Positions 1 through 64,000 of a stretch of DNA of 64,000 nucleotides are shown here, one piece after another; the first letter of the stretch is position 1; every line of letters starts with the position of its first letter. Below the pieces are notes generated by a model. The model ran no database searches. It was given only the letters and a program-made list of their open reading frames with translations, and was not told the origin of the DNA. The position numbers and the translations under genes are program-made. Source of the DNA: an uncultured virus (IMG/VR IMGVR_UViG_3300030518_000008). Lineage: Duplodnaviria; Heunggongvirae; Uroviricota; Caudoviricetes. The stretch is from IMG/VR virus record IMGVR_UViG_3300030518_000008, one strand, 5' to 3'.

Positions 1-167
1 GCCCGCTTCTGCGCAACGCCCTGGCGGCCAAGGCGAAGGAGATGAACTGATGAAGTGGCAAAAGCACGAGACTGTTGCCGGTCACCAGTTCTATCCCAAC
101 GGGGTTTGCGCCTGCGGCCGGCGCTGGGTGGACATACGCAATGCCGGTACGGAAGACTTGTTTTCCT
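1..167. repeat. Terminal direct repeat / circular overlap (copy 1)
   Basis: Identical to 63834-64000 except position 8 (t vs g); implies a unit genome of about 63,833 bp. Confidence 0.97.
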
Positions 168-454
168 ATGGCATAGCCCACGTCGACAGGCTTTCCGCTG
201 GTGAGATCGATCAGATCCGGCGCAAGCGGGAGGAAGAAGATAACGCCCTGGCTGCCGCCATGGGCTACGCCACCGGCAAGGCCAGGGATGCGGAACCCGC
301 CCCAGCCGATGATTACGTGAACTTCTGGATGCCGAACCCGCCGCTTATGGGGGACCCCTTTTGCCAGCGCATGCTGGAGCAACTGAACGAGCGTCTTTTT
401 GCCATGGAGTATGGTGATGGGTCAGAAACCGATAGTGTACCAGACGATGTGTGA
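50..454 (+). CDS. Hypothetical phage protein
   Basis: ATG overlaps the stop of the upstream ORF (TGATG); AAGGAG upstream. Confidence 0.65.
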   Translation: MKWQKHETVAGHQFYPNGVCACGRRWVDIRNAGTEDLFSYGIAHVDRLSAGEIDQIRRKREEEDNALAAAMGYATGKARDAEPAPADDYVNFWMPNPPLMGDPFCQRMLEQLNERLFAMEYGDGSETDSVPDDV

Positions 455-836
455 CTTCTGGAACAACCGCGGCCTTGTCAGCCCAGGCAGCGATGAGGAG
501 CCGCCACCGGCCCCGGTGTCCTATGCCGAGGCGCCAGCCGATCCGCTGCCTGGAGATTACGCCGCGCGCTTATGCGCGCTGGAAAAGGCGGTGCAACTGA
601 CGATGAGCAAGTTTGACGGCGGGCTTGAGCGTGTCATGGACCGCGCCCGCGCCTTCCATGCCTTCCTCACCGGCCGCCGCCCCAGCGAATTCACCCTGCC
701 CCTCGAAGCCTACGAGGCAGCCGAGGCGGCTCTGAAGAATCTGGATGCCATCAATCAACAGCCGCTTTCCGAGCTGGCCGAGGCCAGCGTTGACGCTGCA
801 TGGGAAGTCATCATCAACCAGGGACGCTCAATATGA
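426..836 (+). CDS. Hypothetical phage protein (start uncertain, 399-447)
   Basis: ORF 399..836 in the gene chain; its stop overlaps the next ATG (ATGA). Confidence 0.45.
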   Translation, partial: KPIVYQTMCDFWNNRGLVSPGSDEEPPPAPVSYAEAPADPLPGDYAARLCALEKAVQLTMSKFDGGLERVMDRARAFHAFLTGRRPSEFTLPLEAYEAAEAALKNLDAINQQPLSELAEASVDAAWEVIINQGRSI

Positions 837-1111
837 CCACACCGTTTTATGACGACATCACAATCCAGAGGCTATGGGGGACTATCGCAGCCTGGAGGGT
901 GGCCCGCGCTCTTGCTGTGGAAAACGCCGATGAAGCCCTGCAAGGCAAGGTGGATGATGTGATCAAAGGCGTCCTCGGCGGCAAGCTGCCGGCAAAGAAG
1001 GTGGACGAACTGCACGACGCCACCGGCAAGGCCCAGCGGGACCGCGCGGCGGGCCGGGCCATTGGTGCCAGCCGTCAACAGCTCGGCCTTATCACCCATG
1101 CCGGACAGTGA
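833..1111 (+). CDS. Hypothetical phage protein
   Basis: MTTPFYDDITIQRLW..., ATGA-coupled to the upstream ORF. Confidence 0.55.
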   Translation: MTTPFYDDITIQRLWGTIAAWRVARALAVENADEALQGKVDDVIKGVLGGKLPAKKVDELHDATGKAQRDRAAGRAIGASRQQLGLITHAGQ

Positions 1112-1302
1112 CGTAACCGCCCTCGCCATCGTCCTCGCGGCAACAGCCATTAGCTGCACGCCCAGCGAAACCGCCGTGGCATTCGAGATGGCGGATGCCA
1201 CATACCCCGCGCCGAGAGGGCCAAGGAAAATCGGTAACTACCATCGCGACACCTGGCTCCAAATGGCCCAGGCTGCAATCAAACATATGGAAACAACAAT
1301 AC

Positions 1303-1842
1303 ATGAAACTTAACCTCGGCTGCGGCTACAACAAAAAGGATCAGGCAGACGGCTGGGTGAATATCGACCTCTCCGGACGCTGCAATCCCGATCTGGTGCT
1401 CGACCTCGACCATGAACCGCTACCCTTCAACGAGGGGGAAATCGACGAGGTGGCGGCAACCCACGTGCTCGAACACATCCGCTACCTGCCGTTCCTGATG
1501 GGCAACCTCTACCGCGTCATGACCCCCGGCGCCCTGCTGCGCATCGCCACCCCGCACCCGGCCAGCGACGGCTTCTGGGGCGATCCAACCCATACCCGCC
1601 CGGTCACGCTGAACACACTGCGCCTGTTCAGCAAAAAGTTCTGCGCCGAAGCCCGCAGCAAGGGCTGGCCGAACACGCCGCTGGCGGATTACGCGGATGT
1701 CGATTTCGAGGTGGATGAATTTCAGTTCAAGCTGATGCCGGAGTGGGAAGAAAAGCGGTTGAACAAACAGAATATACAGTATTGTATAAATCATTACGTC
1801 AACGTTGTTGACGAATTACTGTTCACTGTCAGGAGAGTGTGA
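1303..1842 (+). CDS. Class I SAM-dependent methyltransferase (Methyltransf_11-like)
   Basis: KLNLGCG motif I, WVNID, HVLEH, DPTH. Confidence 0.88.
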   Translation: MKLNLGCGYNKKDQADGWVNIDLSGRCNPDLVLDLDHEPLPFNEGEIDEVAATHVLEHIRYLPFLMGNLYRVMTPGALLRIATPHPASDGFWGDPTHTRPVTLNTLRLFSKKFCAEARSKGWPNTPLADYADVDFEVDEFQFKLMPEWEEKRLNKQNIQYCINHYVNVVDELLFTVRRV

Positions 1843-2109
1843 TGGCCATTGCTCTTTTGTGGTTCCTTGCCGGTCCCGGTCTTGTGTGGCTGACGCTGCA
1901 ATCCTTCCGCAATGACCTGACGTTCCTCTGTTGCGTGTTTGCGTTCATGTTTTTCGGCTGGGCCTGGGCGACGTTGTGATGGCCCCCGCGCATGATACTG
2001 AGCGGCACATGATCATTGTCACCCTCCTGCGCTTTCTGCTGCTGATTTTCCTCGGTCCCCCGCTGTTTTTTCTCGCCGTCAACTACTGGGTGCATTTCTG
2101 GGGGCTGTA

Positions 2110-2694
2110 ATGGGGCAGGAAACATCGAAGGCCGTCGCCAGACGGCTGCACGACAGCCGTTTCATCGCGCGCTACTTTCGTGGCTTCGGCATTGACATCG
2201 GCAGCGGGAATGACCCGCTGCTGCATTACGCCACGCTGTTCCCAGGCATCATGGGCATCCGGAACTGGGACAAGGAGGATGGTGATGCCATGGTGATGGC
2301 GGGGGTTGATGACAACACGTTCGACTTCGTTCATTCCAGCCACTGCCTTGAGCATCTGCAAGACCCGTGGCGGGCGCTCAGGAGGTGGGTAAGCATTTGC
2401 AAGCCGGGCGGGCACATCATTATCACCGTGCCCGACTGGCAGCTTTACGAGCACGGCAAGTGGCCATCGCCGCACAACGAAGACCACAAGCATCGCTTTT
2501 GCGTATCGCCGAGCGAATGTCCGGATGATCGTCCCGTGGATCTGGCCGGCCTGATCGCGGACCTTATCTCAGTGGACTGCCTGAAAATTGAGCTGCTGGA
2601 CCAGGGCTACCTCTACGGCGCGCCCGACACGTTTGATCAGTCGTGCCTGACGATGTGCGAGCCGGCCATTGAATTCATTCTGAGGAAAAGATGA
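2110..2694 (+). CDS. Class I SAM-dependent methyltransferase (Methyltransf_11-like)
   Basis: GIDIGSG, FDFVHSSHCLEHL, KPGGHIIITVPD. Confidence 0.9.
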   Translation: MGQETSKAVARRLHDSRFIARYFRGFGIDIGSGNDPLLHYATLFPGIMGIRNWDKEDGDAMVMAGVDDNTFDFVHSSHCLEHLQDPWRALRRWVSICKPGGHIIITVPDWQLYEHGKWPSPHNEDHKHRFCVSPSECPDDRPVDLAGLIADLISVDCLKIELLDQGYLYGAPDTFDQSCLTMCEPAIEFILRKR

Positions 2695-2927
2695 AGCTCT
2701 GCAAGGACTGCAAGTGGTTCCCGCCGTTTCCGCCCGGCTCGCCCTTGGATGATCAGAGATTTGCGCGCTGCTGGCATGAACTGGCGAGGCGCGTTCCTTC
2801 GATTGATGTGGTGGTCGGGCTGTCCGCCTCGCCCTCGCATCAAATGTGCTCCACCATGCGCTTCGAGTGGGAGCCTTGCGGCCAGGACGCCAGGTTGTAT
2901 GAGGTGCGGGATGCCAGCCCTGATTAG
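2691..2927 (+). CDS. Small Cys-rich phage protein
   Basis: MKLCKDCKW...C...C...CG; ATGA-coupled. Confidence 0.6.
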   Translation: MKLCKDCKWFPPFPPGSPLDDQRFARCWHELARRVPSIDVVVGLSASPSHQMCSTMRFEWEPCGQDARLYEVRDASPD

Positions 2928-3029
2928 GGTTGGCAGGGCCGCCATCGCCGCGGTCTTCGTCATGGCCCTCTACACCTACATCGCGGTCGCTATCGTGTTC
3001 GTGGTCTACCTGTTTTGTGAGGCGTTCAG

Positions 3030-4436
3030 ATGACCCCGCTTGTTGAGCTGGCACTTTACCGCATTCTCGACGGCAACATAGAGGATGCCCAGGACTTGCT
3101 GCCGGCGATCGAGGCCGAGGGCAACGAGGCCATGGCGTGTCAGATCCGCGGGCGCATTCAGCTTCGGCAGAAGAAGTGGGCGGGAGCGCATGACTACCTG
3201 CAACGCTCCGTCAGCCTCGACCGCTCCAGTCCCGACGCCTGGATCTGCCTTGGCATGGCCAGTTACGAACTGGGGTTTTTCGAGAAGGCGGCGGAGTGCT
3301 ACCGTCGCTGCATTATCCTCCAGCCCAACTTCGGGGTGCAGTGGATGAAGCTGGGTGCCGCGCATGGCATGCTCCAGCGTCATCCGGAAGCATTCACCTG
3401 CTTCGAGCGGGCGGTGATCCTCGATCCCAACAACGATGAGTGCCATCACTCCCTCGCGGTGCAGTACAGCATCTTCGGCTCCGATGAGCGGGCGATCGTG
3501 CATGAGGAAAAAGCCCTCGAACTCAACCCCAACAACATCTTCGCCAGGGTGGCGCTGGGTGCCACGCATCTGCGCATGGGCAACTGGCTGGAGGGATGGC
3601 GGGGCTTTGAACACCGCTGGTCCCTGCCGACGCCCGTGGCGCCGTGGTGGTATCGTGGCCAGCCGCTCTACCAGGGCGATCTGGAGGGGTTGCGTGGCAA
3701 GCGGGTGCTGCTGCGCTCAGAGCAGGGCTACGGTGACAGCATCCAGTTCTGCCGTTACGCGGTGGAGTTGTCCAAGGTTGCCTCGCATCTGATTCTGGAA
3801 ACCCAGGGCGGTCTGCAACGGCTGTTCAAATGCCTGCCGGCTGAGATATTCGTGGCGCCGAAGATGGAAGATCAGGTTCGTCCGCTGCCGAACGATCAGC
3901 TTCCGCCATGGGATGAACAGACGAGCCTGATGTCCCTGCCGCTGCTGTTCGGCACCACCCAGGAGACGTGCCCCCCGCCCGTCGACTTCGGCGGCGGCCT
4001 CTATATCCGCCCCGGCAAGGGCAAGGTCGGCATCTGCTGGCATGGCGGGGCTCGCTACAGCGAGCCCCTGGCTAATGCCGTGGATCAGCGCCGATCGTTG
4101 TGGCCGGAAGTGGCCAAGCGCCTGCTCGACGCCATCCCCTATCACCGCTCGCTCCAGCAGGAGGATCTGGACACCGAGGACTGGCTGGAGACGGCGGAGA
4201 AGATCGCCGATCTGAAACTGGTGATCAGCGTCGACACCGCGGTTGCCCATCTGGCCGCCTCCATGGGCGTCCCCACCTGGCTGCTTAATCGTTACGATAG
4301 CTGCTGGCGCTGGGGCATGCGTGGCGACAGAACGCCCTGGTATCCGTCCATGCGCATCTACCGCCAGCCGACGCTCGGCGACTGGGACAGTGTGCTTGAC
4401 CGCGTGATCGCGGACTACAAGGCTCTTGACCTGTGA
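3030..4436 (+). CDS. TPR-repeat protein with C-terminal GT-B (GT9-like) glycosyltransferase domain
   Basis: N-terminal TPRs; EQGYGDSIQFCRY; VISVDTAVAHLAASMG; WRW...TPWYPSMRIYRQ. Confidence 0.88.
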   Translation: MTPLVELALYRILDGNIEDAQDLLPAIEAEGNEAMACQIRGRIQLRQKKWAGAHDYLQRSVSLDRSSPDAWICLGMASYELGFFEKAAECYRRCIILQPNFGVQWMKLGAAHGMLQRHPEAFTCFERAVILDPNNDECHHSLAVQYSIFGSDERAIVHEEKALELNPNNIFARVALGATHLRMGNWLEGWRGFEHRWSLPTPVAPWWYRGQPLYQGDLEGLRGKRVLLRSEQGYGDSIQFCRYAVELSKVASHLILETQGGLQRLFKCLPAEIFVAPKMEDQVRPLPNDQLPPWDEQTSLMSLPLLFGTTQETCPPPVDFGGGLYIRPGKGKVGICWHGGARYSEPLANAVDQRRSLWPEVAKRLLDAIPYHRSLQQEDLDTEDWLETAEKIADLKLVISVDTAVAHLAASMGVPTWLLNRYDSCWRWGMRGDRTPWYPSMRIYRQPTLGDWDSVLDRVIADYKALDL

Positions 4437-4559
4437 TGGTCTGTTGCGCGTGCGGGACCGCCGAGTGGTTCCGCGCCGTCCCGGCGACGATGCAGACGTG
4501 GTGCCGTGACTGCGATCCCCTGCTGACGGATCAGCCCGTGATGCGGTATCACGTCTCGC

Positions 4560-7500
4560 ATGACCGTGACGAAACCCAAACAACCCAAGTGGCTCCAGTT
4601 ATTCCGGAGGTACTTGAAGGAAATCAGAATCCAGTCGAAGCACACGTCGGAGGATATCGACGGGACTGGCGTGCCGCTCACTCTGTGGACCTCTCAAAGC
4701 CGGGTTCTGGAGCAGATTTGTCAGGGCCTGGAAGATGACATCCACGTCTTCTACATTCTGAAATCCCGCCAGCTCGGGGTGACGACGATCACCATCGCCA
4801 TCATCCTGTTCTGGCTCGCCTATCACCCCAACACCATCGCCTGCCTCGTTTCGGACGGCCCGAAGAACTACGCCAAGAACCGCGAGACGGTGCGCAACTA
4901 TGTCAACTCCCTGTCAAAGTTCATGGGAAAATCGTTCTCATTGGACAAGAAATACGGGGCGAAGGACAACCAGTTTGGCTTCACCTTTTCCAACAAGTCC
5001 CGCCTCGACATGCTCACCGCCGGCAACAAGTCGGCCTGGGGCGAGGGTGAGGGCTATGTCGTTGGACACCTCACCGAAACGGCTTCGTACGGCAGGGAGG
5101 AAGGCATATCGTCCTTCCGGCACTCCATGGCGCCGGAAAATCCCCGCGCGCTCTACATCTTTGAATCCACGGCTCACGGCAACAACCACTGGCGCGACAT
5201 GTGGGAGGCGGCGATGGCGGATGAGCATTCGTCTCGCTGCATCTTCGTCGGCTGGTGGTCGCACGACCTCCAGCGCATCCCGCAGACCGATCGCCGGTTC
5301 AAGAGGTTCGGCACCGCTCCGCCGACGCCGGAGGAAACCGAGCGGATAGTAGCGGTCAAGCGGCTCTACGACTTCGATATCAGCATGGAGCAACTGGCCT
5401 GGTATCGCATGGAGATGACGCGCCCCAATTCGGGCGAAACGGACATGGCGCAGAATCAGCCCTACACGGCTGATGAAGCGTTCGTGCAAAGCGGCGTCAG
5501 CTTCTTCGGCCCCAAGCGCGTCCAGGCCCGCATCGATGAAATCCGCTCCGCCCCCGTTGGCGGCGTCGAGGACGGCGGCTTTGGCTACAAGGCGTACGAA
5601 TTCTACCTTGCCGACGAATACCACCTCTGCCGGGTGGAGGCGCTGACACAGGATATCCGGACAGAGCGGATCAAGCTGCGCGTGTGGGAATACCCGAACC
5701 CGGAAGGCGTCTATGTCATTGGCTGCGATCCGGCGGGGGGACGCAGTGAGCTATCCAATCATCACTGTCTGGACCAAGAGACCGAAATTCTGACCAAGGC
5801 AGGCTGGAAGCGTCACGATGAGGTTGTCGTTGGGGATGAGGCGGTTTGCTTTGATTGCGACACCGGCAGCTACGCGTACGGCCCGGTCCAGCGCGTAATC
5901 CGCCGGAATGTAGACGAACCTCTTTATCGTTTTGCGGGCCGCGGCGTGGATATTTTGGCCACTGCTGACCATCGCATGGTTCATCGCTATAAGCATGGCT
6001 ACAGATACACAAAAATCACAGGCTGGACGGTTTGCACGGCTGAAGAGCTTGCGCAGTCTGGGCGGGCGTTCATTCACGTCCCGTCTTCTCGTGCGCCTTG
6101 TGGCCAAGGCATTCAAGGCCTGACGTTGGACATGTGCAGAGCCCTGGGGTGGATACTGAGTGATGGCTTCATTGCTCAGTCTGAGCCGGTAATTGGCGGT
6201 CCAAGGGAAAGCCAAAAGCATGTGCGACCATACATTGTGCTTGCGCAAGCAAGAGTGACGAACAAGGCAGGCATTAATATTTCTGCGGCGATGGAGGAGG
6301 TGTTTTCCAGGCTGGCGCCCGACGCTTCGATAATCAAAACCCCTGAGACTGAAGCGGGAACAGAGAAAATAACCATTCGCATCGGCAGCAGGGTGGCAGC
6401 GCAATTTATGCGCTGGCTGCCGGGCCAGGTTTGCTTAAAAAAAGATCGTCGCATACCTCGCAGTCTTCTGACTGAAACGTCTCAACAGCAAGCGGATGCG
6501 CTTTTCACTGGGATCTTGGAAGGTGACGGCAGTTGGGCAACGCGCGATGCGGTTTGGTCAAAGGTTTGTCCGGGTGCGGGCGAAGGTCTTGCTGATGATG
6601 TCCAGGAACTTGCAATACGTTGTGGCTGGAGCGCCACCAAGGGGTCTCAGATTGACCCGTCGTCCGGAAATTTACAATGGATTATACATTTATCAAAAAG
6701 AGATCATCGGCGGATAGAATTTCAGGGTCTTGAGCACTATGCCGGACCGGTTTGGTGCGTGACGGTCCCGACCGGGGCGTTTGTAGCGCGCCGGCGGGGT
6801 TATGGTTTCGTCACGGGCAACTGTGTGTCGGTCTGGCGTGTCTTCGCGGACAAGATGGTTCAGGTTGCCGAGTGGGCTGATGGCATCCCCGAGACTCGCC
6901 ATTGCGCCTGGATTTTGGCTTACCTCGCCGGGCAATACAAAAACTGTCGGATCAACATCGATCTGACGGGCGGCATCGGAACTGCGGTGATGCAAAGCTT
7001 CGATGATCTGCGCACGCGCATGCGTTCGGAACTTTACCAGACCGAAATCCGCCAGGCGGCCGAGCGGGAAATCCAGCGCAAGAGGGAGGACGATCCCTCG
7101 CGGCCCAAGCGTTCCGAGAATGCCCCGCCCAGCAACTTCGATTTTGATGACTTTCTCGGCGCGGCAAGCTGGTATCTGTACAGGCGGATAGACAGCCCCG
7201 GCCCCGGCTATCAGTACAACACGGTGGTCAGCCAGCGGATCAAGTACCACACGATGAACATCCTGCGGGATGCCTTTGTCACCGGCCTGCTGGAGATCAG
7301 ATCCATCCCGCTGCTGGAGGAAATGGCTGATGTCGTTGACGATCACAGCAAGATCGACATCGGCGCGTCAGCGCCGGGCAGGCTGCGCGATGACCGCACG
7401 TTCGCCCTGGCGCTGGCCAACTCGACATGGGTCGAGAACGTCCGCGGCGGCCTGATAGCCCAGGGCATCACGTACCAGTCCGCGCGGGCGAAGGAAAGCG

Positions 7501-7622
7501 GCGAGTTGTCGCCGATCGCCGATGCGCTCAACCGGCGGATCTACAACATCATGGTCGCCGCGGATCAGGAAATGGACGCCCCGCCGCCCCGCACCTTCAT
7601 GGAAAAGAGGGGCCTGCTCTGA
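4560..7622 (+). CDS. terL: Terminase large subunit, intein-containing
   Basis: Walker A-like ILKSRQLGVTT, Walker B-like GHLTE, IFESTAHG coupling motif, nuclease VIGCDPAGG and DDRTFALALA. Confidence 0.92.
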   Translation: MTVTKPKQPKWLQLFRRYLKEIRIQSKHTSEDIDGTGVPLTLWTSQSRVLEQICQGLEDDIHVFYILKSRQLGVTTITIAIILFWLAYHPNTIACLVSDGPKNYAKNRETVRNYVNSLSKFMGKSFSLDKKYGAKDNQFGFTFSNKSRLDMLTAGNKSAWGEGEGYVVGHLTETASYGREEGISSFRHSMAPENPRALYIFESTAHGNNHWRDMWEAAMADEHSSRCIFVGWWSHDLQRIPQTDRRFKRFGTAPPTPEETERIVAVKRLYDFDISMEQLAWYRMEMTRPNSGETDMAQNQPYTADEAFVQSGVSFFGPKRVQARIDEIRSAPVGGVEDGGFGYKAYEFYLADEYHLCRVEALTQDIRTERIKLRVWEYPNPEGVYVIGCDPAGGRSELSNHHCLDQETEILTKAGWKRHDEVVVGDEAVCFDCDTGSYAYGPVQRVIRRNVDEPLYRFAGRGVDILATADHRMVHRYKHGYRYTKITGWTVCTAEELAQSGRAFIHVPSSRAPCGQGIQGLTLDMCRALGWILSDGFIAQSEPVIGGPRESQKHVRPYIVLAQARVTNKAGINISAAMEEVFSRLAPDASIIKTPETEAGTEKITIRIGSRVAAQFMRWLPGQVCLKKDRRIPRSLLTETSQQQADALFTGILEGDGSWATRDAVWSKVCPGAGEGLADDVQELAIRCGWSATKGSQIDPSSGNLQWIIHLSKRDHRRIEFQGLEHYAGPVWCVTVPTGAFVARRRGYGFVTGNCVSVWRVFADKMVQVAEWADGIPETRHCAWILAYLAGQYKNCRINIDLTGGIGTAVMQSFDDLRTRMRSELYQTEIRQAAEREIQRKREDDPSRPKRSENAPPSNFDFDDFLGAASWYLYRRIDSPGPGYQYNTVVSQRIKYHTMNILRDAFVTGLLEIRSIPLLEEMADVVDDHSKIDIGASAPGRLRDDRTFALALANSTWVENVRGGLIAQGITYQSARAKESGELSPIADALNRRIYNIMVAADQEMDAPPPRTFMEKRGLL
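5766..6821 (+). mobile_element. Intein (352 aa) with LAGLIDADG homing endonuclease in terL
   Basis: Starts CLDQETEILT; block B ATADHRM; LAGLIDADG-like ALGWILSDG and FTGILEGDG; ends VWCVTVPTGAFVARRRGYGFVTGN followed by Cys; visibly lower GC. Confidence 0.93.
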
Positions 7623-7643
7623 AGCCGTCAGGCATGTCGGCGG

Positions 7644-7859
7644 TCAGTAGCCGCCCCACCGCAGCCCGGCCAGCGGCAGGATTTCCTGTAGCACCACCAG
7701 CAACAGGATGATCAGGAACACGACCAGGGCTACCTGGCGGAAAACCGCCGGCACGCCGGGGATCGCGTTGGTAATGGTGACAACGATCCAGTAGACCAGT
7801 CCGAGGACGAGAAAAACGATCAGCAGGTGGATGAGAAGGGGGATCATCGGCAATGTCAT
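7644..7859 (-). CDS. Small two-TM membrane protein
   Basis: Two hydrophobic helices; GGAG RBS. Confidence 0.65.
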   Translation of the reverse strand: MTLPMIPLLIHLLIVFLVLGLVYWIVVTITNAIPGVPAVFRQVALVVFLIILLLVVLQEILPLAGLRWGGY

Positions 7860-7965
7860 GCTCCGGTCTGGTGAAACTCTTTATGGGCGTTGCCGCGGTT
7901 GTGCGCTTGCAATATAACATTGTGCGAGTTGCTTCCCGTCAAATCCGGCCGAAGGATCGCCCGCG

Positions 7966-8901
7966 ATGTCATTTGTGGCGTCACAGCTTCATGTTGTGGC
8001 TGTCGTCTCCAACCCGCTGCGATTTGCCTCCCGCATCCGTTTGACCAAGGCGTTCTGCGAGCAGCAGCTTGCGGCCGGTGTCAGTCTCACCCTGGTTGAG
8101 TGCGCCCTTGGCGATCGGGCATTTGACTTTGAGCACATTGACCCGCGCATCAATTTTGTCGGGGTGAGGCACACCACGATCTGCTTCCACAAGGAGAGCC
8201 TGATTAACATCGGCCTGTCCCGGCTGCCGCGGCACGCGGCATATATCGCCTGGATCGATGCTGATGTCATGTTCCGGTGTCCGACGTGGCCGCTGGACAT
8301 TATTCACGCTCTCCAGCAGTACAGCGTGATTCAGCCGTGGGAAACAGCGCTCGACCTTGGGCCGCGTGGTGAAATTCTGGATGTTCACACCAGCTTCGCG
8401 GCCCTGTTCGTTCAGGGCCGTCCGATCTTCCCCACCTGGCGCAAGGGCTACACCTTTGGCCACCCCGGCTACTGCTGGGCCGTCAGAAGGGAAATTGTCG
8501 AGCGGGTCGGCGGGCTGTATGATGCCGCCATCCTCGGTTCAGCGGATCACAATATGAGCCTTGGTCTTCTGGGCCGGGTGACAGAGACATTCCCGGCGGA
8601 TATCAGCCCCGAATTCACCGCCTCGCAGCTTTCGTGGCAGGCCAGGGGGCGGCATTTCATCGGGGAGCGCATTGGGTATCTGCCCGCCTCGGTCATAGAG
8701 CACACTTTCCATGGGGCCAAGGCGAAGCGGGGCTACGTGTCGCGGTGGGATATATTGCGAAAGTGGAAATACAATCCGGTCACCGATATCCGGCGCAACC
8801 TTGACGGCGTTGTTGAGCTTTGCGGCAACAAGCCGGGGTTTCAGAAGGATGTCGAGGCGTATTTCGCCTCTCGCGATGAGGATTCAAACCAGGCGCGATG
8901 A
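7966..8901 (+). CDS. GT-A fold glycosyltransferase-like protein
   Basis: HKESLINIG, AWIDADV (DxD), GHPGYCWA, LGSADHNM, HTFHG. Confidence 0.7.
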   Translation: MSFVASQLHVVAVVSNPLRFASRIRLTKAFCEQQLAAGVSLTLVECALGDRAFDFEHIDPRINFVGVRHTTICFHKESLINIGLSRLPRHAAYIAWIDADVMFRCPTWPLDIIHALQQYSVIQPWETALDLGPRGEILDVHTSFAALFVQGRPIFPTWRKGYTFGHPGYCWAVRREIVERVGGLYDAAILGSADHNMSLGLLGRVTETFPADISPEFTASQLSWQARGRHFIGERIGYLPASVIEHTFHGAKAKRGYVSRWDILRKWKYNPVTDIRRNLDGVVELCGNKPGFQKDVEAYFASRDEDSNQAR

Positions 8902-9006
8902 TCCGCATGAACTATCTGTCGACGACAGCGCTTTCGCTGCTGTTGCACCGCTGTCCGGACCTGCTGGTTCGCGAGCGGGCGGGGGAATTTCAGGGGTGGC
9001 TGGGTT

Positions 9007-9228
9007 ATGATCAAGAGAATGCCGGTCAATCACGTGCGCCCGGCCTGGGCCAGTCCGGTGGGGGATCGTTACGTATCGCATCCGGACCTGAGCTTCGCGC
9101 TGATTCAGTTGATGGATGACCCCGAGGGGATTTACGTTGTGCAGGATCAGACCCTGCCGGTAGGCATCGTCAGCGCGCGGGACATGGTAGCCCGCTGGAG
9201 GGAAGCCAATGCCACCGAGGAAACATGA
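9007..9228 (+). CDS. Hypothetical protein
   Basis: ORF in the co-directional chain. Confidence 0.45.
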   Translation: MIKRMPVNHVRPAWASPVGDRYVSHPDLSFALIQLMDDPEGIYVVQDQTLPVGIVSARDMVARWREANATEET

Positions 9229-9544
9229 TCATGCTACGATCGAGGGCGAGATGGCCGCTCCCATGGTGGAAACGCCAGTGGCAAAGGCTCCGCCTGCGCC
9301 TGATGTGTCGTGGCTGGATATAGCGACGGCGCCGCGCGACGGCACGCTGGTTGAGCTGCACTACACCACGCACATTCCGGACAAGCCGATTTACGCACGC
9401 TACCGGGTCACCCGCCGGCGCATTGACCGGGGCTGGAAGCCGGTTGGGTTCTGGTCCGATCCGGTGTCGCGCGAGGAAATCGGCGGCGAGCCAACCGGCT
9501 GGCGCCTGCCGGAAGGGTATCTGTATCCCGGCATGGTGCTTTGA
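9209..9544 (+). CDS. Phage protein of the W-x-x-I-x-TAPRDGT type
   Basis: WLDIATAPRDGT ... PTGWRLP. Confidence 0.65.
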   Translation: MPPRKHDHATIEGEMAAPMVETPVAKAPPAPDVSWLDIATAPRDGTLVELHYTTHIPDKPIYARYRVTRRRIDRGWKPVGFWSDPVSREEIGGEPTGWRLPEGYLYPGMVL

Positions 9545-10104
9545 CCGATCGCCCTCGCTACCAGCACTGGTTCAGGTGCAGGGCGTGCGCCACGCGGTTC
9601 CATGTGGTGCGTGTCACGGATGACCCGGCCAAGGTGAAGACGCCGCGCTGCCCGAAGAAGTCGTGCGGCGGCAAGGCCAAGCCGTCGTTTGTGCCGGACA
9701 TTCCGATGGACGTGGCCGGCGGCAAGGCGCCGGCTGTCACGGGTGCCAATGTGCAAGTCTCTGCCTATGATCGGTCCATGGAAATCGCGATGGCCGATCA
9801 TCAGATGACGGACATCCAGGATCATTCGCGTCCCGGTGCGATCTATCGCGGCGGTGAGAGCACCGCGCCCAAGCTGCCGGCCCATCTCCAAGCCCAGGCC
9901 GATGGCTTCTGGGGCGGCGCACAGAAGCCGAAGACGCGATCCGCCAAGGTGGATTTGTCACCGATTTACGGGCAGCGCGCGACGGACGCCGGAGCGCCCG
10001 CCGCGCAGTTCAAAGCCGACGCCGGCTCACTGATCGAGCCGATTTTGAGGCACCGGCCGGCGGGTTCGTCGCCGATCCCCGCGCACACAGTAATCGCGGA
10101 GTAG
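9541..10104 (+). CDS. Zinc-ribbon protein
   Basis: CRAC...CPKKSC; TTGA-coupled start. Confidence 0.65.
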   Translation: MTDRPRYQHWFRCRACATRFHVVRVTDDPAKVKTPRCPKKSCGGKAKPSFVPDIPMDVAGGKAPAVTGANVQVSAYDRSMEIAMADHQMTDIQDHSRPGAIYRGGESTAPKLPAHLQAQADGFWGGAQKPKTRSAKVDLSPIYGQRATDAGAPAAQFKADAGSLIEPILRHRPAGSSPIPAHTVIAE

Positions 10105-10132
10105 TACCCGTTACTGCCCGAAATCTCGTGGT

Positions 10133-10221
10133 GTGGTATGATTTCACACCATGAGAATCCCATCGAACCCGAATGAGCGGGCCGAATTCGTCTCCGAGAT
10201 CATCCGCGCGTGCTCGCAGTC
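10133..10221 (+). repeat. 89-bp exact direct repeat, left copy (portal upstream region and 5' end)
   Basis: Identical to 11673-11761. Confidence 0.97.
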
Positions 10222-10252
10222 CGGTGCCGAATCATCGCGTCATTGCCGATGA
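10151..10252 (+). pseudogene. Truncated portal 5' fragment (33 codons)
   Basis: First 24 residues MRIPSNPNERAEFVSEIIRACSQS match the portal, then it diverges and stops. Confidence 0.85.
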
Positions 10253-10277
10253 TCCAGCACCGTTTTCCAGAAAGGGT

Positions 10278-10450
10278 TAGCCTGCCCCGCCATGCCTTGC
10301 CTGGCCATGCCTGCCCCGCCTTGCCTGCCTTGCCTGCCATGCCTGCCTTGCCTGCCATGCCTAGCCATGCCTAGCCATGCCTGGCCCCGCCGCGCCTTGC
10401 CTGCCATGCCTAGCCCCGCCTTGCCTTGCCTTGCCTTGCCCCGCCTCGCC
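10278..10450 (-). ncRNA. GGC-NN repeat array, putative guide RNA(s) of a VIPR-like system
   Basis: 36 consecutive GGC triplets with 29 two-nt and 7 single-A spacers; begins 4 nt after the stop of the upstream gene on the same strand. The array is certain; the RNA function is inferred. Confidence 0.75.
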
Positions 10451-10454
10451 CCGA

Positions 10455-10955
10455 TCAGGCCAATTCAAGCCGCTTCGACCGAAGCTTTTTCGACGCGGTT
10501 TGCAGGGCCTCGGTTGCTTCGGCCAGTTCGGTGTATCTGGCTAGGTTAACTCGGAGGGCTTCTATAGAATTTAAATACTGATCGATGATGGATCGCCTCA
10601 ACTCCGGGACGTTGGCCGAGTATTTTGCTGATGTGTAGCGATGCCCGGCATCTATTTGCACAGATACAAACGCCCTGAAGCATTCGTCTGACGGCTTCCC
10701 TGGCTCAATTATAATGATATGGTTGATGAGCTTTCTGGCTTGTTCTTTGCGGTATTCCTCGGCGGCAACGTCATCGTTCCATTCAAATGCCGGATGCAGC
10801 GGCGCGTCCAGAAGACGCGCCGCGTCCACGATGGTTTCTGGTTGAAAGAACTCTCCACACTCTTTGCGGATACGCTCAATCTCTTCTCCCGCCACCTGCG
10901 CGGGGATCGATTTATAAAATCCTTCCTTAAAGGAATAGGTCGGTTTGCGTGCCAT
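10455..10955 (-). CDS. Partner protein of the Cas7/RAMP-like gene (166 aa)
   Basis: MARKPTYSFK... with PETIVDAAR..DAPLHPAFEWNDDVAAEEYRKEQARKLI; ATG overlaps the upstream stop (TGATG). Confidence 0.85.
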   Translation of the reverse strand: MARKPTYSFKEGFYKSIPAQVAGEEIERIRKECGEFFQPETIVDAARLLDAPLHPAFEWNDDVAAEEYRKEQARKLINHIIIIEPGKPSDECFRAFVSVQIDAGHRYTSAKYSANVPELRRSIIDQYLNSIEALRVNLARYTELAEATEALQTASKKLRSKRLELA

Positions 10956-11554
10956 CAAACGTCTCCTGTGCTTTTTACGTGGAAAAGCCCATACATGCCG
11001 TCTCTCTGGGGACGCCATTCGCCAACTCCGATTGCAAATCCCGCAATGGTAAACAAGTGGGTGATTTGTTCGGCAGAAAGTACGCCAGCGTTGTGCCGTA
11101 TGCGCAATGTCGTCCTCCATGGGTTGAATTCGCCACGAAATCTGATGTCGGCGGTTCCCATGCCGATCCGAACCATGTCTTCGCGCGGGCGAGGTTCGCC
11201 TTCTAGTTTGACCAGCTCTCCGACAATGTGAAAGGCGCCGCGTGCCTCGACTTTGGTGATTCCGTCAACATGAGAGCACGCATCAACCGCTGCCGCTTTG
11301 AAAGCGATTGTGGGGAATCCCCAACCACCGCCGGGGTAGGGGTAAAGACTGTCCAGGAAATCCGTTTCCGGGGATTTTGCATCCTTTGCTGCCTTTGCCC
11401 GCTTCATCTGCTTGTCAAGCATTTCCTTTTTGGCCTTCTCTGACCAGCTATGACAGATGAGTGGGGCATCGCCGATAAGGGTGATCTGCATATCACGAAG
11501 ATCGAATAGCGGCATTACGAGAGGCGGTTTATTAACCGCCGCAGCCTTGGCCAT
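10955..11554 (-). CDS. Stand-alone Cas7/RAMP-superfamily-like protein (Vipr-like)
   Basis: RAMP-like layout: ITLIGDAPLICH first strand, FPTIAFKAAAVDA helix, DIRFRGEF, C-terminal Gly-rich loop AGFAIGVGEWRPQRDGMYGLF. Confidence 0.75.
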   Translation of the reverse strand: MAKAAAVNKPPLVMPLFDLRDMQITLIGDAPLICHSWSEKAKKEMLDKQMKRAKAAKDAKSPETDFLDSLYPYPGGGWGFPTIAFKAAAVDACSHVDGITKVEARGAFHIVGELVKLEGEPRPREDMVRIGMGTADIRFRGEFNPWRTTLRIRHNAGVLSAEQITHLFTIAGFAIGVGEWRPQRDGMYGLFHVKSTGDV

Positions 11555-11578
11555 GGGTCAGACCCTTGGTTGAGGTTA

Positions 11579-11610
11579 GGTCATACGGAAGCGCCAACTT
11601 CCGTATGACC
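11579..11610. promoter_or_regulatory. Perfect 13-bp inverted repeat in the leader of the RAMP-like operon
   Basis: GGTCATACGGAAG-cgccaa-CTTCCGTATGACC. Confidence 0.6.
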
Positions 11611-11612
11611 GT

Positions 11613-11640
11613 ATATTATGAATACCGGAGAGTTTGTAAA
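11613..11640 (-). promoter_or_regulatory. Possible sigma70 promoter for the RAMP-like operon
   Basis: Minus strand TTTACA-16 nt-TAATAT in an AT-rich stretch. Confidence 0.35.
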
Positions 11641-11672
11641 GTGATTTACCCGTGCGGCGGCTGCATTTTGGC

Positions 11673-11761
11673 GTGGTATGATTTCACACCATGAGAATCC
11701 CATCGAACCCGAATGAGCGGGCCGAATTCGTCTCCGAGATCATCCGCGCGTGCTCGCAGTC
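11673..11761 (+). repeat. 89-bp exact direct repeat, right copy
   Basis: Identical to 10133-10221; carries the TATGAT of an extended -10-like TGGTATGAT 8 nt before the portal ATG. Confidence 0.97.
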
Positions 11762-13469
11762 GCGTTCGGAGCGCATTCAGCGGGGCTTGGCGTTCAGAAA
11801 TCTGTTCCTGACCGGCGACGAGAACGGCGTTCCGCAGACATTTCTGCGAACACAGGACTTCATCCGCGATGTCCTGGCCATTCTCTACAGCCCGATAGGT
11901 CTGCGCTTCAAATGTGAGTATTTCGGGCAGGTCAGCCCAGCCGAGCGCGCCAAGGGCTCGGCTGCGGCGGCCGGGCTGCTCCAACACGTCATCAACAACA
12001 ACATCGACGACAATATCAGCGACATCGTCCTCTGGTCCCTGGTCAAGGGGAAGACGATACAGCAGCTTCTGTGGTCGCGGGGCGGCTTCGAGAGCTGGCT
12101 GATCCAGCCCGAATCATTTGGCGTCTACAATGAGAACGTCTCCAGCCTGGCCCGCCAGGAAGCGTTCATTCACTCGACGTTCCCGACGCGCAGCCGGTTT
12201 CGCCAGATCATTTCCGGACTGCCGCCGGCCAAGCAGGCGGCGCTGATGAAGGCAGCCGACAACCTCCAGACGAAAAACCGCGGCGGGGAGGACAACAACG
12301 GCACGCTCAAACAGATTATCGTTGGCGGCCTTTACCCGTTCCAGGCGGGCGGCAGCTCGCCGGCCACCGGCGGCGGCACCGTAACCCACCTGTTCGCCCC
12401 CCAGCCGGCGATGCAGTCCGCCGTTGTCGACCAGCTCGTGCCGCTGGAGGAAGTCTGGATGTGGAACAACGCCCAGGATGACTGGGCAACGGTCACCATG
12501 CTCGGCGAGCAGATCGTGTTTGGCGAAGATGTCCTGTTCAACGCCTTCGCCCAGGGGTCTGACACCCAGCGGGGGGTTTACAACGAGGACAACCCGCTGA
12601 GGGGCCAGCACGGCTTCGTTGAATACTGCGCCCTGCCGCTGGACGGCTATTTCTGGGGGGTGAGCTTCGTTAGCCTCGTGGCCCTGCTCCAGCGATCCCT
12701 GAACAACCGCATTGACGGCATCAACCGGATGCTGCGGATGCAGGAAGACCCGGCCCGGTTCTTCACCGGCAGCACGTCGATCAACCAGAACGCCTATGCC
12801 AAGCTGAACAAGCCGGGCGGATATTTCACAGACGGCAACCCCAGCGCGAAAGTCGAGAAGCTTGCCGATCAGGTGCCGCCCGACATCTGGAAATCGTTCG
12901 CCGAGATCAATGGAATGTTCGACACCATCGGTGGGTTCCCCCCGATCATGCGGGGAGAAGGCGAGGGGTCGGTACGCAGCCAGGGGCAGTCAGACACCTT
13001 GGTGCGGCAGGGTGCGGCACGGCACTTAGATGCGGCCCTTAAAATAGAGCGTTCTGTTGAGTGCGCGGGCGGGGTGATTTTCGACCTCTTGCGCGCCAAG
13101 AGCAGTCAGCGGCTGACGGCATGGGTGATGCCGAACGAGCAGTCCATTCAAACGGACATCGAGCCGGACCCGTCCCTTGAGCCGCCGGTCAAGGGCATGC
13201 AGCCGATAACGTTCACTTACTCAAACATGTTGGACAACACGAAAGTCAGCGTGGACAGCCATTCGTCCAGCCCGGCGTTCTCGCACGACATCAGGGAGCT
13301 GGCGTTCGCCTTGGCTAAAATCGGCGCCGCTTCACCGAAGCGGGTTGCTCAGATCATCGGCGCACCGATGCAGGATGAGCTGGTCGAGGATGCTGAGCGG
13401 AAGGAAATCGAGACCGCTGCGTTGTTGCAGGCGCACCCGGAGCTGCTTGAAAAGCATCATAAGAAGTAA
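11691..13469 (+). CDS. Portal protein
   Basis: 592 aa between terminase and scaffold/capsid; FWGVS...LQRSLNNRIDGI and GFPPIMRGE...S segments typical of podovirus portals. Confidence 0.8.
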   Translation: MRIPSNPNERAEFVSEIIRACSQSRSERIQRGLAFRNLFLTGDENGVPQTFLRTQDFIRDVLAILYSPIGLRFKCEYFGQVSPAERAKGSAAAAGLLQHVINNNIDDNISDIVLWSLVKGKTIQQLLWSRGGFESWLIQPESFGVYNENVSSLARQEAFIHSTFPTRSRFRQIISGLPPAKQAALMKAADNLQTKNRGGEDNNGTLKQIIVGGLYPFQAGGSSPATGGGTVTHLFAPQPAMQSAVVDQLVPLEEVWMWNNAQDDWATVTMLGEQIVFGEDVLFNAFAQGSDTQRGVYNEDNPLRGQHGFVEYCALPLDGYFWGVSFVSLVALLQRSLNNRIDGINRMLRMQEDPARFFTGSTSINQNAYAKLNKPGGYFTDGNPSAKVEKLADQVPPDIWKSFAEINGMFDTIGGFPPIMRGEGEGSVRSQGQSDTLVRQGAARHLDAALKIERSVECAGGVIFDLLRAKSSQRLTAWVMPNEQSIQTDIEPDPSLEPPVKGMQPITFTYSNMLDNTKVSVDSHSSSPAFSHDIRELAFALAKIGAASPKRVAQIIGAPMQDELVEDAERKEIETAALLQAHPELLEKHHKK

Positions 13470-13488
13470 CGGGCATGGCCGGGCCGCC

Positions 13489-13562
13489 GGGCTGGTGTGG
13501 GACTCGAACCCACACGCACGGCGCTTCCGCCGCTCTCTGAACCACTTGAGAATAACCAGCCC
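13489..13562 (-). ncRNA. tRNA-like RNA with a 4-nt loop in place of the anticodon loop
   Basis: Acceptor GGCTGGT/ACCAGCC; D arm TCTC-AAGTGGTTCA-GAGA; CGGCG-GAAG-CGCCG; T arm GTGGG-TTCGAGT-CCCAC; no encoded CCA. Confidence 0.75.
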
Positions 13563-13578
13563 AGCGGGGGCGCCTATA

Positions 13579-14280
13579 TCACGCGACGACGCTAACGTGG
13601 AAGTAATCTGCCCCCGCAATCCCGTTCGTGGTCGGCGTGCTTCCGTATGACACAGACAGCCGGCCATTCGACAGGTCGGCGGTGGTGTATCCGGACAGCG
13701 TCACCCCGACTTCTGGCTTCCCGAAGGCGGTGAAAACCCCGGTCAGGCCCGTATAGCCGGACGCGCCCTGGCCATTGAGCCATGTCAGGGCGAAATCCTG
13801 CGGTGTGACGCCCCAGCAGGTGATGCCGTCGCCGGCGTGCCCGTCCGAAATGGTGTCCCACTGGTTCAGAACCAGCGAGCGGGCGTCGAGGTAAAACTGG
13901 TTGTCGCCCGAGCCGCCGGTGAGGAAGTCGGACCCCGCCCCAGCGTCCAGGATGTTGTTGCCGCCGCCCGCTGAGGTGTTGATCGAGCACAAATCGAAGC
14001 CGCCGCCCGCCAGAATGAACACATCCGGCGTTGTCGCCGCTGACGACACATCCAGCGTGCTTTGTCCGGCGGCAAAGCCAGGCCCCGGTCCGGATGCCAG
14101 CTCGGCTGCCGCCCCGGCCTGCGTTGTGACGGCCCCGCCCAGGTCCAGCTCGGACTGAATGCTCGCAACCGGCCCCGAGTAGGGCGTTCCAGCGTCCTCG
14201 GCCTCGCCGCCGAAGGAGTTGAAGACGTAGAACTCGCCGCTGGTGGGCGTTGGGGTCGGCACGCTCGGTTTGGCTGTCAT
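13579..14280 (-). CDS. RTX/Ca-binding-repeat-like protein, probably host-derived
   Basis: GGGNNILDAGAGSDFLTGGSGDNQFYLDAR nonapeptide-like repeats; opposite strand to the head genes. Confidence 0.65.
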   Translation of the reverse strand: MTAKPSVPTPTPTSGEFYVFNSFGGEAEDAGTPYSGPVASIQSELDLGGAVTTQAGAAAELASGPGPGFAAGQSTLDVSSAATTPDVFILAGGGFDLCSINTSAGGGNNILDAGAGSDFLTGGSGDNQFYLDARSLVLNQWDTISDGHAGDGITCWGVTPQDFALTWLNGQGASGYTGLTGVFTAFGKPEVGVTLSGYTTADLSNGRLSVSYGSTPTTNGIAGADYFHVSVVA

Positions 14281-14526
14281 AGAAATTGTTTCCTGTTCTG
14301 GTTCGCCGTTCTGGCAGATCAGAATTGACTTGCACAATCCCAACGTCAAGGAATTTCCAGACACAATCGAGCTCGTTCGTTGTGCGTTGTTTGTTCTTTT
14401 CCGCAAATTAGGTCAGTACTGCTGACGTTCCTTGACCTTCATCGTTTCCATAGGTTAAGAGTCGCGTGTCTCAGGCCCTGAGATCCCCCGTGGGTAGCTC
14501 TGGGGGTGCTTTGAAGGAGAAACCCT

Positions 14527-14565
14527 ATGATTCGTTTTCGGCGCGGCCGCAAACACAAGCGGTGA
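14527..14565 (+). CDS. 12-aa basic micropeptide MIRFRRGRKHKR
   Basis: Strong RBS GAAGGAGA 6 nt before the ATG; followed by a GC hairpin. Confidence 0.6.
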   Translation: MIRFRRGRKHKR

Positions 14566-14612
14566 TCGAAGCTGGCGCCGCCAGCAGCGGCGCCACTTCT
14601 CTGGAGGTTTGA

Positions 14613-15050
14613 GTGGGTTTGGCACCGATGCCGATGGGCGTACCTGGCGGGGGGTTACCTCCCGGCATGCCCGCGCCCGGTGGTCAGGGTATGCCAGGCG
14701 CTCCGCCGGCCAATGTTGGCCCGCATACCATCCCGCAGAACAATCCCGGCAATTCCAAAGAGGCGCTGGTCAAGTTGACGCAGGCCGCTGATCTGATCGG
14801 CAAGGCGATCCCGTCCGTGCCGATGGGGTCTGACATGCACCAGAAGGTGCTCAAGATCGCCACCGATCTGACGAAGCTGGTCGGCGAATTCCGCGATGTC
14901 GCCTCCAAGCAGGAACAAGCCCAGATGCTTGTTCAGCACCTGATGCAGATGCGTCAGCAGGGCGGCCAGCCCGGCGGCCCAATGCCAGCTCCACCCAACG
15001 CCGGCCCCGCGATGGCGCCGCCCGGCGGCGCTCCACCACCCGGAATGTAG
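14613..15050 (+). CDS. Pro/Gly/Met-rich head-module protein
   Basis: GGAGG RBS; lies between portal and scaffold. Confidence 0.7.
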   Translation: MGLAPMPMGVPGGGLPPGMPAPGGQGMPGAPPANVGPHTIPQNNPGNSKEALVKLTQAADLIGKAIPSVPMGSDMHQKVLKIATDLTKLVGEFRDVASKQEQAQMLVQHLMQMRQQGGQPGGPMPAPPNAGPAMAPPGGAPPPGM

Positions 15051-15060
15051 GAGAACACCC

Positions 15061-15267
15061 ATGGCGAGTTCCAATACCAGCAACGCCCCAGGCGGCGGAT
15101 CTAGCCCGTTCGCTCCGTACGTGACGACGATCAACATGGACGATCCGCTGATGAAGCGCGTTCCGTTCACGATGATGGACATCGGCGCTAACGCGGCGTC
15201 CATGCCCGGCTTCAAGTCTGGCGTCGGTTCGATCGAGCACACCGGCAAGTCGCCGACGAAAGCCTAA
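15061..15267 (+). CDS. Small head-module protein
   Basis: AGGAGA RBS. Confidence 0.7.
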   Translation: MASSNTSNAPGGGSSPFAPYVTTINMDDPLMKRVPFTMMDIGANAASMPGFKSGVGSIEHTGKSPTKA

Positions 15268-15861
15268 TTGGTGAGTGACGCCAGAACCCCGGCACAGATC
15301 GCCCAGCAGAGCGTTCAGTTGCTCAATCAGCTTCTCGGTGATCCGCGCACGGCGCCGGAAGCTGAGAAGCTGATCCAGACACTCAACCCGCAGGCTGAAT
15401 TTCCCTATCGCCAGCAGCGCGAGGCCGTTCTTGGCCCGGTGATGGGTGAGCTGGAGAAAGAGCGCGCCCGCGTGGCTGCGCTGGAGGAAAAGTGGAACGC
15501 CCGTGAGGCCGCCGAGGCCAAGCGGGAGACCAAGCGGCACGAAGATGAGCTGCTGGCTCGCATGGAGGCTGTGAAATCCAAGCGCGGGCTGTCGGACGAC
15601 GCGATGCAGCGCGTCATGGACCGCATGCGCGCGAACAACAATCCGGATGTCGAGGCTGCCGCCGCGTGGGTGGCCGAGAGCGTGCCCAAGCCGGCACCCG
15701 CCGCTGGATATGACTACCTGCCAAGCACGGTTGATCCGTTCGGCACCGCCTCGAAGGACGAGACGTGGGCGGCTTTGCACAAAAGCCCCGATCAGTGGCT
15801 CACCGCCGAGCTGCGCTCGATCGTCCGTGACCCAGAATTCACCCGTCTCGGTGGCGCTTAG
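15268..15861 (+). CDS. Putative scaffolding protein
   Basis: Charged coiled coil directly upstream of the capsid gene. Confidence 0.65.
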   Translation: MVSDARTPAQIAQQSVQLLNQLLGDPRTAPEAEKLIQTLNPQAEFPYRQQREAVLGPVMGELEKERARVAALEEKWNAREAAEAKRETKRHEDELLARMEAVKSKRGLSDDAMQRVMDRMRANNNPDVEAAAAWVAESVPKPAPAAGYDYLPSTVDPFGTASKDETWAALHKSPDQWLTAELRSIVRDPEFTRLGGA

Positions 15862-15874
15862 GAGAACCCGGTAG

Positions 15875-16969
15875 ATGTCAGGTTCAATAACCCAATTTAC
15901 CGGCCCCAGCAGTGGCGGCATGGTTCCTGGCGGTCTAACCGGCCAGCAGCTTTCCTACATCACGCGCCGGGCGATCATCCCGACCGTGTTCGTGCAGGTC
16001 TACCAGGCGCATCCGCTGCTGTCGCTGCTGCTGGCGAATACCCAAGCGGCCATGGGCGGTGTCGGGCAGATCACCTTCCCGGTTCAGGGATCGAGCTTCG
16101 TGTCGTTCCAGTGGGGCGGCTTCGGCGGTGACTTTCAGATCCCGCAGGATCAGGTCGCACTGAACAACGCTCAGTTCAACCTCAAGGCCGGCATGGTTCC
16201 GATCGGCTTCTTCGGGTTTGAGAGTATAATCCAGTCTTCTGAAGTCGTTATTCCCAAGCTTCGGGCGGTGACATCGGACGCCGCAGTCGTTATGAAGCAG
16301 TCGCTTGCTACTTCTCTGTATTCATATACTCAGAATACTCTAGCTCTAGATTCTCTAGTTGGCGCATACGATAACGGCACAAACACCGCGACGTATGGGG
16401 GCATCGCCCGTACCAACGGCTACTGGCAGGGTCAGTTTTACCCGAACTCGGCGACGATATCGAACCGCCTGGGCATCGCTCAGGCCCTGGTGAAGGTTCA
16501 GACGGGCGCGGGCGGCGAGTCACCCGACTTCATTATCATGAACCCGGTGAACTGGGCCACGCTGATGGCCGACTTCATGGGCGCCGAGATTTTCAACACC
16601 GATCCGCGCAGCCGCTATGGCCGGGGTGATGTGGTGAACGCCGGCTTCCGCGCGATCCGGGTGCTCGACACGCCGATTTTCTCGGACCCATTCTGTCCGG
16701 TCGGTGAGATGTACATGATCAACTCGCGCTATCTCGCGATGTTCATGCACCCTTCGTTGCAGATGTATTTTACTGGCTTTGAATCTATGATTCCGCAAGG
16801 GCAGTTGGCCTCGATCGGCGTCCTCGTTGCCGCGCTCAACATGTGCTGCATGAAGCCGTCTTCGGGTGCGCACTTCACCGGCCTCCAGTCTCCTGGCTGG
16901 GTGGGCGGACCGCCGCCGCCGCCGGCAATCGCCTCTGCTACCGCCTTCGCTGGCGCTCCACTGGTCTAA
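15875..16969 (+). CDS. Major capsid protein
   Basis: 364 aa, AGGAGA RBS, PDFIIMNP and PIFSDPFCPVGEMYMINSRYL (HK97-fold-like motifs). Confidence 0.85.
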   Translation: MSGSITQFTGPSSGGMVPGGLTGQQLSYITRRAIIPTVFVQVYQAHPLLSLLLANTQAAMGGVGQITFPVQGSSFVSFQWGGFGGDFQIPQDQVALNNAQFNLKAGMVPIGFFGFESIIQSSEVVIPKLRAVTSDAAVVMKQSLATSLYSYTQNTLALDSLVGAYDNGTNTATYGGIARTNGYWQGQFYPNSATISNRLGIAQALVKVQTGAGGESPDFIIMNPVNWATLMADFMGAEIFNTDPRSRYGRGDVVNAGFRAIRVLDTPIFSDPFCPVGEMYMINSRYLAMFMHPSLQMYFTGFESMIPQGQLASIGVLVAALNMCCMKPSSGAHFTGLQSPGWVGGPPPPPAIASATAFAGAPLV

Positions 16970-16981
16970 GGGAACCCCGAC

Positions 16982-18079
16982 ATGCCAAATCGTTATGGTG
17001 GCGTAGGCATTACGCTCCCGCTGAATCAGCTAGGCACCAACAACTTCACGCTTCAGGCCGGCGAGGTGATGTACATCCCGCCCGGCTACTTCAACATCGC
17101 GCACGGGCCGTACTCGAGCATTCAGGTCTACGATCCGGTGATGACGGTGTGGCGCCCGATTGCCAACGACGGCTTCGAGGGCAACTTTGTTCAGGTGGAC
17201 TCGGACGGCGGAAACTACCGCATCGCCAACCAGACGGGTTGCCCGGTTGCCGCGGTGCTGTCGAATGCCGGCACGGGCTACACCTCGGCGCCGACGATCA
17301 CGGCGGCGGCTGGGTCAAGCTCCTGGGTCGCGATCATGGGTCAAGTCGTCAGCACGACGGCAACCGTGGTCCTTGGCGGCTCCAACTACGTTTATCCGCC
17401 GCTGCTGGTGATTGGCGCTCCTGGCTCGCCAGGCATTCCCGCGACCGGCTATACCACGCTCACGTCGGGCTCGATTTCCTCCGCCACCATCTTAAACCAG
17501 GGTGCGGGCTATCTGACGGCGCCGACCGTGTCGGTGCTGAACGATCCGCGCGACACCACGGGTTCCGGCGGTATGGTTACGGTGTCGCTGACGGGCAGCC
17601 AGACGGTGAACGCCGTCATTTGCACCAATCACGGCCTGCCGATCACCTCGCAGACCGTTCCGGCGCTGACGTTCTCCGGTGGTGGCGGCTCGTCAGCCGC
17701 GGCCACGATCATCATGGACTGGACGGTGACATCCTATGCCGTCACGGCCGGCGGTCTTGGCTACTCGGTTTGGGCGCAGGTTGGCACGATCGGTTTCGGT
17801 GCGCCGACAATCGCGCCGGCTTATACCAACCCGAACTCGCAGGCGTCCTTCTTCCGTGGCCGCTCGCCGGTGATCAACGCGGCGCTCAGTTCCAACGCCA
17901 TTACGGCGACGGGGCAGACGCTGGTGGACGGTGGGCATATTGCTTCGGCGGCGAACGCCACGAACAACATGCAGATCGCGATTTATGGCGGCGTTCTCAC
18001 CGGCTCGACCTCGACCGTTGCCACTCTGACGCTCGGCGTTGGCGGCGTGTCCGATTTCCTCTGGATGCAGGCGGGCTAG
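16982..18079 (+). CDS. Virion structural/decoration protein with GxGYTSAPTV repeats
   Basis: Follows the capsid gene; NAGTGYTSAPTIT and NQGAGYLTAPTVS. Confidence 0.65.
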   Translation: MPNRYGGVGITLPLNQLGTNNFTLQAGEVMYIPPGYFNIAHGPYSSIQVYDPVMTVWRPIANDGFEGNFVQVDSDGGNYRIANQTGCPVAAVLSNAGTGYTSAPTITAAAGSSSWVAIMGQVVSTTATVVLGGSNYVYPPLLVIGAPGSPGIPATGYTTLTSGSISSATILNQGAGYLTAPTVSVLNDPRDTTGSGGMVTVSLTGSQTVNAVICTNHGLPITSQTVPALTFSGGGGSSAAATIIMDWTVTSYAVTAGGLGYSVWAQVGTIGFGAPTIAPAYTNPNSQASFFRGRSPVINAALSSNAITATGQTLVDGGHIASAANATNNMQIAIYGGVLTGSTSTVATLTLGVGGVSDFLWMQAG

Positions 18080-18089
18080 GTGGGCTTGT

Positions 18090-18845
18090 GTGCTCCTATC
18101 GAAATACATCTTTGAAGTCAGGGACTTAATCAGAGACCCGCAGGGAATTTTCGTTACCGAAACTTCTCTCGTTCAGTACATCAATGAGGCCAGGGCGGCG
18201 ACATCTCTCCTGACGGGGTGTTGCCGCCGTCTCATTTTGGGCCAGCCCGAATTCGGTGGCGTGGCCACGCCCGACGTGGCCGTTCCCGGTGGTGCGCGGC
18301 CCAATTCCGATCCAGGCAGTCAGTTTCAGTCTGTGGCCGGGCAGGAGCGTTATCCCTACATCGGATTCGCCAACGAATACCTCAACGAGCAGTATCAGGG
18401 CCTTCGCGGCATCTGCGACGTGATTTCGGTGACGGTTTCATGGGGCGGGGCCGTGAGGCCCAGCCTGGATTGGATGCCGTTTGAGGATTTCCAGGCTTAC
18501 TGCCGGTCCAATCAGATCCTGGTGACGAACTATCCGATCGTGTGGACGGTATTCAACGACGGCGAGGCCGGCGAAGTCTGGATGTTCCCCGTCCCGCAGA
18601 ACGCCAATGAGATGGAGTGGGACTGTCTTTGCACGGCCGGGCCGATCTGGAAGGATGGCGATTTCGACGCCCTGCCATCTCCGTTCCATAACGGGGTGAA
18701 GTACTACGCGGCGATGCGTGCTTACGAATCATCGGGGCGCCTGGGATCGGCCGAGCTGATGCGCAGCCGCTTCGAGGACAGCAACCAGTTGCGCCGTGGC
18801 GCCGTAGACCGAGGTAAAGTACCGACTCGTTACGGTTCTTGGTAG
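18090..18845 (+). CDS. Putative head-tail adaptor
   Basis: YINEAR motif, VWMFPVP, position before the nozzle. Confidence 0.65.
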   Translation: MLLSKYIFEVRDLIRDPQGIFVTETSLVQYINEARAATSLLTGCCRRLILGQPEFGGVATPDVAVPGGARPNSDPGSQFQSVAGQERYPYIGFANEYLNEQYQGLRGICDVISVTVSWGGAVRPSLDWMPFEDFQAYCRSNQILVTNYPIVWTVFNDGEAGEVWMFPVPQNANEMEWDCLCTAGPIWKDGDFDALPSPFHNGVKYYAAMRAYESSGRLGSAELMRSRFEDSNQLRRGAVDRGKVPTRYGSW

Positions 18846-18848
18846 CCA

Positions 18849-21398
18849 ATGTCCGGCAACCGCGACGGCATCACCAAGCTCAGCCAGGCTGAGGAGCAGC
18901 GCTTAGGCGTTCCCGGCAACACGAAGTTCTGGTCAGCCGCACCATTCGGCAGCATGAACCAGTCCGACGCGCGGACGGCGCTGGAAGACAACGAAGCCTA
19001 CTGGCTCGAAAACTTCCTGCTCACCGGCAAGGGAAGTCTGCGCACCCTCTACGACAAGGGGCCGGCGCTGTATTCCGCCACGGGCGGGAAAACCATCATC
19101 TACTTCTCGTTCTTCAACATCAACAACATGACGAACTGCGCCGTCTTCCTGTCGGACGGCACGGCCTACGATGTCTCATTCCCGAGCGGGGTGGTCACGA
19201 CCATCAGCGCCGCGGCCGGCACATTCTACGACGGCGGGCAGTTGCCGGTGTGCTGCCAGTCCGGTTCACAGTATCTTCTAATATCCAACAATATAAGCCA
19301 GAACAATTACTGGATATGGGACGGCACTTTACTGTATTCAGCCGGCTCTCTCGGCCCCTACGTGATCGGCGATATAACCGCCGGCGGTTCTGGTTACACC
19401 AGCGCGCCGACGGTGACGTTCTACGGCGGGGCCGGGACGGGTGCGACGGCCACCGCGACGATTCAGGACGGTTCGGTTGTCGCTTTGACGATCACCAACG
19501 CCGGCACCGGCTACAACCCGGACGATGTCGTGGAGGCCGCGTTTTCCGGTGGCGGCACTGACAACGGCGCCGTTCTGCAAGCGGTTCTGACCACATCCGG
19601 CGTTGAGGCTGCGGTCATCGATGCCGGCGGTTCCGGCTACACCAGCGCGCCGACCGTTGTTTTCTCGGCCCCTGACAGCGGCGTGACGGCGGGCGGCATC
19701 GCCGCCCTCACCATGGATGCGGTGTCCTCGATCACCGTCAATGTGCCGGGCACTGGCTACACATCCCCGCCGACGATCACGCTGACAGGCGGCGGCGGCA
19801 CGGGGGCCGCCGCATCGGCGGTGCTGGCGATCAGCGGCATCAGCGACATTCAGGTGGTGTCGGGCGGTTCCGGCTACACCAGTGCGCCGACGGTCACGAT
19901 ATCAGGCGGCGGCGGCACGGGTGCTCACGCGGTTGCCGTGCTCACTGGCACGGTGGTAACCACGATTACCGTCACCGCCCCCGGAGCCGGCTACAGCTCG
20001 ACGCCGAGCGTTTCCATGTCGGGGGGCGGCGGCACGGGCGCTTCGGCCGTGGCGGTGCTTACCGTCGCATCGGTAACCAGCGTCAATGTGATCAATGGCG
20101 GCTCTGGGTTCACCGGCACGCCCGGCATCACCTTTGCAGGCGGCGGCGGCACGGGGGCCGCCGGCACGGCGGTTGTCATTGGCGGCGCCATTTCGTCCAT
20201 CACCATGACGCAAGCCGGCAGCGGCTACACATCGCCGCCTACCGTTCAAGTGTCGGGCGGACTGAACATGGCGGCGGTCGCGTCGATCAGCATCATGCCG
20301 TTCGGTGTCAGCGGCACGTCGATCGAAACATTCCAGTCGCGTGTCTGGATCAGCAACCCGGCCGGGTTCGGCCCGATTTACAACGGCGGCGTGTTCAACG
20401 TCTCAGCGCCTTCGTCGCTCACCAACTTCGCCACCTCGGCCGGTGGCCTGCTCTACACCAGCAGCGACCGTTTCCTGCGTCAGCAATATGTTGCGGTGCA
20501 TCAGCTCAACGGGTTCTTCTACACACTGGCCGATTCATCGTCGGACGTGATCTCGAATGTGCAGACCGCCGGCACGCCGACAGCCACGACGTTCAACTAT
20601 CAGAACATCAATGCGCAAATAGGCTGCACGTGGCGCGACAGCGTGCAGGACTACGGGCAGTCTGTCCTGTTCGCCAACGGCAATGGCATCTGCGGCCTCT
20701 ACGCCGGGACGGTCAAAAAGGTATCCAAGAAAATGGACAACCTCTTTGACAATTTCGTTGCTCCCGCGGCGGGCGGCGTCACGCCGAGTGCCGCGGTTGC
20801 CAGTCTCTACACAATTCCGGTCTACCTGCTGAACATCACCATCATAGACCCGCTTAGCGGCTCACCGCGCACGGTGCTGATCGGATGGGACGAGGCGAAC
20901 TGGCTGATCTGTTCGCAGACAAGCGAGTTTACGTTTGTTGCCACACAGGAAATATCATCGGTGATGACGGCGTGGGGCACGGACGGAACCGGGCTTTATC
21001 CGCTGTTCCAGACGCCATCGGCGGCGCTTGCGGCCACGATCGCCACGAAAATGATAGGTTCCGACAGGTCTTATATCGTTAAGGAACCGATGACCGTTTA
21101 TGTGCGGTCAACCGACAAATCGGCCGATCAGTCCGGCATCGAGCTTGCCATCACCGCCGAGGCCGAGGGCATTGCCCAGCAGGCCGGGCTGGAGCCGCAG
21201 AATCTTCCGCATCAGGCTTATCCGCTGCCCGTTCAGCCTGCGTATGCCGCGCCGAACTACACCGCGCCGCTGTGGGGCGGGCCGATGCCGGGCGTGGCCG
21301 GAACTGCTATTGGGGTAACGATAAAGAGCTATTCAAAGGATTTTGTTCTAAGTGAAATATCCTTGTCTTACCGGGATGTAGCGAGCGTGTGGGGATGA
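18849..21398 (+). CDS. Putative tail nozzle/stabilisation protein with inserted GGSGYTSAPTVT repeats
   Basis: 849 aa; WLENF N-terminus, ETFQSRVW; repeats at about 19380-20260. Confidence 0.65.
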   Translation: MSGNRDGITKLSQAEEQRLGVPGNTKFWSAAPFGSMNQSDARTALEDNEAYWLENFLLTGKGSLRTLYDKGPALYSATGGKTIIYFSFFNINNMTNCAVFLSDGTAYDVSFPSGVVTTISAAAGTFYDGGQLPVCCQSGSQYLLISNNISQNNYWIWDGTLLYSAGSLGPYVIGDITAGGSGYTSAPTVTFYGGAGTGATATATIQDGSVVALTITNAGTGYNPDDVVEAAFSGGGTDNGAVLQAVLTTSGVEAAVIDAGGSGYTSAPTVVFSAPDSGVTAGGIAALTMDAVSSITVNVPGTGYTSPPTITLTGGGGTGAAASAVLAISGISDIQVVSGGSGYTSAPTVTISGGGGTGAHAVAVLTGTVVTTITVTAPGAGYSSTPSVSMSGGGGTGASAVAVLTVASVTSVNVINGGSGFTGTPGITFAGGGGTGAAGTAVVIGGAISSITMTQAGSGYTSPPTVQVSGGLNMAAVASISIMPFGVSGTSIETFQSRVWISNPAGFGPIYNGGVFNVSAPSSLTNFATSAGGLLYTSSDRFLRQQYVAVHQLNGFFYTLADSSSDVISNVQTAGTPTATTFNYQNINAQIGCTWRDSVQDYGQSVLFANGNGICGLYAGTVKKVSKKMDNLFDNFVAPAAGGVTPSAAVASLYTIPVYLLNITIIDPLSGSPRTVLIGWDEANWLICSQTSEFTFVATQEISSVMTAWGTDGTGLYPLFQTPSAALAATIATKMIGSDRSYIVKEPMTVYVRSTDKSADQSGIELAITAEAEGIAQQAGLEPQNLPHQAYPLPVQPAYAAPNYTAPLWGGPMPGVAGTAIGVTIKSYSKDFVLSEISLSYRDVASVWG

Positions 21399-22051
21399 TC
21401 GTAATCCGGCTCCTGATTTGCCTGCTTTCCATCGCCACCTGCAAGGCGGCGTGGGGTGACACGGCATGCCCCACCGTCTCGAACAACATCGAGAACCTGT
21501 CTGTGTCGGTTACGGGCGCCCCCTCGGCGGGGCAGGGGTTTTACGATCCGACAACCGGGGGGCTTACTTTCCAGCCGGTTGGACCTGGCAACCGCGCGCA
21601 CTACTTTGTTGGCGTTCCGCGGGCGCTGGTTGTCGGCCATCAGTACATGCCGTGGGTTACTCTGCGGGCCTATCCGGAAGCGCTTGTTCAGGAAAAGAGT
21701 AACTGCCCAATTCTGTTGCAGAATGGCAAGCCGCTGCTGACGACGGGCAACGTCCGGGTCACCGTGGCGCCGATGGTCAAGTTCCCCTGTGCGCTGATTT
21801 CTGACCAGAAACACACGATTCTGGTGGGGATCATGAATCCGGCCTTCAACATCTATCAGGCGGTTTATGATTCCGAGACGCAGTTTCTCGATGTTCAGTA
21901 CGTCAACGGCGCATCGCTGATGTTCGTTGGCGTCCCGCTCTCGCTCCTGGGCAGCTCGGCGACTATTCAGTGGAATGATCTCGCGCCGTATCAGGAAGCC
22001 CTGATGACGGAAAACACCGGCTGCCCGGTGCTTTTACAGGGGGTCTTCTGA
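21395..22051 (+). CDS. Signal-peptide protein with two KTSC-like repeats
   Basis: FYDPTTGGL...YFVGVP and VYDSETQFLDVQYVNGASLMFVGVP. Confidence 0.55.
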   Translation: MIVIRLLICLLSIATCKAAWGDTACPTVSNNIENLSVSVTGAPSAGQGFYDPTTGGLTFQPVGPGNRAHYFVGVPRALVVGHQYMPWVTLRAYPEALVQEKSNCPILLQNGKPLLTTGNVRVTVAPMVKFPCALISDQKHTILVGIMNPAFNIYQAVYDSETQFLDVQYVNGASLMFVGVPLSLLGSSATIQWNDLAPYQEALMTENTGCPVLLQGVF

Positions 22052-22197
22052 TGCGCAAAGTCGTTGTGTTCCTGATCGTCGTCATGGCGGCAACCCCGGC
22101 GCTGGCGGTAATTTATTACCCCCTTCTAACGAACAACACGTTTGTCTACGCCGGGTTTGTCTTCGGCGTCAGTGCATTCGGAAGCGGGAGGTTCTGA
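22051..22197 (+). CDS. 48-aa signal-peptide-bearing small protein
   Basis: MRKVVVFLIVVMAATPALA...; TGATG-coupled at both ends; below the ORF-track cutoff. Confidence 0.65.
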   Translation: MRKVVVFLIVVMAATPALAVIYYPLLTNNTFVYAGFVFGVSAFGSGRF

Positions 22198-23933
22198 TGC
22201 GCGGCGCGCTCTGTGCGGTTATTCTGTTGCTATCGCCGATCGCCGCGCACGCTCAGTGCGCTCTGCCGGTGACCGGGGGGCAGGTGTGGACCGCGGCCAT
22301 GTGGAACACCTGCCTGGGTTATCTTTACACCAATGTCGGCACCGGCGGCGGGGTTTCGGGCTCCAACTTCAATGCCACCTTCCCGACAACGGGACTGGCG
22401 ATCGGCGCGACGGCCGGGGGCAACATGGTGCCCATTGGTGCTGATGCGTTCAACGATCTCAACGTCACGCTGAAAACCGCCCTGCCTGCCGGGGGCAACG
22501 TCATCGGCTCCGTCACCCAGTCCGGAGCGCCGTGGTCCGTCAACATCAGCGGGGCCGTTCCGCTGCCCAATGGCGCCGCGGTGTCCATGTATCAGGGCGG
22601 CATTTACAACCTCGTGGCCCCCGTCCTGACCAACGGGCAACAAACCGCCCTTCAGCTTGATTCGTCCGGAAACCTCAAGGTGAACATCATTGCCGGGGGC
22701 AGTGGCGGCGGTGGCGGATCATCGTCCGCGTTCGGCGCGACTTTCCCGCTGACCGGCACCGCGATCGGCGGCTCCAACGGCGGCAACATGGTCTACATCG
22801 GCGCCGACGCCTCGCATAACCTCGATGTCAATCTCCAGACAGCGCTTCCTGTCGGGGCAAACGTCATCGGCGCGGTGACGCAGTCGGGAACCTGGATTGT
22901 CTCTCTGCCCGTGGGGGCCGCGACTTCGGCCAATCAGGCAGCCGTTCAGGGATCGGTGATGGGCGGCACGGTAGCGCTCATGTCGCAGCTCGCCGGCGCC
23001 GCCTACAATTCGTCAGCGCCCACTCTGACCAACGGCCAGCAGGCCGCGTTGCAGGTTGATGCCAGCGGCAATCTCAAGACCAACGTGGTTGCCGGGATTA
23101 CCTCAACATTCGCTACCACGTTCCCAACGTCGGGCTTTGCCATGGGCGGCTCGAACGGCGGCAACCTGGTCTATATCGCGGCGGACGGCTCGCACAATCT
23201 GGATGTCAACTGCATCGTTGGCTGCTCGGGCGGCACGACCTCGAACGCCACATCCGGCGTGGCGACATCATCGAGCAACGGCGCCTCGGTTGTCTGGGCT
23301 TACGGCTTCAACGGCACCACCTGGGACCAGCTACAGGTGGACGCCTCGAAGTACCTCAAGGTCAACCTCGAAACCGCGGTCCCGGCCGGCAGCAACGTCA
23401 TCGGCGGGGTCACTCAGTCCGGCACGTGGAATGTAACCAACGTCAGCGGCACGATCTCCCTGCCCACGGGTGCGGCCACCGCGGCGAACCAGACAGCAGT
23501 CACCGGCACCGTTGCCGCCGGCACCGCGGCGAGCAATTCCCTGCTGGCCGGCGGCGTGTACAACTCGACACAACCGGCGCCGACGACGGGCCAGCAGACC
23601 GCCTTGCAGGTGGATGTGCATGGCAATCTGCGCACCAATTACGGCTCGGTTACCCTGGTGGCGCTTGATGTGGCGACGGTCACCACCGGCGGCACTGCCG
23701 TCACCGCCCTGACTGCCGGGCACCGGACGGCCGGCGGCTGGATCAGTAACCCGACAACGGCCACGATCAATCTTTGCATTAACGAAATCGGCACCGCGAC
23801 TGGCACAACCTCATCCGGCAGCACAACCTGCATATCGCCGGGGGTCACTTACGCGCTGGCGCCGAGCACTGGCGCGGTGTCGGTCATCTCGTCGGACTCT
23901 ACCCACCCGTTTTCCGGCGAGGGCTTCCAGTGA
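22197..23933 (+). CDS. Fibre-like virion protein with signal peptide
   Basis: Repeats LPAGxNVIGxVTQSG and LTNGQQxALQVDxxGNLK; N-terminal AHA-Q. Confidence 0.7.
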   Translation: MRGALCAVILLLSPIAAHAQCALPVTGGQVWTAAMWNTCLGYLYTNVGTGGGVSGSNFNATFPTTGLAIGATAGGNMVPIGADAFNDLNVTLKTALPAGGNVIGSVTQSGAPWSVNISGAVPLPNGAAVSMYQGGIYNLVAPVLTNGQQTALQLDSSGNLKVNIIAGGSGGGGGSSSAFGATFPLTGTAIGGSNGGNMVYIGADASHNLDVNLQTALPVGANVIGAVTQSGTWIVSLPVGAATSANQAAVQGSVMGGTVALMSQLAGAAYNSSAPTLTNGQQAALQVDASGNLKTNVVAGITSTFATTFPTSGFAMGGSNGGNLVYIAADGSHNLDVNCIVGCSGGTTSNATSGVATSSSNGASVVWAYGFNGTTWDQLQVDASKYLKVNLETAVPAGSNVIGGVTQSGTWNVTNVSGTISLPTGAATAANQTAVTGTVAAGTAASNSLLAGGVYNSTQPAPTTGQQTALQVDVHGNLRTNYGSVTLVALDVATVTTGGTAVTALTAGHRTAGGWISNPTTATINLCINEIGTATGTTSSGSTTCISPGVTYALAPSTGAVSVISSDSTHPFSGEGFQ

Positions 23934-25936
23934 TGAACCGCAGGCTTTCCTGGCTATTCTGCGCCCTGCTCGCGGCAGGCTTTGCGCCACGCATCGCCCT
24001 GGCGCAGCAGGCAACACAACTGCCGGCGGCCAATCTGCCGCTGTCGGGCGCCGAAACGCTTTACCTCGTGCAGAATGGCAATTCCGTCCAGACGCCCGTC
24101 TCGACAGTCCAAGGTGTCGGCGTGTTCAACAATCTGACGGCTGCCACGCTGTCGGTCACCGGCGCATCGTCGCTGGGTGTGGTCAACCTTGCCGGCAAGC
24201 TTTCGATCCCCGCCTCAACCACGGGCAGCGCTTATATCAATCTGGCGCAGGGCGTTGCGCCGTCATCGCCGGTGAACGGTGACCTCTGGACCACCTCTAC
24301 GGGGCTGTTCGCGCGCATCAACGGCGCCACGGTCGGCCCGTTCGGCACCGGCGGCGGCGCCAACACGTCCACCGCCAATAACCTCGCCTACTATTCCGCT
24401 AACGGCAACGTGGTCAGCGGCCTCGCCACGGCCAACAGCGGCGTGCTGGTCACCAGCAACGCCGGGGTGCCCTCGATCTCGACCACGCTTCCCGGCGGCC
24501 TGACCATCGGGCCGTTCATCGGCACCGTTAACAACTACGCTGCGTCGAGCAATTTGCCGACCGTTACAAGTTCAAACTCAGGCCAGCTCGGTTTTGTCAG
24601 CAACTGCCTGAACGGCAGCCAGGGCAGCGGCACGGGAACGGGCTGCCTTTACATCGTGAACAACGCCGGATCGTGGCAGGCCATGCCGCTGATCCCGACG
24701 ACCCAGATCACCATTGGCGGGCAGGCTATCTATCTCGGCGGCTCCACGACCAATCAGGGCAACGGCTCGAAGCTGGCGACTGCTAACGGCGCGTTCACCA
24801 ACGGCGACTGTGTGCAGATCAACAGCGGCGGCGCCTTCGTCGACAGCGGCTCGGCGTGCAGCAGCGGCGGTGGCGGCAGCGGCACGGTCACGTCCAACTC
24901 AGCCAACAGCATTACCTACTATGCGGCGTCCGGCACCACGGTCACCGGCCTGGCTGTTGTCAACAACGCCGTGCTGGTCACCAGCGGCTCGGGCGTCCCT
25001 TCGGAAGCAACAACGTTGCCGTCCGGTCTGACGCTGCCCACCGAGACGATCAGCAACCCCGCGATCACCGGCACCGGCACCTATGTTGGCCTCACAGGTT
25101 CCGGCAAGCTGGTCACCGCCGCCAGCACCACGACGCAAGCCGGCCTCAATCTGCCGGCGGGCGCCGCGCCAACCAGCCCGACCAATGGTGATGTGTGGAC
25201 CACGACGGTTGGCGTGTATGCGCGCATCAACGGCACCACGGTTGGTCCGTTTGGCACGGCTACGGGCTCGGTCAGCAGCATTGCGACGACAAGCCCGATC
25301 AGCGGCGGCACCATTACCACCACGGGCACGATCACCTGCCCGACATGTGCGCTGACGACCAACGGCGGGTTGCTGACTGCGACCTCCCCCGCCGCGATCA
25401 GTGCCGCGGGCCTCATCACGTGCGCTACGTGCGTCACGACATCGGGCGGCGGCGCGCTGACCGCGACCGCGCCGGTGGCCGTCAGCGGTGCCGGCCTGAT
25501 CACGTGCGCGAACTGCCTGACGGTTTCCGGCGGTGGCGCCTTTACCGTCAGCCTTCCACTGGTTCTTGTCGGCAGCCAGGTATCGATCGGGAATGAGAAA
25601 GGTGTTGGCACCCTGAACTGGGACAGCAACACCGTGGTTTCGGCGAACACGTACTATCTGACGCTGGCCTGGCCTTGGGGGACGGGCTCGATCGTGAGTG
25701 TGACTTACCTCACAAGCGGGACGAATTCACCGGCGTTCAACATCGCAATCCAGGTGAACGGGGCGAATGTCACAACCTGCAACGGCATCACTGTCAGCAG
25801 CGGGACCGCCATGACGACGACATGTGGCTCGAACACCATCGTCAGCGGCAACCCGGTTTCGGTCGTCACCTCGGCGATTACCGGCTCGCCCAGCTCGGCG
25901 GCGGTGCAGGTGAATTACGTCAGGAGCGCACTGTGA
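23930..25936 (+). CDS. Tail-fibre-like protein with signal peptide
   Basis: Two APxSPxNGDxWTTxxGxxARING modules, Cys-containing ITCxTC repeats; ALA-Q. Confidence 0.7.
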   Translation: MMNRRLSWLFCALLAAGFAPRIALAQQATQLPAANLPLSGAETLYLVQNGNSVQTPVSTVQGVGVFNNLTAATLSVTGASSLGVVNLAGKLSIPASTTGSAYINLAQGVAPSSPVNGDLWTTSTGLFARINGATVGPFGTGGGANTSTANNLAYYSANGNVVSGLATANSGVLVTSNAGVPSISTTLPGGLTIGPFIGTVNNYAASSNLPTVTSSNSGQLGFVSNCLNGSQGSGTGTGCLYIVNNAGSWQAMPLIPTTQITIGGQAIYLGGSTTNQGNGSKLATANGAFTNGDCVQINSGGAFVDSGSACSSGGGGSGTVTSNSANSITYYAASGTTVTGLAVVNNAVLVTSGSGVPSEATTLPSGLTLPTETISNPAITGTGTYVGLTGSGKLVTAASTTTQAGLNLPAGAAPTSPTNGDVWTTTVGVYARINGTTVGPFGTATGSVSSIATTSPISGGTITTTGTITCPTCALTTNGGLLTATSPAAISAAGLITCATCVTTSGGGALTATAPVAVSGAGLITCANCLTVSGGGAFTVSLPLVLVGSQVSIGNEKGVGTLNWDSNTVVSANTYYLTLAWPWGTGSIVSVTYLTSGTNSPAFNIAIQVNGANVTTCNGITVSSGTAMTTTCGSNTIVSGNPVSVVTSAITGSPSSAAVQVNYVRSAL

Positions 25937-28900
25937 TCAGGCGCCTCCTCGCACTCATCTTCATTTTCATATCGTTTCAGGCCGTTGCGTTGCCGCCTGT
26001 GCCGGCGCCGCTGACCGGCACCGTCACAACGCAAACGTGGACCTCCTTCGATCAGAGTTTTGCCGGGATCACGCTCGCGTCCGGCAAGCCGTTTCATTTT
26101 AACGTTCTGCCGCCGGCCCAGTACAGCGGCACGACGTACAAATACCCGCTCTATATCTGGCTGCACCCGCAAGCTGAGGGCAACGCCTGGTACAACGGAT
26201 CGAACACCAACGCGCTGTATGCGACGGGGTCTGGCTATGAGGCCCAGAACTACAACGCCGTTCCCTTCCTGACAGCCTATCCGGCCTTTATCGCGGTGCC
26301 ATACGCGGATCAGACAACCGACACTTCGGGGGGCGCGGTCGAGAACTGGGGCGGGTGGTGCAACAGTGGCGTCACCGGCAGCGGGACGGTTTATTCGGGC
26401 GACACCGGGCCAAACACGTTCGCCGTGCTGGCGATGATCAATTACCTCGAAACGCAATACTCGATCGACACCACGCGCATCTACATCAACGGGTTCAGCC
26501 TCGGCGGCATCGGCGCCGAGTACTTCATGCAGCACTACAACGCCTACACCGGCGACCTCGGCCGCGTGTTCGCGGCCGGCGCATCGGAAGCTGGCGTGCT
26601 GCAAATCAACGGCTGTGGCGGCAGCACCGTCACCACGGCGCAGTCCACACAGATGAAGACCGTGCCGGTGTGGTGGTTTTCCGGCACCAATGACACCAAC
26701 AGCCTCGCGTCCGAGTGGAATAATCCGATGTGGACGGCCCTGGCCGGCAACTCGTCGTACCCATCGGCAATCACCAGCGCGTCATCAAATCAGGCCGGCA
26801 CCAGCGCCATGCGTTACACGCTTTGTGCCACCTGCGGGCATCAGGACACGGATTCGTCCGGCAACCCCGTGTGGACGAACACCACAATCAACAGCTTCCT
26901 GTTCTCGCAGGCGTCCTCCGCGGGGTATTTCAGCGTCAGCAGCGGGAGCGTCAAAACGCCGGGTGGAGCAACCTTTGTCGGGAACGGCGTTGGCTTTGGT
27001 GACGGCCAGATCGGCGCGATAACGAGCGCGTCGCAGGTAACAAACCTCTTTCCCGGAACCAAGATTGTCGAGGTTTACGCATTCTCTTACGCCGCGCCCA
27101 GCACCTATTCCGCATTCGTCAACACGATGACGCAGGCCGGCATCGTGGTCCTTTTCGGCAACGGGCAGAACTTTTTCACAGACGGCACATCGGCCGGGAA
27201 CGTCGGCGGCGGCTGCGGCGACATATTCACTGGTTCGATTCTGACGACGGAATCGAACTGGTACGCCAGCATGGCGGCGTACTACATCAACAACCCCTAT
27301 GTGTGGTTCACCACCAATAACGAGCCGTCATTCGTGACGGGCACAACTTCGGACTCGTGCTCGACGCAGGGCGGCACTATCAGTTTGCCCGGCCTCGCGA
27401 CGTGGGAGCAGGCGACCTATAACGCCATTCGCGGAACCGGCAACAACACGATCGTTATGCTGGAGGAACCGTCCGGCGGCGATCCTGGCACGGTCGGCGC
27501 CTATACCCAGACCGCCTATCAGACCTATGGCTTGCCAATGACGCCATCGGTGTTTTCGACCATGAAAGGCGTGGTCTGGAACCTGCACTATTATGGATTT
27601 GCCAGCGGGTACAGCACGACGCAGGCGACAGTGAACGATTTCCTCCTGGGCAGCGCTTACGACAGCCCAAGCTGCTGTTCGTCGCCAACCCAGTATCAGG
27701 CGACGGGTATTCTGGCGGCACAGACCATCCCCAGCGCTGACGGCGTGATGCCGGTTTTCATCGGCGAGTACGGCAATTCGACCAATGGCACGACGATTGA
27801 TGCGAACGGGCAGAATGTCGTGACCGCTGTTGGGACGTACGCGAACGGATCGAACGCTTTCGGCTCTATCGCGTGGGTTTGGAACAGCTCTTACACATGC
27901 TGCGACAGCCTCACCGTCAACGGGACATCGGTCATGTCGCCCTACGGAACATCGGTGGCATCCCTCATCGCGGCGCCGACAATCGGCGGCGAGACAATCA
28001 CTGTCGGCACGATCGCACAGCAGAAATCCAACATGTCCTTCACCGTGGGCGGGACAATCAGTGGCGTTACCACGATCCCCACGCTGCAATACAGCGTCAA
28101 CGGCGGCGCTTGGACCGCGCTCCCGAACGGATCGCCGGTCACCACAAGCAGCTTCATGTTCACCGTGCCGGGGCAGGCCACCAGCACGGCCAACACCGTT
28201 GCGGTGAGGGACGCCAACAACACCGGCATTGCCACAACATCGAATTCCTTTGCCGTGGTCACCAGCTCCAGCGGCCCGAGCGGGATAAACTCGGTCACCA
28301 ACCTCATAAAATATCTGAACAGCCTGGCGGGGAATCACATCCTCTCTGGCCAGTTCACTGAAAACAACGGCTCCAGCCCGCCGAGCCCGTACGGCTATGC
28401 GTCCTTTCCGCTTATTCAGAACATCACCGGCCAGTACCCAGCCATGCTCGGCTGCGATGCGGCGCAGGGCACGACCGTTGTCAATTACTGCGAAAGCTAC
28501 GCCATTCCGTACTGGAACGCCGGCGGATTGCTCATTATGAACTTCTGGCCGAACAATCCAGCCGACAACGGCAGCGCCCTGTGGGGCTCGGATCAAAGCG
28601 TTCCGGCGGGCGGCTGGGGCGATGTCGTGCAAGCGGGCACCACGGCAAACACGAATTTCAACGCAGAGCTGAACGCACTCGCGATGATGCTCCAGGACTA
28701 TCAGAACGCCGGCATTATTCTGATGTACCGCAGCCTGATCGAGAGCAACGGAAACTGGTTTTGGTTTGGCACGGGGAGCTGTTGCGGCGGTGGCGGCAGC
28801 GGCATAACGGCAGCGCAGAATATTGCGATATTTCAATATATGCACGATTATCTGGTCAAGACGAAGGGGCTCACCAACCTGGCGTTCATTTTTTCTCCGA

Positions 28901-30117
28901 ACGCTTGCCGTGGCGGCACCTGTGATTCATCGCTTTATCCCGGCGCGGCCTACGCCGATATCGTCGGGTGGGATATCTATTCGGACAACCCCGGCAACGA
29001 TTCACAGGGCGATTACAACACCATGTCGACGTACGGGAAGCCGATGTTGTACGCCGAATTCGGCTCCAACCTTGGCGGCAACACCGGCGGTGGTGATGTG
29101 TCCTTTTTGGAATCCACGCTGATCAGCCAAATCCAGACATACACCCCTAATGTGGTGGGCTGGCAGCAGTGGTGGTCCGGCAACAACCCCCCGGCCGTTG
29201 GGTGGGGCATGGAGCTTCTGACCAACACCACCGATACGAAGACGGCGATCAACAACAGCGTCGTCATCAACCGCGGGCAGATCATCTGCTCGATCTGTGG
29301 CGGCGGTGGCGGCGGCGGATCAACGGTGGTGAGCTGGAACCCCGGCGATACCTCGCCCAGCATCACGCTCTCGAACAACAACCTCACGGCGACCGGAACC
29401 GGATCGGCCATCGGCGGCACGCGGGCCACGCTCTCGCAGAGCACGGGCAAAGTTTGTTACGAAGTCATGGCATCGGTCGTGACCGTTGATGAATCTCTTG
29501 GCCTTGCCAATGCAAGCGAGGTTCTGGCCGGCAGCTTCACCCCAGGGCGCGACAACAACGCCGTCGCATTCTACCCGTCCGGCGGAACGCCGCAGAGTGT
29601 GTTTTTCAACGGCGTCACGCTTCTCAGCGGCACCGTGGCGGCGGCTGCCAATGGCGACTACATCACGCTTTGTGCTGACCTTGGCGCCGATCTCCTGTGG
29701 ATCACCACCCCCGAGACGCGCGCAGCCGGGCGGACGTGGAACAACAGCAGCACCGCCAACCCCGGCACCGGCACTGGCGGGCTGTCCTTCAGCGGCCTCA
29801 CCTGCCCCTGCTTCCCCTATTTCGGCACCCAGGATCTGACCACCACGGTCACGCTCAACGCGGCCGGGCCGTTCGCCATTGCCACGCCATCGGGCTTCGC
29901 CGCATGGCAGCCGCCCACGGCCTGCTCATACCATCCGGCACTGTTCATCCTTGGCGAGAAGGATGACGAGCCATCTGCCGAAGACGATAACTCGTGGTAT
30001 ATTCACAACGTGAGTTTTGGAGGTGATGATGGCGAACCACACGGGCTTGCGGGAAAACTGGGTAAAATTTCTCGCTGGGGGCGAGAATCCCAAGGGAATG
30101 GTTGCTCAGGTTCCTGA
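25933..30117 (+). CDS. Large multidomain protein: alpha/beta hydrolase + GH5-like + GH26-like + SPRY-like
   Basis: IDTTRIYINGFSLGG; NNEP, WNLHYY, PVFIGEYG; ESNGNWFWFG, YPGAAYADIVGWDIY, KPMLYAEFG; C-terminal SPRY-like region; GTGA-coupled start with hydrophobic leader. Confidence 0.8.
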   Translation: MIRRLLALIFIFISFQAVALPPVPAPLTGTVTTQTWTSFDQSFAGITLASGKPFHFNVLPPAQYSGTTYKYPLYIWLHPQAEGNAWYNGSNTNALYATGSGYEAQNYNAVPFLTAYPAFIAVPYADQTTDTSGGAVENWGGWCNSGVTGSGTVYSGDTGPNTFAVLAMINYLETQYSIDTTRIYINGFSLGGIGAEYFMQHYNAYTGDLGRVFAAGASEAGVLQINGCGGSTVTTAQSTQMKTVPVWWFSGTNDTNSLASEWNNPMWTALAGNSSYPSAITSASSNQAGTSAMRYTLCATCGHQDTDSSGNPVWTNTTINSFLFSQASSAGYFSVSSGSVKTPGGATFVGNGVGFGDGQIGAITSASQVTNLFPGTKIVEVYAFSYAAPSTYSAFVNTMTQAGIVVLFGNGQNFFTDGTSAGNVGGGCGDIFTGSILTTESNWYASMAAYYINNPYVWFTTNNEPSFVTGTTSDSCSTQGGTISLPGLATWEQATYNAIRGTGNNTIVMLEEPSGGDPGTVGAYTQTAYQTYGLPMTPSVFSTMKGVVWNLHYYGFASGYSTTQATVNDFLLGSAYDSPSCCSSPTQYQATGILAAQTIPSADGVMPVFIGEYGNSTNGTTIDANGQNVVTAVGTYANGSNAFGSIAWVWNSSYTCCDSLTVNGTSVMSPYGTSVASLIAAPTIGGETITVGTIAQQKSNMSFTVGGTISGVTTIPTLQYSVNGGAWTALPNGSPVTTSSFMFTVPGQATSTANTVAVRDANNTGIATTSNSFAVVTSSSGPSGINSVTNLIKYLNSLAGNHILSGQFTENNGSSPPSPYGYASFPLIQNITGQYPAMLGCDAAQGTTVVNYCESYAIPYWNAGGLLIMNFWPNNPADNGSALWGSDQSVPAGGWGDVVQAGTTANTNFNAELNALAMMLQDYQNAGIILMYRSLIESNGNWFWFGTGSCCGGGGSGITAAQNIAIFQYMHDYLVKTKGLTNLAFIFSPNACRGGTCDSSLYPGAAYADIVGWDIYSDNPGNDSQGDYNTMSTYGKPMLYAEFGSNLGGNTGGGDVSFLESTLISQIQTYTPNVVGWQQWWSGNNPPAVGWGMELLTNTTDTKTAINNSVVINRGQIICSICGGGGGGGSTVVSWNPGDTSPSITLSNNNLTATGTGSAIGGTRATLSQSTGKVCYEVMASVVTVDESLGLANASEVLAGSFTPGRDNNAVAFYPSGGTPQSVFFNGVTLLSGTVAAAANGDYITLCADLGADLLWITTPETRAAGRTWNNSSTANPGTGTGGLSFSGLTCPCFPYFGTQDLTTTVTLNAAGPFAIATPSGFAAWQPPTACSYHPALFILGEKDDEPSAEDDNSWYIHNVSFGGDDGEPHGLAGKLGKISRWGRESQGNGCSGS

Positions 30118-30237
30118 CGAAACCCTGGTGAACTACCAGGGCGGGGAATCGGCGGTCGGCGGGGAGACTGATCCGCGCTCCCTTCAGGCCGAGCAGAGCT
30201 TCATCCAGGTGTCAGCCTATCAGCGCCGGCGGCGCTG

Positions 30238-30576
30238 ATGCCGCTCGCCAATCTTCTGTTTGTGCCGCAATCCAGCGAGGACTGGAGCATCTGGAGTTTC
30301 AGCCACCGTGATCAGCACCAGTTGATCCGCAATGCGATCCAGACGAAGTACGGCACGAACCTGGATTTCTACCCGATCGATCCGATCGACCTGACCGCAT
30401 TTGAAAACTTTCTCAACTACAACCAGCAGGCGCACGACGACATGAACGGCGTTCTCGGCACGCGCGGGAGTGATCTCTTGCAGGTGGATTACAAAAACCG
30501 CTCCGAACTGGAGGCGTGGGTCTATCTGCACTACCAGGAGCACTACACGGCCTCGGCCGCGCTAGGGGTGACATAA
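30238..30576 (+). CDS. His-rich conserved-looking phage protein
   Basis: H..QH repeats; TGATG start. Confidence 0.65.
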   Translation: MPLANLLFVPQSSEDWSIWSFSHRDQHQLIRNAIQTKYGTNLDFYPIDPIDLTAFENFLNYNQQAHDDMNGVLGTRGSDLLQVDYKNRSELEAWVYLHYQEHYTASAALGVT

Positions 30577-30791
30577 TGGACGCATTGGCAGGGGCAACGA
30601 AGGGGATTGCTGCACAGAAAACCCTTGGGGATGAGGCCCGGCGCGTGGCGCAGGAAGTGGAAACCATGATCGGACATATCCGCAGGGTTCCTGGCGTGGA
30701 TATGGGGGCTGTCGATCAGGGCGTCGGCCAGTTGAAGGAGGGGCTGAATCATATTCTGCGCGCCGTATCGAAGGGCAAGCGCGATGAGTGA
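30576..30791 (+). CDS. Hypothetical protein
   Basis: TAATG-coupled MDALAGATK... Confidence 0.55.
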   Translation: MDALAGATKGIAAQKTLGDEARRVAQEVETMIGHIRRVPGVDMGAVDQGVGQLKEGLNHILRAVSKGKRDE

Positions 30792-31242
30792 ATTCACCCT
30801 TCAACGCGAGCGCGTCCAGGACACCATTGATGAAGCCCATCCGCTACTGGAGCGTCATTGGGATGAAATTGCCTGGACGAAGGAGTTGTCTGGCGTCGAT
30901 ATAGACAGAGCGTTCTACAAGCGCCTGGAAGATATGGGTGGCATTGTTTGCGTGACAGCGCGCCGTGAGGGCGCGCTGATCGGTTATGCCGTTTATTTCA
31001 TTCGTCAGCACCCCCACTACCAGGGCGTGAAGTGGGCGGTCAGTGATATTTACTGGATTGCTCCCGAACATCGCGGCCGGTTGCTTGGCGCGCGGCTGTT
31101 CAATGTGATGGAAACAGAGCTTCGGGAAATCGGCGTCCAGGTGATGCACACGACCGGCAAAACGGCGCACCCGGCAGCGCATCGTTTGTTGTTGGCTCTA
31201 GGTCATTCTGATATCGAATGGGGCGTTGGAAAGGTTTTGTAA
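30784..31242 (+). CDS. GNAT acetyltransferase-like protein
   Basis: DIYWIAPEHRGRLLGARLF; placed before the ejection genes. Confidence 0.8.
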   Translation: MSEFTLQRERVQDTIDEAHPLLERHWDEIAWTKELSGVDIDRAFYKRLEDMGGIVCVTARREGALIGYAVYFIRQHPHYQGVKWAVSDIYWIAPEHRGRLLGARLFNVMETELREIGVQVMHTTGKTAHPAAHRLLLALGHSDIEWGVGKVL

Positions 31243-32550
31243 ATGGGTATTACGGCAGCAATTGGCGGCATTGCAGATGCTCTTGGCGGCGCCGCCGTTG
31301 CTGACGTTGGCGCCGATGCTGCCATTGGTGGCCTTGGCAGCGTCATCGGTGGCGCCGCCGCAACGGACGCTCTCGCTGCCGGGGGTCTTGGCAGCGTCAT
31401 CGGTGGCGCCGCCGCAACGGACGCTCTCGCTGCCGGGGGCGCTGATGCGGCGCTGGGCGGCGGTCTTGGCAGCGTCATCGGTGGCGCCGCCGCAACGGAC
31501 GCTCTTGCGGGTGGCGCAGGTGCCGCCTCAGCCAATGCCGGGCTTGCCGGCGCTGTCGGCGCAACAACCGGCCTTGCCGCAGCCCCTGGCGGGGCGGGTG
31601 CTGGCACGCTCGGATCACTGGGCGGAGGCGCGGGCGTCTCGGCTGCTGGCGCAGCCGCGCCAGCCTCCATTGCACCCGGCGCCGGTGATGCCTTGACGCT
31701 GTTCTCGTCCGATGCGCCCGCTGCCGCCGCTGGCGGCTACACCCCCGGTGTCACCGCGACGGATGCGTTCGCACAGGGCGGCGGCGCCGTCACGTCGGGG
31801 CCGCTCGGGAGTGTTGGGGATACGGCGGCGTTTGATGCCGCCGGCACGCCGGGCAGCGGCCTGACAAGCGCCGCGGGCGCCGCAACCAATGGGCTGCCCG
31901 TGCCGCCTGTCCCGCCGGCTGGCGGTGCTGGCGCTGGCAACGTTGACGGCGGGCTGTCGTTTGGCAACTCGACGGTCAACGGCGGCCTCGCCGCCGGCGC
32001 CGGATCACCGTCTAGCGGGGTGGGTTCCGCCCTCGGCGGGGTTGGACACTTCCTGGGCAACAATGCCAACTGGCTTCTGCCGGCTGCCCTGGTTGGCTAT
32101 CAAGGGCTGAAATCCAGCGAGGGCCTGGGCAACATTCCGGGTTACAACCAGCTAAATGCGCAGGCCGGGCAGCTCGCCTCGCAGGGCAGTCAGCTACAAT
32201 CGTATCTACAGACAGGCACCTTGCCGCCCGGCGTTCAGACATCGTTGCAGCAGGCCGGCAGTGCCGCCACGGCCTCGATCAAATCGCAGTACGCGGCGCG
32301 CGGGGATGCGGGAAGTACCGCCGAGGCGCAGGACATCGCAAATGTGCAAAACACGCTCGCCAGCCAGGGCGCGCAGATAGCAACTCAGTTGCTCGATACG
32401 GGCATCTCGGAAAGCAATCTGTCGGCGCAGCTCTATAGTAAAATCATGGGCGCCAATATGCAAAATGATCAGCAGTTGGGGAATGCGCTGACGACGCTGG
32501 CGGCCGGCGCCGCCCGGCCGACTGTAACGGTCAATCAGGCATCCCCGTGA
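31243..32550 (+). CDS. Putative DNA ejection/internal virion protein
   Basis: Gly/Ala-rich N-terminus, Gln-rich C-terminus. Confidence 0.65.
   Translation: MGITAAIGGIADALGGAAVADVGADAAIGGLGSVIGGAAATDALAAGGLGSVIGGAAATDALAAGGADAALGGGLGSVIGGAAATDALAGGAGAASANAGLAGAVGATTGLAAAPGGAGAGTLGSLGGGAGVSAAGAAAPASIAPGAGDALTLFSSDAPAAAAGGYTPGVTATDAFAQGGGAVTSGPLGSVGDTAAFDAAGTPGSGLTSAAGAATNGLPVPPVPPAGGAGAGNVDGGLSFGNSTVNGGLAAGAGSPSSGVGSALGGVGHFLGNNANWLLPAALVGYQGLKSSEGLGNIPGYNQLNAQAGQLASQGSQLQSYLQTGTLPPGVQTSLQQAGSAATASIKSQYAARGDAGSTAEAQDIANVQNTLASQGAQIATQLLDTGISESNLSAQLYSKIMGANMQNDQQLGNALTTLAAGAARPTVTVNQASP
31333..31505 (+). repeat. In-frame 54-bp tandem repeat (2 copies plus a partial third)
   Basis: CTTGGCAGCGTCATCGGTGGCGCCGCCGCAACGGACGCTCT at 31333, 31387 and 31465. 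Confidence 0.9.
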
Positions 32551-34394
32551 GCGCGTCATTCTCAGCCGACCCAAACACCAGCGGAGCCCCGCCGCTCCAG
32601 GAGCAAAAGCCGCCGGAGCAGCCCAAGCCGCGGATGTCGCCGGCCGCGACTGGTGCCACGCGCGGGATGCCGCCGCCGACAGCCGCCCTTTCGGATCGAC
32701 TGGAGCAGGACCGCGCCGAGGCGGAGGCCAGCAAACCAGTGATGCCGGTCATCCAGAAGCCGCCCAAGCAAGAGGCCAACACCGATCCGTTCCAGGCTTT
32801 CGGCCAGCCTGCTATGTGGATCGCCGCACTTGGCAGCCTGTTCACGCGCCGGCCGTTCGTAAATGCGATCCAGGCCATGGGCGGCGTGCTCAAGGCCACA
32901 TCCGACAAGGATGCAGCACTTGCCAAGCAGAAATATGACGAGTGGAAAATCGAGAGCGCTAACGCTCTCAAGCTGTCGCAGTATCAGGAAAAGGTTTACG
33001 ATTCAGCGCTGAAAAAGATGAGCACGGACGCTGCGGCGGGCCGAGCTGAATTGCAGACCAGCGTTCTGGCCTACAAAGACGAGGTGTTGCAGCAGGCATA
33101 CGCGCATGGCGGCATTGATGAGGTGAAGAACCTGCTGTTCGCTCGAAAAAAGCAGACTGCGGCAACGCAGGCCGCTCAGGCGGGCGCGGAGACATTTCTT
33201 CAGGGCCACATCGCTGTCGCCGAGGGGCTTGGGTCAGATGACCCGACAAAGCAGGCCGAGGCCATTGACGTTCTGCGCAAGCAGATGCGGGCAGACTCCG
33301 CCGGCAAGGGGTCTACAGTCGCCACGCGGCAGTCGACAGACCTCAATGACGTGCGTCTCGACAGCGCGAAGCAAGATATTTTGAGCGGCGATCCGGCTCT
33401 AGTAGAGCGCGGTCAGCGGCTGGCCGAAAGCATCCTCCAGCTCGGCGCGGGCGCCTTGAAACCGGCGTCAGCCGCGGCTGGGACGTGGCAGCCGTTCACC
33501 GATCCTGAGACGGGGGCGCAGGGCTATCGTCGTAATGTCAGCGGCAAGCCCGAGTACACCGACCTACAGGGCAACGCGATCGAGGCGCCCAAGGGCATTT
33601 CCAAAATCGGCTCGTCGCAGCCGGCGACGATCTCGCCAGAGGACGCGCATATCCTCGCCCAGTCGGCGGATGCGGGAAACTACCAGCCTCTCGCCGGCCT
33701 GGCGCGCACCCCGGCCAACATCGGTCTGGTGGACAAGGAACTGGGCGAGATTATTCGCGCCCGCGGCGGCAGCGGCGCGGACTTGGCTGACGCGACGATC
33801 AGGTTCCATGCGGCGATGGCCGAGCAGACCAACATTGCTCGCGTCGGATCAAAGCTCGATATCGGCGCGCAAGAGTTGTCCGTGACCATCCCCCAGGCGC
33901 GCGAAGCGTCGCAGAAGGTGGTTCGCTGGGGCTTCTTCGGTGCTGACAAATTGCGCCAGGCCCTTCAAGGGCAGGCCGACGATCCCGATCTGGCGGATTT
34001 CGCACTGGCCAATCAGGCGGTTGCCAACGGCTTTGCCGGCGTTGCAACGCGCTCTGGCGCCTCAACCGAAGGCGCGCGGCAACACGCCTACGATCTGTTG
34101 TCGATCGCCCGAACCGACGCCGTCTATCAGCGCCAGATGGACCGCCTGGAGAAAGAGGCACAGGCGATGCTGACCGGAACCGCGAAAGCGAGGCAGGACA
34201 GTCAGGCGAATTTCCGCGCCGGCCTCAAGCCCGACCTGACCCAGCAGGGGCAGGCGGCGCATGACGTCCCGCTGATCAAGGGCGATTCCCATCCCGTTGT
34301 TCTCACGCCGGGACGTGAGGATGGGGATTATGACGCCCTGCCGTCCGGCACATTGTTCGTTGGTCCGGACGGCATCGTGCGGAAGAAGCCCTAA
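32547..34394 (+). CDS. Putative DNA ejection protein
   Basis: Helical 615 aa; C-terminal YDALPSGTLFVGPDGIVRKKP. Confidence 0.65.
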   Translation: MSASFSADPNTSGAPPLQEQKPPEQPKPRMSPAATGATRGMPPPTAALSDRLEQDRAEAEASKPVMPVIQKPPKQEANTDPFQAFGQPAMWIAALGSLFTRRPFVNAIQAMGGVLKATSDKDAALAKQKYDEWKIESANALKLSQYQEKVYDSALKKMSTDAAAGRAELQTSVLAYKDEVLQQAYAHGGIDEVKNLLFARKKQTAATQAAQAGAETFLQGHIAVAEGLGSDDPTKQAEAIDVLRKQMRADSAGKGSTVATRQSTDLNDVRLDSAKQDILSGDPALVERGQRLAESILQLGAGALKPASAAAGTWQPFTDPETGAQGYRRNVSGKPEYTDLQGNAIEAPKGISKIGSSQPATISPEDAHILAQSADAGNYQPLAGLARTPANIGLVDKELGEIIRARGGSGADLADATIRFHAAMAEQTNIARVGSKLDIGAQELSVTIPQAREASQKVVRWGFFGADKLRQALQGQADDPDLADFALANQAVANGFAGVATRSGASTEGARQHAYDLLSIARTDAVYQRQMDRLEKEAQAMLTGTAKARQDSQANFRAGLKPDLTQQGQAAHDVPLIKGDSHPVVLTPGREDGDYDALPSGTLFVGPDGIVRKKP

Positions 34395-36496
34395 TGGGAT
34401 GGCAGGACGCCCAGGTTGTCGTCTCGCAGCAGGATAATCCCCTGCTCAGGCCCGGTCTCGACCCGAACGGATTGCGCCCGCCCAAGCCCGGCGCGCCACC
34501 GGCGCGCGTGCCGGCATGGATGCAGGCGCCCGTTGCGCAGACGCCAGCCCCAACGCCAATACCAACAACCGTCGTCAGACCGCAGGAGCCCAAGGCCGCG
34601 CCCCCCGTAGCCTCTGACGCCCCCACGATGTCTCCCCTGGATCGGTTCGGCACGGGGCTGAAAGACCCGATAGAGGGCGGGGCGCAACTGCTGACGCACG
34701 TGCTGCCGGATGCCATCGTCAAGCCGGTCAATCAGTTCAACAACTGGCTCGCGGACAAGACCGGGCTGGTTGAAAAACTCCCGCCGGGCGGCATGGATGA
34801 GGAAGCCGAGCAACGCGAGAAGACGATCCAGGCACAGACGCCCAAGGGCATTGACTGGTGGCGGATCGCTGGTGATGTCGCCAGCCCGGCCAACTACGCC
34901 GGCCCGGCAAGCGTTCTGGGGGATGCGAACATGGCCCGTCGCATCGGCTCAGCCGCCATCCAGGGCGCCACAACGGGGATGATGCAGCCGGTTGCGTCGC
35001 AGGGGAGTTTCGCGGAGAAAAAGGCAGAGCAGGCTATCGCGGGCACCGTCACCGGCGGGGCCGTGGGCGCAATCGCCGAGCCCGTGGCGCATCTTGCCCG
35101 GTGGGTGACGGGTGTGCATGGGCAGGATGCCGTCAACGACAAGGCGGTTCAGCAGGTGCTGGCGCGCGTGCAGTCTGACCAGAAGGGCGGCGGCGCCTCA
35201 TTCCAGGACATGCTCGATCTTGCCAACGCCACGCCGGGCAAGCCCATGGCCTTTGCCGACGTGGCCGATGAAAACGCCAAGGGGCTGCTGGGCAAGATCG
35301 CCCGCGCGCCAGGCGATGCCAAAGCACACATCGCAAAATTCTTCCGTGACCGCGACATCGATACCGGCACGCGCGTCAGCACTGACATTAGCAATGAACT
35401 GGGCGGCGGGGCGAGGTATTACGTCGACCAGGCGCTACAGGATGCCCGGTCCAAGGCTGCCAAGCCGCTGTACGAAAAGGCATTCGCCAATCACAAGCCG
35501 CTCGACAGCACCTATTTGGAGGAGCTGCTGGATACCAATCCGCGCATTCAGCAGGGCATGAAAAAGGGCTGGGCCATCGAGCGTGACGAAGCGCAGGGCG
35601 AGGGGCGCCCGCTCGACGCAACGAGCTATGGCATTACCAGCATAGATCCGGATGGCACGATCAATCTCGGCCAGGTGCCCAATCTCAAATTGTGGAATGT
35701 GGTGAAGAAGGGCCTGGATGCGCAGATCGAAGCCGCCAAAGACCCGCTAACTGGGCGGCTGACGCAAGAGGGCGTTGCCATATCCAAGTTAAAGAACGGC
35801 GTTCTGCGGGAGCTTGACCGTCTTAGCCCCGACTACAGGGCCGCACGCGAAGCGTGGGGCGGCCCGACCGTCAGCATGGCCGCCATGCGGCAGGGGCAGA
35901 ATATCTTCAAGATGGAACCGGAGGAAATCGAAGATTCATTTCGGAAGATGACGGGTAACGAGCGGGAGTTTTTCAAGCTCGGCGCGGCGAACACCATGCG
36001 CAAGATGGTGCAGAAAACCGGCGAGAAGGGCGACGAGGTGAGGCAGCTCATGCTGCCGTACGCCAAGCGGCAGATGCGCGCGATGTTCCCCGACGACGCT
36101 TCGTTCGAGCGGTTCTTCGCCTCGCTGAACGCCGAACACAAGATGTGGCAGGCGTGGGCATCCACCTATGCCGGTTCCAATTCCGCTGACAAGCTGGCCG
36201 AAGATATGCGGGCCGACACAACCGCCGCCTCTCACGGTGTCAGGGGCCTCCACGCGGCAACCGAGGGGCGTTGGCTGCCGGCGATCGGGCACGGGCTGCA
36301 AGCCGTTGGCCGCTACCTGAAACCGGAAGATCCGCGCCTGTCCATGGCCAAGGCGAAGCTGTACACGGCCCCGCCGGCTGATACCATTGCCAAGCTCCAG
36401 GCTGCGACCAAGGGCATGCCGACCATTCGCATCTATCCCAATGCGGTGCCCGGCGTGGCCGCCGCGACAACCCCCGATCAGAAAAGCGCCCCGTGA
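34394..36496 (+). CDS. Putative DNA ejection protein
   Basis: 700 aa; AAKPLYEKAF, VKKGLD, PDYRAAREAW. Confidence 0.65.
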   Translation: MGWQDAQVVVSQQDNPLLRPGLDPNGLRPPKPGAPPARVPAWMQAPVAQTPAPTPIPTTVVRPQEPKAAPPVASDAPTMSPLDRFGTGLKDPIEGGAQLLTHVLPDAIVKPVNQFNNWLADKTGLVEKLPPGGMDEEAEQREKTIQAQTPKGIDWWRIAGDVASPANYAGPASVLGDANMARRIGSAAIQGATTGMMQPVASQGSFAEKKAEQAIAGTVTGGAVGAIAEPVAHLARWVTGVHGQDAVNDKAVQQVLARVQSDQKGGGASFQDMLDLANATPGKPMAFADVADENAKGLLGKIARAPGDAKAHIAKFFRDRDIDTGTRVSTDISNELGGGARYYVDQALQDARSKAAKPLYEKAFANHKPLDSTYLEELLDTNPRIQQGMKKGWAIERDEAQGEGRPLDATSYGITSIDPDGTINLGQVPNLKLWNVVKKGLDAQIEAAKDPLTGRLTQEGVAISKLKNGVLRELDRLSPDYRAAREAWGGPTVSMAAMRQGQNIFKMEPEEIEDSFRKMTGNEREFFKLGAANTMRKMVQKTGEKGDEVRQLMLPYAKRQMRAMFPDDASFERFFASLNAEHKMWQAWASTYAGSNSADKLAEDMRADTTAASHGVRGLHAATEGRWLPAIGHGLQAVGRYLKPEDPRLSMAKAKLYTAPPADTIAKLQAATKGMPTIRIYPNAVPGVAAATTPDQKSAP

Positions 36497-36789
36497 AGTC
36501 AAAATCCAGTCCGGAAGAAAGTCTCGCCGGTCATCTCGACACATTCTTTCTGCGGCTGATGGAAGAAGCCTATCCCGCCAGCGCGCCGCCGGAAGACGAC
36601 GCCGCAGGCAGGGTTGGGTTTGTCGACCGGGTGCGGCTGTTTGACAGCGGAGTCCGGTGGGTGGCAACCAAACACCGTGTCAATCCAGAGGAAGAAGAAG
36701 ATGCCTTTGCAGCAGCCCGCCGCCGCGCCATCAGTGGAAAGGGAGGGCGTGGTGCCGCTGGTTCGTCAGCAGCCAACGGCGCCGGCTGA
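36493..36789 (+). CDS. Hypothetical protein
   Basis: GTGA-coupled ORF. Confidence 0.55.
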   Translation: MKSKSSPEESLAGHLDTFFLRLMEEAYPASAPPEDDAAGRVGFVDRVRLFDSGVRWVATKHRVNPEEEEDAFAAARRRAISGKGGRGAAGSSAANGAG

Positions 36790-37072
36790 GTTTGCCGGGT
36801 TCGCCCCCTCTCGCGCGCCAGAGACTGCCACGCCACCGGCCCAGGCCGCCCGTGAACCGATAGCTGACCGAGCCTTTGTCGGCACACTGGCCGCGATCGG
36901 CGCAATACTGGCATCCCGCCTGATCCTGCTGCTGGCCGTCATCGGCGCTTTCGTGCTGGCAATGAAAGCGGACGGAACGCCCGGATGGTGGGTTCTCGTG
37001 GCATACACATGTCTCACGGTGTTGCCCCTCACCGTGCTAGATGTCATTACGCGACAAAGAGGGGGCTTGTAG
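36701..37072 (+). CDS. Membrane protein (two C-terminal TM helices)
   Basis: Hydrophobic LILLLAVIGAFVLAM and WWVLVAYTCLTVLPL; start uncertain. Confidence 0.5.
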   Translation: MPLQQPAAAPSVEREGVVPLVRQQPTAPAEFAGFAPSRAPETATPPAQAAREPIADRAFVGTLAAIGAILASRLILLLAVIGAFVLAMKADGTPGWWVLVAYTCLTVLPLTVLDVITRQRGGL

Positions 37073-37079
37073 TTTTGCC

Positions 37080-38708
37080 ATGAGTGGCACGTCTATCCCG
37101 TACCTGCAAACGTTCTCGCCCGGCCAAGGCGTAATCCCTGCCGCCAGCCTGAACACGTTTATGCAGGGCGGGTGCTATCTCGCCAACCTCCGCACTTTCA
37201 CTGGCCTGCCCAACCAGACCGTGCAGATGATCGGCTTCACCGCACAGTCCGATGGCGGGCAGGGCACATTCGTTTGGTCGACCAACACCGGGACGGACGA
37301 TGGCGGGGTCACGACAATCGTCCCTTACGGCGTGGTGGCTGGCTGCTGGCTGCGGCAGATCCCAGGCTATGTGCTGTCGGGCGGCTCGCTCAGCGGGGTC
37401 ATCAGCTCCGTCACCAACATTGCCTCGCTGCGGGCGCAGACGACAACCACCCTGACCGGAACGGTGGTGTTCGTCGACGGCTACTTCGTCGGAGCGGATG
37501 GCGGCGAGGGCATCTTCTGGAACAATGCAGCCGACACATCATCGGCTGACAACGGCGGCACGATCATTGTGGATGCGTCCTCTCGCCGCTGGTATCGCGA
37601 GGCGTCGGGCGCTCAGAAAAACATCCGCTGGTTCGGCGGCAATCCCTCGGTCGCGGACTGCACCTCAGCCTATGTCGCGGCCCTGGCATCGCTCACCACA
37701 AATGGCGGGGTTATTTTCTTCCCCAAGGGCGTTTACACCTTCCTTTCTTCTCCGTCCTATACTTACCCTGCAACGACACCATTCAGCGTTGCTATAAATG
37801 GCGAAAGTCAGGACGTAACGACACTCAGCTTCCCGTCAGGAAGCGGGTTGTCATTTTCCGCCAGCAGCCCCTTGCATACCGTGCATTTGCGCAACTTCAC
37901 CTGCTCGACCAGCGCGGCCGGCGGCAGCACTGTCGGGATTTCCCTCACCAACAGCGTGCAGGGCGGTGACTTTGGCCAGAACGACGTTATCAACGTGACT
38001 TTCCGCGGCGCCGATGGCGGCGCGCTCACTGACTACTGGAACACATCGCTTTCGGTGACCGGGTGGGGCAATTTCACCCATACGTCCTGTGTTTTTTACG
38101 GCCCGACCGCAGGGCTGTCTGGCATCGGCGTGTCGCTACAGGGTGTCGCTTCGGGCGGCTTCAAATACAGCCTGATCCACAATTTCAATTCCTGCTCATG
38201 GTTCAATCTGGCGGAGGGCCTGATTTATGGAACCTACGTCCAGGGCGTCACGGTCTCTCAGTGTAATTTCACCAACGGCACGACGGACATCCTCATCCCG
38301 ACCGGCGCTGTCGGTTGCGTGCAGCTCACCATTACCGGCAGCCAGTTTGCCGGGTCTGGAGAGCGCATCATCCTGAACGGGGCGCTGGCCAGTCTGTTAA
38401 TGAGCAGCAACCTGATTTTCGTGGCGGCAAACCAGATCGGTCTGGCGCTGAACGCGATCTATGGCCAAGTGTCCATCATCGGAAACAACTTTTCCGGCAT
38501 GTCGGTCTCCGGCAGCTTCGGCATCAACGTCAATGCGACCGGGTATACGTGCGTGGTTACCGGCAATGTGTTTTACGGGCTGGGCAACGGCATCAACCTG
38601 CTCGGCGCCAGCACGGGCGGCTGGATCGTGGCGCTGAACAATTATTCCGGTAGCACCAACACCGTGCTCAACGTCGGCTCGAACACTGTCGGCACAATTA
38701 CGCAGTAG
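37080..38708 (+). CDS. Tailspike with beta-helix (pectate-lyase-like) domain
   Basis: Two N-terminal DGGxGxF...DxGxTxI modules, NIRWFGG, GGVIFFPKGVY, repeated xxGNxF strands. Confidence 0.85.
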   Translation: MSGTSIPYLQTFSPGQGVIPAASLNTFMQGGCYLANLRTFTGLPNQTVQMIGFTAQSDGGQGTFVWSTNTGTDDGGVTTIVPYGVVAGCWLRQIPGYVLSGGSLSGVISSVTNIASLRAQTTTTLTGTVVFVDGYFVGADGGEGIFWNNAADTSSADNGGTIIVDASSRRWYREASGAQKNIRWFGGNPSVADCTSAYVAALASLTTNGGVIFFPKGVYTFLSSPSYTYPATTPFSVAINGESQDVTTLSFPSGSGLSFSASSPLHTVHLRNFTCSTSAAGGSTVGISLTNSVQGGDFGQNDVINVTFRGADGGALTDYWNTSLSVTGWGNFTHTSCVFYGPTAGLSGIGVSLQGVASGGFKYSLIHNFNSCSWFNLAEGLIYGTYVQGVTVSQCNFTNGTTDILIPTGAVGCVQLTITGSQFAGSGERIILNGALASLLMSSNLIFVAANQIGLALNAIYGQVSIIGNNFSGMSVSGSFGINVNATGYTCVVTGNVFYGLGNGINLLGASTGGWIVALNNYSGSTNTVLNVGSNTVGTITQ

Positions 38709-38714
38709 GATCGC

Positions 38715-39377
38715 ATGTATCTTCCGAACACTCGCCACCAAGGGGATTATCACCCATCCCGACGCGCGGACGGCACGATCACGACGGGCAGCACGCCGCA
38801 GTTGGTTCTGCCCGTGGCGAGAACCAGGGCGATGCTTCTGGTGATGAACATCTCCGCGTCGAACATGTTTCTTGATCATGGCCCCCCTCGTGCCGTTGCC
38901 ACGATATCAGGCGGCGCAGTGACGGCCGTGACGGTGCTAAACGCCGGATTTGGTTACACCATGGCGCCAACAATTCAGTTTGAGGGCGGTTTTGCGCCTT
39001 ATGTGGTCAATTCGGTTTGGGATGGGCGCGGCATTGCTGATGCTAATTCACCATCGGGATTAGCCACGCAGGGACTTACGACGGGAACAACCAAATACAA
39101 CCGGCCCGCCAAGGCGCATTTCGTTCTTTCCGGCGGCGCCGTCTCATCCGTTGTCATTGACGATCCTGGCTTCGGTTACGTCAATCCGCCAGAAGTTATC
39201 GTCAAGAACAACAACCTTGATCCATTCGGATGTGCCGCGCCATCGGCAACGCAGGGTATTCTGTTAGCGAACAACGGCGGTTCGTATTACCTGAACGGGA
39301 CAACCTGCCACACGGAATCCATCGCGATTTTCTGCACGTCTTCCACGTCCGCCTACACGGTGGAGTATATGGGTTGA
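38715..39377 (+). CDS. Virion structural protein
   Basis: NAGFGYTMAPTI and DPGFGYVNPPEV repeats. Confidence 0.6.
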   Translation: MYLPNTRHQGDYHPSRRADGTITTGSTPQLVLPVARTRAMLLVMNISASNMFLDHGPPRAVATISGGAVTAVTVLNAGFGYTMAPTIQFEGGFAPYVVNSVWDGRGIADANSPSGLATQGLTTGTTKYNRPAKAHFVLSGGAVSSVVIDDPGFGYVNPPEVIVKNNNLDPFGCAAPSATQGILLANNGGSYYLNGTTCHTESIAIFCTSSTSAYTVEYMG

Positions 39378-40390
39378 CCCGCCTTATCAGGCTTTTGACG
39401 GTCTTTCTGTTCATGGGTGGCGTTGCTCATGCGCAGCCGGTTCCGGGCAGTCCAGCAGGCGCATCGGGCGGCACATCATCGAATTTCGGTGCGAGTTTTC
39501 CAACGGCGGGAACGGCATCAGGCTTTGTATTCGGCGGGAACCTGACGGGCGCGAGCACTGACGGTGTAAACGGTAATCTGGATGTCAACTGCGTCGTCGG
39601 ATGTGCTGGCGGAACCGCTAGCAACGCATCGTCCGGCGTTGCCACGTCGAGCACGAACGGCAAGACGAACGCATGGCTCTATGGCTTCAACGGCACGACA
39701 TGGGATCAGTTGCAGGTTGACGGCTCCAAGAACCTAAAGGTGCTGGCAACCGGAAGTGGCAGCGCCGGAACGGCGGCAAGCGGGGTGCTGACGGTTCAGG
39801 GTATTGCCTCCATGACGCCGGTTCAGGTGTCGCAGGCAACGGCGGGGAACCTCAACGCCACTGTGGTTCAGAGCACAGCGGCGAACCTTCTCGCCAATGT
39901 CGGCGGTCTTGCGGCGTCCGGAGCGAGCGTATCGGGCAATCCGATCCTCAACGGCGGCAGGGCGCAGAACGCGGAACAGACAGCGGTAACGAACGGGCAG
40001 GCTGTTGGGCTGGCATCTGACCTCGTGGGGCGGCTGATCGTTTCCCCATATGCCAACAAGGAGAACTTTGTCGGCGGCACGGTATCCGTCACCGGCACAT
40101 CGTCAACGTCTCTCGTGGCTGCGCCGGGTGCGAACCTCTACCTCTACATAACCGCAGTCTCGTGCTTCAACTCAGGGTCCACGCTAACGACGGTTTTGTT
40201 TCAGAATGGATCGGGCGGGACGACCATATGGGAAGGCGTTGCGGCGCCTACGGGCGGCGGCTTTACGCACACGTTCCCCGTGCCGATCGGCGGCGTGAAC
40301 AACATGACGGCGAACACGGCGCTGTATATCCAGGCTGGTTCCGCGACCACGACGCTGTATTGCAATGCGTCAGGCTACAAGGGTTCGTGA
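39374..40390 (+). CDS. Fibre-like protein with signal peptide
   Basis: TTGA-coupled; AHA-Q; shares a module with 22197..23933. Confidence 0.65.
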   Translation: MTRLIRLLTVFLFMGGVAHAQPVPGSPAGASGGTSSNFGASFPTAGTASGFVFGGNLTGASTDGVNGNLDVNCVVGCAGGTASNASSGVATSSTNGKTNAWLYGFNGTTWDQLQVDGSKNLKVLATGSGSAGTAASGVLTVQGIASMTPVQVSQATAGNLNATVVQSTAANLLANVGGLAASGASVSGNPILNGGRAQNAEQTAVTNGQAVGLASDLVGRLIVSPYANKENFVGGTVSVTGTSSTSLVAAPGANLYLYITAVSCFNSGSTLTTVLFQNGSGGTTIWEGVAAPTGGGFTHTFPVPIGGVNNMTANTALYIQAGSATTTLYCNASGYKGS

Positions 40391-40391
40391 C

Positions 40392-41507
40392 ATGCTGCGC
40401 TGGCTCGCTCTGCTGTTACTGCTGACGTGCCCCGCGTCGGCGCAACTCCTAACTACCGGGGCGGGCTGCCAACCGGCTGTTTGTTCTGGAGGTGGGGGGT
40501 ATCAGGGTCCAGGCGACGTGGTATCTGGTGCTACCGCCTGGTACGGCCTCAGAGGATACAACGCGGCTTACGCCACCGGCAGTAACAACGCCATCAACAT
40601 CCGGCGGGCGAGCGACAACAGCACCAGCAACATTGTCATTCTGAGCAATGGCAACCTGGACACTGCGACTGCGGCGAGCTTCGCCGGGACAGATGCCACG
40701 GCAAGTTGCACCGTTTCTGGCACTAGCGCCACTTGCTCGGGTGCCAGTGCTACGATCCACGTGAATGATCCGGTAACGGGAACTGGCATCACTGTACCTT
40801 GCGTAGTGACGGCGACGAACGGATCGACAACTGCGACGATTTCCATAGCAGGCACCACAACTAGTTGCGGAACTATCGGCACGGCCACGACGCTGACGTT
40901 TCAGGTGGCGCTATTTGCTACTGAAGCTTATGATCAAAGTGGGAATACTATTCATATCACACAGGCCACATCGGGCAGCCAGCCGCAGGTATTATTGTCG
41001 TGCGCTTCTGCCTTGCCTTGTTTCTACTTCAACGGCGCTCAAAAGCTTGTATCGGGAACAATATCAACCCATGCCCAACCTATTACATTTTCGTATGTAG
41101 GGAACAGAAAAGCGAACTTTTCCGCTATCAATATCGCTATGTCAACATTTTTAGCAGGTTCAAACTGCGATCTCGGATGGGATTCTACAGCAAACGCTGT
41201 ATATGGCTTCTGTGGAACGAGAACCAATATAACAGGTGTATCAGACGGAGTATTACATTCTGTTTCTGGTGTTATGAATGGTGCATCAAGCCCATTTAAT
41301 GTAGATGGGACAGTTACTACTATAAACGTTAATACAGCAGCAACTGGAACTCAAATAGCCATTGGGGACAATCCCGCCTCATATAGTCAAGCTCTTGTTG
41401 GATACCTATCGGAAACTGGGTTGTGGCCTACCGGGTTTACTTCCGGCAACCAGACCTCCATGTGCCATCAGCAATTCACCTACTGGGGCACCGCGACATC
41501 ATGCTAA
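40392..41507 (+). CDS. Signal-peptide protein with ConA/LamG-like (arabinofuranosidase-B-like) fold
   Basis: GPGDVV...WYGLR...NIRRASDN...YDQSGN; ASA-Q. Confidence 0.6.
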   Translation: MLRWLALLLLLTCPASAQLLTTGAGCQPAVCSGGGGYQGPGDVVSGATAWYGLRGYNAAYATGSNNAINIRRASDNSTSNIVILSNGNLDTATAASFAGTDATASCTVSGTSATCSGASATIHVNDPVTGTGITVPCVVTATNGSTTATISIAGTTTSCGTIGTATTLTFQVALFATEAYDQSGNTIHITQATSGSQPQVLLSCASALPCFYFNGAQKLVSGTISTHAQPITFSYVGNRKANFSAINIAMSTFLAGSNCDLGWDSTANAVYGFCGTRTNITGVSDGVLHSVSGVMNGASSPFNVDGTVTTINVNTAATGTQIAIGDNPASYSQALVGYLSETGLWPTGFTSGNQTSMCHQQFTYWGTATSC

Positions 41508-42097
41508 TTCGCGCCCTAATCATCCTGGTCCTGCTGACCGTTCCGGGGCTTGCCCAGGACGCCAGCCTGCGATATGCCAGCTTCCCCAGCCTCGCGACGG
41601 CACAGGCCCTCAGTGCAAGCGCATGGCAAGCGGTGCAATGCACGCCCCAGCCGAGTTGTGACCCGGCGCAGATCACCCAGTTCAACTACCCGATCATCAC
41701 GCTGGTCAATGGGAATAGCGCCATCGTGATTCACTCGGGCGATGTATATCAGGGCGAGCACCTGTCCCTGCCAAACGGCAAGAGCTTCAATCTGACGGCG
41801 AACCAAATTGCGGCGCTGCAAACGCGCGCCCAGGTTGGCACGCAACTACCCGACATCCTGCCCGTGGCGCTTGTGGGAAGCCGCCTCACGACTGCGCAAA
41901 CCAACGCCCTCAACACCTACAGGGGCACGCATTCCACGTTCAACACGAATTACAATGCCCTTGTAGCCGGGCCGATCGACCTCGAAGGATCGTTGCTGGC
42001 CCCCGTCTCGGCCGAAATGGTGTCATCCGGCCTGTTTACCTCTACGGATATAGCGACGATTTTTGCCCCACAGACGACCGCCGCCGTGAACCCGTGA
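41501..42097 (+). CDS. Signal-peptide protein
   Basis: MLIRALIILVLLTVPGLA-Q. Confidence 0.6.
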   Translation: MLIRALIILVLLTVPGLAQDASLRYASFPSLATAQALSASAWQAVQCTPQPSCDPAQITQFNYPIITLVNGNSAIVIHSGDVYQGEHLSLPNGKSFNLTANQIAALQTRAQVGTQLPDILPVALVGSRLTTAQTNALNTYRGTHSTFNTNYNALVAGPIDLEGSLLAPVSAEMVSSGLFTSTDIATIFAPQTTAAVNP

Positions 42098-42205
42098 CGT
42101 TGTGGACATGACGGATTTTCACTATATCGATCGGCGGATTCCGGCTGCCCGCAAATCAACTCCAACGCCGGGCGCTACTGGCGCCCACCACAAGGACCGA
42201 ACCGT

Positions 42206-42508
42206 ATGAAGAAAGTTATCGCCCTCGGCGCGCTGCTGGCGCTTTCGGCGCCAGCCTTCGCCGACCAGACCCCATCGCAGCTCCAGTTTACCAATTCTCT
42301 CGCTTCCAACCTGTCTTCTGCCCTGGGGCAGATCGACATGCAGCGTGATAAGATCACGGAACTGACAACTGAGAACACGAAGCTGAAAGAGCAACTGGCG
42401 CAAATGGGCAAGCCGGCGGGCAGTGAAGATGCCGCGCCATCGACCGAGCCGCAGGGCAACGGAGCGCACGCAAGCCGCTTTGCGCCGCCACCCGCAAAAT
42501 CACCGTAA
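42206..42508 (+). CDS. Signal-peptide coiled-coil protein
   Basis: MKKVIALGALLALSAPAFA-D; AAGGA RBS. Confidence 0.7.
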   Translation: MKKVIALGALLALSAPAFADQTPSQLQFTNSLASNLSSALGQIDMQRDKITELTTENTKLKEQLAQMGKPAGSEDAAPSTEPQGNGAHASRFAPPPAKSP

Positions 42509-42521
42509 CCCAGAGTTCTAA

Positions 42522-42779
42522 TTGCCGATACCAGGGCGCCAGGAGACACGAACAGAAATACGCGAAGCCCTCCTCCGCCTTGGCGTTGATATAGAAAATG
42601 ATACATCACTGAAGCAATTTAGAGACAACCAATCGTGGATAACGGAGCACCGGGAATTCGTACAAAAACAGCGGGCATTCCGTTCGGCGCTAAGTTTATC
42701 TGCGATTGCTGCCCTGTTCGGCGCAATTGCCACTACCATCGGCGGCTGGCTGCTGGGGCATGGCCTGGGGATAAAGTGA
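42522..42779 (+). CDS. Small protein with C-terminal TM helix
   Basis: Hydrophobic C-terminus; start uncertain. Confidence 0.5.
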   Translation: MPIPGRQETRTEIREALLRLGVDIENDTSLKQFRDNQSWITEHREFVQKQRAFRSALSLSAIAALFGAIATTIGGWLLGHGLGIK

Positions 42780-42865
42780 ATCGCACCAAGCTCTGCCTTG
42801 TCCTGTTTGTCTGGTTTCTGTTCGGGGCCGCCACGGCGGCGATCTTTCGGTAAGACGGGGAACCC

Positions 42866-43888
42866 ATGAAATTCCACACCTACATCAAAAAGCGCGCATC
42901 GCCTTCAAGCCCCTGGTCCATACCCAAGCTTTGCGCGGCCTATGGCTGGCCCGCCAATGCGCCGGGCACTGGCGCCATCGCGATCGTTGAGCTGGGCGGC
43001 GGCTGGAACCGGGCCGATGTCACGGCGGCTTTCGCCGCCATGGGCCTGCCCGCGCCGTCGATTACGGACGTTTCGGTGGACGGCACCAAGAACACCCCCG
43101 GCGGAGACGCGGATGGTGAAGTTGCTCTCGACATTCAGGTAGCCGGCGGCGCTTTCGCTGTCGCCACGGGCCGCCCCGCCAACATCCGCATCTACTGGGC
43201 GCAGAACATCGCCGAGGCGGTGCATCGCGCGTCCGTCGACGGCTGCTCGGTCTGCTCGATTTCCTGGGGCGCGCCCGAAGAAAGCTGGGGCAAGCCGGCG
43301 TGCCAGGACATGAACGATACCGCGATGGTTGCCGGTACTGTCGGCATGGCGGTGTTCGCCGCGGCCGGCGACAACGACGCGGACGATGGCAATTCCCAGC
43401 CCTCAGTGGACTGCCCGGCCTGCTGCCCGCACATCATCGGCTGCGGCGGCACCAGCATCCCGGTTGGCGGCTCTGAGGCGGTGTGGAACAACAACCCAGG
43501 CCGCGCCAATGGCGAAGGAACCGGCGGCGGCTATTCTGTCTACTTCCCGCGCCAGACGTGGCAGCTCGGGGCGCCTGTCGGCCCCAAGGGTCTGGGCCGG
43601 ATGGTGCCGGACGTTGCAGCGAACGCCGATCCCGACACTGGCTACATCATCGTGCTCGACGGCCAGGAGCAGGTCTTTGGCGGCACCTCCGCCGTGGCCC
43701 CGCTCTATGCCGGCCTGGTCGCCGCGCTGAGCGACAAGCCGGGCCTGCTGGGTGCTGAGTTTTTCCGCAACAAAAGCTGGTTCAATGATGTGACTTCGGG
43801 CAGCAACGGCGTCTATGCTGCGCGCATCGGTCCAGATCCATGCACCGGGCTTGGAACGCCGATTGCGCACAAATGGCAGATTCCGTGA
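42866..43888 (+). CDS. S53 (sedolisin/kumamolisin-like) peptidase, no prodomain
   Basis: GEVALDIQ (Glu/Asp), SISWG, AAAGDND, RMVPDVAANADP, GGTSAVAP (Ser), GPDPCTGLGTP. Confidence 0.93.
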   Translation: MKFHTYIKKRASPSSPWSIPKLCAAYGWPANAPGTGAIAIVELGGGWNRADVTAAFAAMGLPAPSITDVSVDGTKNTPGGDADGEVALDIQVAGGAFAVATGRPANIRIYWAQNIAEAVHRASVDGCSVCSISWGAPEESWGKPACQDMNDTAMVAGTVGMAVFAAAGDNDADDGNSQPSVDCPACCPHIIGCGGTSIPVGGSEAVWNNNPGRANGEGTGGGYSVYFPRQTWQLGAPVGPKGLGRMVPDVAANADPDTGYIIVLDGQEQVFGGTSAVAPLYAGLVAALSDKPGLLGAEFFRNKSWFNDVTSGSNGVYAARIGPDPCTGLGTPIAHKWQIP

Positions 43889-44088
43889 ACACAAACACCA
43901 CAACGCTCTCTACATCGGCCGCCAGCAACTCCAGCGCGGCGGCAGCCGTGGTCGTTTTTGCCTGGCTTCTGGCCAGCAAAGGCATCGCCATGCCGGCTGA
44001 GGTGGCGGCGGCGCTGACCGTGCTGCTCGGGGCCTTCGTGCATTACGTCTCGGCCTGGATTCCGTCTACGACGCCGCCGGCGGCGTAA
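43885..44088 (+). CDS. Putative holin
   Basis: Small, two TM helices, MPAEVAAALTVLL; near the endolysin. Confidence 0.55.
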   Translation: MNTNTTTLSTSAASNSSAAAAVVVFAWLLASKGIAMPAEVAAALTVLLGAFVHYVSAWIPSTTPPAA

Positions 44089-45941
44089 TGGCGCTTCCCG
44101 CGTACTCCACCGGGTTCACAGCCTCACCGTCCGGCTTCATCCAGGGCGGCTTCCTCGCGCCGACCTTGCGCACGCTAAGTAACGCGCCGGCCAACTCGCT
44201 GGTCTACTGCGTTGGCATCGATGCTCCCGGTGACGCTGGCGCGGGGGCTTATTACTGGAATGCCACCTCAACGCTCGCTGACAACGGCGCCAGCGTTTTT
44301 CAGGTCACCGGCGTCTCGGTCGGGCGCTGGATACGCACCGTTATGGCGCCGCTCAACCTCGGCGGCGGGTTCCGCGGAGCGGCAACCCGCAACCCCGGCC
44401 CCCTCGATGACGTGGCGCACGGCTACCCGGTTGGCGCGCTCTGGCTGAACACCGCCACCAACATTGCCTACACCAACACCTCAAACACTGCCGGGCAGGC
44501 GGTGTGGGCGGTGACCGAGTTTCCCTTCCTGGCGCTGCCGGGCGACATGCTCTCGACCGCGCCGGTGGCCTGTTATGGCATGGTGCTGCTGCGGAAATCC
44601 TATGGCGGCAACTGCATCAAGGTTAACCGCCAGTACGACAATTTTCAGTTCAACGTTGGTTTTACCAGCGCGGGACTGCTCGATGTTGCCACGCTGAGCC
44701 TCTACCTCTCCAGCGCCACGGGCGCCGGACTCGCGGCCCAGGTCACCACCTGGTACGACCAAAGCGGCAACGGCTACGACGCCACACAGGCGACGGTGGC
44801 CAACATGCCGTGGATCTACCGCAACAGCATAAACGGCCACATGAGCCTCTGTTTTGACGGTCAGCAGAGCACGGTGGTCAAGTCTCTGACTATGCCAATC
44901 GGCGTGTCGCTCACGCACCCGGCGCTGGCCCTGGTGGCAGTCGGCCGGCTCACCTCAAGCCGGGCGTTGAATGCCACGCTGGTTGAGGCTGGCACATCGC
45001 ATCAGGCGGGCCTGTATTTCTCCGCCAACATCCTGGCGGGCGCCGCCGGCGCCGACTTCACCACCGATACCAACGTCTCGGCCCTCCAGCCGGGCGATCA
45101 CGAGCCGAGCGTCTTCATCGGCACATCGCTTAGCGGCGCCGGCGGCGCCTCGCTGTGGATCAACGAAAGCAACGGGACTGCTTTCACCAACACCAGCACG
45201 CAGACCATCACCGGCGGTCTGATCGGCAACAGTGCGGTAGCCACCGGCAATCAGCTCAACGGCGATCTGCTCGCGGTCATGGTCTACGGCTACGGCCTGA
45301 CCGCGGCGATGCGCACAGCGGTTGCCGGCTCCTGCTACAACACGTTCGGCCTGGCGCCGCAGTACATCGCCAGCACCATCCTGTTTGACGGCGACAGCAT
45401 GACGGTGGGCGTCAACGGCCTCGGCTGGTTCGGCTTCTCGTCCCTGGTTCCCGAGCAGGCGCCAATGCCGTTGCGGGCCTACAATACCGGCGTGTCAGGG
45501 CAGACCATGCAGACCCTGCAAACCAACTACCCGACCATCATTGCCCCGCTGTACAACGCCGCCGCAGGGCAGAACTTCCTGGTGCTGCTGGGCGGCACCA
45601 ACGATGCCGCCGCTGGGGCGGCGGCGGTGACGACGTGGGGATACTGTCAGGCTTACATCGCCGCCGCAGCCGCGACGGGATGGAAGGTTATTGTGATGAC
45701 GATGCTGCCCAGGAACAGCGTCGAGCCGTTCCGCATCATCTACAACAGCCTGATCCGCGCTGGCGCGCTGGCGGCGGGGGCTGTCGCGATCTGCGATATC
45801 GCCGCCAACCCCCAGATCGGGCCGGCAGGGGCCAACACCAATCTGACGTATTACTATTCCGACCAGATCCATCCCAATGATCTGGGGCACGCCATCATCA
45901 CCAGCATGCTTGTCGGTATCCTCAACACCCTCGTTCAGTAG
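44088..45941 (+). CDS. Tail-associated protein with ConA-like and SGNH hydrolase domains
   Basis: Tailspike-type N module; WYDQSGNG; FDGDSMT, GVSG, GGTND, DQIHP. Confidence 0.85.
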   Translation: MALPAYSTGFTASPSGFIQGGFLAPTLRTLSNAPANSLVYCVGIDAPGDAGAGAYYWNATSTLADNGASVFQVTGVSVGRWIRTVMAPLNLGGGFRGAATRNPGPLDDVAHGYPVGALWLNTATNIAYTNTSNTAGQAVWAVTEFPFLALPGDMLSTAPVACYGMVLLRKSYGGNCIKVNRQYDNFQFNVGFTSAGLLDVATLSLYLSSATGAGLAAQVTTWYDQSGNGYDATQATVANMPWIYRNSINGHMSLCFDGQQSTVVKSLTMPIGVSLTHPALALVAVGRLTSSRALNATLVEAGTSHQAGLYFSANILAGAAGADFTTDTNVSALQPGDHEPSVFIGTSLSGAGGASLWINESNGTAFTNTSTQTITGGLIGNSAVATGNQLNGDLLAVMVYGYGLTAAMRTAVAGSCYNTFGLAPQYIASTILFDGDSMTVGVNGLGWFGFSSLVPEQAPMPLRAYNTGVSGQTMQTLQTNYPTIIAPLYNAAAGQNFLVLLGGTNDAAAGAAAVTTWGYCQAYIAAAAATGWKVIVMTMLPRNSVEPFRIIYNSLIRAGALAAGAVAICDIAANPQIGPAGANTNLTYYYSDQIHPNDLGHAIITSMLVGILNTLVQ

Positions 45942-45946
45942 GTTTT

Positions 45947-46471
45947 ATGGACAATTTCGACGTGTGGTGGCAGTTCGTGCAACTGCCGAACAACGACGGC
46001 AGCGCCAACGACAGCACTAACGACGGCGCGGGCGCTACGCACTGGGGCTGGACCTATCCGACGTGGCGCGTGGCACAACTCTACGGCGGCTGCGTCGCAA
46101 CTGATGTGGCAACCTTCTCAGCGCTGACCCAGGATCAGGCAATGAGGCTGGCGCTGGTGTGGTTCTGGGATCGTCAGTTTGCGCCTTCGATGCTGCCGGG
46201 CGTGGCCATCTCCATCATTGACTGGACATGGACGAGCGGTGGCGCCGCGGCGGAAATCCAGTCCGCCATTGGCGCTGGCTTGACCGGCGTGCTGGATCAG
46301 CAAACCATCGCCACCCTCAACACGTTCACGCCGGCCACGCTCATAGCCAAGGTCTATGGCTTGCGCGCGGCCTACTACAACGACCTTGGCTATCAGGCGA
46401 AATATCCCGGCCTCTACCGCCGGGCCTTGGATTGTCAGGCGCTGTCCAACATCTACGCCGGCGTTACTTAA
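45947..46471 (+). CDS. Putative endolysin, divergent GH108-like
   Basis: NDGAGATHWGWT...LTQDQA...FWD...IIDW...Q.AIG...GVLDQQT...R..YY...KYPGLYRR. Confidence 0.6.
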   Translation: MDNFDVWWQFVQLPNNDGSANDSTNDGAGATHWGWTYPTWRVAQLYGGCVATDVATFSALTQDQAMRLALVWFWDRQFAPSMLPGVAISIIDWTWTSGGAAAEIQSAIGAGLTGVLDQQTIATLNTFTPATLIAKVYGLRAAYYNDLGYQAKYPGLYRRALDCQALSNIYAGVT

Positions 46472-47156
46472 CGCACTTGACCTTGTGCTGCGGCTTGTGA
46501 TGCACGACCGGGGCGGCGGAGCAGTAGCCGTCAGCCCCCACGTGATCGCAGTGCCCAACCCAGCCGCCGGGCGGCGCCGGCGGCACGGGCATTGCCTCGA
46601 CAACCACCACATTCGTTTGGCTGGCGGCAGCGACGGCGGCGGCGACACCATCGATATTGGCGATGGCGAATTCACGCGCCACACCGGGGCCAAACAGCCC
46701 GTAGAGCATTTCGGTCACCTTGCGGTTGTTGCAAGACTTGCTGATCCAGGTCGGGCCGATCCCGCCGCCCCCGCCTAACCCGGCACCAACGGCGCCGAAC
46801 CCCACAACGGGACAGTCGAACCCGCCCCCGCCGATCGACGGCAGGCCCATGCTCGGGGCGCTTCTGGCGTTGATGGTGGTGTTACCCACGCCTGACAGAG
46901 AACTGCCGGCTGAGGCGGCGCCGCCCGTGGCGCTGGAGGCCGCCGATCCGCCCGCAGCGCTGCCGCCGCTGGCACTGCCCCCAGCTCCTCCAGCCCCGCC
47001 CGTAGCGGTCTGGTGCTGCTGCTGATAGCTGTTGGACTGCGCTCCAGGGCCGCCGTCAACGATCTGGTTGCCGTGGCCGTAGTTGGTGTTCGTCCACGCG
47101 AACGCGGGTGTGGAGAGGGCAGCGAAGATCGCCACCGCCGAGGTGTATTTTCCCAT
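46464..47156 (-). CDS. Signal-peptide Gly/Ser-rich protein
   Basis: STPAFA-W leader; C...C pattern. Confidence 0.6.
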   Translation of the reverse strand: MGKYTSAVAIFAALSTPAFAWTNTNYGHGNQIVDGGPGAQSNSYQQQHQTATGGAGGAGGSASGGSAAGGSAASSATGGAASAGSSLSGVGNTTINARSAPSMGLPSIGGGGFDCPVVGFGAVGAGLGGGGGIGPTWISKSCNNRKVTEMLYGLFGPGVAREFAIANIDGVAAAVAAASQTNVVVVEAMPVPPAPPGGWVGHCDHVGADGYCSAAPVVHHKPQHKVKCVK

Positions 47157-47163
47157 GGTGTCC

Positions 47164-48102
47164 CTAGTTGTGCATGTTAGACAGGCTGTTAGCCTGCCAG
47201 ACCTGAACCGAGTAAACGGTGATCGGATATTGGTTGTTCGAGCCGAATTGCAGGACGAAGTGATTAACGTCCATCACGCCATACGCCCAGGGCGTGCTGT
47301 TGGTCAGCGGCGGCGTGTCGGATGTCTGGTACTGTGTGTAGCTGATGGACTGTACAACACTTCCGTTCCAGTAGTAATTCACGTATCCACTTGTAGTCGC
47401 CGTGGCCGGAACCCAAAGCATAGCCACAGTATTATAGCTGGAGAAGTTTGCTGCAGGTACGCTGGGGTCTACAAACTGTGTGATATGCGGCGTCGGGTTG
47501 GCCGGAATGCCGTACCAGTTGATCAGCGTCGCCTGATACTGGTTTATCGTGCCGTAGGCGCCCAGAAAATGCTCTAGCAGATCCGCCTCGATGAAGTTGT
47601 TGTAGCCAGTGGCCTGCCCCGGCCACTGGGCTGTCCCCAGGTACTCCTCCATGGCGTTAGCCCAGAAGGACGGCCACCCGTTTGATATGTCGGCTGATGC
47701 CACGTTGAATTTGACGATCGCCTGCACATAGGCGCCGCCTCCAAACGCCGTGCCAACGTATCCCGGCGCGGTCGCGATGTAGCCGGCCGTGGCCACGTTC
47801 GAGTTGTAACCATCCCCGCCCTGGCCGGCGGTGATCGAGCCGTCCGAGGCATTGATGGTGTTGTTGGCAAATGTCGGGGTCACACCGAAGAAGTTGAAGC
47901 CATACCACTGGTAGCCTTTGGCGTAGGTCAGTCCGGTATCGGTGTTCGTGGTCGTGAATGGCCCGGTGGAAAACGTGTTAACCACATACCCCACCGCCTG
48001 AGCGATCGGCGGCGCCACCGCCGGCGCCGTGCAGCTCTGCGCCAGCGCCGCGCCCTCCCCGGCACAGAGCAAGCCGATCACGGCGATTGAAATCTTCCAC
48101 AT
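47164..48102 (-). CDS. Signal-peptide GH16-like glycoside hydrolase
   Basis: WPSFW, catalytic-type EADLLE (ExDxxE), SVQVWQ. Confidence 0.7.
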   Translation of the reverse strand: MWKISIAVIGLLCAGEGAALAQSCTAPAVAPPIAQAVGYVVNTFSTGPFTTTNTDTGLTYAKGYQWYGFNFFGVTPTFANNTINASDGSITAGQGGDGYNSNVATAGYIATAPGYVGTAFGGGAYVQAIVKFNVASADISNGWPSFWANAMEEYLGTAQWPGQATGYNNFIEADLLEHFLGAYGTINQYQATLINWYGIPANPTPHITQFVDPSVPAANFSSYNTVAMLWVPATATTSGYVNYYWNGSVVQSISYTQYQTSDTPPLTNSTPWAYGVMDVNHFVLQFGSNNQYPITVYSVQVWQANSLSNMHN

Positions 48103-48215
48103 GGAAACCCCGCTAAATGTCGGGCGCATCTTCGTCACAGTCGCGGTAATCGTCCACCAGACAGACGATCAGGACCGCGACGGCAACCAGGATCAGAATG
48201 CCGACCGGGCTCACG

Positions 48216-49295
48216 TCAGCCTCCCAGCGCAATGCGGCGGGCGTCAATAGCCGCTGCCGCCAGCCCCCAGCATTTCGGGTTGCGTTCGCGCAACCCGCGC
48301 AAAACCTCCCTTCCCGCGCCCTCGCTCCACTTGTTCAGTGTCGTCAGCTCGGTAATCTCGGCGACTTCCTCTCGGATGTGGTCGACCAGCAGGACAGCAT
48401 CGATCTCAGGGTCCGGCACATACGTAACAACGTCAGCTTCCGGCTCTGGCTCGGGCGGCATCTTCGGAGACAGCCGGTTGACGGCTTTCGTCAGCGCATC
48501 CTGCAAGATGGCCCTGACGGTGCTTGGCGCCTGATCCATCGTCTTCCTCACCACCGACATGGCGGTAATATAGTTGAGCTGATCGGCGGTCTCGGCACGC
48601 TCGCAAGCCGCCACGAACAGCTTGATCCACTTGCCGCCATCCGGTTGATCATTCAGTGCCGCACTCACTTTTTGCTCAAACGTCAGCTCGGCCGCCCTGG
48701 CGGGCGGCTCGGGATCGGGTGTGTAGCGGGTCTGTGCGGCAGGCCGGCGCCCCGCGGCAGCAGCATGCCCGTCGTCATCCTCGTCCTCGCGCACGATGTT
48801 CAGTAGCATCTCCGCGCAGTATCGCTTGCCGTAGCTCAACGTACTGCCGATCTGCTGGAGCGGGTTGCGCCCCGGCCCGCTGTCGATCGGCATGGGCAGG
48901 CTCGCCGTTTGCGTGTGGCCGCCGCGGTGGTGCAGTGTGCCCTTGACGTGCAAGCCAGACGGGCCGTTCACCACGTCGAAAGAGAACCACAAGCCAAGCT
49001 CGCGCATGACGGGCCGAATGACGGCGTCCATGTCTTCCCACTTGGCGAAGCTGTATGAGCCCTTGCCGCCAAGGCTGGCTGTACCAAGCTTGGAAACCCG
49101 CAGATCGCATCGGTGATTGAAGTCCGCCATCGCTGCGTTGAACTGCTCCAGCGCATCCCGATCCAGGATGCGGTTCTGCATTTCCAGCAGGGCCATCATC
49201 TTCTCTATGTTCACCCGCTCGTCGGTCGCGGCGCGGGCGATCACTTCCAGCAGCACGCCGCCGGGTGATGGCGTGTGTGGTACAATTTCGTTCAT
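48216..49295 (-). CDS. erf: ERF-family ssDNA annealing protein
   Basis: YSFAKWEDM, LHHRGGH, QQIGSTLSYGKRY, DEDDDG. Confidence 0.9.
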   Translation of the reverse strand: MNEIVPHTPSPGGVLLEVIARAATDERVNIEKMMALLEMQNRILDRDALEQFNAAMADFNHRCDLRVSKLGTASLGGKGSYSFAKWEDMDAVIRPVMRELGLWFSFDVVNGPSGLHVKGTLHHRGGHTQTASLPMPIDSGPGRNPLQQIGSTLSYGKRYCAEMLLNIVREDEDDDGHAAAAGRRPAAQTRYTPDPEPPARAAELTFEQKVSAALNDQPDGGKWIKLFVAACERAETADQLNYITAMSVVRKTMDQAPSTVRAILQDALTKAVNRLSPKMPPEPEPEADVVTYVPDPEIDAVLLVDHIREEVAEITELTTLNKWSEGAGREVLRGLRERNPKCWGLAAAAIDARRIALGG

Positions 49296-49303
49296 GTCAG
49301 ATC

Positions 49304-49825
49304 CTAGCGGGTTCGAATCACGATGTAGCTTTGCGGATTGCGCAGCTCGGCACCCTCGACGACAACGCCGTTTTTCAGTTCTTCCAAGATCGCTTTCTTG
49401 TCGGGCGTCACTTTTAAATCCACCTTTTTGAGCGCTGCCGGCAGCTTTTCCAGGTTCGTGATGACCACGCTCTCTTTGCCGGGCGCCGTCGAAAAAGCCA
49501 AGTCGCCGTAGTCGTGTTTGCGGATGCCTAGCTCGGCGGCGAGCTGGGCGGCCTCATCGCGCAGGATCTGCTCGCGAGCCAGAAAACGATCCTTGCGCAA
49601 ACCAATGGCCGCCGCGCGCTGGGCCGCGACAATCGCCAGATCACTATAATGGACAGCACCGCGCAGCAGACCGCCAAGAATTTCTGTGGCGTCCCTGGTG
49701 GCGCCGGTGATCTGATCAAGCATTTCGTCGTCGTGGATTTCTTCGCGGGCGAATGCCTCACGAACACGATTCAGTCTCGAAAGCGCTGCCTCAATCTGAA
49801 AAGCGCTGGGTGGTTTGGCTGACAT
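49304..49825 (-). CDS. Gp157-like (host nuclease inhibitor-like) protein
   Basis: PDKKAILEELKNGVVVEGAELRN; adjacent to erf. Confidence 0.8.
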   Translation of the reverse strand: MSAKPPSAFQIEAALSRLNRVREAFAREEIHDDEMLDQITGATRDATEILGGLLRGAVHYSDLAIVAAQRAAAIGLRKDRFLAREQILRDEAAQLAAELGIRKHDYGDLAFSTAPGKESVVITNLEKLPAALKKVDLKVTPDKKAILEELKNGVVVEGAELRNPQSYIVIRTR

Positions 49826-49948
49826 GGAAACCCCCTTTGTTGCTTTGGCGCCACACTGCGAACATGCAGGCGCATGCAGACTTTCTACCAAGACGGGAAA
49901 ATTCCGACAAGCACAAAAAGACGCAAACGCACACAATCGCACTTGCTT

Positions 49949-49978
49949 CGCCCAAGACGCGAAGTTATGTCTTGGGCG
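49949..49978. promoter_or_regulatory. Operator-like inverted repeat in a divergent promoter region
   Basis: CGCCCAAGAC-10 nt-GTCTTGGGCG directly before the Cro-like gene. Confidence 0.5.
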
Positions 49979-50187
49979 TGTTAACCATTCCGACATGCTC
50001 CGAGCTGGAAGATGCAGCGCACAGCATCAGAATCAGCATGCGTCGTATCTGCTTAGAAGCGGGCGTCTCACCAACAGTCTACTACCGCTGGCGCCGTCTC
50101 AAATGTTCACCCCGAGCGGTTACAGTCCAAAAACTGATTTTCGTTATCAACAAAAAACTTGATGGGGGCCGCACTGCCTTGGGATGA
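49978..50187 (+). CDS. Cro-like HTH regulator
   Basis: SMRRICLEAGVSPTVYYRWR...SPRAVTVQKL. Confidence 0.7.
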   Translation: MLTIPTCSELEDAAHSIRISMRRICLEAGVSPTVYYRWRRLKCSPRAVTVQKLIFVINKKLDGGRTALG

Positions 50188-50632
50188 GGCCTGGCTCGCC
50201 GATTACCGTGCCAGGATGGACGGGTTGAAATCCCTGCCAGCCCTTCCCGACAGCGTGCAGTTCTGCCTGCCGTTTCTGCTCAAGCTGCCTCGGCAAACGC
50301 TGGGGCGGCACTGGAGCGAGGCGGCCCGCTACAGGAAGTGGCTGCGGCCTCACGTCGAGGCTGCCGTTCGCCCCTGGCTTGGTCATGCGCCGATGAAAAA
50401 AGCGCAGATCACGATTACCCGCGTCTCGACCGGCTGCGGCGTCGATTACGATAACAACGTCAGCTCGACAAAGCCGCTGGTGGATTTGCTGCTGATACAA
50501 AGCTCGGTTCACCCGTCCTCACTGGGGCTGATCGAGGACGATGATCCGGCGCGACTGACGCGCATCATCCGCTGGGAGCGCTGCGCGACACGCAAGGAAC
50601 AACGCACGGAAATAATAATCGAGAGGGCATAA
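50159..50632 (+). CDS. RusA-like Holliday junction resolvase
   Basis: DYDN...KPLVDLL...GLIEDDD. Confidence 0.7.
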   Translation: MMGAALPWDEAWLADYRARMDGLKSLPALPDSVQFCLPFLLKLPRQTLGRHWSEAARYRKWLRPHVEAAVRPWLGHAPMKKAQITITRVSTGCGVDYDNNVSSTKPLVDLLLIQSSVHPSSLGLIEDDDPARLTRIIRWERCATRKEQRTEIIIERA

Positions 50633-51228
50633 TGGGAAATAAAACAGGCTCACGCTGGCCGAAAGAACGCGATGACAGGCTGGCCGCCATGTGGCGCGAT
50701 CCGGATAAAACCGTCGCTGATGTCAGCGTCGAACTGGGCGTCACCTGGGCGGCGATAAAGCGCAAGGCCGAACGGCTGCGGCTTGGCCCCAAGATCGTCA
50801 AGGACGGGAATCGCCTGTACTGGTCAGCGGACGAAGACGCTGTCTTGAGACGCGGGTTGAAGCGCGGCTCATCCTGGGCTGACATCGCCCGCGTGCTTCC
50901 ACCCCGCTCGATGGACTCCTGCCGCAAGCGCGCTTGTTATCTGGGGATTGTCCGCGAAGAACCTATCGAGCCGCCGCTGCCGCCGTTGCCGCCGCGGATT
51001 GTGCCGAAGGTGATCAGGTTGCCGGTCTGCCAGGCCCAGCCGGCGCATCCCGTCCGCGTGCTGATTGTGCCGCCGGCGCATGACTGTCAGTTCCCGTTGT
51101 GGAGCGATGGAACACCACGCTTTGAGCGGCGGGTTTGCGAATCCCCAGTCTGGCGCGGCAGCTATTGCAGGTGCCACTGGGAGAAATGCTACGAGACGGT
51201 GGGCGAGCGGATTTTGGAGATGGCATGA
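50632..51228 (+). CDS. GcrA-like regulator with tandem Myb/HTH repeats
   Basis: Two W...D..L...IA..L repeats; CQFPLW...C...GSYCRCH. Confidence 0.7.
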   Translation: MGNKTGSRWPKERDDRLAAMWRDPDKTVADVSVELGVTWAAIKRKAERLRLGPKIVKDGNRLYWSADEDAVLRRGLKRGSSWADIARVLPPRSMDSCRKRACYLGIVREEPIEPPLPPLPPRIVPKVIRLPVCQAQPAHPVRVLIVPPAHDCQFPLWSDGTPRFERRVCESPVWRGSYCRCHWEKCYETVGERILEMA

Positions 51229-51542
51229 TGGCTGACGGAGATGATGTTGTCGGCTGGCGCGTTCACCTGATCCAGCCGCTCGAAACGGTATCGAATATCA
51301 AGTCCGACCATTATTCGGTTGACTTCAAGACCAAAGAGGAAGCCGACGCCTACAAACGAAAAATGCAGGCAGAAGGCTGGGTTGCCAACACAAGCCCGGT
51401 TTTACCTGTCGCCGCAAGTGAGGGGAAAATGAGAAAAACAACACAGGGGCGAGCAGCCCCACCGGGGTTCAATGCAGACTGGCGCCTGCACGGCAGCGCG
51501 CCGCCCGTAGGGGCGGACAGCAAATCGCGGGAGCGTGGCTGA
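51225..51542 (+). CDS. Hypothetical protein
   Basis: ATGA-coupled; GGAG RBS. Confidence 0.55.
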   Translation: MMADGDDVVGWRVHLIQPLETVSNIKSDHYSVDFKTKEEADAYKRKMQAEGWVANTSPVLPVAASEGKMRKTTQGRAAPPGFNADWRLHGSAPPVGADSKSRERG

Positions 51543-52800
51543 GCGAGGCCCGCCAGCAAACTTACTCGCCGAACGCGGACTACTAGGCGCGATCCTGGTT
51601 AACAACAAAACCGTGGATCGATGCGCCGGGCTTTCTGGCGAGGATTTTTACTGGCCGGCGCACGGCCTGCTGTTCGAGGCCATGCGCTCACGGATCGAGC
51701 AGGGGCGATCCGTCGATCCGATCGTGATGCAGTCGTTCGCGGATGTGGTGTTTGAGGGAGAGAGTGGCGTTGTCTATCTGATGAAGCTCGCCTCGATGGT
51801 GATCGGCACGCTGATGATCAAAGAGTATGCGCAGTCCATCATGGACTGCGCACTGCGGCGGCGAATCATCGAGGTAGCCGAGACGATGATCGCCGAGGCG
51901 CACGGCACCGAGCCCGGCCTGGTCACATCAACGGCGGCTGTCGCCGCCATAGAGCAGGCTACAAACCGTTATGCGGTGGCGGGCACCACTTCGATAGGTA
52001 GAGCGGTTGCCGTCGCCGTGGCGCAAGCCAGCGCGAGACAGAGGGGGGAGAAGACAGGTCATTACCTGATGACCGGCTGCAAGCCGCTGGATAACATCTG
52101 GCGCGGCTTGCACAACGGGGCGCTGGAAATTCTCGGCGGCCGGGCCGGATCGGGCAAGACGGCGCTGGCGCGCCAGATCGCGCGCCATGTCGCCGCCAAA
52201 GGCGCGGCGGTTGCGTTTTTCTCGCTGGAAATGCCGCATGCCGATCTGGCGACGGCTGATCTGTCCAGCGTCAGCGGCGTGTCGATGGATACCATTCGTT
52301 TGGGCGAGTTCGATAACCGCCAGGCAGAGGCGATACTTCGCGCAGAGAAATACCTCGCCCAGCTTCCGATCCACATTGTCGACACACCCGGCCTGCCGAT
52401 CGATCAGGCAGTGTCGAGGATGCGCGCGATGGTGCGCACCGTTGGCGCCAAGCTCGTGATCGTGGATCACCGGGACCAGTTTGGCCGCGATTCCAAAGAC
52501 CGCGACGACATCGGGTGGTATCGCAACATCACCCAGGTATTAAAGGTTACGGCAAAATCCCTGAATATCCCGATCCTCTTACTCGTTCAGCTTTCACGAG
52601 ACATCGAGCGGCGCGAGAACAAGACGCCAAGAATGAGCGATCTGATGTATTCCGGCGAAGCGGATGCCGACACCATCATTCTGATGCACCGCGAGGGCGA
52701 TGTCGCCACCGCGTCATTCGTCAAGCGCCGGTTCGGCGCGCTGGGCAATGTGCGGCTGCATTTCGCCGAAGTGTCCACTACATTCGGATCGTGGACTTAG
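51535..52800 (+). CDS. dnaB: Replicative DNA helicase
   Basis: AERGLLGAIL N-domain, GRAGSGKT, FFSLEM, LVIVDH, VQLSR, EADAD. Confidence 0.95.
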   Translation: MAERGPPANLLAERGLLGAILVNNKTVDRCAGLSGEDFYWPAHGLLFEAMRSRIEQGRSVDPIVMQSFADVVFEGESGVVYLMKLASMVIGTLMIKEYAQSIMDCALRRRIIEVAETMIAEAHGTEPGLVTSTAAVAAIEQATNRYAVAGTTSIGRAVAVAVAQASARQRGEKTGHYLMTGCKPLDNIWRGLHNGALEILGGRAGSGKTALARQIARHVAAKGAAVAFFSLEMPHADLATADLSSVSGVSMDTIRLGEFDNRQAEAILRAEKYLAQLPIHIVDTPGLPIDQAVSRMRAMVRTVGAKLVIVDHRDQFGRDSKDRDDIGWYRNITQVLKVTAKSLNIPILLLVQLSRDIERRENKTPRMSDLMYSGEADADTIILMHREGDVATASFVKRRFGALGNVRLHFAEVSTTFGSWT

Positions 52801-52828
52801 CCTGGATCTGCCATTAAATGAAATGCCC

Positions 52829-54589
52829 ATGAAGCACGCTGTCGCAGCCGCCGCCCTGTGTCTTGTCGCCGCATCGCCCGCAGTGGCGCAGCGCGGGCCG
52901 CAGAGCGGGGGGCCGGCGGCAAGCATCCTGGCCGGCGTCAACCTGAGCCTTGGCAACATCACCACCAGCGCAGGCACCACACAGACCGCGGCGGCATGGC
53001 TCACATCCCTGACCGGCGTGGTTATCCCTGACAGCACAAACTACAACTCAGGAAAATACACCGCCTATCTGGCACCGTTCGGGCTGAGCGGGGCCACGTA
53101 CACCGAGAGCATGACGGTCAATCCCGCGCTGTTTCCCGGCACGGCCAACACTGTCTGGAGCCTTCCCACCTGGTCGGGCGGCATTCGCAACTTCCTGGCA
53201 ATCGACTACGGGGATTATGACGGCACGGTGCCGACGATCCCCGTCACGCCGTCACAGATCAACAACATCGTCACGCTACAGGAAACCCATTCGATCACGC
53301 TCGGCGGCGATACCGCCAACTTCGATGTGATTGACGATCAGTTCCTGACATCGACGGCCGGCAACAACGCAAACAACATCTACGAAGTCGAAATACTGCT
53401 GCACACGCCTTCGTTCGTGCAAAGCAGCTTCCTGGTTCTTCTGGTCCCGATCGGATCGTTCACCTCAGCGACGACGGGCATAACCTGGAATTTCGCGGAG
53501 GGTGTCGGCGCCATTCCCGATCTGGTGTTTTACCCGTCCGGCTACACGGACGAGCTGATCGGCACGGTCGATATCGGCGAAATGCTCAAGTATCTTGTTG
53601 GCATCGGCTTTCTGACCGGGTCTGAATGGTGGAACGGGTTTGGCCAGGGCGACGAGGTGAAACAGAATGCCGGATCGGCGCTGACCAACTACTTTTACGT
53701 TAACTACGTCACTGGCGCCCCGCCGTCCACGCGGCTGATCACCACGGCCGGACCCGTGACCGAGCAGGGCAGCGAAAGCACGATCATTCTCGCCAAGACC
53801 GGCGCGCAGCAATGGTCACCGACACAGAAAAACTCAGCCATCGTGCTTGGCAACCTGGGCCTCAGCGCCGCCAGCACCCTGGCGGCGACGAATACCGAGG
53901 CGTTCGCCAACAACGGCGTATCGAGCGGCCTCTATTATTATGAGGTCGTGCCCACCCCCTACTCCGCGACAGACGGAGCTGCCACCGGCCTCGGCAACAC
54001 ATCCTCCAGCACTGCCAACGGCGCCTACCTGGGCAGCACGAGCGATACCGTGCAGTGGGCATACGGTGGCGGCGTGGTCAACGGCGGCAACTTCTCGTAC
54101 GGCACCTGGGCGACGTGGACCACGGGCAACGTGCTGTGCTGGGCCATTGATCTCACCCACCACATGATGTGGGGGCGGGTGAACAACGGCAACTGGAACA
54201 ACAGCGGCACCGCCAACCCGGCGACAAACGCCGGCGGCTTGGCCATTCCCGCCGGCGTCTACGCATCACCGCTGGTGCCTGGCCTTCAATTCGCGCAGTC
54301 AGGCGACACCTTTGCGGCACACTTCAGCAGCGGATCATGGACTTACACGGCGCCATCGGGCTTCGGCTCCATGAATGCGGCGGGGGCCGCCACGACGTTG
54401 ACGCTGATGACATCGCCGCCGACAGGACAGACGCTGACGGTCATCGATGGTCTCGGCAACGCGGGCACATACAACACCACGGTTGTTCCGGCGTCCGGGT
54501 TGATCGGTGGCGCGTCTAACAAGGTCATCAGCACCAACTATGGGTCGTTCGTGTTCACCTACACGGGCACCGGCTGGAACGTGAAGTAA
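52829..54589 (+). CDS. Signal-peptide protein with GH12-like and SPRY-like domains
   Basis: AVA-Q leader; YEVEILLH and GQGDEV; GLYYYEV, CWAIDL. Confidence 0.6.
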   Translation: MKHAVAAAALCLVAASPAVAQRGPQSGGPAASILAGVNLSLGNITTSAGTTQTAAAWLTSLTGVVIPDSTNYNSGKYTAYLAPFGLSGATYTESMTVNPALFPGTANTVWSLPTWSGGIRNFLAIDYGDYDGTVPTIPVTPSQINNIVTLQETHSITLGGDTANFDVIDDQFLTSTAGNNANNIYEVEILLHTPSFVQSSFLVLLVPIGSFTSATTGITWNFAEGVGAIPDLVFYPSGYTDELIGTVDIGEMLKYLVGIGFLTGSEWWNGFGQGDEVKQNAGSALTNYFYVNYVTGAPPSTRLITTAGPVTEQGSESTIILAKTGAQQWSPTQKNSAIVLGNLGLSAASTLAATNTEAFANNGVSSGLYYYEVVPTPYSATDGAATGLGNTSSSTANGAYLGSTSDTVQWAYGGGVVNGGNFSYGTWATWTTGNVLCWAIDLTHHMMWGRVNNGNWNNSGTANPATNAGGLAIPAGVYASPLVPGLQFAQSGDTFAAHFSSGSWTYTAPSGFGSMNAAGAATTLTLMTSPPTGQTLTVIDGLGNAGTYNTTVVPASGLIGGASNKVISTNYGSFVFTYTGTGWNVK

Positions 54590-54596
54590 TCTCCGT

Positions 54597-54794
54597 TTAG
54601 GATATTGTCTCGACGCGGCCACTGACGCCGCCACCACAGAACCCACCAGTCGCGCATGTCGTCATGTACGCTGGATCTGTGCTGGCGCAGTGCGGACGGA
54701 ACCCAGCACGGCGCTCTGCCTTGATCCAGACTTCCTTTAGAACCTCTTGCCAGTCAGGTTGATGATCGGCCTTGAGGAAGTATCGATAGGTCAT
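54597..54794 (-). CDS. Hypothetical protein
   Basis: WQEVLKEVWIKAERRAGFRP...ATGGF; AGGA RBS. Confidence 0.6.
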   Translation of the reverse strand: MTYRYFLKADHQPDWQEVLKEVWIKAERRAGFRPHCASTDPAYMTTCATGGFCGGGVSGRVETIS

Positions 54795-54815
54795 GTTTCT
54801 TTCCTGCCCGTTTGG

Positions 54816-55013
54816 CTATCGCCCAGCGATGCGCCGCAGATCGTCCACTTCCCGCGCAGCGGCGGCAAGTGTCGAGCGGGTTAGCTGCCTATGACGCTTG
54901 ATGCCCTCCAATCTGGTAAGATGGACGACTTCATAAGCCTCGGACATATCCAGTTTGCGCGGGTTATCCGTCCACTCTGGGCCTGGATCACCGACGATCT
55001 CAACCTTCATCAC
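54816..55013 (-). CDS. Hypothetical protein
   Basis: GGAGG RBS before GTG. Confidence 0.45.
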   Translation of the reverse strand: MMKVEIVGDPGPEWTDNPRKLDMSEAYEVVHLTRLEGIKRHRQLTRSTLAAAAREVDDLRRIAGR

Positions 55014-55125
55014 GTCGCCTCCGGTTGGTGTGTGGTCTCTGTTGCTGACGTGAATATGGACCACCCGACCCAGTTCGTCAAGTTTTATCTTGCACGTTGG
55101 TTAACTTTCCCCTATATAGAATTTC

Positions 55126-55791
55126 ATGACGCGGACTTACCTATCCAACATCAGGCCGGACTGGCCGACTGCCCGGCAGGAAGAACTGCTTGATCGGGCA
55201 ATTCCCGAATGGCGATCAGGCGCGGTCTATCGAGACATCCTTCCTCGCGCTGGTCTCAAGTCTCGAAGGTCGCTCAAAGAACGCGATACCAACCTGCTGC
55301 GCGCTCACGGTCGAGTGAATGTTGATGAGATTATTTGGGTCGCCAGCTTGACGGTCCTCGCATGGAACACGACCGACCTTATGGCTGTTCTGATGCGGGT
55401 TGCCGCTCGGCATGAGCAGCTTCAGGCCATTGCTGAAAACTTGCTTATCAATCCGGCCAATGCAGACCTGGATGGGCTTAAGACAGCCTTCCGTAGCGCC
55501 TTACGCCGCTTTAGTCCGGCTGGAGTGCCAGGGGGAGAGGCTTCAGGCAAAAGGCGCAGTGAGATTGCCCAGGCTTCCGTGGAGAAGATGCGGCCCTATT
55601 GGGCGCTACCGAGTGCGGATTACCCCACCACCAAACTGTGCAAGGAGTTCGGTGTCTCGCGACCGACAGCGTTCTTGTATCTCGGGAAGCGTAAGGATGC
55701 GCAGAAACAGCATGAAGCCGGGCTAAAGGTCGCGGAATCAAACCGAAAACGAAAGAAGCGTGGAAAGGATTATCAAGATGAACAAGCCTGA
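55126..55791 (+). CDS. Divergent serine-resolvase-like protein with C-terminal HTH
   Basis: YLS...ARQEELL, IWVASLTVLA (corresponding to VxxLDRLxR), KLCKEFGVSRPTAFLYL. Confidence 0.55.
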   Translation: MTRTYLSNIRPDWPTARQEELLDRAIPEWRSGAVYRDILPRAGLKSRRSLKERDTNLLRAHGRVNVDEIIWVASLTVLAWNTTDLMAVLMRVAARHEQLQAIAENLLINPANADLDGLKTAFRSALRRFSPAGVPGGEASGKRRSEIAQASVEKMRPYWALPSADYPTTKLCKEFGVSRPTAFLYLGKRKDAQKQHEAGLKVAESNRKRKKRGKDYQDEQA

Positions 55792-56101
55792 CCCAACCAA
55801 GCCGCAGCGCATCCAGCGCAAACGCGAAAGGGGCTGGAGGATGCCGGAAGGCGCTGTTTATGTCGGACGCCCGACGAAATGGGGTAATCCGTTCCCGTGG
55901 CAAGCGCAGAGCAATTTGTTCAATACAGAGCGCGAAATGCGGGCCGAAGTGGTGGACATGTATCGTGATTGGCGTAGCGATAGCCCGGATTGGGTCAACG
56001 AAGTCAGGACCGAACTAGGAGGCAAATCACTGGCATGCTTCTGTCCGCTAGATCAGCCATGCCACGCCGATGTTTTGTTGGAGATCGCAAATGGCAAGTG
56101 A
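55778..56101 (+). CDS. DUF4326-like protein
   Basis: VYVGRPTKWGNPF, LGGKSLACFC, CHADVLLEIAN. Confidence 0.88.
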   Translation: MNKPDPTKPQRIQRKRERGWRMPEGAVYVGRPTKWGNPFPWQAQSNLFNTEREMRAEVVDMYRDWRSDSPDWVNEVRTELGGKSLACFCPLDQPCHADVLLEIANGK

Positions 56102-56414
56102 CCAACCTGAAACGACAGTCGAATGCTGCGCCTGTCACGGGAAGGGTTCAATGGCGGCCTTCGTTGACGGAGCGGAAGGCGGCCACTTTGACCCAGCAAT
56201 ACGCTGCGGTCTGTGTCTCGGTGAGAAGCGTATATCGGCCACAAAAGCTGATTGGGTGGCGCGCGGCAGGACACACTACAAGGCGCGCGTCGCTCGCGGC
56301 GAAGGCGTTCGTGATTGTGCCAGGCGCCTTGGACTTAGAGCAGCAGAACTTAGCGGCATGGAACATGGCCGCACCGACCCTGGCAGGCTGGAGGCTGAAT
56401 CAAATGCCCGCTGA
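56091..56414 (+). CDS. Zn-finger plus XRE HTH protein
   Basis: CxxCxGxG twice; VRDCARRLGLRAAELSGMEHGR. Confidence 0.7.
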   Translation: MASDQPETTVECCACHGKGSMAAFVDGAEGGHFDPAIRCGLCLGEKRISATKADWVARGRTHYKARVARGEGVRDCARRLGLRAAELSGMEHGRTDPGRLEAESNAR

Positions 56415-56664
56415 AATCCCAACGACCGCCGAACTAAGGGGCTTTCGAGTTCGGGAACACTCCCCTGGAATAATGGGTGTAGAGATTGATAGTGGTGGCG
56501 AGCGGGTGTTCTCAATGGACTACAACCCCCGCACCACAATGGCGTTACGTCAGTTGCTCGATGCCATGCGCCTGGAAGTCAAGATCGGCGCTGAAGGCAT
56601 TCCCGACCTATCAGTCTGGCGTGGAGCGTTCAATATCCCGAAGGCAACCGACGATGCCCGATAA
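56404..56664 (+). CDS. Hypothetical protein
   Basis: GGAGG RBS. Confidence 0.5.
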   Translation: MPAEIPTTAELRGFRVREHSPGIMGVEIDSGGERVFSMDYNPRTTMALRQLLDAMRLEVKIGAEGIPDLSVWRGAFNIPKATDDAR

Positions 56665-56795
56665 CCCGATGACCGCGATCCAGAATCTGAATCCGCTGAA
56701 TTTTCCAAATGCCCCTTTAAGGATTCCGGCGCTGGCCCTATATTCGGTTCGGCTGATGACCGTGACGTGGTCTGTTGTTTCCTCCCTTTCAAACT

Positions 56796-56822
56796 AAAGG
56801 CGCCCTAGGCGCCTTTCTTTTT
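56796..56822. terminator. Intrinsic terminator between convergent operons
   Basis: AAAGGCGCC-cta-GGCGCCTTT followed by a T-tract. Confidence 0.75.
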
Positions 56823-56959
56823 ACATTTCCGAGGCCACGACGATCGCGAGCAGCACCACGCCAGAAATGGCGATGATGCAGGCTATCAGGACGGGCCAGG
56901 CGGTTTCCGCCATGTGGTAACGCGGCGCTGGCGGTTCGTCCGGTGGCGGGCGCCCCCAG

Positions 56960-57163
56960 TTATCGTGATTCCCGTCGAACGGCATCGGTCCTCTCCATCT
57001 GGTTTAGAACCAGCGTAACCCATTTGGGAAAGGGGCGGAAAATTCCGCCCCTTGTCTTGCCCCAGCCTCCGACCGTGTTCTTGTTGCATCCGGTCAGCTC
57101 GGCGAAATCCAGAATTGACAGTCCGCGACTGCGCAGTTCATCGCGGAATTCCATCGGCGTCAC
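56960..57163 (-). CDS. Small HTH protein
   Basis: EFRDELRSRGLSILDFAELTGCNKNTVGGW. Confidence 0.7.
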   Translation of the reverse strand: MTPMEFRDELRSRGLSILDFAELTGCNKNTVGGWGKTRGGIFRPFPKWVTLVLNQMERTDAVRRESR

Positions 57164-57879
57164 CGGCCGGAATCCGATGCGTTGCGGGCAAGGTCGACCA
57201 TGCTCGGCGTGAGTTGAATGCTATAAATTGACATTTGTTCCCCTCAGTCCTTGATGGAATCTGATACGTCGCTCCCCTGCGGGAAGCGGAAAGCTGTCCA
57301 TGACACCCATAGCTGCCATGGCGCATCGTCAGTCAGCCGCTTCGGCCGTGGCGGTATCGTCAACGGATCTGGCGATTTCTCGTGAACGGTCAGCAGCCTT
57401 AGATCTAGCTTGTTCAAGTTTGTTTCCCCTGATTTTCTGGTGGCAGCGCTGCCTTAGTCGAGCGGCGCGCGTCAGCAGCAGACGCACGCCTAGCTCCGGA
57501 TCGTCAGTCATGTAGCAGCGCCGGAAGATACTTCGATGTGGCGATAAGCTCCATCGATGAGCGGCCCATGCTGCAAGGGCGCCAAGTGCTAAGGATCAGT
57601 TCGGCAAAGGGCAGTCGGTGAAACATCTCCTCTGCCTCTTTGAGCGTGAGAAAGTCACGGCATAGCGTGGCGCTGATAACCTGATAGGTGGTCATGCGGC
57701 ATGTTCTCCTGTGCCAGGTGCATTTTCCGGTGTCAGCAGCATCAGCACGAAATCAATGCGTCGCTGCAAATCCGTTGGTGGTGGCGGTTCATGGTGTCCG
57801 GCTTGCCGTAATGCGCGGTAGGCATCAGCAAGTTGGCCAACCAACTTCATCTGGTAGCTTGTCATATATGTTTTCTCCC

Positions 57880-58224
57880 CTAGCCGTCTCCGGAGCCGCC
57901 ACGGTAGCCGTCGCCGCCGCCCCAGCCGTAGCCGTCGCCGGCGCCAGAGCCACCGCCGTAGCCACCGCCCCAGCCGTCACCGTAGCCGTCGCCGAAGCCG
58001 CAGCCGTCACCTTCGCCGCCACCCCAGCCGTAGCCGTCGCCGGCGCCGCCGCTGTAGCCGTCACCGTACCCCAGGCCGCAGCCGTCGCCGGAGCCCCAGC
58101 CGGAGCCCAAGCCGTAGCTGGGGCCCCAGCCGAGGCCGAGGCCGGGGCTGGAGCCGGAGCCGTAGACGTAGCCGGAGCCGCCATCCCAGCCGTCACCGTC
58201 GTGGCCGTGGTGTCTGGTCGCCAC
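57880..58224 (-). repeat. GGY-NNN hexamer array, (Gly-X)n ORF or RNA repeat
   Basis: About 50 units of GGC/GGT plus a variable triplet; directly after the DUF6948-like gene. Confidence 0.8.
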
Positions 58225-58225
58225 A

Positions 58226-58510
58226 TCAGTCCTCGATAAATTTGACATATGTTTTCTCCGCCGCTGCCGTTGTCGGGATGAATTCTATGCAATTGGTCAG
58301 AAACACCTGCGGTGTACGGTTCAACCGCCCGCCCTTGATGCCGTTCGTCGCCACGGCCGAGAGCGAAAGCCCCCCATTTTCCCAGCGCCACAGGCGCAGT
58401 GCATCCGTGAGGTGCGCTTCCATGCCGTCGGCGCTAACGAGCGTGCCAATGTGGACACCGGCCGAGTAGGTGCGGATCAGTACGCGTTGGCCGATAAGTG
58501 GATTTTCCAT
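58226..58510 (-). CDS. DUF6948-like small beta-barrel (Sm-like) protein
   Basis: IGQRVLIRTYSAGVHIGTL...LTDALRLWRW...SLSAVATNG...IEFIPTT; GGAGAG RBS. Confidence 0.75.
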   Translation of the reverse strand: MENPLIGQRVLIRTYSAGVHIGTLVSADGMEAHLTDALRLWRWENGGLSLSAVATNGIKGGRLNRTPQVFLTNCIEFIPTTAAAEKTYVKFIED

Positions 58511-58571
58511 GTATCTCTCCTGTTTCCCGACTGGTGTCGGTAGAGCCGGGCTAACCCGGACTCCATCGGCA

Positions 58572-59471
58572 TCAGGCCGCAACGGTGTCGCAGCGCTGAA
58601 TCAGCTCCTTTAGCGAGCAGCAGAACGTGCCGTTATCTTCTGGGCGCGGAAGTTCGCCCGGCCGCACGAAAGCCAGCGGCCTATGCGCGTGCGCGGCGTC
58701 AACGGGGAACAATCCAGCCAAAACCTTGGTCTGCGCACGGGCAATCCGCGCCTTGCGCGCCGCATTGAAACAGCCCGATGCGTTCCAGATATCGGGCTCA
58801 ACCTTTCCGTAGCTGCCGAAGCTTGTTCTGTCTGCGGTGCGAAACACCGCCCGTTTATTGGTTTCCAGAAAACGAGCCAGCGATTCATGGCTATCAAAGC
58901 GATACCAGGAATCCGATTTGATGTGCTCAACATAGCCAAAGCCATCAATGCCGAAATGGACATCGTAAGCCCCGCCCTCGACATTCACCCACGGCCCGGT
59001 CCAACGGTCACGCTGCATGATCCCCATCGGGATATCCAAAACGTTCGCCTTGCGCGGAACGGCTTGCCGGGCTGCATTCAATCCATCAACGAAGTCTGAT
59101 CCGTCACCATCGGACGAAACACTGTGCGTTTCGGTCACGCTGGCAAGGTAGCAAAGGCATGCCGTTGCCGCGACATCGTACGGCTTGCACGCTGTTTTGC
59201 AGGAATCGTAGCCGGCCTCTCCGCCCGCCCATGACTTCACACGCTTGCGCGTGATGGTGAACGTCGCGTGCGAATCGTCCCCACTGCCGTTGAAAGCGAT
59301 TTCATCGGCGCCGAAAGAAGGCCGGGTGCGCCGCTCCCCCCTGCCATCAGCAAGCGGAATGCCTAGTTCGTTTTCGACGTATGACAGTATAGCGCCAATG
59401 TCTTCTGACAATTCCATCCATTCGTCTTGTGTAAAGGCGCGGGTTTGCGCCCAGTAATGTGTATAGCCCAT
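58572..59471 (-). CDS. Hypothetical protein (MGYTHYW type)
   Basis: MGYTHYW, IAFNG, CKTACKPYD, VSSDGD; AGAGG RBS. Confidence 0.75.
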   Translation of the reverse strand: MGYTHYWAQTRAFTQDEWMELSEDIGAILSYVENELGIPLADGRGERRTRPSFGADEIAFNGSGDDSHATFTITRKRVKSWAGGEAGYDSCKTACKPYDVAATACLCYLASVTETHSVSSDGDGSDFVDGLNAARQAVPRKANVLDIPMGIMQRDRWTGPWVNVEGGAYDVHFGIDGFGYVEHIKSDSWYRFDSHESLARFLETNKRAVFRTADRTSFGSYGKVEPDIWNASGCFNAARKARIARAQTKVLAGLFPVDAAHAHRPLAFVRPGELPRPEDNGTFCCSLKELIQRCDTVAA

Positions 59472-59566
59472 GGCTTTGTCCCTCTTTTTTGTTCAGTCTC
59501 AGAATGCTGCGTGGAGCACCTCCAGCAGCGCCAGCATGATCAACATCCATTCCAGGTGATCGCGCG

Positions 59567-59785
59567 TCATTCCACGCGCCAACTCAGCGTTGGCGCATCT
59601 TCGCTCTCAACCTCAAAATACGTCGGTCCCTCCCAATCGCCGCACCTGGCTTCCCATTCCAAGTCGGTGCCCAGCGCCATTTCGGCAACGATCTCCGGGT
59701 CGGCATCGTCATCGGCGTCAATCTCGACGCTCGCCCGCTCGTAGCGGGTGATCGCGTTGGTAATGGTTACTTTGTATTTGGTCAT
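59567..59785 (-). CDS. Small acidic early protein
   Basis: ORF in the leftward early cluster. Confidence 0.55.
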   Translation of the reverse strand: MTKYKVTITNAITRYERASVEIDADDDADPEIVAEMALGTDLEWEARCGDWEGPTYFEVESEDAPTLSWRVE

Positions 59786-59853
59786 TTATTTCCCCATTGC
59801 TTCGTGTATTGAAGTAGCGGCAAGTAAAGCCAGCATGAAGAATACGAACGGTA

Positions 59854-60174
59854 TCATGGTGTTTCCCTCGTTGGTGTCAGGCGGCGCCGAAGCGCCGCCG
59901 GTTGCGTCAGTGCAGAAGGTCGGCCAGTCCAAGACGTTCGAATTCCGCCCTGAGTTCCTTCATCGTATGCGCGTACCAGCAGGCGGCATTGAGCGCGGAT
60001 CGTTTCTGCTTTCTGCGCATGTCCAGCCGCGATGCTCTCGACGGCATCCCGAAGCATCCCAGCATGTTCCTCAATGGCTAGTAGCCGCTGCATTTCTGAG
60101 GTCTTCCGCTGGCGCCGCCTAGCCTGTCGTTCGGCATCTGTGAGGGGCCTAAGCCCCTCGGTTTTGCGAGGCAT
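59854..60174 (-). CDS. Hypothetical protein
   Basis: PLTDAERQARRRQRK; TAATG-coupled. Confidence 0.55.
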   Translation of the reverse strand: MPRKTEGLRPLTDAERQARRRQRKTSEMQRLLAIEEHAGMLRDAVESIAAGHAQKAETIRAQCRLLVRAYDEGTQGGIRTSWTGRPSALTQPAALRRRLTPTRETP

Positions 60175-60380
60175 TAGCGGTCGAGGTAATGCGCGGGGAA
60201 CGGGTGAGCCGACATGCAGTAGCCGTGCTCCCTAATAATCCGACCCCAAGCGCATGCCTCTTCGCGGATGGTGGTGAAAATCGTTTGCATCAGCTTACCG
60301 CTCTTGTCTGTGTAGGTAACTGCAAAAACTTCCTTGCCAGAGTGGCGGTCGGTCTTACTGATCAGGGCTGCGTTGGTCAT
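60174..60380 (-). CDS. Small early protein
   Basis: GGAG RBS. Confidence 0.55.
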   Translation of the reverse strand: MTNAALISKTDRHSGKEVFAVTYTDKSGKLMQTIFTTIREEACAWGRIIREHGYCMSAHPFPAHYLDR

Positions 60381-60410
60381 CGTCTTGTCTCCGTTAAGGG
60401 TTCGGCCGAG

Positions 60411-60674
60411 TTACCATCGGGGAGCATCCATCAGGACCGGTACGCCACGATGTACAAGAAGTTGCACGCTGTCGGCGTCCCGAATTGAATGCTTTGTCTG
60501 ACACTGGTATTTCGCTGCAATATGAATTGCCTCGCGCTCACTATCTGCCGTCACGCAATAGCCTCTTCCCGTTCCAAAACGTCGCCCCGCTTCTTCAGAC
60601 TTGAGCGTCGTGCGCTCTGCCGTCATGTCATTCATTTTGACGTTGAACAGCGGCTTAACGAACGTCCGGCCCAT
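60411..60674 (-). CDS. Small early protein
   Basis: GGAGG RBS before MGRTFVK. Confidence 0.5.
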   Translation of the reverse strand: MGRTFVKPLFNVKMNDMTAERTTLKSEEAGRRFGTGRGYCVTADSEREAIHIAAKYQCQTKHSIRDADSVQLLVHRGVPVLMDAPRW

Positions 60675-60675
60675 C

Positions 60676-60882
60676 TCAGCCTCCAACCTGGAAGCAGTAG
60701 ATGGTGCAGAAGGTGAGGTGGTGCGGAACGGTCAAACCGTGCGCCCACAGAACGGTCAGCAGGGCGTTCGCTTCGTCGTCGCTGCCCAGGTTATCGATGA
60801 TGCCTTGCAGGCTCTTGGCGGGCTTGCTGATGGCGGTAGCAACCCGCTTGTCCATGCGGGCGATGAGCTTGGCTTGTGTCAT
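60676..60882 (-). CDS. Small early protein
   Basis: GAGGAG RBS; first gene of the leftward cluster. Confidence 0.6.
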   Translation of the reverse strand: MTQAKLIARMDKRVATAISKPAKSLQGIIDNLGSDDEANALLTVLWAHGLTVPHHLTFCTIYCFQVGG

Positions 60883-61693
60883 TGGTGTTCTCCTCTCAGG
60901 CGTTGAAGGAGAGGCACCGTTGGTGCCGCTCCCTAAGCGTCCGTAGTCTGTCCTGTCATCCCCTCACTGAGGGGCGTTTGAGCACCGGCTTGACGGTCTG
61001 CTTGGCGGTCTGGGCTGGCCCGGTAGAGCGGTGTGTCGCTCTGATAAAGCTAACATAGTCCGCTTGTCGGGATTGTGCAAGCGCTTTCTCCAAGCACGGC
61101 AATGACGAAAGCGTGAGCACGATTTAGCGTTGTCAGTAGCTGCGCAGGTGGTCGTACATCCATCGTAACGATGCTTTCTGCAACATGTGATCAAAAAAAC
61201 CCAGGACTAAGGCCGCTTTCAAAACGTGATTTGACACGTTAAAAACCGTTTGCTATACGCGCGGATACAAACTCCGTCGGTTCTACCAGTCTTTCTTTCT
61301 TACTTTCTTTCTTGTTTGTTGAAACAGATGCGAGCGGACCGCCACAAGGCGGGTAGCGCTCTGGCAGGTGGGGCACGAGAGAAACCGAGCCTGAACCATC
61401 CCTGGCCCGACTCTCAAAGCCAGCACCAGCAATTCCGGAGGGACTCGGATGGTCTTTCCCTCTTGACCCATAAGCAGGCTAGCGTGCCATGCCGGTTCCG
61501 CTGGAGCTCCACCGGCAATCCACGACCGAACGGTCCTGAGCAAGAGTTCTGCACACGGTTTCAACACCAAAGCGTGGACAGAAGTGGGCATGACCCATTA
61601 GAGTGCAGGAGGCAACAGTCTCAACGAGTGTGTACCAAGGCATGGGAATAAAGATGACGCCAGCACCAGCAATTCCTGCGCGCGCGAGGAACA

Positions 61694-62068
61694 ATGCCAA
61701 AGCTGCCTGAGGTCGGGGCGACATACAAAAGGTTCGGATCGGATGTGCCTTATGTCTGTGTCAGGCGCGAATGGTATCAGCGCAAGGATGGCAAGAGCGT
61801 CGAAGTGCCGGTCTGGACGGCAGCTTGCAGGCAGTGTCAGGTGCAGTTTGAGCAGCGAAACTGGAACCCCGACACACAGCGATGCAGAACCTGCATAGGA
61901 CCGTTCCAGATGCCTGGAAGGCCACCAACATATAGGCCGGGTATGCAGCCGAAAGCGCCGGATATGATAGATTCTAGCCACAAAACGTCAGAGAAGCTTG
62001 CCAATTCGTACTGGAAGAACGGCACCAGCCAGTTGAAACCCCCCTCCAGCGGGTATATCACCGACTGA
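61694..62068 (+). CDS. Zn-binding hypothetical protein
   Basis: GAGGA RBS; CRQC...CRTC. Confidence 0.6.
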   Translation: MPKLPEVGATYKRFGSDVPYVCVRREWYQRKDGKSVEVPVWTAACRQCQVQFEQRNWNPDTQRCRTCIGPFQMPGRPPTYRPGMQPKAPDMIDSSHKTSEKLANSYWKNGTSQLKPPSSGYITD

Positions 62069-62106
62069 GTGGTACCCGCGCGAGGCCTGAGTGGTACCCG
62101 TGCGAG
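62065..62106 (+). repeat. Two 20-bp direct repeats (22-bp period)
   Basis: CTGAGTGGTACCCG(C/T)GCGAG twice. Confidence 0.85.
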
Positions 62107-62159
62107 TGTGCAGTGAGGCTAACGCTAGCAGCTAAGCTGTTGACATTGCACGATAGCTG

Positions 62160-62187
62160 ACTTAACATAATCACCATTATACGGTCT
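62160..62187 (-). other. dif-like XerC/XerD recombination site
   Basis: Minus strand AGACCGTATAA-TGGTGA-TTATGTTAAGT vs E. coli dif GGTGCGCATAA-TGTATA-TTATGTTAAAT; intergenic. Confidence 0.75.
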
Positions 62188-62400
62188 TTACAGATACACT
62201 AGGCGCCAGTGACGCCGTCTTGTGGCAGTCTCGGTGCCAGGGTGGTGGCCCCCCCTCCCTCGCCCCTCCCTCGCCCCGCCAGCGGTTTCCGCAGCGGTTC
62301 CGACCCTTTGGGACGTTGACTGGCGAGGGAAAAGGTCCCCACCCCATCTCTCCGTTTATTTTTTTCTGTATGGATTGTGCAAACCCGGTATTCTGGCCTC

Positions 62401-62874
62401 ATGAGCAGGACATCGGATTTGTCAAATGATGAAGGCGCGCCTCGGTTTTCACCTGTCCAGCAGGCGCGTTTGCAGTGCGCCCGTCTTGGCATTCCCTTGG
62501 GGCGGTACAGGCAGTGGCGGGCGGAGCGCGCCAGCGCGCAGCGTCGTGGTCTGGCGTGGGATCTGGGGCTGCCTGAGTGGCATGCGCAGGCGCTGGAGGG
62601 GGTGGTTGTTGAGGTTGACCCGATCGATGCGGCTATTCGCCGTGCTGGGGTGATCAGGCGCAGCGCTACGCTGGCTGTGGCGGGGCGTGGCTTGGGGGAT
62701 CATCTGCGGGTGAAGGGTGCGGCGCATCCGCGCTCACGCGCGGTGCTCACGCCTGAGGGGCGGTTTGCCTCGCTCACGCTTGCGGCCGAGGCGTTCGGGG
62801 TTAGCAGGCAGGCGGTGTGTCAGTGGCTGCGGGAGGGCCGGGCCGGGTGGAGGTATGATGGGGCATCAGAGTAA
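62401..62874 (+). CDS. Protein with homing-endonuclease-type HTH DNA-binding domain
   Basis: TPEGRFASLTLAAEAFGVSRQAVCQWL. Confidence 0.55.
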   Translation: MSRTSDLSNDEGAPRFSPVQQARLQCARLGIPLGRYRQWRAERASAQRRGLAWDLGLPEWHAQALEGVVVEVDPIDAAIRRAGVIRRSATLAVAGRGLGDHLRVKGAAHPRSRAVLTPEGRFASLTLAAEAFGVSRQAVCQWLREGRAGWRYDGASE

Positions 62875-63145
62875 TGCGATCTGGGTTGAACTGGACGGTG
62901 TGCGCCGGCGGCTGGTTGATCTGTGCCGGGAGTTCTCGGTTGACCCGAATATTGCCCGCAGTCGTCTCAGGTGCGGCTGGCGGCTGGAGGATGTGCTGAG
63001 CAAGCCGGTGGCTAAGCGCGGGGCGAAGATGGCTTACGTGCGTGAGCTGCTGGCATCGGGCCAGCCGGTTCAGCGGGTGATTGAACGGGGGTTCAGCCAT
63101 ACGCTGGTGTATCAGGCGTGGCTGGACATGCGGAAAGGACGCTGA
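62855..63145 (+). CDS. Small DNA-binding protein resembling an HNH endonuclease C-terminal domain
   Basis: ELDGVRRRLVDLCREF...ARSRLRCGWRLEDVL; GGAGG RBS. Confidence 0.6.
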   Translation: MMGHQSNAIWVELDGVRRRLVDLCREFSVDPNIARSRLRCGWRLEDVLSKPVAKRGAKMAYVRELLASGQPVQRVIERGFSHTLVYQAWLDMRKGR

Positions 63146-63360
63146 TGCCGTACAAGCCCACAGGCAAGCCTGTCGGACGGCCACTGTCGAAGCCGCGGAT
63201 GGCAGCAAGAAAGCTGCTCATGAAGGGGGCGGGTGCGGCCGAGTGCATTGCCGCCGGCGTTCCGGAGTACGCGGTTTATCGTGAGTTGAAGGCAATGAGG
63301 AAGCGTCAGGCCGTGAAGGATTGTGCCGTGTTCGTGAACAAGGGGACAATTGTTCCGTAG
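63145..63360 (+). CDS. Small basic HTH-like protein
   Basis: MPYKPTGKPVGRP; TGATG-coupled. Confidence 0.55.
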   Translation: MPYKPTGKPVGRPLSKPRMAARKLLMKGAGAAECIAAGVPEYAVYRELKAMRKRQAVKDCAVFVNKGTIVP

Positions 63361-63413
63361 GCCACCCGCCACCTATGTTGGCTGATAACAAACACGTCAA
63401 CAGAGGGTAGCCG

Positions 63414-63638
63414 ATGCCGTTCAGTGGAACGACTGCACAAGACTACATCAACCACGTAGTCGAGGAAACCGCCAGTGCATTGCTGCACGAATGCGATACG
63501 GACCTCGCCCTTGTTGTGCTCAAGTCGATTGTGGTCAACGTCATTCGCAATGCGCAATACGATCCCGGCAGGCGGGATGCGGTGGTAGGGCGCTTCGCTG
63601 ACGCGCTGTTCGAAGCTTTTCTGGAGGGTGAGCCGTGA
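63414..63638 (+). CDS. Hypothetical protein
   Basis: GAGG RBS. Confidence 0.55.
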   Translation: MPFSGTTAQDYINHVVEETASALLHECDTDLALVVLKSIVVNVIRNAQYDPGRRDAVVGRFADALFEAFLEGEP

Positions 63639-63883
63639 CGGACGAAACCGAACATTCCGAAGGTGCTCTGAATGGGTATGCCCTTGAGTTGGCACTGCAC
63701 GTCCTGACGGATTTCACCGATCCAGCGGAGCAGATGATGATTGTGGAGGTGGCTGTCTGCAATGTCATCCTCAACCTCTCAGTGCCGGATTGCCGCAAGA
63801 TGGACGTGATTGAAATGCTGGCTGCCAAATGCCGCCCGCTGCTGCGCAACGCCCTGGCGGCCAAGGCGAAGGAGATGAACTGA
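63635..63883 (+). CDS. Hypothetical protein
   Basis: GTGA-coupled; its 3' end also appears at 1-50. Confidence 0.6.
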   Translation: MTDETEHSEGALNGYALELALHVLTDFTDPAEQMMIVEVAVCNVILNLSVPDCRKMDVIEMLAAKCRPLLRNALAAKAKEMN

Positions 63884-64000
63884 TGAAGTGGCAAAAGCAC
63901 GAGACTGTTGCCGGTCACCAGTTCTATCCCAACGGGGTTTGCGCCTGCGGCCGGCGCTGGGTGGACATACGCAATGCCGGTACGGAAGACTTGTTTTCCT
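63834..64000. repeat. Terminal direct repeat / circular overlap (copy 2)
   Basis: Matches 1-167 with one mismatch. Confidence 0.97.

Follow-up and report, generated by a model that had tools for sequence, protein, structure and literature searches.

A phage VIPR locus with a staggered multi-guide array and GGCA/GGC marks as its probable guide boundaries

The minus strand of an uncultured tailed phage carries, from position 10450 to position 10278, a chain of GGC triplets that are followed mostly by two variable bases (NN) and in a few places by a single A. The question raised by this locus is what the single-A breaks do: do they separate individual guide RNAs, or are they read through within one long guide? 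The window, i.e., the whole 64,000-nucleotide stretch of DNA that was analyzed, resembles a complete tailed-phage genome, with major head, tail, endolysin, ERF, and DnaB genes, and its ends (1 to 167 and 63834 to 64000) overlap by 167 bp with one mismatch, reflecting either circular assembly or a terminal repeat. The stretch was present in 20 runs labeled peat metagenome, and host marker searches gave weak matches.

Components of the vipr-vap-array locus

VIPR, a CRISPR-related RNA-guided DNA silencer, was described in preprints from 2026 (bioRxiv 10.64898/2026.04.26.720920). According to these preprints, one Vipr protein binds each pentamer, pairing with the target is gapped, and rival phages and satellites are silenced (10.64898/2026.04.26.720920; 10.64898/2026.04.26.720927; 10.64898/2026.10.15.759431); a further VIPR preprint is 10.64898/2026.10.21.760802. 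A literature search for VIPR yielded no paper beyond these four preprints among the matches listed. The locus in the window has the vipr-vap-vrRNA layout of VIPR systems and is composed of the following features.

10278..10450, minus strand: vrRNA array of 36 GGC units, made up of 29 NN units and 7 single-A marks (GGCA/GGC), from the minus-strand parse
10406..10450, minus strand: block 1, nine pentamers (GA GG AA AA AA AA GG TA AT), a putative intact guide 1 of a size typical of blocks in relatives
10357..10401, minus strand: block 2, nine pentamers (AA GC GG CA AT TA AT TA AT), a putative intact guide 2, from the parse
10278..10356, minus strand: short blocks (1, 1, 1, 2, and 5 units plus a terminal TA), probable decayed guide remnants, judged by block sizes in relatives, the related locus L006, and variation between records
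10222..10262, minus strand: tail hairpin 3' of the array (z -5.2 on the minus strand, z -3.35 on the plus strand)
10455..10952, minus strand: vap-like accessory gene, 165 aa, ATG at 10952, with a predicted winged-helix-like N-terminal domain and a long C-terminal helix (phrog_15946, E 2.6e-18)
10955..11554, minus strand: vipr, 199 aa, predicted RAMP/RRM fold with thumb and G-loop (SUSP1 Vipr profile match, Foldseek, conserved residues)
11579..11610, no strand assigned: perfect inverted repeat of 13 bp, downstream of the putative promoter and ahead of the vipr start, nearly identical in L006
11613..11640, minus strand: putative sigma-70-like promoter TTTACA-16-TAATAT upstream of vipr (a consensus match, with equal spacing in L006)

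Parsing by GGC reproduced the spacer string given in the first-pass annotation, which reads, with single-nucleotide spacers in parentheses, GA GG AA AA AA AA GG TA AT (A) AA GC GG CA AT TA AT TA AT (A) AA (A) AT (A) AA (A) AA GG (A) AT CA AA AT GG (A) TA; likewise, the statements that all seven 1-nt spacers are A and that the first two blocks consist of exactly nine pentamers each were correct. From the window alone, given the use of A at this position, seven A's out of seven have a probability of about 0.016. The longest GGY chain in the window is the array itself, with 35 units, compared to 4 units elsewhere in the window, and no GGY chain longer than 5 units arose in 100 simulations under a third-order Markov model; the length of the chain is not due to chance.

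For the 199-aa protein, 4,943 relatives were found at E ≤0.001 among 5,229 candidates. Its best sequence match in the PDB is SUSP1 Vipr (PDB 36pp), with an E value of 0.068 for the single sequence and 6.6e-8 with a 108-sequence profile, and the structural model (pLDDT 89.5) retrieved CRISPR Csm and other RAMP complexes as top Foldseek matches (E ~1e-4, TM 0.4 to 0.5). The residues of SUSP1 Vipr reported to contact GGY are R138, D177, W178, and R179 (10.64898/2026.04.26.720927). These align with R140, E179, W180, and R181 of the window protein, three of which (R140, W180, and R181) are invariant in the Vipr alignment, while E179 is at least 90% conserved. Alignment and modeling thus identify the gene as vipr, encoding a predicted RAMP homologue with an RRM core, a thumb, and a G-loop. 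The SUSP1 type II system resembles the one described here in having a homologous Vipr and an accessory protein that is predicted to bind DNA, although the two Vipr proteins are distant in sequence, as the E values above indicate. Class 1 CRISPR RAMP proteins (Csm3/Cas7 type) are of an equal fold class according to Foldseek; in the window, however, the guide information lies in NN pairs rather than in a repeat-spacer array, and neither a CRISPR repeat-spacer array among the repeats found in the window nor cas genes among its scanned open reading frames (ORFs) were detected.

The Vap model (pLDDT 94) aligned with winged-helix-type chains at middling VIA-align Z scores of 6.2 to 6.7, and since these are under 7, the winged-helix assignment is only a lead. 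No nuclease or helicase domain, as in VIPR types III to V, gave a Pfam match above the cutoff in Vap, its best folds being winged-helix type and coiled coil at Z <7. Among 75 non-identical related viral loci (the best 80 of 98, minus 5 identical), 68 carry a vap homologue on the same strand as vipr, and a vap search of 50,697 phage records returned 33 matches, all from Mycobacterium phages, Gordonia phages, or cyanophages. Both vipr and vap have a lower GC3 than the neighboring genes (0.57 versus 0.80 to 0.81). Within vap, a 25-bp palindrome (10799 to 10823) has a 5-base loop (10809 to 10813) that was found in both orientations, encoding R-L-L-D in the window and record L001 and the family-favored R-P-E-D in L002 to L005, L198, and L006. 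Contigs of two runs begin or end at this palindrome, one of them carrying the alternative form, and the loop is either a polymorphic micro-inversion or an assembly artifact.

Upstream of vipr, the 13-bp inverted repeat could be an autoregulatory operator or a 5' hairpin; the similarity to loci L007 to L010 also starts there, at 11580. Downstream of the array, the tail is identical to that of L006 over 61 of 61 bases, and because its hairpin is followed by four T's on the plus strand, it may also stop convergent transcription. It is the one strong hairpin after the last block, none being present between blocks. An Rfam search of 9500 to 12000 returned no match.

GGCA/GGC marks as candidate guide boundaries

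The system type as such has already been described, and staggered arrays and wobble skipping are in print. In staggered arrays, guides overlap by one base, according to the main text and the legend to fig. S18 of the discovery preprint (10.64898/2026.04.26.720920), the sections on which this statement is based; RNA sequencing in that preprint, going by its text, covers ribozyme-type and single-guide loci only, not the staggered layout. Like staggered VIPR loci, the locus in the window lies in a phage, combines vipr with a single vap gene and a GGY/NN array, shifts its register by one base from one guide-sized block to the next, and has no self-target; it differs in that most of the marks bound stubs and in that an 89-bp duplication frames the cassette. 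This comparison is with the text and that legend, and the preprint's own data may already include this clade and junction.

The first-pass annotation had proposed that GGCA marks guide boundaries or processing sites, and the comparison with relatives supports the former. In the loci drawn from the best 80 of 98, we found 73 distinct arrays at 47 of the 75 loci, all within 4 kb of the vipr match. GGCAGGY is present in 46 of these 47 array-bearing loci, and 192 of 241 four-base units are GGCA/GGY. The distance from mark to mark equals 4+5n in 106 of 130 cases, and the blocks in between have a median length of 10 units, with 8 to 12 units in 79 of 106 blocks and 5 or fewer in only 5 of 106, again for loci from the best 80 of 98. 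Across 62 of 91 loci, 174 distinct in-register blocks were compared, and their NN units beside the marks are mildly biased (AT as the last unit in 27 of 174; AA and AT as the first unit in 32 of 174 each); since they are still variable, the mark itself appears to be short, with free flanking NN.

Whole blocks are also gained and lost. Of 27 matching mycobacteriophage records, 8 were compared: the array of Donkeykong has two additional whole blocks relative to that of Brocalys, and ByChance has one block fewer than Saal, with a one-unit difference in the neighboring block as well. A 55-nt block recurs in 7 of the 8, and two-unit stubs occur as well. Cultured mycobacteriophages (27 records) and Gordonia phages, among them loci L184 to L186 and L201 to L208, carry this VIPR clade, its proteins being annotated as hypothetical, with small ORFs annotated across the array in several of these records and with vipr and vap annotated as a single fused frame in phage Gorge. 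Entry of new guides at the 5' end would agree with the comparison of the window with L006 and with the shared last mycobacteriophage block, but we do not claim it, as L009/L010 and L030/L032 differ at the 3' end.

Judged from these comparisons, the single-A breaks most likely separate individual guides, and we assign a probability of roughly 0.8 to the reading that the locus encodes a phage VIPR system in which a staggered array carries several guides of about 9 to 12 pentamers, set apart by GGCA/GGC. vipr, vap, and the array follow one another in the same orientation on the minus strand and are probably transcribed as one RNA. Cleavage of this RNA at or close to the marks would release the individual guides, the boundary being supported by comparative genomics and the cutting being what we infer from it. 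By homology to SUSP1, one Vipr protomer would occupy each pentamer, with GGC buried and NN presented, and, on the basis of that homology and the NN statistics, NN would pair with double-stranded DNA while skipping every third target base. Together with a Vap that probably binds DNA and is not a nuclease, the Vipr complex would then most likely silence genes of competing phages or satellites in the same host.

Only blocks 1 and 2 look usable in the window; the 3' blocks have probably shrunk by slippage between repeats. The guide size given for VIPR is 9 to 16 repeats, a range that includes blocks 1 and 2, with 9 each, and excludes the 3' blocks. Of the six further records of this phage, five (L001, L003, L004, L005, and L198) lack one AA(A) 9-mer in the array, L002 being like the window, and the array in run X20 has the identical 9-base deletion, which points to slippage as the source of length polymorphism in the 3' half of the array. 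Given that the last blocks are longer in L006 and that such short blocks are rare among relatives, the short 3' blocks are probably remnants. Three observations count against a multi-guide array with the marks as guide boundaries: no natural target was found in our scans for either window block or for blocks of three relatives (see below), five of the array's seven marks bound blocks that are too short for guides, and no internal block has its own tail. The SUSP1 guides that were tested are described as separate RNAs that each have a structured tail (10.64898/2026.04.26.720927; 10.64898/2026.10.15.759431), whereas the window blocks abut and have one common 3' hairpin.

That single hairpin at the 3' end would also be expected if the array formed one long guide, with the filament continuing across each GGCA as an abbreviated unit, read either as A by itself or as AG whose G is shared with the next triplet, and with the marks being register slips rather than ends. 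Some vrRNAs do reach 30 repeats, as reported in the structure preprint (10.64898/2026.04.26.720927), and AG never occurs among the 29 NN units of the window. AG is, however, an ordinary pentamer in L006 and occurs as such 83 times in relatives (loci from the best 80 of 98), for which reason we rejected "single A equals AG with a shared G" as a general rule. As the relatives also show guide-sized spacing and gain or loss of whole blocks, and as read-through models gave no match within the window, we consider a single long guide unlikely.

More improbable still is that the system, while real, is a decaying relic with guides that have drifted off their targets and an array that changes only through slippage. 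The short 3' blocks, the copy number polymorphism of the 9-mer, the low-complexity run of four AA units inside block 1, the missing targets (see below), and the minority 5-base inversion in the window vap (R-L-L-D versus R-P-E-D in the family) would fit decay. On the other hand, the vipr and vap frames are intact and 95 to 96% identical to those of L006, blocks 1 and 2 do not differ among the seven records of the phage, and exact-match scans miss mismatched targets or targets in unsampled DNA. Finally, a nonfunctional microsatellite or a by-product of the small overlapping 85-aa frame (10292 to 10549, plus strand) is hardly credible, despite the period-5 repeat called by TRF, the tract being better read as a programmable guide array, because, as the first-pass annotation had already noted in arguing against a decaying microsatellite, GGC is constant while NN varies, because arrays lie within 4 kb of a vipr match at 47 of the 75 related loci (from the best 80 of 98), and because L006 combines an equal leader and tail with different NN content.

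Codon register of the NN units and searches for targets

The first-pass annotation further suggested that, if every third target base is skipped, guides could tolerate codon-wobble escape. A 1-nt skip, usually at the wobble base, is indeed the published VIPR rule (10.64898/2026.04.26.720920), and NN usage across the clade is consistent with it; the check proposed with the suggestion, an enrichment of target matches over shuffled controls, has so far given no support for block 1. In the 174 in-register blocks of the clade, NN usage correlated with sense codon positions 1 and 2 (r = 0.79), compared to at most 0.34 for the other five registers, and sense codon positions 1 and 2 formed the best-scoring register in 87 of 174 blocks, versus 29 expected. 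Since wobble skipping predicts this very register, the correlation is consistent with it, although a preference of the RNA as such for purines could account for part of it.

Exact scans of viral contigs with a 1-nt skip produced 14 loci for block 1, representing 7 distinct sites with a GC content of 0.33 to 0.48, of which 2 were in the sense-wobble frame; the single shuffled control of block 1 produced 8 loci at 8 distinct sites. The first-pass prediction that a gapped search would exceed its shuffled control was therefore not borne out for this block. Block 2 matched 5 loci in viral contigs, at 2 distinct sites, and 63 in metagenomes, at 36 distinct sites; most of these were TA microsatellites, AT-rich stretches, or frequently occurring Asp-x-Asp motifs. 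In these exact 1-nt-skip scans of viral contigs and, for block 2, also of metagenomes, no credible natural target was found for either block, and no locus had both blocks within the fetched flanks, the best reaching 14/18 and 15/18.

Other searches gave similar results. With skips of 0 to 3 nt, the window plus 1.6 Mb of collected loci contained no match above 14/18 at the 1-nt skip. In line with the earlier failure to find targets by eye, the phage's own genome contains none, the best 1-nt-skip matches covering 13/18 and 12/18 NN bases. Two records of this phage were free of block 1 matches even with up to three mismatches allowed. Guides of three relatives gave no credible target either: a 9-unit L006 seed matched 7 loci, none of which extended (19 to 21 of 26), two seeds from phage Quico had 0 and 2 matches, the latter attributable to chance, and an 11-unit Rhizobium block was found in 0 of 251 genomes. 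The discovery preprint accepts an 80% target match (10.64898/2026.04.26.720920); since our collection scans were for exact matches, and since targets may lie in unsampled DNA, a real target could have been missed.

Insertion of the cassette at the portal-like gene

The cassette sits where a portal-like gene begins, a gene that itself precedes the major head gene (15875 to 16969). The following plus-strand features border the cassette.

10133..10221, plus strand: left copy of an exact 89-bp direct repeat, with an extended -10-like motif and the first 23 portal-like codons (sequence identity)
11673..11761, plus strand: right 89-bp copy, which provides the start of the intact portal-like gene (sequence identity)
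11691..13469, plus strand: portal-like gene, 592 aa, the insertion site of the cassette (portal protein PDB 7z44, profile E 0.0011)

The left copy leads into a 33-codon dead-end frame (ATG at 10151) and is directed antisense into the array, where it meets the tail hairpin with its four T's on that strand. No relative of the portal-like gene was found in genome_contigs. In locus L107, the flanking genes are arranged as in the window, with a 54-bp gap and no cassette, and in L006 the cassette occupies the equivalent site without the 89-bp duplication; together, the empty site and the filled site lacking the duplication suggest a recent transfer of the cassette. Identity between the window and L006 is 95 to 96% for vipr and vap and 100% for the tail, compared to 66 to 72% for the beginning of the portal-like gene and for two genes upstream. 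Another upstream gene reaches 90%, so that the region is mosaic with respect to L006, and the L006 array has the window's leader and tail with different NN content. The left junction falls inside a 6-base word common to the L006-type cassette end and the portal codons, and the right junction falls inside a 22-base common promoter stretch. The simplest reading of these sequences is that the cassette came from an L006-like phage via two staggered crossovers that duplicated the intervening sequence.

There is a weak hint that the 89-bp repeat could permit loop-out of the cassette. In run X8, cassette depth was 9 to 10.6, versus 17 to 20 in the flanks, i.e., about half; depth was equal in X7 and noisy in X20. 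Among the joints listed for four runs, none skips the cassette, but contigs break at the repeat either way.

Several neighboring features were observed along with these. A 1,020-aa gene (4560 to 7622) has a weak N-terminal terminase match, and its residues 400 to 500 match phage families annotated as PhoH-like and thymidylate synthase; our guess is that an intein is inserted in it, and L006 apparently lacks about 1 kb of this gene. Surrounding this terminase-like gene (1195 to 8901) are two methyltransferase genes, a TPR glycosyltransferase gene, and a 311-aa gene, possibly a virion- or DNA-modification module. On the minus strand, against the direction of the head genes, a 275-aa gene (13579 to 14406) encodes a protein with one RTX calcium-binding repeat that resembles C-terminal domains of Azospirillum secreted proteins (32 to 45%). 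A Gly-rich tandem repeat of 6/12 bases (57878 to 58207) lies within a 122-aa minus-strand ORF beside a DUF6948 gene.

Tentatively, and with more doubt than confidence, we speculate that GGCAGGC also serves as a recombination joint at which guides are added, dropped, or swapped, a form of updating without Cas1, and that the cassette is itself transferable, having arrived at the portal promoter through a pair of staggered crossovers and being able to loop out via the 89-bp repeat, such that armed and unarmed genomes would coexist in one population. In the portions of preprint text available to us, we met no answer to how VIPR guides are acquired or transferred between phages. The window array is a compact and clean test case for the staggered-array layout, and because the same clade is present in cultured Mycobacterium smegmatis and Gordonia phages, the guide boundary can be tested at the bench. 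The blockwise turnover of the arrays and the duplication-flanked insertion of the cassette bear on how VIPR arrays gain guides and move between phages.
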